Numbered from the stretch's first letter, positions 1 to 64,000 are shown. The stretch is 64,000 nucleotides of DNA from Auanema rhodensis (GCA_964057225.1 OZ059897.1:8432001-8496000); one strand, 5' to 3'. Program-made: numbers and translations. Notes: generated from the sequence alone by a model not told the origin.

Positions 1-2889
1 TCATTCTTAAACGGACATTACAATGATTAAAAGCTAAAATTGGACATCACAGGAGAGCAATGATATGATTGTAACGTCATAAATTTCGAGAGAGAGAGAC
101 TAGCAAAAAAAAATTATAAACAAAATCGTTTTGATTGACATAAAGCTATGGATATTATGAAAAGAAGCCTTTCCAACCTATCCAGCATTTTGCTGTCCTC
201 TTTTCGTAACACAGTGGGAGAAGATTTCAGACATAATAGGCAGATAATCTGCAATAACTACCTGGAGCAATCTCAATAAAAAACCTCGTTATCACGTCAT
301 AGTAGTATAACTGAAGAAGTTTTTATTATTATGTTTTAGCTAAAATCAACTACTTAGCTACTCTATGTTTATCTTGTAAAATTTAAGTTGCAATATTGAC
401 CCTAGTCAAGCCCAAGTTCATACTTGTTCGCGCTTCTACTAACTATGCCATATTACATTTCTCCAATTCTCTTTTTCTCATTTTGCAAACGGATATAGAA
501 GACGGTAGTGGCTTTCATTGACAAAAGTTTTGACGCAACCATATGGGAATCAAGTGTAGAGATCACTGTTGCGCCAATCTGATTTATGCATGTTTGTCCT
601 CAGAGTTCAAATATGACCATCGTCGTTGTCTTCGTTGTAGTTTTCGTCGACGCTTTCAGTTCAAACGTCATTCCATTCATATTCTTCCCTCTCTTTCTAT
701 CTCTTTGTCGTTCTCTTTTTCTAATTCACACTCGTTGAGTTCGTTTTGTCTCTCTTTCTCTCTCTCATTTCTTGCATTTCTTTCGCACCTTTTTCTCTCA
801 ATTTCTTCTCTCTTACAGAAACCTTAGGAAAAAAAGAACGTCCTCGACAGTCTGAAAACTGTCTACTGTCGTAGACGTCCTTGAATTGTTATCTTTGTGG
901 CCGATTGGTTCCCGACAACTATTGGACGGCGATTAACTCGCAGAACGGACAGTCGGATACTTCTGATATGTCTGTCTACCGTCTTCAATACTCAGCATAG
1001 AATCAGCTGTAATTATGAATCAAAACAAGATGGCCCTGATCAAGTCATCTGTAGCCAGCTTGAAGGCCAATAGAGAACTATGTACAAGAGAATAACGAAC
1101 GGAAAAGGAGAAGTAGACAAGTGATGATGATGATTCAGACAATTGACCCTTCACTCAAAACAGGCTGTTCGAAACGATCAGTATATTTTAGAGAACAATA
1201 CAACACGATCTTCAATGAAAATGCGATTTAGGATCTTATATGCCATCTTCAACATCTAAAATATGATCATTTGCCACACAAAAAAACGTTTATCCGAAAT
1301 CTTCGACCAAATACTTCAAGAAAGACCAAGTAAAAAAGTGTAGAATTAAATCAAATAAAAGGAATTAATTTTAGAAATGAATAATAAGTACTCGAAAAAT
1401 TAAGATTATCCATTTTATAAAAATGTAATCATAAATGGTTTTTTCTAATATAAAATTCAAATTAATAAATACTTAAAATTGAGCAAATAGTGAATATTTG
1501 TTGGCTAAGAAAATACAAAATACATAAACTGATGATACAGAAAAAGTTTCAATTTTTATCTCATACCAAGCTCAAGATTATAGCTATTGATATCGGGTGG
1601 ATATAGAACATAGTGCCTACAACTGCTTTTCCTATGCTCTCTTTCTCTATAATCTCTCATGTGGGCTTGTATACCTTCCAGGGCTCTCAATGCATTCTGC
1701 TGTCGTTGCCACAGAAACAGCGACGGAGAAAACGGCTGCATTGTCTGATACCAACTATATCTCATACTTTTTGTTCTGAATTTTCACTCAATCTCCACGA
1801 CATGCAGCGTACTCCAGAGAGTTACGTAGATTTCGCGTGAGCAGCAAAATACCAAAGCCATTTAGTGGCAGTTAAATGCTTTAAGCGGTTGCAAAGTTTC
1901 ACCTCATCTGATGTTATCTTTAGCTAAGTTTCTCTCACGGCCTCTCTCTATTTTTCTGTCTCTTTTCTTTCTAATATTATTATATTCCTTTTCGTTCCTC
2001 ATTCATACATTTAATTTCGTTTGCTGAAGTTCTTATTAAATTTTCCGGATTTTTCTTCAGCTCAGTATGATAACGTTCATTATAATAACAATTTTTTAAA
2101 ATCATCTGATTCGTTTAGAAACATATCGGAATCAGAAACCTCATGAATTAATATAGTTTAAATGTTCATATTACGTATTTGTATGATTATTGCTACTCAT
2201 TCAGCTCGAAATTAGTCTCTCATTGCAAAACTTTCACAGATCAGAATTTAATCACTCATCCAGATATTAAATACATCTCTGAAAAGATGCATTTTCTCAA
2301 TCATTACGATATATCTTTGTTAAAATATGCTTTATTACTCGCAGGCCCCTGATGAGAAAATAATAATTTTGCCGTTAAAAAACCCGGAAGGATGTTCCCT
2401 ATGATCGAAACTTCACCGCCCAACAATTCAGAATTCCTTTTTCTTTTTTTTTCACTTCAAAAGAAAATGCATTATAACATAAGGAATTGTCGTAAAACTT
2501 CTGCAAACCGAAATGACAGTTGATGATGCAGTGAGAAGATAGATAACCAAATTATGAAAGAGAAAAGAAACAAGAAAAAAATCTATTGGACAGAGTATTT
2601 GTATAACAAAAAGACCTAGCGCTTGCATGATTTTCTATGTCGGATGGCATTGCTTTCTTATCATCTTCAACTTCTTTTTTTCGTCCTATTAAACAGGCTA
2701 TATAACGGATCATTTCAATATGTTAAACCATATGAAATGAAAAAACTGAATGTGAAGTACATATACACATACACACACACATATATATACGCACATCAAC
2801 TTTGATATAAATTGGAAAACGATAACGAAGCTATGAGGTGAAAGAGATAGAGTGCTGACTGTAGAGAGTATGACACTATATATGTATAT

Positions 2890-2921
<32 letters not shown>

Positions 2922-4989
2922 CAGTAGTAGATAAAATAAAAATATTAAATTAACAACAATTAAGCATTATCTCTAATTATTATAAAAATCTATGCTATTA
3001 GACCTTCTCATAAATATCATTAACTAACTGATAAGAAACCTCCCAAGGTGGTTGCTACTTTTCTAATCAGTCTCAATGAAGCAGGAACATTTTGAAGATT
3101 ATAATTAAATTTATAAGATATATGTCTTTCTCATACTCATATCATATTCGAAACCGCTACTACTATTACTTTTAGTTTGAACTTGAAGCTAGAAGATACA
3201 TAGTTTGATTTATGTTTATATATAGAAACCAAATATGCTTCACATTCATACTACTTTCTACATCTTATCTCACACCTAGTCCAAAATCAATAAATTATGT
3301 GCATAGATATCCAAATATGGAAATCCAAACAAGTCTATTCGGAATCCTACAATATTTTTCTTTTCGTCTAGTTACATATAGGAAATGAGAATTTAATTTT
3401 TATAATAAGTTCAAACAGAATCGAAAAAAAAGACAATTGTAAATCAATCATCTAATAATATCCAATTTATAATATCTCTATATCTGATAGAAAATTGCAA
3501 TTAGCGGATATTATTAAATTGAAGTAAAAGTATCAGTTCACAGAGGGAAAAAAAAGAAAAAAATGGGGATCTAAGTGGCTATCGAAATATTGAATCGACA
3601 AACAGCTACAAACGTATCCGATGCATTGATCTTTCCTCAAGAATCACAACAGGACAACAGTAATTCCGGTTGAAAACATCAGTAGGACAAACCCAATAGT
3701 TGACTATGACGTTCTGGATCCAAAAAAACAACTTTCATCTTTTTCAATAGATAAAGTAAATATTATGAGATTGTTTCATATACAGTCCCCTCGACTTTCC
3801 AAGTAGATTACCTGGACGTTAGCGAAATTCTTTATGTAACTGAATTTACAGAAATGAGTGAGCAAACAAAAACGAGAGATAACAGACAGATAAACTAGCT
3901 AGTACCCCTACAAGTTATTCCAGTAAACGAGAGAGAGAGAGAGAAAGATAAAAAAAAGAGATAAAGAGTAAAAAGATGAACAAAAAATAAGTAATTTGTT
4001 TGAACGGTTGAGAAAAAAGAAAAAAGATATCAGCACGGTGGCAGATGATATCTAGTAATAGGTTGTCCAAACACAACGTAATGACACTTAGGGAGCCGAC
4101 TCCTGCATTTTTGGCACGACATTAAATGTGTGAATTGTCGTGATAAGATGAATAACATCAGATAGGAAGCAAGTAAAGTAGTGGGCAATTTGAAAATTCA
4201 TTAGATGTTATCCCTACATATACGTTTTCTAAAATATAGTTGACATTTTATTTGATTATTCCCTCACAGTTTAAATATATGTATATAATATAAAAGGTAT
4301 ACATGACATTTCAAGACATTTCATCATCTGTCTAGATTTTCTAGAAGATAGGTCATAAACGAAATCCATACCAATACACATGCTGAGTTTATGTCTGTCT
4401 CTCTATGTGGCACTCATCACCCTCTTTCTCTTTTACAACTTGTTTTGAAATATAAAGACATAATGGGTGGTCTGTCTATAGGACTTACGCCGTCAAAAAA
4501 AATGTCGTAAAATTAGAATATGAAAGACAATAGGTTGTAAAAAAAATCTCAGAGCCTTAATTTGAATAAATATGTTCCACGTCTAGTCGACGTGACGTCT
4601 ATTGACAAATATTTTACGTAACATCTAGTAATATGCTAATTATATAATAAATCTTTTGAAGCAAAAACTAATATGAGATTCTCTCATGCGCAGTAGCTGG
4701 TAACACCTTTTTCCTTTTCCAAATAAATACTTGGTCGACTGAGTGACTCATGATTAAGATAATTGATTACTATAAGAAAAAATATATATAGCAATACAGT
4801 ATTAAAATAATGATCAAATGGTATGGAAGAAAATTGGATGATGAGCCTAAAAAAACGTTCACAAGCTACCAAAAGCAATCAATACTGATTGACAGAGCAT
4901 TAAATAAGATGACGTGCAATAGGTACCTGTAGGCAAGGAATATAAAACTGTTGGACGTTATGATTTTGCACCGATAGCGATACTTTTCA

Positions 4990-5005
4990 CCCCCCCCCCC
5001 CCCCC
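4990..5005. repeat. C16 homopolymer (G16 on the minus strand, G4-capable)
   Basis: 16 consecutive C. Confidence 0.9.
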
Positions 5006-7394
5006 TCTTACCAACACCTCCTACGTGAAGCATGTGCATTTATACAAAGATGAAACATACAAAGCTGAATCCAAATTTTCCTGCTGTTATGATTGTATTG
5101 TGTAAAAAAATCAGAAAAGAAAAAGACAACGGATCGACAGAGCAAAATAAAAGAATCTGATAATATGACTCACATATTTCACACATTAGATCGTATTGTC
5201 ATAAATCCTTCCTAACATTTGTAATCGCTCATAACTCTATTTGATTTCCTGGTCCTTAAAACATCATCATCTCCATTCAAGGCAAAATGCAGAATATAAA
5301 TATATATAGATATATATATAGATATCTAAACAAAGAATCTTGAATTGTGTACGATATATCTTAAATAGGCAGTAATTATGTTTTGAAGCTCATAACTATG
5401 AAAAGAGCATTTACCTACCTTTATCATATATACGTGATTGATGCTTGACGTAATTTTTTTCCCCAGTGTTTCATTTAAGGCGGTTGCTCTTTTGATTGCG
5501 TTAAAATCATCTATTGATGGAACAGTATATCAGTTTTTAAATTTGAAAAGAATAACTGTTTAAACAATGAATCTATTTCATGTACTTGATTGGTTTCGTT
5601 TATAAACATTATTCACGGATCACTAATCCCCATACGGACAATATAGACATGGCCATTGCAGTTGCCTTTATTTCTCGACATCAAATAGTCTAGTCCTTTC
5701 TCTTTCAGTCTTCTTTTCCTATCTTCTTACCTCTGATTCGTTCTCTTCTTTTATCTTGAGACACGCGTATCTAGACATATATTGCATATTATAACATCTG
5801 GATATTTTTCTCGGCGAAATCGAAGAGGAATCAGTTAAAACGAGCTCGCCGTAAACTTTAGATGTTATCTCTTTCATTGGTTAGGTATATGTTCACACAT
5901 TTCATTTGGCTTTGTAGACTGCCATATTTCTAAATTTTCTATGGAATAAAAGTAAAACAATAACATTGAAACGTTTTATTGAGGAAAAGCAACAACAAAT
6001 GACGTTTGCCGAGGAAGTCTTGCAGAAAGACAGAAATGATGTAAATGATAGTAGATTGCAAAACCAAAGTAGTCCCATAATAAAGTGGCGGGGGTCAACA
6101 GATAAATAACAACAAAACTGTTAATCACCCTTAAAAAGATCGCAACACAACCCAATTGCAGAATATGCAAATGATAAAGGAAGTAAATACATCGGGATCA
6201 CACGGATAGAAGTACAATCTCTCAAGGCAAGACGATTTTTTATTCAAAATGTCAAGACAAGACATTTTTTGAAAAAAATCGGTCCAACCAAGGCGAACAT
6301 CAAGCAACTATGAGTGGATATACCTATCAAGTCGAAATCTGGAGATTTGTCAGTACAATACGTACACGAAACAGAATAAGAATTTTAGATACAAAACAAG
6401 TTATGATTCAATATGAAGAAAGTAGTGACAAGTTCAAGTAAAAAAAGCCCAAGTCAAAACTAACACAAGATGAACAATCGCAAAACCGAAAGTAACAGAA
6501 GATCAATTTTCAAATCACCAACAAAACCTATATTAATATACAACTGCTGGTATATGGTTTGAAAACTGATCCGATCAACAACAGTAAATTAATTGTTCAA
6601 CGGAAATATAATTTTAAGAGATTTTTAACTACTGGTCAACCGGAAATATGAACAAAGTAACCAATAATTCGATTGATTTATATATATATATAAATATATA
6701 TATAGATAGAAGTGTGTTTGAGTCTAATACGGAAAGATGGAGAATCAATTTCACTAAGGCTTTGCAAAATAGAATCCAGGATATTCTAGGCTAGAAGTGT
6801 TGTCAACCAGTAAAACATACAATTAAGAAACTCTGAAACTCTCAACAGAAGCCGGGAAAAGTTTGCGCAAAATACTAGACGGCTTCTGCTGTGTCTGCTC
6901 ACTAACAACGTAACAACGGGTATAACAAGTAACAATTTGTTTGTGGTTTTTGTGTTTGTGTGAAAAATGAATGAGGTGATGAAGGATAAGTGTGAATGAC
7001 GAGAGGTTTGAAGCATGTGAGCAACAACGAATCAGAGCAACGTGAACACAAAAAAATATGAAAGGAATACACAAAAATGTCTGGCCCAATTAAAAGAATA
7101 TTCAACTTCAAAAATATTTTTAAAACTTTAACAGATGGGCTAGAAATTTTTGGCACACCCAATAGAATATAGAATAACATGTAACAAGACATGACCCTTC
7201 CACTTACGTCCAACACCGAATAAGCCAACAAAAATAGAATAATATTCGGAAATTTGAGTAATATGATGTGTCATGTTAAAAGAAAAAGCACAGGTGGGCT
7301 TAAACCGGAGAAAAAAAATCAAAAAAAAAAAAAGAAACAAAAAAGTAACTCGAAGCCCACCTATGCTTCAAAACAGAAATAAAATCCGTAATAA

Positions 7395-10300
7395 TTAGTT
7401 GCGCGTTTTGAGAAGTTCAAGCAAAGGATTCCATAACGAGCGATTCGAGCATAGAGACAAAACTGCCTTTTGCATCGAAGTGCGAGCGGAAGCAACACTG
7501 AAGTCTGCATACTCGTCCGAGAAGTCGAAATTATCCAGCTAGAATAAACCAGTTATAAGAAAGGTTAAAATTACTTTGCTTACTTTCTTGGGAGGAGCAA
7601 GAAGGAATCTCCGAGCGAATTCCAAAATATATACCCCACAATCGAAGTTATTCGTTTGCTGAGCTAAATTTTTAGGAATTATGCAAGGAAGTGATGATGG
7701 AAGAATTTCCCCTCTCCATCGGAGCCAAGCGTACTGAAATACAAAATAAAACTAAACAGCACTAATTGAATAGTACCTTCATAAATTCATCAATAATTTC
7801 GGATATATGTTGGAGATTATTATGGTCAACCGTAAGTTGAGAGTCGAAGCAAACAATTTTACAACGATCAGTGAAAGGATGGCAAATTATAGCAAGTGAC
7901 CTACACACAGAAAAGATTAATTTAAAAATGAGTAGCGTATTACTGACCAGTGCTCCCATTCGTTTATTGGAACAACGATGTAATCAACATCCAGAAGGTC
8001 GAATCCTTCGACGAACTCGAGGACATCTCCAAACCTTGCATCCATCTATATTAAAATTAAAATTAAATTGAATAGCCTTTTAAAAATCACCAGTTGTCGC
8101 TCAGTAAGATTCAATCCTTCAGTTCTAGGATCATACGACTGTAGGATAGAAAGGTTGTGCCAGAAAACAGCTGGAAGAACAGTAACCCGCAACATTCTGA
8201 ACAACAAGGATTTAATCAAGTTTGTATTGCCAGCAAAGCTTACGGGTCATCCGGTAAAATATGTTCTACGATATGGTTAAGATAAAAATCAACTATCGTA
8301 TCATTCAACAAGTCCTGAAATCGAAAGGATTAGCATAAAATTGAAATTATATCATTATCTTCATATCTTCACCCTCACCCCAAATATCTATTATTAATTT
8401 ATTTTCGATAACAATGAAAGATATAAGAGACAACCAAGCGTGATAAAACCTTCTGCCTAACCTCTAACCCATAAATCTTCTATGATTCTGCGGAAGAAGA
8501 TAAGACATATTTTCTCTTCAGTATATAATCCTAATATCGTGACCAAACCATTACAACATATGTAGATATTGTGGATCAGAGATCAAAGCACGTTACAAAA
8601 GTTAGCCGTTCCCAGTTAATCATTAATTGAAAGTACGCCAATTACACTGAGAGGAAACTACCTAGTGGTATCAAAATCCAATCTTCTTCACACTTCTTCT
8701 TGCGCAATCAATTATTTATCAGCCAAGTACATCGTTACGCTCAAATGACAAGGCAAGGTAGTCATTGTCCTTCCTACTGTTGCCATTTCTTGTTGCAGCT
8801 TTCGTATATGGAAAGCGCATCAATAGAAGATTTCGGTTTCACTTTCTTATACCACACACGCTCCCTTTGCTTTAGCGAGGGACTAGTTTGGGCAGACAGC
8901 TGGTTGACTCAGACAACCTATGGCCCCAACGATGCTGCAAGCGCGCGAAACAAAGCTTTCCCGCCAACAAGCAATGGGGTGAAGAGAATGGCTGGATGAG
9001 AGAATCAGGCGAAACATGATGTGGTGTTGATGATGATGAGAGGATGACGACGGCGAAAAGAAACGCAACATATGCGGCAAAATGATGCGCTTTTCTTTTT
9101 TCCGATTCTGTCACATTTCTATAGCTCGTACACGTTTATAAGAACAATTGCTCTATATAAATTAGAAATTGACACTGAAAGAATAGGTGCTGCTGCAGCT
9201 GCACACTCTTTTAAAGAAAATTCAGAGAAACCATCGTTTCATCCGTCACGATGAGAATTTAGTGTAACATCTTCCCTTTACCATCATTATTGCTAGTCAT
9301 CAATGTTTCTGTCACTAAGTCTGGAACTGAGCTGAAATGCTACAATTTAACAGCCGTTGGTGAGTCTATATAGATGAGCAAAAGGCCGTAGAAACTAGCA
9401 GTAGGTAAAGTAGTTCAAAAGTCGATCTGAACTGTCGTTTAAGAGAATCAGTGGGGTATCACCCTTCGTTTCATTTTATCTGAGCTATTACACAAAAGTA
9501 CGAAATTTGAACGCAGAACTCCTGGTTTCTAGCCTTTATTTTATACATATCGGACAAAAACGAGCATTTCGCCTTTGTTTCTGCCCTCTAGGCTAACAGT
9601 TCTAAAACATCCATTACCTAAGGAATTAGTAACACGACAACTGCGACAAGCGTTCTTAGGACAAACCTAAAAGTACAACCCCAACCACTAGCGTCTCCAG
9701 CACATCGACCCTTGGCCTGCTGCGAATGCCTCTATCGAATTCCGTCTTCCTCATCGCTCTCAGAAAGAATGAGAGTTAGTCCTTCCTTGCCAGCTAGCAG
9801 CAGACAGCCCTCCTCTCTTTCTCTTGCCTCCTGCATTGGGGGCACCAGGCCACAACCCCTTCTCTTTTCCCCATCTCTGACAGCTAGATAGACACTACCG
9901 AAAGTGCAACTCTTCCACCACCCCGAATTCTCCTCTATTTTAACTATCTTTTCGAAAGCACATCGCAACACACAAAAGTCTGCCCCTCAAACCAATACCG
10001 CGACCAACCAGCCACACAAGTGTTCAAACAAATTGTATGAGCTAAGCTAAGGACAATTTAGTGGCGCTCTGTGACGATATAGGCGTTGGTAGTTGCGAAT
10101 ACATAGTGATCAATTCGGTATATTAGTCTTTTAGGCTTTGAACCAGCTATCTACGCACAATGGGAGAGCGAACACTATAACCTTTCGAGCTTAATGAGAT
10201 AGAGTACAGAGATCGAAAAGATGTAAATATCCACTTTATACCAGTACTTCGCACAGAAGAGCTAGACAAATAGGGCCAGAAACATTTTAGACTTTTGACC

Positions 10301-11084
10301 GCACCTTTCCTGTGTGAAAGAGGTCGGTTACTCACAAAGTTGCTCAAACACATATCCATGACAACGGGCAGTTGTATTCCCCCGACCACAACTTATGTTT
10401 CACATGCTTCCATTTTCACTATTCAACATCTCTTCTCTTACCTGATCCTGCAAACAGCAGAAATCTGATAGACGAATTGTGATTGACTGGTATGGAAAAC
10501 GAATCCTCAACATCTCTGTTGATGCTGCCAACTCCAATGCTTCGCTCTGCAAAGTCCAAAACATTGTATCAATCAATTATAGGAAATAGGCAAATTCAGC
10601 AGGAAAGTGATAAAGATAGCGGACAAGGGGCACGTTATCTAGATAAAGTGCTCAGTGCTGCATAAAAATCATTTCGTGATAAGATGTTGCGATCTAACTA
10701 GTTCAATATGAGATTAAAAGTACGGACCTTGTTGCAATAATCATTAGATTCTTCCATAGGCTCATCTGTGATGCTGAATTCACTCTCAGATTGTTCAGAA
10801 TCGGCATCACAAAAGCTAGCTGTAGAAGGTTGACCCGTTGACTCGTAGTCATCTGAAATACAATAAGATAACAAGTTATAACGATCTAAATATTGAATAA
10901 ACAAAGAATTGATTGTGCAATACTTCATAACAGAAAAATACCTACCATATCCCATACTTTCATCATCGAAACGATACTCAAAACAACCCGCTGCTGCGCA
11001 AGAACCACTAGCATATGAAGGCCCACTTTCATAACTTCCATAATATCCAAAATTAGAAGAATTTGGTTGTGTAGAAACTTCCAT
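7395..11084 (-). CDS. ulp-4: SUMO-specific cysteine protease (Ulp1/C48 family), ULP-4 ortholog; 8 exons
   Basis: Hand-spliced in frame: MEVSTQPNSSNFGYYGSY...|DDYESTG...YCNK|SEALELAASTEMLRIRFPYQSITIRLSDFCCLQDQ|(intron 8315-10441)|DLLNDTIVDFYLNHIVEHILPDD|...VTVLPAVFWHNLS...|MDARFGD...DYIVVPINEWEHW|SLAIICHPFT...CFDSQLT...|...QQTNNFDCGVYILEFARRFLLAPPKK|LDNFDF...LLKTRN*. The His (EHW), Asp (FDS) and Cys (DCG) triad is present. Close match to recalled C. elegans ULP-4. Confidence 0.93.
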
Positions 11085-13529
11085 ATTGATAAAATAATTG
11101 CTACGTATGATACATACAAATAAAAATCTGTAATATGAGCGAATTAATACAAAGTATGCGAGACGAAAACGAATCAGCTGGTTGGAACAACAGTAACACA
11201 AAGAGTGAGCAAAGATGTTAAAAAAAGGCCACCGGCTGACAATGTGCGGGAAACATCGTTGTAAGGTCTCAATCAATAGACAAAGTGATCATAAGAGAAT
11301 GACTCTTCCCTTCAGCTCTTCTCATATTCAAATATACGGAAGGTCATTATCAACGAAAGTAGTTAATAGATGAATGCAACATATCAATATGCGGCAGAGT
11401 GGAGACAGTGATAACGTAAAGATGTACAATTGCTCCAAAACTGCTTGATTGATATGTGCTTTAGAACTAACGAAAGATAAGTAATGGTGGGATAAATTGG
11501 TTTTCACTGTTGATAGTAGTGAAGATATGACAATCATTAAAAAGTAATATTTTCTAAGGTGTAAAACAAATTTTAAACAGATCAAGACAACCTGATGAAT
11601 ACATGTTAGATCATATCTAAAACTTCAAAGTAATTGGAAGGATGTGAAAGCTATTGAATTCACCATTGGTCAAGGTCGAGTCGCTTGAACAATGAAGACC
11701 AATATAAGATAAGAGCAGCATTGATAGCTGGAACCAAAGTCGATATATTATAGGTTAGACGGATTGGTTCCCGGGGCTATCCCCTTACTGTTTTGCCGTT
11801 GGAATGGATGGTGCTACAGATAAAAGTGCCTGCGCGCAAAAGTGCTATTAAAATTGTTTACAGCGCAAGAACGTATATACAGTAAAATATTTCAAAAGAC
11901 AAAGAATAAGCTATTACAGACATACATTTAACTGTCTTGGTACACTTGCACTTGATTAGGATGTCGGAATATAGCTAACAAAGAGATAAGCATTCAGTTG
12001 CGAATATAACGATTCAAATGAGAATTGATAACCCGCGCTGCAACATCTTTGGCGAAAACTGGCAACTTGCAATATGCCGTGAAAAAATAAGAGTCTTTGC
12101 ATAAAAAACACACGTATGTGGAAAAAAAGAAATTAGAAAGTTGAGCGAATTCAAAAGTTTGAAAAATCGATAGGAAATGGCCTGTCCTTCGCGTAGCCGA
12201 TGGATTTTTTTGTTGAGTCTCTGCCAAAGAGGGGGCGGGGCATCGTGTAAACAGCATACACCGTGCAGCGGAATTTTGTCGGGTTGTGAGAAGAACAGAT
12301 TAATAAAAAACAAATATTTATTTTCGCAAAAGTTATTGTAGAAGATACTTAAATAAAAAAAACAAGTAATGTGCGAAGATATATGTGGCGAATCAAAGAG
12401 CATCAGCTGGGCCTTGTTTTTCAAAAAAATAGAACGAGTTAATATGCTATCGGCGTCGGAGCTGTAGTGGCAAACGCGATGAAAATCATTGTTTGTAATG
12501 TTGATGCCTGCGATATCGCAATAGGACGAGTGAACTAAAGGTTCGATCAGCAAAAATAATGATTTCAAATGGGTTTTTTGATTTGGAGACAACCGGTGGG
12601 TTTGAAAAAGAGTATCACTCAAATAATGGTGACAGAGCTTGAAAATGAGCCTTTGAATGACAATTTAATATAACTTTTCAGTTATTAGGGAAATGAACAT
12701 TATTCGATTAGTATATAGCTGGTCGACCTTCCGATATGATAGGTGAAGATGAAAGTGATAAACGAGAAAGGGGCACGTTTGGCTAGAACACGTCACGTTA
12801 AGGTTAATTCATCGTGTAGTATACCAAATTTAGCACGAGCTTATCAAATAAATTACTTTTAAAACTTCATAAACTCTTGCTTTGCTTTGTGAACTAATTG
12901 TATGTTGTATACACTTAACATCTATGATATAGTTAATAGAACTAAGGCTAAAATGTATTTATTATGCTAATTATTGAGAACAGAATGGAAATATAGTATG
13001 ACCTTCCTTGTATTCATACACTTGAAGGTTTTACCGTCAAAAAAAGCGGTTTTGTATAAATTAGTTTGTGTTCGGTTCAAATCTCAGGAATAAGTATATA
13101 TTCTCTGAATCATATGATTTTATGTGTATTTGCAAAGATAGTAAAGGCACTAAGCGCTTGCTGTATCGTTATGTATACGCAATTCACATTAGTGCCACGC
13201 GCACAGTCTGTTTTGGAATTGCACTTTTTTAAAAAAGCGTTCAATAACAAAACTATTTTTTTTTAATTTTTTAATTTTAAAATCTCGTTATAAATATTAA
13301 AGTAAACAGCTTTTAATAGCACTTATTCGGTAATTATTAATGCAACGTAGCGGTCCGTCGACGGTTGTGTGTATTTTGCACACAAGTTTTTTGAATTTAT
13401 TTTCGTTATTTCTTACTTTTACATATTATTTTCTGTGCTTTACAGATTTGTTTCCGGGCAATTTTTGCTAGAGATGCATTGATGGGAGTTTAATTAATTT
13501 TTGTACAACGCTACATAGTCAAACTTACC

Positions 13530-24831
<11,302 letters not shown>

Positions 24832-25492
24832 GCTGTTAGTTTTACCTGCTGTTTTTGGTTGTTAAGTTTTGGGGTTGTGTTGCTTTTGCTCTAGTTTATT
24901 ATTTCTTCACCAAATTGGCTCTTATTCATGATGTTACGGTTTAACTTTGGTGTTTTCGTCTGTGTTATACTATTTGTATCAGTTTTTTTGGGATTGTTTT
25001 AGGTTTTGATTTTGTACATAATATCATATCGGATCATGGTTATTCTTAAATCCATGAACTTACCTCTTCCAATCTACTTTGCTCTTCTCCTAAATTAGTC
25101 TATCAGGAAGTAGGTTCCGTTTATCGCTATGATTGAACTAAGATGCCTTGATTTTCTTTCTTCGTTGCTGGTAAACGTCGTTCTTAATATTAATGAGTTA
25201 TCTCCTTAGTTTTACATTGTATCTCTTATTGTATCTATTTTTATAGCCAATGTGTTTTGCAACTTAGAAATAGCCTTAGAATCGTCAAAAATCAAAATTG
25301 TTGGTGATATACTAGTTGCTAATTGATTTGTGATTTGAGGGCATGGTCAGAATATACATGCTGATCTCATGCTAGACTTGTGATTCCCAAAACCGCTGAC
25401 CCTTCTGTCTTAATTAGAGGACAATAAATGTTTGAGCTTCATTAAGTGTTAAGATATTTATGCGATTAAATATTTATTTTCATTCAATATGC

Positions 25493-27381
25493 TTAGCTTT
25501 GCTTGGGACGATTCGGGATTCCTATCAATCCCAATGCTAGGGCTGATGGTGGAGGTAGACCAAATTCATTATTTCTTAAAAAAATATTAAGATTGTTGGT
25601 TGTTAAGATTAGATCTTATGGATTACCCTTGGCTCAGATGATCAGTGTAATTTGGTCCAGTGTCTGTGATTACTGGTCCTAGCACAGGTGGTTGTTCAAT
25701 TAGAGAGTTACTAGGTGTAGGCGGAGGTATTGGTTGATTTGTTGATATAGGCAATGATGATGATGATGAATTGCTTGAACTTGATGGTGCTGTTGATAAT
25801 TTGCTCATAGCTTGAACTACATCGTTATAAAAAGGATTATTTGCTGACAGCGGCACAGCAGTCGGCCAAGGAATATCAGAAAATGCAGATAAGTTTGATG
25901 AAGTAGAAGGATCTGATGACTGTGTAGGCTGGATTGGTTGTGGGTATGTAGGGTTTAGAACGATTGGTGGCGGTGTTGGCCATTGTTCATCCTGGGAATC
26001 AACAGTTCCACTACGTGATCTAACACCAGCATTATTGAGACCAGGCAAAGGAATTCCTATAGGTCTGCCTTAAAACGTGACAAAATTATTTTTGCTTTGT
26101 ACAACTAAAAGAACTCACGTGCATGAATTTGATTAGAAACATTCATTTCATCCTGGTATTGTGGATTGTTCCAATCAGATTGCGATGGTTGGTGGGCCTA
26201 AAACACAATTTGAACTGCTACTAATGGCACGTTAGCCAGTTTTCTTATTGTTATTCAAAACAAATAATAAAGAAATTTAAAAGTATCTAGTAAATATTCA
26301 ATTACTTGCCTGATAAATAGGAAATGATGGTGCTAACGACGGAACACCGGTAGTCACATCTATTAAACATGCTTCACTAGGAGTTGAGGGAGGAGTTCGC
26401 GTAGCTAGTTCTCTACAAATATTCTTTAAAGAATATTTCTCTAGTTAGTAGAAATTGAATGAAGACCAAGAAGTTTGCAGGAAACTTTGCGCAATGTTTG
26501 CAGGACTGCTGATTAGGATAAACAAAAAGTACACGTGATTCACGTCGAAAAAGCTACTATGTTATTGCATGATGCACGAAGCGGTTGTTTTTTTTGAACT
26601 ATGAAATTATAAATATAAAATTTCCAAATAAAAAATTTCAAACAAATTTTTGAATTGTTTGAATGATAAAGTATAATATTTCTATTAAACTATATGTATA
26701 TAATGTATACATATATGCTTATAGTTTCCTTCATAAACCATTTCTATTTGTTCATGTGTTGTCGTACCCTGTGGATGCTAATCGTTTAGCCAATTCTTCA
26801 TCTATGCGTAGTTGTTCTTGTGCCGCCTGATGTGCACGACGATCTTCTTCTGCATATTCAGCTGCTATACGTCTTGCCACTTCTTCATCTGATTCCACTC
26901 TACAATAGTTTATAGGTTTTATACAGAAGTGTGAACAATATATATTGTTATAAAAGAGAAGTACAAACAGTGACTGATTCGCATATCGTCTCTGACGGGC
27001 AGCAAAATCATCTTCCAGTTGCTGAAAATATGATTGAATGATGTTATTTGTACAGATGGACAGAAACTATTATTCCAAATTTGGTTGTGGAATGATACCA
27101 TACCTGTTGATTTTTCGAAATTTTCACATCAGTTCCAACTAAGCGACGTTCACTACGATTCATGTCATAATGTCTTAAAATATTGATCAAATTATGTTTA
27201 ATATCAGCAATTGCCATCACTCACATGCTATACTCATCGTTCTGTAAACGCTCAGCAAGATTATGATCCAAGTATTCTCTCAAACGACTACGAACTAAAA
27301 GTTGCAAAGTAGAAAAGTTACTCAAATACAAATATGAAGACAATAACCTTCTGACGGAAGAATTTGCTCTTCTACAGGCAT
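25493..27381 (-). CDS. CCDC50/Ymer N-terminal-like protein with MIU-type ubiquitin-binding helices and a Pro/Ser-rich tail
   Basis: Spliced: MPVEEQILPSE|VRSRLREYLDHNLAERLQNDEY..HYDMNRSERRLVGTDVKISKNQQ|QLEDDFAARQRRYANQ|VESDEEVARRIAAEYAEEDRRAHQAAQEQLRIDEELAKRLAS..., then Pro/Ser-rich exons (ORF 25623-26048) and a last exon ending ...LIGIPNRPKQS*. Parallels the recalled CCDC50 N-terminus ([32 protein letters not shown]...DEDIARLL). A TTTTTAG acceptor lies just before the ATG. Confidence 0.72.
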
Positions 27382-28397
27382 ACTAAAAATAAAATTATTT
27401 AAATATTATATGATATATAGATGTATATATAGTTATTTAAACATTATTAGAAATATATAAATAGCAATGAAAATCAAATATAAAATTGGAAAATTGGAAA
27501 ATGAACTTAAAAGATTTTAACGAACTATCAAGACGGTGAAAATATAAGAAGAGGGAGATGTATCATGATTGACGTTTAAATCTTATGAGTCATACAACAG
27601 TATGTCAGCATAACCGAAGCGTAAAGCTACGTTGACCCAATCTCAGCTGATCATATGTTTCAGCAATTGATCGAAATCTGTTTGACAAACAGTCAGCAAA
27701 AACGAAATTGAGAAAATAAATTTAGATTCAAACAAACTGATCCTCAATCATCAGCTAGAAATGCCAGTTAAGCATGAGTCGTTGAGAACTCAGTCAATAC
27801 TTGCATGATATTCAACTTTAATAGTAATTTCGTATGATCTATTGTATAGAATTCAGAGTTTAGAGTTTAGAATCTAGAATCTGAATCATATACCAGCTCA
27901 TTGGAATGATATTTCATTTATAAATGATTGTACATTGTAGATGAATGAATACATACATACATACATCGATGTATATCTTATCAAATAAAATATTTAATAA
28001 TAATAAATTGATTGTTTCTGATGAGATATATACATAAACATTACATTCTTTGACTTATTGCTGAATTGGTCAAAAGCCATGAGAATACTCGTTGATTGCA
28101 ATTAGGTAACCAGCAAATTGCATTGAATATATTTCCCCCACTATGTAATTTCTGATGAAAAAAAGAGAAAATTCTCAGGATACAATGAAGAAAATGTTTT
28201 TTTTTATTTCGTAGGGCTATACAATACACTTATACAGAAGATGATTCAGTTTTAAAGCTATTTCTATATAGTTTATTTACCTTTTTTCCCCAAAAAGCAT
28301 CTTCTATTCAATTATTAATGGTTACAACTTTGCTTACTGTTTAGCCAACGTGTTCAATAAATACCTGAAGATGTGAGAATTATTCCATTTCTGTAAG

Positions 28398-29593
28398 ATG
28401 AAATCCATCTTGCTGTTCCTGGTTTTTGCACAATTCTCACAAAGTTTGGCGGTAATTTCTCCCATCTTCATTCACTTTAAAGTTCTTAATTTCAGGGTGT
28501 TGTTTTGGAAAATGCTCGCTTCAATCGGCACCTGCTAAGGAAGTTAGCCAGAAAAGTGGATAGGGAATATGTTCTAACTGATGCTGTTAGAAATTTGATT
28601 GTAGTCAAAAAAAATTTTTTTTAATATTTTTTCAGAAACATGAGCCAATCAAAACATTAGCACGTCATGACCGAAACCTGGCTCGATTGAACAGCGACAT
28701 AGGGTGAGTCAGAGGGAGACAAGATGTTTACGTACATTCCAGTCAATATCTATTCGATGGAGATATGTTAGTTAGTCAAGAATTCTTAACTAATATAGTG
28801 GAAGATAGTGGACGAAACAAGCGTCAAGCTTACAAAGATAGGTATTACCCAAGTACAACTTGGTCAAAAGGCATTCCATATGAATTTGATCCTGAATTAC
28901 GTGAGTTGATACTTTCAACATGAGAAGACATCAAATTCTAGTCTACTTGAATAATAATAAAAGGTCAACATTCAGCTGAAGCAGCAATTGAAAGCTTAGA
29001 GAGAGCCATGGAATTCTGGCAAGACGAAACGTGCGTTACGTTTTACCCACGAAGTAGTGAAACTCAATACCTCTATTACACAGGTAAATTTCAATTTTTA
29101 TATAACTGAACAAAGAATATACAGAGAAATGAAAAGAAGAAAATAAACTATAAAGATATAAATAATTCAAATTTCAAACTTAACAATCGATGAAAGTATG
29201 AAAATCATAACGAAAATATTTAATATCTTCGCATATCGACAAGAAAACGAATCAGATCGATAAGAATTAATTGAAAGTGCTTTCATAAAACTTTTTTTTT
29301 TGTTCAAAAGAAGCAATTTTGAACTACTATTGAGAGCTTCTAGTGATAAAATTAATAATTGTTCATCATAAAATCAATTTTCTATTATATTGACAACACA
29401 GATTTTGAACAAAAACTTTAAAATGAATATAATATTTTGGGTTTGAAAATTAAATTTTTTTTCGAATTATACATATAACTAATCCTTTTATTAGATGAGA
29501 TTATTATTTGTGTATGTATTATTATAAAATACAGATTAAAAAAGACTAAACATATTAAATATAAAATATAAATAGCAATAAATGGTAAGTTAA

Positions 29594-29624
<31 letters not shown>

Positions 29625-31659
29625 CAGAGAGAGAGAGAGAGAAGTTAATGCTTGTTTGGTTTGAGATGTTAAAACATAGCTAAATGTGTGAATATTTTCA
29701 GGAAAATTTGAAAAAAAAAAGATTTTGAACGTATATGTTGTGAATTATTGTTTTTTATTTAATTTGAAAAACTAGCAATGAATAGCAAAACAAAATATTC
29801 TACAATGAATATTAATATTAAAAAGAAAAAATGGTTTTACCGCAATTGGTGGCACATGTCGTTGTGCTTTATCATTCCTGATAATACAATTATGAGGAAC
29901 GGTTGAATGAATTATAGATAACGTTTAGTACTTTTTTAAAAAAAGGAAAAGAAAAAAAGAAATATTATTAACATATTATTATTATTTTATTGAATAAAAA
30001 CAGAAATTTTGTAGGTCAGGAATCTGGATGTTTTTCCACTGTTGGTCGTGATACTACACAACCAAAACAAATAGTTAACATTGGACGTGGCTGCTATCAT
30101 GTAACTACTCTCATTCGTATCTTTATTTATATTTTTTAAACATGAGCATTTATGCGAATAAGCTTAAAGAACGTTGGAAAAAGTACATGGGAACGTTTTT
30201 AGTTTGGAGTCACATCACATGAAGTTGCACATTCAATTGGACTTTTCCATCATCAACAAAGAACTGATCGAGATAACTTTATTCGATTCATTAAAGATAA
30301 TGTTCCAGCTTCATATTTACAAAACTTTGCTAAGGTGTGTAAAGATTCTGTATAATTATCTTTTACAAGCTTTGAAACGAATGTACACAGATTCAATGTA
30401 CTTTAGATCTCAGCAACGTTCTTATCTTCTTATGACACACCTTATGATGTTGGAAGTGTGATGCATTATACGCCAACAGAGTTAGTTTGATTAATGGTAT
30501 GCCATCTTATCATATTCGTTTTCCAGATTTGCTATTAATCACTTTCAACCGGCTCTTGAAGCAATTGATGCAAATCTTCAAGGAACCATGGGATCAATGG
30601 ATAAGCCATCCTTCCTGGATGTGCAACTAGTCAATCGTCACTATCAATGTGCAGGTTAGCATCTAATAAACAATCGTTCAAAATGTTGAATCATCTAGAG
30701 AAGTGCAAGAATCAAACAGATTTACCTCTCTGCATCAATGGTGGATACGTGGATCCATTGAATTGCTCCATCTGCAAGTAAAACTATTCTATTAATAAGC
30801 AAAATGTAATAATCAAATTATCAGATGTCCTAGTGGTTTTGGTGGGGACCGTTGTCACTTGATTGAATCATCAGCACCTATGCCATGCGGCGGCTTATTA
30901 CCGGCCAGTTCAACCTTACAACGCCTCAAAATTAGTTTGAAAGCTGGAACAAAAAGAAGACAATGTATTTATCAAATCAGGGTTTGTTTACTGTGTTTTC
31001 TATCTGAGCAAAATCTTGATTAACAACTTGTTAGGCTCCGAAAAATCGTCGAGTAATGATTGGTATCGAGAAAATGCAAGGAAAATGTCAAGAAGGTTGC
31101 TATACCACGGGAATGGAAATTAAGATGAAAGGAGATTTTCGTCCAGTTGGATATAGGTTAAACATCATTTTTTCCAAATTTATTTGAATAATCTAACCGG
31201 ATCCTACAACAGATTCTGTTGCCAAGCTCATTCATTCCGACGAGTTTTATCTGTCTCCAGTGCTGCTCCTGTCATGTTTTTTGCTGTCAATGGAACATTA
31301 GAGGCAACTATCTATTATAGATGGGGTATATATAAACTATTCTGATTATACAAGACTAACTATGCTTTTTCAGTAGTTGACACTCCAGATGCTGAAGATA
31401 CAACTAATCTAACACAAGATGAATTGAGCGAAATATATGATCAGAGAAATGATGATTTTGGACTCGATATGCAAGTTTTGAGACGGAAAATCAATACCGT
31501 ATCTGATAATTTGAATGTAATTACAACTAATTCAATAAGTATTACAATAATAAAACCTAATTGCAGCATTTGAAAGCTCACGATGAAGATGAAGAAGCTG
31601 AATTACTGAAAGCCATCGGCAGTAATGGTGCTAGTGATTATGACTTCAGTATATATTAA
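28398..31659 (+). CDS. Astacin (M12A, nas-family) metalloprotease: signal, prodomain, protease, EGF, CUB, acidic tail
   Basis: Signal MKSILLFLVFAQFSQSLA, prodomain LFDGDM, furin site RNKR|QA, then FWQDETCVTF and GCFSTVGR. Zinc motif HEVAHSIGLFH and Met-turn [38 protein letters not shown]. CUB CGG...CIYQIRAP...CQEGC...GYRFCC. Ends ...DYDFSIY*. Confidence 0.93.
29594..29642. repeat. (GA)n microsatellite in an astacin intron
   Basis: Read directly from the sequence. Confidence 0.9.
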
Positions 31660-31919
31660 TGAAATTAAAATATAATTATAAAAATATATTTATTGATTAA
31701 TTAGTGTCTATAATTTCATATAAAATACCCGTTATTGAAGCAAAAAAAAAACAAAAAATGATATGATTTGGAGAGACTAAAATTAACAAAAAAAAGAGAA
31801 ATACAACAGGAATATAAAGAGAAAAGAGGACACGGCAATCAGATCATTTTTCATTGAGTTCACCTATAATTTAACTAGATTTCTTAGATATCATCATCTA
31901 GTTGTACATCTGGTTGCTA

Positions 31920-34613
31920 TTAATCTCCAAAAATATTTTTATTTGTATATTGATATTGCCTATAGCAGTTTTTGATTGTTTCAAATACTTGAAGACATGA
32001 TATGTATTCTAGAACATTAGCTGGTGTTGCCTGTAATAATCAAATAGTTTTCAGATGTTACTATAGGTGTTGAAGCATACCTGATGAGTTTTGCAGAATG
32101 GCATACATCTACCGCCGAGGAATGTTTGTAAACCTGCAGCTTGACAGCATGATGTATGGTCAGCCTATTGAAAAGGAAAGTGAATTAAAGTTCAGAACGT
32201 TATAACTTTTTTTAATCTTCAGAAGTGTATCTTTACCTTTGATGAAGCGCAATCATAAGCTTTTCCTAATTGAGGTCCGGGACACTGGTTTGTCAGGAAT
32301 GCTGAGACAAGCTGCAAAAGAAAAGCGCCTTTTATGAAAATTGTTCTAATGTTTTCAAAATATTTTTTTGAAAACAAATTAGTGAGTACTAACCGTTTTA
32401 TCAGAGAAAGCATCGAAGTCACAGAGCGATTGACATGTTGAGCTGACTTGCTGTTTTCGACAACATAAGGCTAATTTCTGATTTGGGTTTAATCCAGAAG
32501 ACGCCGAGGACGATGCTGATGCTGACGACGATGATGACATCATGCTTGTCATTGATGTTAACGAAGGACCACCAATAGTTGGTCGTATTGGAACGATTGG
32601 CGATGGTTGTACAGCAGGTTGAGTATATGGGCGAATTGTAGTTGTTTGATATGGTTGAGGTGCAGCTATACCCTTAACAAAAGGAATAATTAGCAGTTGA
32701 AGCTTGAAACAGCATAAGCTGCACTAACTTGAACAGGTTTGCTGGGTTGTGGACTATAGATGGAGTTCACCATGTGTGGATGATTTTTCATATATTCTCG
32801 CAGGTTTTCTGTTTTCGATCTTGGAATTGTTCCATCAATACTGATAAATCTGGAATAGCGTTGTTAAGAAAGCTGATATTCCAAGGTTTTTATTTCAAAC
32901 CTGGATTTCTTCTCTGTTACAAAAGTTTTAGCTGAAGGCTTATATGGCATAAAGGGTTGCTGGAAATCCATTTTATCAATCTGTGGTCGAGAATCAATAG
33001 AGAATTCTTCTACTGGAGGCTTCATATTAGTAGGAGGTCCTAGTTCTTCTCCACCTGTAAAACCTTGGTTTACAGCCTGATAAAGCTACTTACTGAACGG
33101 AAGGGGTGGAATTGAATCAATTTCTCTTGTTTTCGAGAATCCAACCCTGAGCGGGCTTTTGTGAATCATCTGTGAATCAATCTCTCTATGCTGTAAGTGT
33201 TGATGTAATGCATTTCATGAAAATTACACGCTTTCATACCATATAACCTTGGATAGGCATCTGATGCAGTTGTTGCTGTTGAGGTATAGCTCCAGATGCT
33301 GTCCATGGTGGATTACTAGTTCCTATTGGAAGGAATGGATAAGCAGTAAGATTCAACGGATTAGCTGAAGAGTTGTTTGAAAAAACAATGTTCTCTGAGT
33401 CATAACTCACTTATGCCAGATTGAGGTAGATTCAATAGGTTCGCAAATGGGTTTGCTGGTGGGAATCCTGGTGCAGGTGTCACTTCAAACAGCTGAGTAA
33501 AGAGGTTGGGTGGAGCTCTCAAAGGATCTCTATAAAAACTTGTTCATAACAGATTATTGGATAAAACAAAGGCTACCGTGGTGGGATTTGCCATGGCTGA
33601 GCGGGAAAGCGAACCAGTGAGGTTTGCGTGCGATCAACATTAGCCGGAGGTGGTGGTCTATAAAGAATAAATTTTCTAAACTTGAATGACAACGTAATCC
33701 AACCTGAATTGGATATTATCAATGACAGCGGGAGGTTTCTGAAATATCTATCTGTTTATTTAGAATTTTATTTCTTCCTTACGGTGTATTTGAATGGAGG
33801 CAGAGGAGTTGTTGCAACAGGAGGCAGCGTAACCAGCTTTAGCGGTGAAGGCGTGCCATAGCCCGTTTGACGAACAGATGGTTTTAAAGGCGACAAGGCT
33901 GTTTCAAGTGCATCTCCTCGACCGCCATTTACGACGATGTCTGTAGTTGATTCAGGTAGATCGAATCGTACAGCTACAGTAGTTCGAGCCGGTGGAGCAG
34001 TAACGAAGACGGGGTCAAGTGTTTCGACATCTATTCGACGACGTTGTTCATAAACTTCGAAAAAAATTTCTTTGAATATAAATTATGAGAAAGAATATAC
34101 CATCTGAATCCTCAGCGTTCACATTCATATACATTCGTTCTTTGGTTATAATTCTCTCATCTGCAAGAGGAGCAAAGATGATATCAGAAGCAGAGGAGCC
34201 ACGATGACGATTCCATCTCATAGGAGAAGAAGAATCTAAAATTTCCAAAAAAAAAAAAATAATTCTTATGAATAAAAATAAATTGAAAAAAAGAATTAGT
34301 AAAGGTTTAAGAAACAAAAAGTTAAGAAAGAAAAAAGAAATTACCTCTCTGTTTTCGTTGATCACGTTGAAATGATCGACTATGATCACCAATAACTCTT
34401 ACTAACGGATTATATTCCTAAAAACAAATAGTTTTTAATATATTTTGAAAAGAATAAATAATATTTGTTTATTTCATATATATTAATAACTTTTTTTGTT
34501 TAAAAAAAAACAACAAATATAGAAGCTTTATGATGTGAAATAGAGAAATAACTTACTGCATATCCTATAACATATAATGATGTTAAAACCAGTAAATGTA
34601 ACCAAATATACAT
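31920..34613 (-). CDS. Secreted Pro/Thr-rich protein with a C-terminal nematode DB module
   Basis: Signal exon MYIWLHLLVLTSLYVIGYA follows a TTTCAG acceptor, then many Pro/Thr-rich exons. The C-terminus PNQKLALCCRKQQVSSTCQSLCDFD...NQCP...AYDCASSKADHTSCC...CMPFC...ISCLQVFETIKNCYRQY...NIFGD* has the DB-module cysteine pattern. Confidence 0.82.
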
Positions 34614-37600
34614 CTGGTTCTGAAATTAAAAAAAAAGAAAAAAATGAAGAATATTTATAGAAAACAAGAAAAATGAAAGAAAGATGAAGTTTTACAAGCA
34701 AAGCGAACACATATTTGGATTTGAAGGTAAAGGAAAATCATAATCAGATGGCTATATTCAGCTTTTCATCTCATCTCAGGCAAGTACGTAGCTAAGAATA
34801 AGAATTTGAAAATCATCTGAATGTACTATGTAATACGGTTTCAAGAAATAATAATTCAGAAGAGAATATACACGTTTTTGGATAATAAATTAGATTTGAA
34901 ATAGTTTCAATGGATATATATGCACATGTACATTTTGTGGAAGAAAAAGGTCAGTAAGATGACGAATGGGTAACGAGTCTAGCGTACTTACTGAAGAAGA
35001 AGTATACAAAGACCATATCGGACTGGAATTCTGTCTACGAACTCATTCATCCAGCATACTCTCTTCATCCAGCAACGAAATTGACGTCGTCGATTGTTTC
35101 CGGTCCTTCGAACGGTATACAGATGACGTTACTGAGATGGAAAGCTTAACATGGCTTCACAATTTGCCTAATACAAACTAGCCAGCTAGCAAATTGACCA
35201 TGAGTCAATCGATTTAAGTTATGGTTCTACAAAGAAAAGACGGCAAAAATCTATAAAATTGAAAGATTTACAGTTGATATTGCACTATTAAAATAGGATG
35301 TTGAGGTGACAGCAACGGCAAATTGTAGGATTGAGAAGCAGTGAAAAAGCTAAAAAGAAGCTAGAAACGCCTTAGCAACAGTCCACTATAGCCAATAGAT
35401 CTTGCAATATCTCAGTTAGCATGGTGGGAAAAGACAGGCTAAATGTATTTAGCTGTCAAGGAACAATTGATGCAAGACAAATTTAAAAGATTAGCCTTCT
35501 GTTAAGCAACTTCTCTTCATTTGTGTTGACGTCGACAGATGACGCCAACGGTGTTGTCATGATGAACGCGGTTGTCTTCCTTCTTCATGATCATGGTCGT
35601 CGTCGTCATCGTCGCCGTTGTTATCGTCGCCTCTCCTAGTCTTCGCTATTCATCTACTCTGTCTCAGATTTCAATAGTCCAATGGATCTTGGCTGCTTGC
35701 TGTCTTGTCCCGTCGCTCGTCGATCGTCACATGCCCTCTGCTATCCAGATATGGACACAGGTGCAGAATGAAGAAGAAACGCAACGGGTTGTGTGAGATC
35801 TTAAACGATTGAAAGGAAAGCCAATTGATTACGTGATACTGTTCTTTGAAGTGTTTTAGTGTAGAATCACTAAAAGCTTTAAACTACAAAGATAAATCTG
35901 AGAAAATACTTCTTTCTCTTGTTTAAAAAAAACTTTTTATTCAAGAAGACGTACTGTAATCTTTCAAATGATTCATGTAAAAGGGGTAAAAGCTAGAGTG
36001 CAAATGTAAAATAGTAAAATGACGAAAGGGATTAACCAATTAAAACCAAAAGGAAAAGAAGAAAAGAGAAATATTGGTGTTGAAATCAGTAAAACAAAAA
36101 ATTTTGATATGTTTTTAATCTTATTAGCTTTCCAAAGATATCTTTTATCATTGTCAGTTTAGTTTTTTCAGCTTTTTTAAGATAAAAACTGAAATCAATA
36201 GCCAATTTTCTTCTAAATGACATGTTGACTAGCCGATACAAGCGGCTAACAAAGACAAGATCTTGCGACATATCTCGAAGCCCGCATGGTTGGGGTTGAC
36301 GAGAGGTAACACAAGAGATTGGGTTGAGAAAAGAAAATTCTTATGTATGTGATAAAAAAAATTTGGGGTTAAGCTGATAGATTAAGTGAAAATACGAGAG
36401 AACATCTGAGATAGAGTGAGAGAAAAAGAGAGAGAAGTACTTGGAATTCTGGTGTTGACGATGAAAAATATCTGAGATTCATCATAGAATGAAGAATGAT
36501 TATCATGCTCCTAGTAGGCTTTTACCCATCTATCTCAACATTTTTTTCCTTTGTGTTCTCGAAGTATCCAGCTTTTCGTATTTCCTTAAGCAATACATCT
36601 TCTACCCGTTTTTTTTTGATTTCTATAAGATGAGACGTAATGACTGAAGCTAATTTCAATTTTTTCCCATAAATGTTCGAATGTGATTGAATAATATAAT
36701 ATCATGGATAATCCGAATTAATGCTGTAAACTATGCTCAAGTTTTCATATAAAATATATTTATTATCTACGGAATATAAGCTTATCTAATAGTAAACAGG
36801 TGGAAAATCTTAATTTTAATCTCATTATGGTTAATGAATTCAAACTTCAATTAAAAACTTAATTTAATGCTTTAAGTGTCTTCAGAACTCTCATTTAAAC
36901 GGATTAAATCTCATATGAAATATCGATTAAATGCGAAACTTTGTTCATTTTATGACGTTCAAAATTTATTTTTTCATATAATTACCGTTTCATGGGAAAG
37001 TTCATAATTACCGGAAGCAGTGTGTACATCTTAACAAGCGTTGTCGGTATTTCCTTTTATCTTTACATGTTACCGTGTACCTTGTATAACCTCAGGTCAT
37101 GAACAAGCCATCATACATGTACTTTTCATAACAAAACTTAATGAACATGACAAGCATGAGAATGAAATTGATGAGAAAAGTTTGAACACAAATGGATATA
37201 AAAGTGTTTCGAACGACCATTCATCTCATCATTCAGCTTTGTGCCTCTTCTGCCAAGCCTCTACATTGCCTACTTGGCTCGCTTTCAATTATCCATTTTA
37301 CTTTGTCAACTCATCATCACATCATCATCATCATCATCATCATCACATCCCATTTCAGCAAACGATTCTAAGATTCGTTGTGTTTTCTTCCCAAAAACTA
37401 AATTTTTCTTTTATTATCCTATATCATATAATATTTTTCATAATAATCATACCATATACCATCTCACACAAGGACTAAAGTCTAAAGTTTACTTTTGTCT
37501 GCCAATGGTATGATATATACTATCATCCTATTTTTCTTTAAAACTTATTCTAACTAAACCAAAAAAAAACAAATCTTATCTTATATTCTTAAATATAAAA

Positions 37601-37887
37601 CAGTTCTCTTCTTCCCTAATTATTCACCTAAGTCTACTAGACTACATCATCTGTCCATCTTTTCATAGCCTAAAATATATTTTTTGATAATCCAATCATG
37701 TTCATCCGGGAGAAAAAAAAATTATGCTCACAGCATATTTTACTGACAGCAAGTCATGTTTTTGATAGCAAAATTCTATATATATATTGGATGTTTCAGT
37801 TAATTCAGTCAGCATTCACACTTCTCTCCATCTCTTTCCCTCTCAGACAAATCTTATTCTCTTCCTTCTGGACTACCTTCATGTCTC

Positions 37888-37889
<2 letters not shown>

Positions 37890-37936
<47 letters not shown>
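37890..37936. repeat. (CT)n microsatellite
   Basis: Read directly; lies just upstream of the gene at 38040. Confidence 0.9.
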
Positions 37937-38039
37937 GTTTGTCTTTTATTCTCACGTTTCGTTTTTTTGTTGGCTTTTTTCAATTTTTTTCCTCATTTTT
38001 TCATTTTTTTCAGAACAAACGTACTACTCACTACTAATC

Positions 38040-38833
38040 ATGCCTTCAATTATTCGACGAGTTGTTGATCACTTGAACAAGCTTGGAAAGAAAAAGAAGA
38101 TTCATCCAACTAAATCAACTGCTGATCTACCAATTCCTCATGAAGATGATCATTTCATTCCAATTGATATGGATGAAGATGATGAACATTACTATGAAGT
38201 TGTTTCTATTGAAAATGGACGACTTGATCTCTTCAACTGCTCCAAAGTGTAAGATTTCAAATTTCATCAGTTTTCCTATTAATGTCTAAGCTTTTTCAGT
38301 GAGGAGATGGAAATTGATAGCTTCACTCATGTAATAACTCAAGAAAGTAAATGCATTGAGGTAAGATTTCTATAAATATTTGAAATAATTTTGTTAATTT
38401 CTTTCTGATTTCAGAAACAGCGCGAACTTTGTGCTCAACTCCGACTTCGATACCTTTTCGCCGAAGCTCGCTTCATGCAGAAAGAAGAAGAGCTTCGCCA
38501 CCTTGAGCAAGTTCGATTTGAAGCTGCTTTGGAAGGAAGATTCAGCCAAGACGAATCACTCGTTATGCACAATACCAACCAAACATTGCAAGAAGAAGTC
38601 AAGGTATGTTGTAATTCAGCTACACCTTTCCCTCCCTCTCTCTCTCTCTGTATCTCTCTAACTTTATACAAAACCCTTTTAAAACTTTTTCGTTCCAATT
38701 AAAAAATTATTTTTTCCAGACATTGGATGCAAAACGTCGTCAATTGCGCAATAAATTCCTCTTTGAGCATGAGAAATACATGCAATCATGCCAGACACTA
38801 GATGCTCTGAAGCAATCAGTGGAAAATCATTAA
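38040..38833 (+). CDS. Uncharacterised 4-exon protein with a basic N-terminus, an acidic patch and a coiled coil
   Basis: TTTTTCAG acceptor ~27 nt before the ATG. In-frame splicing gives MPSIIRRVVDHLNKLGKKKKIHP...DMDEDDEHYY...|EEMEIDSF...|KQRELCAQLRLRYLFAEARF...QEEVK|TLDAKRRQLRNKFLFEHEKY...SVENH*. AATAAA at 39069. Confidence 0.75.
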
Positions 38834-39163
38834 TGAAATAAGAAAACCAACTATACAGATCTCTACGAAATCAATTAGAATCTCTTGAATATGCTCAACT
38901 GTTTTGCAAGAACTGTTTTATTTTCTTGAAACTCTTTCTTCAATCTTTAATATATTTTAAATAATTTAATTTGTTTGTATTGTCACCTTCAGACCCTTTG
39001 CATGTTTTTGCTTTTTAAATTTTATGTTCCAATGTGCATGATAGAAACAATCAAATATGAAAAACTTAAATAAAAATCTTCACAATTTACGAATTTGTTC
39101 TTTTTCTGCGAAAAAATTCAGCGGAAAACAAGTATGAATCAGTTATTTCATCTCATAGTCAGC

Positions 39164-41782
39164 TTAATTTCGGTTAGTACTGTCACTGTTGCTACTAGCT
39201 TTTGAAATTTGGTATCGAACTCGTTCGATCTGAAAGAAATTTCCATCTTCAGCCCTTTAAATTGGAAAAATTAAACCTCTTTAGCAGTTAAATATTTTTC
39301 TAATCCATATAAATCCATTGCTTCATGTAAAGTTATCTCGAACAAATTTTTCAATCTGGAAATTGGGTGAGATTAAGAAAGATGGAAAGATAAACTCGAA
39401 GGCCAGCTACTCCTACCTTTGAGCTTCTAATAAATTATTTCTTTCTAAAGCATCCATTCGATCAATTAGTAATTCTTTAAGAGGTTTCTCCTTTTTCTTA
39501 AGCTTTTCAAGAATTATGTCAATCTCGTTCGCCAAGGTGTATCTTGAAACGTAAAACTACTTAGCCAAACGCCAACAAACTTTGCATTTTTTACTTTTCT
39601 TCCCAAATAGCTTCTTCTTTTTTGATTTCAAGACATCGAGCAAGATTGTTATATTCTGCCAATCTCATGCCAAAAAAATATTTTTTTGAATTTTTTTTTG
39701 ATGTTTGACTGTCATCAGAAATAGATAATTCTGTTTCAAATGAATGTATTTCTTTTAGAATTCGATCACGAGCTCTGAAACGAATAATTAATCTTTCTGT
39801 CTTTTTTTTTTGTTTTAAATTAAAGTTACAGAAAGAGAAAGAGATCTCTCTCTCTCTCTCTCTCTGAAAGCCACTTCAACTAACACATATGCATCTACAA
39901 TTTAAAAACTTATTCAAATCCAATATGAAGCTTCAAATGTCAGTAATTTTATGTGCAAATAATAACAAAACAATAATTAATTTGAGAAATAAAAAACTTA
40001 TTTTCTTATTATACAATTCTATAACATCTTCTACAATATTCTTCACAACTTTAGCAAACAACAATAAAAATATTTGACAAAACAATATGTCAAAGTTGCT
40101 TAGTTTAACTAATAACTTCTTATTTTATAAGTTTTATAAAGCTTTTTCGATAGATATTCAGAAATATCATTGAAATAATTCTTTTTTAAGCTTCAATATA
40201 CTCTTGTAACCAATCTATGTTGAGATATATTTAGCGATGGAGCAAATGTAAACAAGATTTCAAGAGAAGATTTTACAAGTTTTTTCAGGTTGAATATCAA
40301 CTTCAACTTGATTGTACTGTTTGTAAAATCTTGTTTAAACTATACTAATGTACAAAATGAATGTGATATGAAGTATGGGATAAGCACAGCAATGGCTGGG
40401 AAGGAGATGTATACACACGTGACCAGGTTGGAAAGCAAATTCACCCGAAAGAATTTTTGTTCAAGACCAAAACGCAAAACGGGATGGTGCTGCTGCTGAT
40501 GATGGTAAGAAGGCGGATTTACCTAGGTGAAAGCTGCATCTCATCTTCACTTTTACTCTCTTCACTTGTTTGTGTATTGATAGTGGAGGATGATCCTTTT
40601 TTTCCGATAGCCGATTGCTGAAAAACATTTGTGTTAAGCTTGCGAAAAGAACCGAATTGATGTTTCAACTTACTTGAGTGAGAAGTGGCTCATCAATTAC
40701 GAAAGCGGAATCAGTTCTTCCAGATTTGCCTGAAAACACTGTTTTCAAGGACTATTTCACCGACAACTTCAAAGAATAACTTACATTCTTTAGTTTTCTT
40801 ATGTAATCGTTTTAGCATCTCTCTTGTGAATAGAATTTCCTCATCTTCACTATCATACTCGAAATGTGACACGGATGATGGTTGTTGACGAATCATTTGA
40901 TCAGATTCTAAGCGCTACAATATAGAATTTATAAAATGATTAGGAAAAAAACAACAAGAGCATTATTTGAACGTTAATGAACACCAAAAGAAGTTTTCTG
41001 GGAAGCTTTCAGTGCCGAGGAGCGCACAACATCCAGCAAATATCTTTGCGTGTTGCCACGACAACCAACAATAGAGTTCCAGCCCGCGAATGCATTAGAA
41101 ATATATGAATTTTTTTTGATATATTCGTTTAATTTTTATCTATTTCAAGCATTTTCTCAAGCCAAATAATGATAAAATATAAAATAACTAAAGATATGTG
41201 AGAGACAATAGATATATCTTATCCTATGTCTCAAAAACAACAATACTAATATTTCTATTGACAGTCTGTCTAAGAAATCAAGATGAAAAACGAAAGAATT
41301 ACAGCAAAACAGTTGAATTGAATTTTAAATAATTGGAATTTTCTTTTAGATGATTCTCAAAAGAAAATTATATGTGTCGAGTTAAAAAGATATTGTAATT
41401 GGTAGTATAATTAGTAAGGAGAAAAAGTCAGACATCATAAATATGAGGTGAAAGTAAAAAGAAAGTTAGATTGATTGACATGAGAGAGAGAAAGAGAGAG
41501 AGAAAGAGGAAGGGAGAGGGGAGGGGGGCAAAGAAAAATTATGAATTGTGAACAAGTGTTTCACGGTATATAATAAGATTCTTTTATAAAATACGCTATA
41601 TTTATATATAATATGTATGTTTTATACAGATTCCGTAGCTCTTTCTTATCTTTGTTTCATAATTGTAGTATATGTTCTACTTATTTTGCTTTACTTTAAT
41701 GCCATCAATGAAAAATACAGTTTTTAGCTTACAGCTCAAATAGAAAATGAAAGATTTTTCATATCCTCTCTCTCTCCCTCTT

Positions 41783-41829
<47 letters not shown>

Positions 41830-43717
41830 ATTATACTCAAGGTAATTTGACGGAAAACAAAACGTAAAATGGTTTCGAGGATGATTTTGGTGTAAAAGAG
41901 GATGACGATGATGTTGATGGTTATGGCGGTTGTGGTAGTTGTGAAGAAGGGCGAAAAGATGATGATTACAAAGAAAACATGAGAGGAAAAGAAACAGAAT
42001 AAATCAATGGTTAGAGAAAATACAAAGAAAAAATTTTAGTTTTTTTGCAAATAAATATTTTTCATTCACAAAATTTTGTTTTTATAAACTTCATATAATA
42101 TTATGATATGAAATATATGAAGATTCTAATATTATTTTCATTAAAGAAATGAAAAAAAACCAAAATATGATGTTCAATGTAAGAATAACTAATTTTTTTT
42201 TCTTTTACTAACTATCTGAGTGACTATCTGACAGACTAGCACTCCTACATCTAGTCCTCTACTATTACTACATACATATTCTCCTTTCATTTTCTATTTT
42301 CGCACTGTTAATCTAATCTATCCTATTCTCTAATATTTCCTTTCTTTCTATCTACCTATCGTACTAAATATATCGTATGAATAACAGGATAATATTGAAT
42401 GTGAATGATCTAATCGTGTCTCTCACTTACAATATCGTTGACAAGTTGACTATTTCGAAATGCCACTGGGCATTCTACTTCTGCGGCACTTGTTTCATCG
42501 ATTTTTTCCTTAAAAATCAGGAACAGGAAGACGTGTAACATCATTGAGATGAAAGATGAAGATAAAAATAGAAAAAAAGTGATAGAAATGAACTAAGTAC
42601 TCATAGCATATGAAGAGAAAGAATAGTCGGAGAAGGAGGACGATTCACAAACTATGAAAAACATTATGTGCTATGTTATTCCATGGACTTGTCTCAATGG
42701 ATTGTGACTTTTTATAAAAAGTGTTCCAACATTTGGAAACCAATATGCTGTGAAGCGTGAAGATATTGAAAAGAAATATCTCAAAAAGTTCAAAATTTAT
42801 AAAGTGAAATAGTAGAAATAACATCAAATATACAATGCAGGTAAATCGGACAATTTCAACTAAATTGCCAATGGGGTGAAGAGATTTGAAGCTTGGCATA
42901 GGGATGTGAATGAAAATAGAAAGCAAAACAGGCATGTTAAATACAATATTCAATATATAACAAAAGAAAAAAAGTTGTTTTATCTATTATAAAACAGTCT
43001 TTTTCACTTTTTATATGAATTTGGAGCCAAAATGAGGAAAAGGAGAAGTGAAAGTAGAAGAACGATAACGATGAACAAACTGGTATTGATGATTCAGATA
43101 TTGCCTTAAAACGGAAATTGTCGAAAACGTTTGAATATGAATCAGAAATGAGTTAAAAATAGCTGAACATACATATGCTTATTAGAATAATTCAAATTAT
43201 TTTCATATATAATATATGAATGTAATGAAAAGAAATGAAAATTTTGAACCATTTTTTCATTAGATATGAATCTGCATGGTCGTATGAAGCAGCAGGTTTT
43301 AGCTAGCTATCCAACCTAGCATTGTTTAACCACATATAGGTTGAAAGCCATTTATTTTAGAAAAGAAAAGAAATAATCTGAAATTGGATCGCAAATTGTA
43401 TTTGGTATAGTAAGAGATGGAAGAAATAGCCTTTATATACATACCATAAGTAGAAGAGGATGCAGTTGAGGGAGGGGGGGGGAGGGCAAGTTGATATGAA
43501 ATTCACAGAATCAGCAGTTAATCTGCAACAGCTGGCAGTGGACAATAGTGGAAACAACTCAAAAAAACATTATGACGTTATAAAGTTGTAACAAAAAAAA
43601 ATAATATGATTTGCAACACTTTTTGCTCATAAAGTGATTATGTTTACATCCAAAAAATATTATTAGATAACTAGATTACAAGATTTCTTTTTGAACAAAA
43701 AAGGAAAAAGAGATGAA

Positions 43718-43762
<45 letters not shown>

Positions 43763-45618
43763 GGGAGAGAGAGAGACTAGAGGGCAGAAAAAGATAGAAA
43801 GAATATTTGAAAGTACTACACCAATGCATATAAATGTTTTGAAGAAAAAAGAAGATAAGAAGTTTAAAAAAAAAAAAAGAAAAATAAATATTAATTGAAA
43901 CTTACTTGTGTGTTTGTGTTATATTTTTTTTGGAAGGGGGAATTGGAAGACCTACGATTGAGATGATGGCAAATTGAAAAGACAATTGACTTGAGAATCA
44001 TTTCCAGAAGAAACACAACAGAAAAAACATACACACAGCCGGTCATGTAAACATTCAAAATGAAAATGAAAATGACATGTAATGTCATCAGTTTGTATGC
44101 GAAAAGCAGTTAAGTTTCTTTTGCTAATTAGATGAATTTGAATGTAAGATGAAGAAGATATGTATACTATATATAGAACATAGATATGTATGTTTCATAT
44201 AATATAGTTAAGAACTGAAATGATATTTCATAACGTTTATAAGACGATAATTACAAGATTTATAAGTAGTGAAATAAAGATTTAATTATTATATTAATTT
44301 TATTATTTATTCAGCTTAGTTCATCATGAAAAAAAAAACACAGAGATCACGTTTATGAATAGACTCATATAACAGAAAAATAATGAAAAATGAGGAAATG
44401 TATGGGAATGAATGTATGGATGATGAGCCATCCGTCTCGCTTCTTTTTCTCTTTTTAAGAGCTCACATGAGAGAAGGTCTGACCTCAGATATCCAATTTT
44501 CTTTTGTGTTATAGATGTTTACCGAATTTGGATAGATGGTCAATGTTCGAATGAAAGGCCATTTCACTTGCTGTTGCCATAGATTAAACACTTTATAATC
44601 ATATAGTTAGTATAGTTAATATATTGAATAGTAGGAAGATGAGAGAAATAGGTATCGGCTTGATGAATTGAGTTAGAGAGAGAGGGAGGGAGAGAAGAGA
44701 GAATAAATTGCAATTTAAATTGTGAACGTTGAAACGTGAAGAGAAATCATTGGAATAAGGTTGTAAAAAAGGTTTTTTTTCGTTAAATTAACTTTATCTC
44801 AAGAAAATCATTATCTACATTTACGAGAGCAGTTACATGGAAATTGACCGACTAATTTGTTCATGACATTCCGAGACAATTTCTAGAAGAATTAAGAGAG
44901 AAAAGCAAAAAGATAAAGAGAGAGAGAGAAAGAGAGAGAGAGATAGAGAGAGACCTTGTTTCACAAAAACTTAAATATCTCATTTGAGAATGTAGTATAG
45001 TAATATGAAACTATGTACATGCTATTCTCAGTCTTGAAATTGGATCTTTGGCATGAATGTTAAACGAATAACGTTGACAAAATGTTTTTTATATATAAAT
45101 AGATATAACATTGGTATTCGAATATTTTAGTTCAAGCTTAATGTCACGTACCTCATATCCACGTAGAGAGCTGGCCAAGTTCAACATGCTGCTGTTGCTG
45201 CTATCAGACAATGACGAAAATGTTGTTTTATCACTAAATCCACGAATAACAATCGACAGGATACCAATTTGATGTTCCGGATTGTCAATTGAATCCACAA
45301 AGCCGTGTACAGTGAATCTGGAAATATATTGAAAAATAAAAAAAAACAAAGATGAAATAGATTTTGGAGCAAAACTGAAATCAAAAATAACACCATGAAA
45401 CACAAGTTTCTGAAAATTGTTGTTGAAATATGGAGAACTGAAGAAAGGTATGGAGAGAATGAACTGAGAGGAACATGCTTAGAACGTGTGTCCCTTACTC
45501 TAGTAAAGTCGCAAACTGAAGAAAGAACAGTTAAAAAGAGTTTTGTTGACTCTGTAAGCTCTCAACCTATCTTACGCATTTGTACCTCCCCTTACTATAT
45601 ATTTATCTCTTTGCTTTC

Positions 45619-45684
<66 letters not shown>

Positions 45685-47068
45685 TTCTTTCTCTCTCTTT
45701 TACTGTCAATTTCTAAAGAGTTTAATGTTAAATAAAATGAAAACAAACAGTTTAGCATCATATATGCCATTGATTTTCTTGTTTTTCTACTTCCAAATAG
45801 TTTCATATCTATAAATCCTCCGAATTGGAAGGACAATGTAGAAATAAAAGAGGGGAAGGAGAAATATTATGAAATGAAAAGCCAAAAATCATCATCGCAT
45901 TGAGTTTATCTTTCACAATATTTGAACAAAATGCAAGACGTCGACACAAACCGACAAAAGATATAACGTGAAGATGATGCTGAAGAGATATAAGCCTCGA
46001 AGCAAGAGAGAGAAACAAGTAAAGCTTGAAGATCGTCGACACCATTGAAAAGCGTTGAGAGTTGATGAAAGTTACAAGTCAGCTGAATGACCTTTTGAAC
46101 TCGTGAGCCTTATGGACGCCCAAGCTGTCTGATGTTGACATACTTGTGCCAGCAAATACTACATGACGATTATTGTTGAAACACAACTCTCAAACTGCTC
46201 AAATGCTTTTCACTTTTCACAATTTTTGAAAAAAGCGAGTAACAAATGGACACAAAAACCATTTCGTTCACTTCCTTTCACCTCTCATCACCTTCTCAGG
46301 TCTTTTCTCTCAATCCTATTTGAAATTGTAGTTTATAGTTTGTATTACATGTGTTCAACAAACCTTATGTATACAGCCTTATCGTCAAAATAAATACTTT
46401 TCGTCTGTTCTAATATGCCATGGTTCAAAAATGAAAATTGGTTGGCGATCTTGTAAGAAGCATTATATGACTTTCCAATTGTATTTGTGAAACGATCATC
46501 CGGAATACCAAATGCTATTGTCATTGAGCTGGCTGAAATGATATTGTGATGATGTGAGTTTCTTGACATACGTGATATGAAATGAAAGATTTTGGTTTAC
46601 TGATTCTTTCAAGTTTCAAAGTTTCAAGTTCAAGAACTTTTAGTTTCAACTTGAACAGCTTGGAATCAAAGTAAGAAACTAAGTAAGTAGATATACAAAT
46701 ATTTTACTGTATAATTCTTGTTACAAAGTTTTTAATATTGATTATCAGAAACAAAAAAAAAAGTTAAAAAGTAGTAAAACAAATAAAAAAAAATGTTATT
46801 TACGAAGATATTTTGGATGTGCTGTTACATCGATGCGTCCAATACGACATTCATTTTCCAATTTCAGAATTAGGGATTGTGGATATGAGCGGCCACTCAA
46901 AAATATATTTTTAGCTGAAACTTAGTTGATGCTGCCTTACCTCTGAGTAAACCAGCATATCTCATTTCCTTCAATTTTTGATTCTTCACGATTTTTAAAA
47001 ACATTTATTAAATTTTTATCTTTGGAAGAACATGAAATAACATCATAATATAGAGGATCTCCAGACAT
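39164..47068 (-). CDS. CEP104-like protein (N-terminal jelly-roll + linker + coiled coil; no TOG or Zn-finger region)
   Basis: Phase-compatible exons 47068-46941, 46895-46804, 46532-46398, 46158-46092, 45317-45152, 44882-44825, 44590-44484, 42518-42431, then 40914 down to the stop at 39164. N-terminus: MSGDPLYYDVISCSSKD...CWFTQSGRSYPQSLILKLENECRIGRIDVTAHPKYLPSSMTI...HKAHEFKR..FTVHG...NPEHQIGILSIVIRG. C-terminus: CLEIKKEEAIWEEKYTLANEI...RMDALERNNLLEAQRLK. Both blocks align by eye with recalled human CEP104. The linker exons between 42.5 and 46 kb are less certain. Confidence 0.72.
41766..41829. repeat. Imperfect (CT)n microsatellite
   Basis: Read directly; in an intron of the CEP104-like gene. 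Confidence 0.9.
43718..43777. repeat. Imperfect (GA)n microsatellite
   Basis: Read directly from the sequence. Confidence 0.9.
45622..45698. repeat. (CT)n microsatellite
   Basis: Read directly; about 30 near-perfect units. Confidence 0.92.
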
Positions 47069-47140
47069 ATTCTATGTACGAAGTGTGTAGGTTGAAGCAC
47101 CTATGAGGCTAGAAGTCAATTATTGGAACAACTCTAAGCT

Positions 47141-47155
47141 GTTTCCTTTAGTAAC
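47141..47155 (-). promoter_or_regulatory. X-box-like (RFX/DAF-19) motif with a 3-nt spacer
   Basis: GTTACT-AAA-GGAAAC on the minus strand, 73-87 bp upstream of the CEP104-like ATG. Confidence 0.4.
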
Positions 47156-47293
47156 GATGAAGTCAATATGAAATATTTAGAAATATCACTAATTCATATG
47201 AAGAAGAATAAGTAGAAGAATAATGAATAACATCAGCAGAAATTTAAATTTTTTTACGAAAACTAAAAAAAAGGCTGAACAGATACAACATGA

Positions 47294-47307
47294 GTTCCTA
47301 AAGCAAT
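47294..47307 (-). promoter_or_regulatory. X-box (RFX/DAF-19) motif
   Basis: ATTGCT-TT-AGGAAC on the minus strand fits the nematode consensus RTHNYYWTRRNRAC. It lies ~230 bp upstream of the CEP104-like ATG. Confidence 0.45.
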
Positions 47308-47463
47308 GTAGATAATTAGGAAGAGATTAAGAACAATATTTACAAAATTAGAAATATATATGTGTAATGAACTACGTTATTGAATTGATAAGTTCAACAT
47401 AACGCTGTAAATATATATAATATATATGTATATATGCTTCATATAATATTCATTGAGAAAATC

Positions 47464-48366
47464 TTATTTTTGAATCATATGCTCCGTAAATAGTAATGCT
47501 CGTAACATTTGTTTCATCAGCATATTTACAGCGTTTCCAACTTCATCCGTTACAGCATCAACCTATGTTAGACGTTTTCATACATTTGTCCATAAAAGAA
47601 ATAGATAAAACTTACTAGAAAAGATGAAAACTCGTCAAATATTAGCTCTGTTCGCCTTTTCTGCTCATTTCGTCCTATAGTACTTGTCTTCATAGCATTT
47701 AAATGAGCCATTGTATAATGAGCCTTAAATGATCAAACAAAAATATAAAAAAACGTGTGAGATAGATGAGATATCAAACCTTTTCGGTGATTTCTTGAAG
47801 ACGCTCATCTTGAGAAAGCTTCAGCAAAATAGCTTCTGCTTTGTAATTCTGATATGATTGTTGTACAACAGGTCTTAATGTTCCTACCAAAACATCTAAT
47901 TCGGTCATCTATAATAGTTCATTAGAGCTTTATTACTAAATTAAAAACATATTTTAAATTCTTTTTTTAACAAAAATAATTATCGTTTTTGAATTTAATG
48001 GCGTGAACATCACGTGAAACTTCAAAAGTCATTTTGATTCAAAATTATCACATGAGCGGTTGCATTCACATCGATAAATCATAATACTTCTTTATATATA
48101 TTTATTACAACGATTATGTGTTAATTATTATTTTAATTTATATAAAATATAATGTTGAATACCTTACGTAAACGACCAATACCAGGAGTTCGATAAATAG
48201 CCATGAACTGTTTAATGACGCTATGTGTAGCATTTATTAGAAATTGAGGTTTAGGTGGTGGATCAAGTGAAACTTCATTCAAATCATATTCACGAAGTTC
48301 AAATGCTTCTTCACTTAGCCGTACAAAAATGAGAAATATACACAGCTGACGTAGAGAGGATGACAT
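47464..48366 (-). CDS. Divergent SXP/RAL-2 (DUF148)-like secreted protein
   Basis: Four phase-0 exons: MSSSLRQLCIFLIFVRLSEEA...PPPKPQFLINATHSVIKQFMAIYRTPGIGRLRK|MTELDVLV...QQSYQNYK...|AHYTM...DEFSSFL|VDAVTDEV...HMIQK*. The PxFL motif and helical pattern resemble the two neighbouring genes. Confidence 0.62.
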
Positions 48367-48739
48367 CTAAATCCGACCTAAACGATCAATAGCCTCAATG
48401 AAAAATGTGAGTAAGATATCAAATAAATAGTAAAAGTTATTGAAATGAAAGAAAAAAATACTGACTTTTGATTTGGAGATAAAGTTCAGACGATAGTAAT
48501 CAATACAATTCTATGAATATGAGATGGTTTATGGGCTTGTAAAGCTTGATTGGTATTGCTTCCGGTAGGTTGACAGGGTGTCTAGATAAAGTAAACGAAA
48601 CGTCGAACTTCTTCTGTTGACAAGTCGATCTTAGCCGAGCTATAGGCTGTTAAGGAAAGTTCCACTAAAATGATATTTAGCTTTACCTTTTGTATATATC
48701 GTTCTCTCTTCTTTACTGTCCCTTTCTCTTTCTCTCTCC

Positions 48740-48742
<3 letters not shown>

Positions 48743-48794
<52 letters not shown>

Positions 48795-48803
48795 TCTCTC
48801 TCT
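48743..48803. repeat. (CT)n microsatellite
   Basis: Read directly from the sequence. Confidence 0.92.
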
Positions 48804-49847
48804 AACTTTCCCATCTATTCCTTCATTTTCATTCAATTCATTACGTGATCTTCCCTCTTCTTGTTCTTCATTGAATTAGTAATATTTGCTGTGTTTTAGA
48901 TAGTATAAAAGGTCTTACAACGAACAAATAGAAATACATAATAGCAATTGGTATGATTATTGTATACGATGTAGGTATTGTAATTCAAGTTATTTCTATA
49001 TAATAAGATTGCCAACATACATATTTATTTCGAAAACGATATTGGAAAACGATAATCAGAGATAAAAGGATATGAATTATTGTATGATTAATATGAAAAA
49101 AAGGAAGTTACATGAAGCATTGTAATTTGTTTTTCCTAAACTATTACATATATCTTTAAAAATATTTAGTAATGATTACCTTAATGGCAGACCAATGAAG
49201 ACATTAATATACATGAAAATGGCCATCAAAATCTAAAACATTCAGCAAAAGTTACTTAATTTCTGTAAAAGTTGTATTGAATACCTATAGATATATAGTT
49301 CTTTAAGTGGACACCACATCCCGAAGGTTGTGGTGTAAAGTTTCTATTAGTTTTCATCAGCCTTATATACTAGATACTTATTATGTTATTGTAAAGAAAG
49401 ATATGAAACTTTTTTTGGATCATATTATGAAATCAGATGATAATACAGCACGTGAATGCCCTTATTAGTGAATTTCATATGAAAACATTAAAAATAAATA
49501 AGTTCTTATGATATTATAAGTTCTTATCTTTATTCAATGGTAAAAACATGTTTAGTATTATTGATAAATTATATATAGAATTCATGATTATTCAATATAA
49601 ACTTATAAAATTCTTTATTCATTTCATAATTTTTGCAGCTTACATCCAGATATTTAAATAAATAATATTTTATCTTTCCAATAAATATGAAGATGGTCGT
49701 TCAATGAGAGCTAGAGAGAGAGATAGAGAGAGAGAATATGATTCAGAAGAAAACCTGAAAACATGTTATGAAACTCAGAATAAGAAGTAAGATCATGATA
49801 CACTTCCTGCTCCGTATCTCTTTCAATTTCTTCTCATTATATGATTA

Positions 49848-50492
49848 TCAGAGATCATTTACAGTAGAAAACTGTACATTTCTTTGGAAATGCATCAGCT
49901 TCAAGATCTAAAACTTACTTTTTCCATAGCAATATTGAAAAGACCTATTTCTTTCTTTGTTTCGTCATCTAATGTCTGGAAATATTCTTGGGCACGCTTG
50001 CCATTATCCTGAAACACATCCGAATGTTTTCCTTAATTTAACAAATTTACCTTAGAATCTTCAATATGCAGCTTATGAAGGTTGTAAAGCGCATTTTGTG
50101 TTTCGGTTCTCATCTTAGATAGATGTTCTTCCAATTGACGCTTAGCTTCAGCATGGCGCCTGTTAAGGTCAGCGCGGAAAACTTCAAAAGCCAACTGCAT
50201 ATAAAGATTGAAATTTCAAAACCGTGAATCTAACGTGTATCACCTTAACCTCTTCAGGTTCGTTCTCGAGTAATTGCTCAACACGAGCATTTTTTGCATC
50301 TCTATTCAAAGAATCATCTTTGCTAATTGATATGAACTCCTGAATAATATGTTGGATGAACAATCTGAAGTTAAACCAAATGCCGCTTATACAAACCTCA
50401 CGAGCTTTATCTGTAGCTCTATCCATAAATGGTGGTAAATGTACAGCAACTGTGACTGAGAAGAAAGCCAAAAGAATGACAGATTTCATCAT
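49848..50492 (-). CDS. SXP/RAL-2 (DUF148) family secreted protein
   Basis: MMKSVILLAFFSVTVAVHLPPFMDRATDKARE|EFISISKDDSLNRDAKNARVEQLLENEPEEVK|LAFEVF...|DNGKRAQEYF...AMEK|FSTVNDL*. Signal peptide plus the PPF..A...AREEF family motif. Confidence 0.8.
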
Positions 50493-50773
50493 TTTCAGAA
50501 GAATAAAAACACAAAAATACTGAATTATGTTCATGAAAATTTTGAAAATCCTTATATAGGAAAAGTTTATTTGAACAGATTTCAATGAAAAATACAATTA
50601 GAATTTATAATTTCTTTAATAATACATTAATTTATGCAACAATTTTGACCAAAAATAAATAAAAGAACAAACATTGACAAATAAAAACGTTTTTCTGCTT
50701 TTTTTTTTGAGAAAAGAATAATATATGAAAGATTTATATTTTAAATAATAATTATTAATAATTTAAAATAGTT

Positions 50774-52664
50774 TTAGAGATCTGTGAATTTAGAATCAAA
50801 TTCCTTCTTAATGTTGTCTGGAATTTTGTCGTAAATTTGCTGAATTTTCTGCATACGATCCGAATCGCTAAGAGTTGGATTTGTCATCAGTGCAGATACC
50901 TGAAAAAAAACTTGAAGAGAAAATATAGTTTATATTAATCTATATATATATAGTTAAATACTTTGAGGATATTTATAATATATCAAATGACCTTAATCCA
51001 ACCTTTTTCATGCATTGTCCACTTAAGGTTTTACATTCGAAAGCTTCAATGCTGCAAACATTTTTTGCTACTTGGTCAGCAGGAACATCTACTCACTTTC
51101 TATTCATATAAACTAAGTTTTTTACTTTCTTATGACCTTGAAGTACATAACTACTACATTTCATAATGTGTACATATATTATCTTTCCTTTCTTATATGA
51201 ACACATAATATCTAAAAGAGAAAAAGGTTTCAAAAATGAAAATCACTCTATATCTAGTCTCTTGGTTGGGACATGTTGTTACGGGGGAGGCTGAAGGGGT
51301 GGTCGACCAAAATTTTGACAGTTTCAGGTCAAAAATGACAAATTGTCAGACGTTTACTAAGCAAACTGCCAGCATATGTGTACTCATATCCTGTTATAGT
51401 ATTGGCTGACAAGTTTATGCTGACTATAATACATCTTTGAATATGAATAAATTGGGTTCAAACTGCCTAATTTTGGACAAAAATCATCTGCAATTCTCTC
51501 CATCATTTAGTCAATTATTCATCTCATTTCCTAACCAGTTATTTTATTTTAAAACATTATTTTTACCTTCTGGAACTGAGCTTGAGCTTCAGGAGTCATT
51601 GAATTTACAGCACTATGAACTCGACGTTGTTTATCTGATGAAGTACCCAGTGATGATCGTTGAAATTCAGCATACAGGTTCTGAAACGATTCGAACATCT
51701 AATTTGAAGTTCATAATTGAAAGCTTACTTGAGCATCAACTTCTAATCCACGTACAAATTCTTCAATTTTTTCTTGTTTTTCACGAGCAGTCCAAGAAGG
51801 ATGTTGAACAATTTGATAAAACTTCAAATAAAAATAATTTAAATGAAACTAGAAGAGTTGATTGTACCTTATCTTGTTCAGCTTTTGATGCTGTTTTCAA
51901 AAATGGTGGAATGATTCTAGTAGCGCCGGCCACTCGAGTATTCTCCTAAAATTGAAAAAAGAGTTATTGATTCATTTATTTCAAAGAAACTCCCTACCTC
52001 TCTAGGTACACTATTCATTCCCCCATCTCCTTGAAATTGTCCTATCATGCCTAGTCCTTGATTGTTAAAACCGTAACGTTGTTGTCCATATGAGCTGAAA
52101 TCTTGTCCAGGTGCATTAAATGCTCCAAGTTGCCCCAGGGATCCCATCTGGCCCATTGCCCCTGTAGATCCCATTTGTCCCATTGCTCCTGCAGATCCCA
52201 TTTGTCCCATTGCTCCTGCAGATCCCATTTGTCCCATTGAACCTGGGTAGAAGTTTTGACCAGATATTTGTGAAGGCTGGAATTGATTCATAGATCCAAA
52301 TTGAGAATTCATAGAAAGTTGAGGTACAGAGTTCCCTGAAAAAAACAGAATAAGTTCATCTTATTCGCTAAATAATCAAACCATAGTTTGGATACATCAT
52401 TGCTCCGTTCATGCGAGATCCTCCATATTGTTGTTGCTGAGATAGCATGTTGTACATATCTTTAAAAACATGTTAAGAGCATTATAGCATTATTGAATGA
52501 GAAAGGAAGAGAGGGAGGGAGACAGAGCTTTGGTAGAAAGAATACAAACCTTGATTTCCTAAACCTCCGGGTGCTGTCATTTGACCGAAATTCATGGAAC
52601 CATACGGTCCAAGTTGTGCAAGTACACATGGTATAAGCTGAAGAACGAAAGCAACACGACTCAT
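50774..52664 (-). CDS. SXP/RAL-2 (DUF148) protein with a G/M/Q/N-rich N-terminal extension
   Basis: Signal MSRVAFVLQLIPCVLAQ, then a low-complexity region, then IIPPFLKTASKAEQDK|FYQIVQHPSWTAREKQEKIEEFVRGL...|...MTPEAQAQFQK|VSALMTNPTLSDSDRMQKIQQIYDKIPDNIKKEFDSKFTDL*. Confidence 0.88.
52140..52240 (-). repeat. Coding 27-bp tandem repeat (~4 copies) encoding MGQMGS(A/T)GA
   Basis: Unit gatcccatttgtcccattgctcctgca repeats on the + strand. ORF 51917-52312 shows MGQMGSAGA-type units. Confidence 0.9.
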
Positions 52665-54672
52665 CCTAGTATCTGTATGAGAAATCTGACAATCCTATCC
52701 TGAAATTTCTTCTATTTCAAGGAAAGTAAAGATGAGACTCCGCCCAATACAGGAACACAGGCTTTGAAAGAAGTATGGCAAATACGTATAAGAAGATGAA
52801 GATATGAAAAAAAAAGATATTTATGGATATTTAAAGAAGAATATTTAGATACATTTTGAATGAAAAAACCGGGAAAGCCAAATAGGAGATGAGAGAAAGG
52901 ATAGAGAGAGAGAGTTTTCAGTATAAAGAATACAAAGAGAAAAAACTGAAAGAGATATTTAGGAGTCTGAGTGTCTGAGGACATTATAAACAAAAAATAT
53001 AACAGCAAAACTAGTTAGATGTTCACCTCCATCATCTCATCCATTTGAACATGTAAAATCTGGCTTAGCTGGTAGGGTTAAATCGGGAACAAATGAGCTT
53101 GAGCGTTTTGGCCACGTCCAAACAGCCGACAAGGTCCGGATGATGATGTTGATCATGTGAAAGTTTAATAACATACCTGTTTTATTGTTTTCATTAAACA
53201 TTATATATTTATTTATTCTATAAAACATAAATTTACAATATTTTGTTTGAAAATACATATAAGCTTGTTATAGAAAAGTTTTAAAAACAAAAAAAAAAAA
53301 CTTTTTTATACAATTAATCAAATATTATAAAATTTAATTTTCAGTTTGTAATTCTTGTAATTTGAATTAATCGAATAAAAAATAAAATTAATATTTCTTC
53401 TTATACATCTACTTTACTAATTAATATTGTTTTATTCTATTCAAAAATGAACCCCATGTCGTGCTTCTCAGTTTCATCCTATCAAACTTCATGCTTCTTC
53501 AAAATTTTATTTTATCAAATTGTTTTATAATTAAATGCTTTATAACTGGCTTCAATGTATTTCTTAACTTAAATCATGTTAGTTAAATCAAATTGTTTTA
53601 GTTCCAAATGCTTAATATAGCATATAAATTCTATTTTTATCTTTCACAATTTGAAAAAAAATGATCAAACTTATAGCCTTCATCGACAAATTCTACTAAG
53701 AATTCAACAAAATTCTTGATTTACCAGATCATGTCCCTAAATTCATGGAAAGGAGAACCAGTGATGGTGTATGCTACTGGACCACATGAAGTACCAGTGC
53801 TTCCGGATCCTACTGAACGGTATGAAGCACCAATGCTTGTGGATCCTATAACTCATTATCATCTGAATAATATAACTTTTTTTCAAAAATAGGTAGAGAA
53901 GTTTACAATTACTGAGTAAATCAGTGTAGGAGGAAATTCATTGAATGCCATCGTCATAACAGCAAGAACGAAATAACATCATAGCCATGTTCTTCTAGCA
54001 ACTTCATTGATTATATTTCTCAGTATTTACTTAAGAAAACTTACAAAAAAAGCATCAATAAGAATAGTAAGAAATCAAATTGTATAATCTATATCTTCAC
54101 TTAACTTTTCTCGATTTGTTAAAGCATTTGCAATATTTTCCTTATATGTGAACCTTCTGCTTTCGGTTTTCTTTCCTATTTTGGTAATTCAATAAAAGTA
54201 TTAAATTTGATATTTGAAAGTATACAATAGTCTATAAGTATAATTTCTTCTTATATTACTTGTTTTAAAAGAAAAACCTGGTTAAAACCGTAGGAATAGA
54301 TGGAAGTGTAGGCAGGATAAGGAGGTTCAATAAAAAAAAGGAAAAAGAGCTTTAATATCACTTATAAGCTAATCAATCAAAATACAATTATTAAGATAAT
54401 AATGTAGTTTAGTATCAATTCAACTAAACTTTTCTTTGGAACAAGCACATCCGAAAATGAATGAATTGAAGAACTGTGTACCCCTTAGGCAATCGATTTT
54501 AACCGTATCACCTACATATCTACAGACATATGTATAGCAGGAACAACGATTCAACTCATATAATGATTTCAGTAGTCTTTGCAATTTCATATCTAATGCC
54601 ACACCCACTTTCTGCATAAAGCTTGTTCTTACATAATAATCAATTTGTTTCTTAATTCCAAGTTAACAAGCT

Positions 54673-55703
54673 ATGTTACTTGTTACTCTAGGATGCATTC
54701 TTATTAGCCTTACAGCAGCGGTATTCTGCTAATTTTTCAATAAAATCGAGTACAAATACTTCAGGCTAATGATTTCAAACTAGCAATTGACCTTTCTCAA
54801 CCAATAACATCAGTTCAAGCGCGATGTTTAGCAAAAAGCAAAGTGGAAACTGCTTTCATTAGGTATTTCATTAGATGAAACAAGATGCAAATAATATTAT
54901 TTCGATTAGAGCTTATTCTTCATATAATAGTGGAATGTTTGATTTCAATGTATGTAATACCTTTCATGAAATTCTTTACTATCAGGATAGTGAGTTAAGC
55001 TTATAGATTTGATTTTAAAAAATGAGCAACTGGGAGATGTTGTGGCTAAGAAGCTAATGAAAAGTTGAAATTACTCGAGCTTGTTACAGCTATGCCAATT
55101 ATGTACATGGAACCTAATGCTCTTGGAAAGAATGGAAGTGAAGAATTTTATGAAATGTTTGATGCTGCAGCTAGTTCAAGGTGTGGTTTAGGATATTTTA
55201 TCAAGACTGTCTATGTTTGGGTATATAATTTGATATAATTAACAAGATCATACCTCATATTCTACAGGTTTCCAACCGATCCAATTGGATTATTGGAAAT
55301 GATAGTTACAATATGAGATTCCTTGAAGATATTATTGATGCTGCTGGTGAATTGGCAAGTTTTATGAATATTTGAACTTGTATTTGACACTTTTTTGATT
55401 AGAATATAACTATTGGATTCTATACTGATGAATCTGCTTGGGAAGCCATCACTGGGTTTTCTGGTAGAAATGGTTTTAAAAGTGGAAATCATCCATTATG
55501 GTATTTTTTCATATCATATCAAAAATATATTTTGCTTGCAAAGGTATAACAATGCTTCAAGCTCTGGAGATAATGCGCCAAACTTGAATAACTTCAAACC
55601 ATTCGGTGGTTGGACAGCTAAAGATGTTCAAGCTGTACAATCTTCTGTAAATCAAAACCTCTGCCAAATCCCCTGCAACAAAGATAACTATAGAGAATTC
55701 TAA
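54673..55703 (+). CDS. Protist-type (GH25-like) lysozyme, nematode lys family
   Basis: MLLVTLGCILISLTAA|ANDFKLAIDLSQPITSVQARCL...AFIR|AYSSYNSGMFDFNVCNT...|...YMEPNALGKNGSEEFYEM...IKTVYVW|VSNRSNW...NMRFLEDIIDAA|..TIGFYTDESAWEAITG...PLW|YNN...NLNNFKPFGGW..VQ....NLCQIPCNKDNY. Typical lys-family motifs. Confidence 0.88.
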
Positions 55704-56159
55704 GAAGAATACCTTGTTGAGAATAAAATTTATTTAAATATTTCTTTATTATATCATATAATTAAATATTAAAAATCATAGAATAATAGCAATTTGTTTC
55801 TGACAATTCAAAGATTAGAAAACACTTATTGCCACTTAGGATTAGTATATCAATTCTCACAAAAAAATTCGACAAGAAGTCATGAGCAGTGTGATTAATC
55901 ATCAGCACTTCATATTCTTGTATTTGCTCAAAAATATCTTGCAGTTCCAAAAAAATTGGAAAATTCTCTCTTGCATATGTGATGATTCGATATAGTTTTG
56001 ATAATTTTGAACTATTTTTGTTAGCTTATAGCCAAAAAAAGAAGCTATATACATAGTTATATCTGTATTAGTTGAACATGAAACTTCACATTTAAAGTTA
56101 CAAGAATTAAAAGATGTAACAAGAGGGTACGTATAATGCTACGGCATTGTTCGCTATCG

Positions 56160-56231
56160 GCCCAAGTAGTATAGTGGTTAGTACTCCACGTTGTGGCCGT
56201 GGCGACACAGGTTCGATTCCTGTCTTGGGCA
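56160..56231 (+). tRNA. tRNA-His(GTG)
   Basis: Acceptor stem GCCCAAG/CTTGGGC. D-arm contains TAGTGG. Anticodon arm CCACG-TTGTGGC-CGTGG. T-arm ACAGG-TTCGATT-CCTGT. Discriminator A, followed by T-runs (Pol III terminator). Confidence 0.96.
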
Positions 56232-56557
56232 TTTCTTTTTCTATTTCTTTTTTTTTTGAATCTGTATCATTTTTTAAGAATTATAAAAAAAATGAAAGTT
56301 TTGGATAGCGCCTGAACAAACAAATCCGAGATTTAAACCGATTGTAAATTTGCAACATTTCTGTGTATGTTTGTTGCATGTTCCAAAACCACTAATCCAT
56401 CAGGTTTATTTTCAAAAACGGCTAAAGACCGTATAATACAAAATTAACCTTTTCATTGATACACACTATTTTGTATCGTATTTCGACAAAAAAATATGAA
56501 AGTAAATAACAAATCAACCGTTTCAGCTATCGTACATTCATTGGAATAATAGATCAC

Positions 56558-56604
56558 TTCACGTAACTATTTCACGTAACTGTTTCACGTAACTGTTTCA
56601 CGTC
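56558..56604. repeat. 13-bp minisatellite TTCACGTAACT(G/A)T x ~3.6
   Basis: ttcacgtaactat-ttcacgtaactgt-ttcacgtaactgt-ttcacgtc read directly from the sequence. Confidence 0.9.
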
Positions 56605-57410
56605 ACTTAAGTATAAAAATCAAACTAAGTAATTCAATTGCCTTCAAAAATATTTATTAAACCTAGCGTAGAAGACAATAACAACAGATATAAAACGCAA
56701 ATATTCCTTTCCATAGGTTGTACCCGTTGGATAATGTAGTAACTTCAACTATACATATACATTGAAAGAAAGTTGGTGTTAATTCGAAAGAATAATCAAA
56801 TGAACTATCTGATCAAAAAGAGAAAAGAAATAACGGACCAGATAACAAGGTATTGAAGATATGTATAGAAAGCAAAAAAAGAAAGAGAGAGGGAGAGAGA
56901 AAGAGAGAGAGAGATTGAAAAAGAGAAAGAAAGTTGGGTGGAGGGCCACTATATGACTAGTAGTCTTTTGATCTTCTTCGCATAAATCAACTTTAACTTT
57001 TAAAACTATAATTACATTTCTTTTCTAATGTTTGTAATGTAAAAATTGACCAATTTTCTTCAATACAGCTGAATTATCTAATTTCAATCAAAATAAAAAA
57101 ATGAGATCAGTTCAAAGTATAGTAAAATTGAATTCAGAAATATAGATATATATATAGTTATGTATGTAAATTGACGTTGAAATTAGTGAACAAAGGAAAG
57201 GAAGGGATGAAAAAGAACAACTTTTAAAGGTTTCTTAATCTATCATCATAAAAATCAAATATTAATTATGGTTAATGCTGTTCTAAGCTTAAGTTTTAGC
57301 TCAACTTTTGCGTTAAATTCTTAAAATTTTGCCAGCTTATTAGGATATTTTCCGAATATCTTTTGTATGTAAATATATAAAGATTAAACTATGCGCATAA
57401 TAGCTTCAAC

Positions 57411-58903
57411 TTAAGAGTTTTGTTGAAGTTCTCGAAGAGCTTGATTACTAAGAGAGGCGGAGGAATGGTCAGCAGAAGGCGACAACGTTTCACTGGCACG
57501 GAAATTTTTGATCTGAAATCATTAAAGCATTAGGTTTCACAATTTTTTTGATTTAAAAAATAATTTTTTTAGTAAAAATCAATATTTACCTCATCTTTCT
57601 CATCATTACAAAACATATTATTTTGCATGCAGGAGATGTCGCCGATTGTTGGTTGTGGGTCTGCTGAAAAAGCAAATAAGGTTCATATACAATAAAATAT
57701 ATTTAGAAATAGGTTTTGAAGTTTTAAAAAAGTTCGAAAATCAAATATATCTAGGCTGAAAAAGTTGAAAACTTACAAACTATGCTGCTTCCATTATCAT
57801 TAGCTGAGCTAAATTGATAAATGTCATTCGTTTGGAAGCTGGAGCGGGTAAAATGGAAATTTGGCATTGGCATGTAGTTGCCACCACTGAAAGGTCCAGT
57901 AACATGTGCTTGATTATTCTAAAATGAAGCATGTTAAAATCAAATTAGATAGATATATGACGTACAAGATTCTTCACACTGCGAGTTAACATCTGATTTT
58001 GCTTCTTCAATTCTTCAATTTCACGTTTACAATCAGATATTCTCATGAGAAAAGCTTGTTCAGCTTCATTTTTAGCCTTCTGAAGAGCTTTATATTCGCT
58101 CTTGTAGTAGACATATCGACCCTGTAAATGGCGAATGCGACGTTCCAATACATGATTCTGACGTTTTAAACTCTAAAATGAAGCATTATCATGAAGATTT
58201 TCAAAAGATTCTGATACTAACCGATTCATCACATTCCTCATCAGTTTCAGCAAATTCTTCCCGACGATAGGATCGAGAATATGGAATATGGGTAATATCC
58301 GTTGTGTTTGCATCATCTCCTCCATATTCGGAAAAAGCTCGATTTGGTCTTTTTTCTCTGACGTTTCTCGCAGAACGACGACTGAAGTCAGGGCTGAAAT
58401 CACGTCTTCTGCCTTGAACTTCAGTCTCAAATGATCTATTATCAATAGCAACATCATACTCATCATTATATCTGAAATAACAACATGTTTAAGAACATTT
58501 CGTCAAAGAAACTGCTGCTTACCCTCCAGGACAAGATTTTGGTCCACGTCGTGTCTTAGGAGCAACATTGGTATAATAGCAGTCAGTAGCTCCAATATCT
58601 CGGGAATCTTTTGGTTTAGATTTCTATAAAAGAATCAAATTAATATAAATAATTTTTATTTCAAAGAAAATAAATAAAAAAAAGTTGGAAAAGAAACGTA
58701 CAAAGCTAACTGCTGGAGCACGATTTTCTTCATTGGCTTTACCATTATGAAGAGTCATGAATCTTCCCTATAAATTATATGAATAAATAATTTATGTTTA
58801 GAAGAGAAAATATCTTTTAAACATAAAATTTTCAAGAAAAACATACCAATTCATCTTCCTTTCTATTAGTCTTAGGACGGAAAAAATTTCTGAACTTGTT
58901 CAT
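57411..58903 (-). CDS. Uncharacterised multi-exon protein with a central coiled coil
   Basis: Spliced: MNKFRNFFRPKTNRKEDEL|...ENRAPAVS|...YYTNVAPKTRRGPKSCPGG|YNDEY...|...LERRIRHLQGRYVYYKSEYKALQKAKNEAEQAFLMRISDCKREIEELKKQNQML...|...NQALRELQQNS*. Splice sites are canonical. Confidence 0.75.
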
Positions 58904-61065
58904 CTCGTCCAAATAGCTTAAATCAAATACAAAATTAATAATTTTAAAGAAAAATGTCACATAAAATGAAGAAAACAAAGAAGAAAAGCAAGATGAATAA
59001 TGAACATTTCAAAATTTTGAATGGCATCATCTGCCGCTTGACTATTGAAGTGGGTCATCTTCTCATTTCTCTTCCATCTCTTTGATGGTGTGTTAACCTC
59101 GACTTCAGAGACGCCAAATTTGAATTTTGTACGAGAATAATGGAAAAAGAATAAAAGAAAGATACATATATGAACAATAATAATAAAATTAAAAAGAAAA
59201 AAAATTGAGAATATGAAGAAAAAATGAGCAAAAACATATTAACAACAACACTGCATTATTTACTATGTAAACTAATATTACTGTAATAATTTTTGTTAAT
59301 TGAAAAGAAAAACCGAAGAGTAGTATGATGAGCAAATAGTATAAAGATCATTATAATGATCTATATTACTTGTCTATATAGTATAAGTTACTTGATTTCA
59401 CAGCAGGATATGGCACATACACACACACACACAGTGATATCAAACTACGAGTGAGAAAACTATAGTGGAGCTAGAGCTCATGCAAAAGAAAATTATTGAT
59501 AGAAGAGCAAAGAGCATCAAAATCAGATAAATGACAAGGTCAGAGCATTAGAAATTCTGTTTTTCAGTAGATGAACAGAAGGAAAATGACAGATAAATCA
59601 GAGATAATCCTTGTTTTGATTTCATGAAGATTTGGAGAAGCATATACTTAGCGTCATAACGTCTATCATACTTTTCTTCCCGTCTGTTTTAGTATTATCC
59701 TTATATGGAAATATAAGGATAGATATGGCAGGAGGAGTGAAGAGTGAATGACAAAGACACGAGAAATACTGAAGAAATAGGGGAGAGGGCTAGCGGAGAG
59801 AGGGGTACAGGGGCAGAAAGGAACCCAAGCGGCGACCCCAAGCGCGCCTTGTCTCAGCCTATTCAAATGTCAATCGAGGGGTACCGGTTAGTATGTTTGA
59901 TGTTGCCGACATCCTCACGCGGTACTGAGAGAGGAGATGAAAAGAAGAAAAGCAAAGCCTTTGACACTATACCGGCTCTAAGGCCATTGGGATAAAGCTT
60001 TTCTCTTTTGAGAATTGAAAATGATGTCCTGCTGACAAGACATTTATCCGGAAATGAGTAGAATGACTGGATAACTAGTTAAATTGAAGTTTAAAATCGA
60101 ATGTAAAAGCTTGAATCTATGAAATCTGGGAGGGAAAAATGTGAACAGAGAGAGAGAGGGCAGAGAAGTGAATGGAATGGGGCAATAAGAAGGTATAATG
60201 AGGTGTTCAACAATCCACAAACCAACAGATTTGAAAATGAAGAGCAGGTGAAAGCAATGGAGACGACAAGGAGGGTAAGATGTCAGATTAAGGATGAAGT
60301 TATAAAGAAACAAAGAATATTTCATTGCATAGGTGAAGAGAATGACCACAGAACATATAGCTAATGATACCTGTGGTTCATAAGAATGAAGAAGAATGGG
60401 CGTGAAAGGAAGACTATTTGCCATCGGCACGCGGGACACAGTTTTTGAGAAGAGGATATATTGCTATTGGCATTAACGAAGTGAATGATTTAAGAAAGTT
60501 TTAATGAATAAAAGAAAAAATGGAGAATATAGAGAAGAAAGAGGAGAAGTAGGAGGAGGATGCGTAAGAAGGAGGAGAAGGAGGTGAATGAGAAGATGTT
60601 TCAAAAAGAATATAAAATGATTTTAAATTGAAGAAAAAAAAGAAATGAATAGTTAAAAAGAAAGAAGTCAAGGTAAAACACAAGATACTATTCATCAAAA
60701 TCTTTTTTTTAAACTTAATTTAAAGAAAAAAAACATGAAAAGACATGAGTAGTTGGTTGGTCTGGGAATTTGACGACAAAAATCTTTTTAACTACATCGG
60801 AGACTCATTGAGAAGAAGACAGACAAATGTTCTCAAAAAAAAATGACTTTTTTTGAAAGAAAAGTTAACTTTAACTTGATAGTGCTTATTCGTATATTCG
60901 TCATCTAACCGTGTAATTCATGGGAACAAACCAAAATATGTGACCAAATATGGCGACAGAAGGAAGACAGAGACCAAACTTAATAAGAGAATGATGAGGA
61001 ACAACAGTCAGCGGTAAGATCATAGAAATCTGCTGAAATTAGATTATAGAACAGTACAGAGAAAG

Positions 61066-61155
61066 GGATAGAGGGAGAGGGAGAGGGAGAGGGAGAGAAA
61101 GAGAGAGAGGAAGAGGGAGAGAGAGAGAGAAAAAAAGAAGGAGGGAGAGAGAGAG
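61066..61155. repeat. Purine-rich GA/GAGGGA low-complexity tract
   Basis: Read directly from the sequence. Confidence 0.85.
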
Positions 61156-64000
61156 TATAACCAAAGAATAAAGTATAAAAAAAATATAAAGTACAAATAA
61201 GAGAACAGAAGATTGAAGTAATGGAAACATATACCAGATGTAAGAGTCGTAAGAGACTCAACAGGGAATGTTAATTCAACTATTTGAATTGCAAGGATGT
61301 TACAAACAAAATACGAAAAATCCGGGAAAGTATTTCCGGAAAACTAGTTACGACGATCACATATCCGCATAATAATCTACACTTATCAGATGTTTATGCT
61401 ACTATAACCACATCATCATAATGGAAAGATTTGAAAAAAGAGGGCGGAGAATATGAGAAGACTCGGTCCTCTACTGACTACCTGCCATCTGGGGTCTGCA
61501 ATTAGCACACAGCGGCCGTCCTTTTGATGAAAAAGGAAAAGATGAGAAGAAACCGACATCAGTATTCGACATGCCTAGCAAGTAAAGCAAAAGAAGAAAG
61601 AAACTAGCATAAACTTAATATGGAGTTCAAGGTGTCACTAAAATCGAAAATTATCGGCTAAAATATGATAATAATTGAAATTTGCTTTGAAGAATATAGA
61701 AGACGAGAGAGTTAAAAGGGTTTATTTTGTAAGAATAAGATCGAAAGATAATAAGAAATCAGAGAGGAAGTTGGAATGAATGAACAACTTGACGAGGAAA
61801 TGTTTAAGCCTAAGCCTAGACCCTTCAAGCCATAACAAGAAGAGGACAAGAGAGAAATGCTTGCTTTTGTGAGTGCAAAAGATGATTCAAAGGTAAATGT
61901 AAGCCAAGATAAGTCACAGTAATAGCTTGTTAAGATGTTGTTGAGTATAGTTATCGAATTATAAGATTGTTATATATGGCTTTGTTTACAATTGGGTGAG
62001 GCTATATGTATACCTTATAGATTATTTGTATTTTGAGATCATTAATTACAAGAGAAGAAGAAGAAGAAGAAGAAACAAATTAAACCGACAAAAGAAGCCA
62101 AAAGGAAGACACTTGTTGGATCAACGAAACACATTGAGGGAGAGAGAGAGAGAGGGGGGGGGGGGAAGATGAAGAGAGAGTGTGTATGAGGTTGAATGAA
62201 TAGATGATGCTCAGGTCAGTAAGGTATGGGAAAAGACATTAGAATGATCATCTATAGTCATCATATAAATAAAAAAAAAAGATGAAATAATAATATTTAT
62301 ATAAGAGATACAGGTGTTGCTTATTGTACTATGAGATATGTTTTTGATTGTTTTTATATTTAAGAATACGCCGCCTTTATTACTTTTCATTTTTCTTATA
62401 TATTATTCTATTTTTTGGATTTGGAATTACATCAATAATATAAAAGAAATTATCAATTTTCTTATTAATTTAAGCTTAAAATAAGGTTTTTATTTCAATT
62501 TTTAACATAAACTCCAGTCTTTTCTTTCTTGTACACAGCTCTTTAGACCCTTCATACTGCTATAACATCCAAAAGCCTTGTTTAGAATGCTTTAGTACCA
62601 ACTTTACCCGCTTACAAAGGTGGCAGATGCAATATACGATCATAATAAGCTAATACTTCCCCCTGATCTACAGTAAAATGAGGTTTTCACTTATGCTTTT
62701 AAGACTTTGAATTAGATATTAGATTAGAGAAGAAAATTAATTTAGATTAGTTATAATTGGTAATTATGTAAGGACAAGGTGTTATCGGATAGACCTTTAA
62801 TCATAAAAGGTTTTGAATCTAAATTACAGGGAAAGAGATTTCCTCTTCTTTTTCCTTTTTTTGTTGTTGAAAGGGAATAGAAGAGACTAAGGAAATAGGT
62901 AGCGAGAGAGAGAAAGAGAATGGTATATAGAACTCATGAGGAAACAGAGGCTGACGGAAAGCGGAAAGGCGTCTGATCTGCTATTAGCAAATATGGCGGT
63001 TTCTCTTAGTGTGACCCTAATCAGAGCAAAAATCCGACATGGTAAGTGGTCAATTGGATAGATACACGGTTGTTGGATAGGTGTATTGTCGTCAGAGTTT
63101 AGCCATCAGAAAGATACCGGTCGGTATAGAATAGAGGTTAAGTGACTACCGGCATGAACAAGAGAATCACAACTCAAGATGAGCACGACGACGAAGACGA
63201 TGAAGAAATGAGTCTTCATGAATGAAGTCGATGATATAGTACACATTGGGATAGTATGCCAGCCAGGTTTATACGGAGAGAGAGAGGGAGAGAGAGCGGG
63301 CGGACGAGTTTCATACCTGTGTCGGCTTAAAGCTGCTGAACGTTTGAAGTTTGTGTGATGTCAATGATGAAAATCTACTAAACTGATTGATGTTCATCTT
63401 TAGGCAAAATTGAAAGATTGAAAAGTGACCAAACGAGAAACATATATTATGGTATAGGTGGTGGTTATCTATATAATCTTTAAACTCATGAATATTGATT
63501 AAATCTTCTTTTAAATTTAAAATAAAATGAATTTCAATATTATTTTCTCATAAAAAAATGAAAAAAATATATATTTAAACAGGTTGACATAGATTGAATG
63601 CTGGATAAGAGTAGCAGGTGAGAAGGAAATGGCGTCATATGTAGCCAACAGATCTTTCCCAAAATCGGTAATTGCTCTCAGGGTATTCTAATACCTTTAT
63701 CGACTTACCTATATTATATCATATAGTTAGTACTTTATTCTAACCGACAATATCAATACTTAACTCAGCTGGATATTGGAAAAAAAAACTTTAATTTCCT
63801 CACTATGCAATTCTTTTGAGTATATTTTGAATTCCCTAGAAAATAGGTTTCCGTTATAGTTAAGATGGAGACGTGGACTTTCAATTGCATGAGATGTGTG
63901 TAAGAGATTCTTTTACTTGAATCTACTTCCTTGAAAATTTGAATATGTAGATGGTTGATAAAGACAACGACGACGACGAAGACGACGAAGTAGAAGATAG

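Follow-up and report, generated by a model that had tools for sequence, protein, structure and literature searches.

What does the minus-strand gene between positions 47068 and 39164 of this 64,000-nucleotide window encode, and how is it related to the ciliary-tip protein CEP104? CEP104 is a Joubert-syndrome protein whose TOG domain caps ciliary microtubules and slows their growth, and which is recruited by the partners of its jelly-roll. The window, by which we mean the whole stretch of DNA analysed, contains a related gene that is much shorter. We propose that the locus as a whole is best explained as an 11-exon, TOG-less CEP104 paralogue with a putative adaptor role in cilia, an explanation that we consider probable. 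The earlier note on this DNA was correct in outline. The gene is real, but it is not novel.

Gene model and protein architecture

The gene model runs on the minus strand from an ATG at 47068 to a stop codon at 39166-39164, comprises 11 exons with AG/GT borders and compatible phases at every exon, and encodes 431 aa. The earlier note had identified a multi-exon gene with these ends in microsatellite-rich DNA, as we find, and the (AG/CT)n microsatellites lie inside the introns. It had counted at least 14 exons, which is too many, and had taken a block reading HKAHEFK for an exon matching CEP104. That match is spurious; the block is intronic (intron 3) and its phase does not fit the E3 donor, which joins the E4 acceptor directly, and the alignments of three orthologues are contiguous there, with no insertion. 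The other peptides quoted in the note sit in true exons (E1/E2, E4 and E8/E9/E10). The features of the gene are as follows.

46941..47068, minus strand: E1, ATG at 47068, aa 1-43, start of the jelly-roll; phase-2 donor AG|GTAAGG; 72% identity to the Auanema protein P0002
46804..46895, minus strand: E2, 92 nt, the jelly-roll motif with the highest conservation
46364..46532, minus strand: E3, jelly-roll core; 61% identity to P0002 at the same residues, 75-129
46082..46189, minus strand: HKAHEFK block, inside intron 3, not exonic
45152..45317, minus strand: E4, final jelly-roll strands (NPEHQIGILSIVIRG) and start of the Ser-rich linker; 59% identity to P0002
40785..40914, minus strand: E5, acidic motif EYDSEDEEILF..ML.RL; spliced on both sides in RNA of four runs
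40674..40738, minus strand: E6, linker, weakly conserved; RNA joints 40738/40785 and 40617/40674 in four runs
40523..40617, minus strand: E7, linker; acceptor confirmed by RNA, predicted donor AG|GTAAAT at 40523/40522
39775..40522, minus strand: intron 7, kept unspliced in the dominant RNA contigs
39595..39774, minus strand: E8, end of the linker and first coiled-coil helix, in frame with E7; 59% identity to P0002 from the first residues
39417..39542, minus strand: E9, coiled coil; joint 39355/39417 in run X3; 69% identity to P0002
39277..39355, minus strand: E10, coiled coil; both joints in run X3; 69% identity to P0002
39164..39229, minus strand: E11, short unconserved tail, TAA at 39166-39164; joint 39229/39277 in run X3
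38922..38975, minus strand: nearest poly(A) signals 3' of the stop, ATTAAA twice and AATAAA

The 431-aa protein consists of a jelly-roll (about aa 1-156), a Ser- and acid-rich linker and a probable helical coiled coil (about aa 316-410), after which it ends. The Pfam evidence comes from single exons and from P0002 as a proxy orthologue, and the joined 431-aa chain was used in local alignments. Exon by exon, where single exons are too short, the Pfam scans match exon 2 only, to CEP104_N (PF21038; E 2.8e-4, 21.5 bits against a cut-off of 27.5, model positions 9-33). P0002 matches the same family at 46.1 bits (E 6.6e-12, positions 2-119 of 120), and a second protein, P0007, does so at 38.8 bits. 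No Pfam match to TOG (PF21040) is found in the window exons, P0002 or P0007, and none to the zinc-finger array (PF21039) in the window exons or P0002; the 431-aa protein has four Cys residues. Likewise, the SxIP motif ([ST]x[IL]P) is absent from the window model, P0002 and P0007. The match of P0002 and the alignment of the window gene with a second CEP104 gene described below (z 13.5) thus bear out the homology to CEP104, in a chain that stops after the predicted coiled coil and lacks TOG, zinc fingers and SxIP. Pfam UVR matches neither the window exons nor P0002, and is present in 13-17% of the members of the Atlas clusters described below. An AlphaFold2 model of P0002 from an 8-row alignment (pLDDT 47.7) makes residues 206-376 helical, at low confidence. 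The acidic motif in E5 is 64% identical for each species pair.

The short nematode family and a TOG-bearing paralogue

Is the short form peculiar to this gene? The earlier note had described it as hidden, and had allowed that it would not be novel if all nematode orthologues of CEP104 shared the short form. That statement holds in spirit, as the short form recurs in Auanema, in Caenorhabditis angaria, in a third nematode and in Atlas clusters, and the description as hidden is not borne out. The window protein is 59% identical to P0002 (382 aa, Auanema) from end to end and about 35% identical, over its whole length, to a 375-aa protein of C. angaria titled 'CEP104 N-terminal domain-containing protein'. 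On the third nematode contig (L012) the exons recur in unchanged order, with E8 and E9 as one exon, and the ends of all three orthologues fall within about 20 aa of that of the window protein. Short CEP104_N(+UVR) proteins, mostly from nematodes, make up Atlas clusters of 60 and 117 members. The sequences of the orthologues come from gene prediction. An E3 query among 1.84 billion proteins returned P0002, P0003 and P0005; P0001, P0004 and P0006 from the same search are repeat proteins and were rejected as spurious. A word search with exon 4 gave no match, owing to the length window of the search, and one with P0002 alone returned only itself, with C. angaria appearing once a profile with more rows was used. 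Larger MAFFT alignments (A1, A3 and A5), in which exon fragments were misplaced, were left out of profiles and folding.

The likeness extends beyond the proteins. The gene for the Auanema sp. JU1783 protein CAI4232052.1 (382 aa) resembles the window gene in domain order, intron positions and flanking genes, while it occupies 2.9 kb as compared with 7.9 kb in the window, a difference due to the microsatellite-rich introns of the window gene. The C. angaria protein CAI5443853.1 (UniRef100_A0A9P1IFE3, 375 aa) has a jelly-roll, EYDS.DEEILF and a coiled coil, and then ends, as the window protein does; the E6-E7 linker of the window protein is longer than in these short orthologues and unconserved. 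Both genes that flank the window gene are syntenic in Auanema, and no TOG exons can therefore come after E11. The downstream neighbour is the convergent gene that the earlier note had rightly placed just past the stop; Pfam gives no family name to either flanking gene. The window gene thus has the properties of the short nematode CEP104_N family, whose members are 300-430 aa, contain the jelly-roll, acidic motif and coiled coil and no more, and share neighbours. Its orthologues in the rhabditids Auanema and Caenorhabditis angaria are the short 'CEP104 N-terminal domain-containing' proteins. It adds a member to a conserved, already auto-annotated and unstudied nematode family.

Where, then, is the TOG domain? 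The earlier note had suggested a search of the genome for CEP104 TOG and zinc-finger regions, and this yielded a longer paralogue on the chromosome of the window gene, at a distance of 335 kb (locus B, G000:C5:8812.8-8816.1 kb). This fuller CEP104 matches Pfam, exon by exon, at CEP104_N, UVR (21.0 bits) and CEP104-like TOG, and its TOG match is the only one in the genome. The joined N domains of the two genes align with a Smith-Waterman score of 90, against 28.8 +/- 4.6 for shuffles (z 13.5), and the coiled coils are colinear (z 5.4). The first two intron positions are common to both genes: E2 is 92 nt with the same phases in each, and the phase-2 intron after E1 falls at the same place. A tblastn search of locus B DNA with the window model found nothing significant because non-shared introns split the motifs, and joined models are needed. 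Since locus B, with its jelly-roll, UVR and TOG, shares two intron positions with the short gene, the short gene is an old paralogue of this CEP104, the outcome of a duplication with domain loss.

The same evidence bears on the idea, also raised in the earlier note, that CEP104 is split here, with one half in the window and the TOG and zinc-finger half encoded elsewhere; the two would then have to reassemble. CEP104-like TOG and CEP104_ZnF matches do exist elsewhere in the genome. However, the TOG belongs to a second gene, locus B, that has a jelly-roll and coiled coil of its own, and the zinc-finger matches fall in the last part of a separate long coiled-coil gene, on another contig (C6). We consider a split gene very improbable.

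Transcripts of the locus

What RNA does the gene produce? RNA contigs from four runs were compared over 39201-45200, and E1-E3 were judged by 31-mer (word) accounting; such contigs prove presence, not absence, as rare variants get dropped. The joint 45152/40914 between E4 and E5 is present in contigs of all four runs and ties the 5' block to the 3' block, as the earlier note had assumed. The E5-E6 and E6-E7 joints are also found in all four, and the E9-E10 and E10-E11 joints in a contig of one run (X3, depth about 3). None of the contigs of the four runs showed E1-E3 or the E7-E8 junction. In every run the main contig ends 0-7 nt past the E4 acceptor (depth 16-34), and the dominant contigs ignore the E7 donor and run at least 340-580 nt into intron 7; records 1, 6, 10 and 12 are unbroken from 40617 to 39941, 40027, 40181 and 40181, respectively. 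Retention of intron 7 leads to a TAA at 40521-40519, giving a product of 282 aa when counted from E1. Since the dominant contig has neither the exons before E4 nor a spliced intron 7, the conserved long mRNA can be no more than a minor species in these four runs. An Rfam scan of the window gene and intron 7 gave no match.

These contigs raise the possibility that the main product here is a shortened RNA with its 5' end at the E4 acceptor, perhaps through an internal promoter and spliced-leader trans-splicing, and with intron 7 retained; it would encode only an acidic peptide of 109 aa (M174 to R282) with the conserved motif, or be non-productive, with the full-length form rare or limited to ciliated neurons. 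In addition to the contig ends, this reading accords with the share of 31-mers in each run (0.18, 0.12, 0.12 and 0.10), which is fully explained by the matched pieces and leaves no room for E1-E3, worth about 0.037 of the 31-mers. Against it, the contigs would miss rare variants, and their letters 5' of E4 are unread. There is no poly(A) signal between E7 and the stop, intron 7 being without an AATAAA-type hexamer. Moreover, coding conservation extends over E1-E3 and E8-E10 (59-72% identity), and the long form is therefore under selection. On balance we regard a truncated main product as possible but rather unlikely. A bolder version, that the dominant RNA is a deliberate second product, is a good deal more doubtful: it might supply the 109-aa peptide as an acidic decoy micro-protein with only the EYDSEDEEILF..ML.RL motif, or act as a regulated intron-retention switch between jelly-rolls with and without the dimerising coiled coil.

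The missing E7-E8 joint in the contigs also invites a division into two genes, a jelly-roll gene of E1-E7 that stops at 40521-40519 and a small coiled-coil gene of E8-E11 that starts from a Met in E8. The depths of the two blocks differ about five- to ten-fold, and this in-frame Met precedes the helices. Yet the coding conservation of E8 begins at its first residues, 5' of the Met (RDRILKEI), and phase and frame are unbroken from E7 to E8. In Auanema and C. angaria, furthermore, the gene models put both parts in one protein, with the order and architecture of CEP104 and locus B, and we judge two genes to be improbable.

A possible role in cilia

If the window gene is a single TOG-less paralogue, as we propose, what might it do? 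CEP104/FAP256 localises to the distal centriole and ciliary tip, and the one indication of such a place for the window protein lies upstream of the start codon.

47141..47155, strand not assigned: candidate RFX/DAF-19 X-box, GTTTCC TTT AGTAAC, 73 nt 5' of the ATG

Only two such sites occur in the 64 kb, and shuffles average 0.91 strand-hits, or about 0.45 sites. In Auanema, too, an X-box-like block lies 5' of the ATG, and the third nematode contig has a pair of half-sites about 60 nt upstream. The candidate X-box suggests that the gene is under the cilia regulator DAF-19/RFX. Intron 4 also holds an X-box-like palindrome (41052-41065); by the usual 14-mer pattern it is no more than chance would give, and it was set aside.

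The canonical CEP104/FAP256 proteins (human O60308; locus B) have a CEP104_N jelly-roll homologous to that of the window protein, followed by a helical coiled coil that is probably homologous as well. Human CEP104 binds CSPP1, CCDC66 and CEP97 through its jelly-roll and dimerises through a coiled coil (PMC12170345, PMC12203965). Because of these activities, and by analogy with the human protein, the window protein would most likely be a dimer that serves in sensory cilia as an adaptor for partners at the tip or basal body. In contrast to the canonical proteins, it has no TOG, zinc-finger array or SxIP and is under half their length; in the absence of these modules no binding to tubulin, CP110/NEK1 or EB1 is predicted, and by itself it should be unable to bind tubulin or EB1. 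It may act on its own, form a heterodimer with the TOG-bearing paralogue or compete with it. Of the options in the earlier note, a scaffold-only paralogue or a modulator still fits best. C. elegans is not known to have an obvious CEP97 or CP110, and the partners may therefore differ from those in human.

The C. elegans gene C40H1.3 is named cepr-104.1 and given as the CEP104 orthologue (PMC10425847 supplement; PMC11804779). The '.1' implies more than one C. elegans paralogue, and this would fit the pair of genes described here. Rhabditids keep a TOG-less copy beside a TOG-bearing one, a natural separation of recruiting from tubulin-binding modules, and C. elegans genetics could be used to separate the roles of the jelly-roll, acidic motif and coiled coil. 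In practical terms, the outcome is an exact gene model with partial RNA support for a family that is already in public protein sets. Finally, we note that the jelly-rolls of IFT25/HSPB11 and APC10/DOC belong to the same galactose-binding-like fold class as that of the window protein, with IFT25 differing in having no coiled coil; P0002 gives weak F5_F8_type_C matches (E 7e-4 and 7e-3), far behind its match to CEP104_N.

The CEP104-like gene and its domains

What does the minus strand between 47068 and 39164 encode? In this AT-rich, eukaryotic DNA (position G000:C5:8432001-8496000 of a 181 Mb nematode assembly), a three-frame reading of the minus strand, combined with its splice signals, gives 11 exons that join into 431 aa, with GT..AG at every intron and all phases compatible. 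The introns carry (AG/CT)n arrays.

Exons of the CEP104-like gene
47068-46941, minus, E1
46895-46804, minus, E2
46532-46364, minus, E3
45317-45152, minus, E4
40914-40785, minus, E5
40738-40674, minus, E6
40617-40523, minus, E7
39774-39595, minus, E8
39542-39417, minus, E9
39355-39277, minus, E10
39229-39164, minus, E11

Human CEP104 comprises a jelly-roll, coiled coils, a TOG domain, zinc fingers and an SxIP motif; CSPP1, CCDC66 and CEP97 are binding partners of its jelly-roll, dimerisation goes through a coiled coil and tubulin binding through the TOG domain (PMC12203965, PMC12170345). We scanned the window exon by exon against Pfam CEP104_N (cut-off 27.5 bits), with P0002, the 382-aa predicted orthologue from Auanema sp. 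JU1783, as proxy for the joined protein. Single exons are too short for the model, and E2, the only one to match, scores 21.5 bits, under the cut-off. P0002 reaches 46.1 bits (E 6.6e-12, model positions 2-119/120), and P0007, a 375-aa predicted Caenorhabditis angaria protein of the same layout found by profile search, 38.8 bits. Neither orthologue has a Pfam match to the TOG, ZnF or UVR families, no SxIP motif was found in either, and cysteine is almost absent. The orthologues thus bear out a CEP104 homologue lacking TOG, zinc fingers and SxIP. A poor AlphaFold2 model of P0002 (shallow alignment, pLDDT 47.7) places strands up to residue 159, then a disordered stretch and long helices at 206-376.

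The earlier note, which had proposed a hidden 'mini-CEP104', is largely right in observation and right in outline in interpretation: a spliced CEP104-type gene does end here without TOG or zinc fingers, but its exon count (at least 14), its 'HKAHEFK' exon, its novelty and its split-gene option do not hold. The 'HKAHEFK' block (46189-46082) is left out because the phase-2 E3 donor fits the E4 acceptor directly and no orthologue has an insertion; every orthologue aligned runs ..YIR|FTVHGF.. uninterrupted across this junction. As for novelty, the short form is already annotated automatically in nematodes: the UniRef name of P0007 is 'Centrosomal protein CEP104 N-terminal domain-containing protein', and in the Atlas P0002 adjoins clusters of 60 and 117 short (294-424 aa) CEP104_N(+UVR) proteins, mostly from nematodes where taxa are recorded. 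The gene thus belongs to a nematode family that is conserved and annotated, though unstudied.

Conservation, synteny and a TOG-bearing paralogue

A single exhaustive protein search, with E3 as query, found P0002 (CAI4232052.1), with 61% identity over precisely residues 75-129, and two exon-sized fragments from other samples. In local alignment the joined model is 59% identical to P0002 from the first Met through the tail (E1 72%, E2-E4 59-62%, E8 59%, E9 and E10 69%), with conservation lost only across the linker (E6/E7) and in the final 20 residues. The JU1783 gene has the same intron positions and lies between the same two neighbours. In a third nematode, a genomic contig (L012) carries these exons in unchanged order, with E8 and E9 fused as one exon, which confirms the predicted E8/E9 junction. 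Judged by this conservation, we take the long (431-aa) model to be real.

Within the otherwise unconserved linker lies one conserved element:
40786-40860, minus, acidic motif EYDS(E/D)DEEILF(T/S)..M(L/V).RL, aa 203-228
It is 64% identical in each pair of three species, is also present in L012, and is likely a short linear interaction motif.

The neighbouring genes, neither of which has a Pfam match, are:
47467-50215, minus, upstream neighbour; some 400 nt separate its end from the ATG, and 115 nt in Auanema
38040-38833, plus, downstream convergent gene, whose coiled-coil-like tail runs to 38833
Single exons of the upstream neighbour reach 95% identity with the Auanema orthologue, and the gene's spacing looks operon-like. 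The convergent gene, already reported just beyond the stop, is conserved (60-77% per exon) and syntenic in Auanema, which rules out any continuation past the stop at 39164; with its 3' end about 330 nt from that stop, the two 3' UTRs probably overlap.

Could the gene be half of a split CEP104? A whole-genome search with three CEP104 Pfam models did find the TOG domain, at C5:8812845-8816104 (minus; locus B), 335 kb away on the same contig. That gene has its own jelly-roll and UVR coiled coil, which argues against a split: exon by exon it gives matches to CEP104_N (28.5 and 17.3 bits), UVR (21.0) and the CEP104-like TOG (32.5 and 15, colinear). It apparently terminates after the TOG, without zinc fingers. 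The joined N domains of the two genes align with a Smith-Waterman score of 90, where shuffles give 28.8 +/- 4.6 (z 13.5), and the coiled coils with z 5.4; both genes share a phase-2 intron after W(F/I)(T/S), a 92-nt second exon and then a phase-1 intron. Because domains and the first two intron positions match, we regard the window gene as an old duplicate without TOG. C. elegans C40H1.3, listed as the CEP104 orthologue, is now named cepr-104.1 (PMC10425847 supplement, PMC11804779), a suffix that implies a second gene. A different contig bears, at G000:C6:6561028-6561449 (minus), a cysteine/histidine array resembling CEP104_ZnF, with scores of 24.8 and 19.7 bits that are under the cut-off. A long coiled-coil gene without jelly-roll or TOG ends 3' with this array; in A. 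rhodensis the zinc-finger module seems to reside in a different protein.

RNA from the locus

Parts of the locus occur as spliced contigs in four RNA runs of a single study, and we compared these contigs with 39201-45200. All joints read CT..AC in plus-strand orientation, which makes the RNA a minus-strand transcript. The E4/E5 joint (45152/40914) occurs in all four runs and links the 5' and 3' blocks of the earlier note; joints 40785/40738 and 40674/40617 are likewise in four of four, and 39417/39355 and 39277/39229 in run X3 at a depth of about 3.

The main contig of every run (depth 16-34; together 39941-45324, minus) is spliced E4-E5-E6-E7, leaves the E7 donor unused and continues unspliced into intron 7, down to 40181, 40181, 40027 or 39941. 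With this read-through a TAA falls at 40521-40519, and the product would be 282 aa long. Intron 7 contains no AATAAA; the nearest poly(A) signals, at 38975-38922, lie past the stop. At the other end the contigs stop 0, 2, 7 and 7 nt past the E4 acceptor, resembling a trans-spliced 5' end. E1-E3 are in no contig of the four runs, since the sampled-word shares per run are fully explained by pieces seen on 39201-45200 (margin about 3 SD per run). The dominant RNA may arise from an internal start, with trans-splicing and retention of the intron; this abundant RNA, starting at E4 with intron 7 kept, does not fit the simple gene model.

Proposed function and regulation

We propose that the protein most likely serves as a dimeric adaptor, having retained the jelly-roll for recruitment along with the coiled coil and the conserved acidic motif, and that it would be unable to contact tubulin or EB1. 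It may act alone, or as a partner or competitor of the TOG-bearing paralogue.

Intron 4 contains an X-box-like palindrome, about 140 nt upstream of E5:
41052-41065, GTTGTCGTGGCAAC
It has one mismatch to the usual 14-mer, and we set it aside because the window contains 12 matches to that pattern where chance predicts 15.

A candidate X-box, a perfect RFX half-site pair with a 3-nt spacer (GTTTCC TTT AGTAAC), precedes the ATG by 73 nt; the 64 kb contain two such pairs, where about 0.45 would be expected. As a predicted site it is consistent with expression in ciliated neurons, which would explain the scarcity of full-length mRNA in whole-animal RNA.
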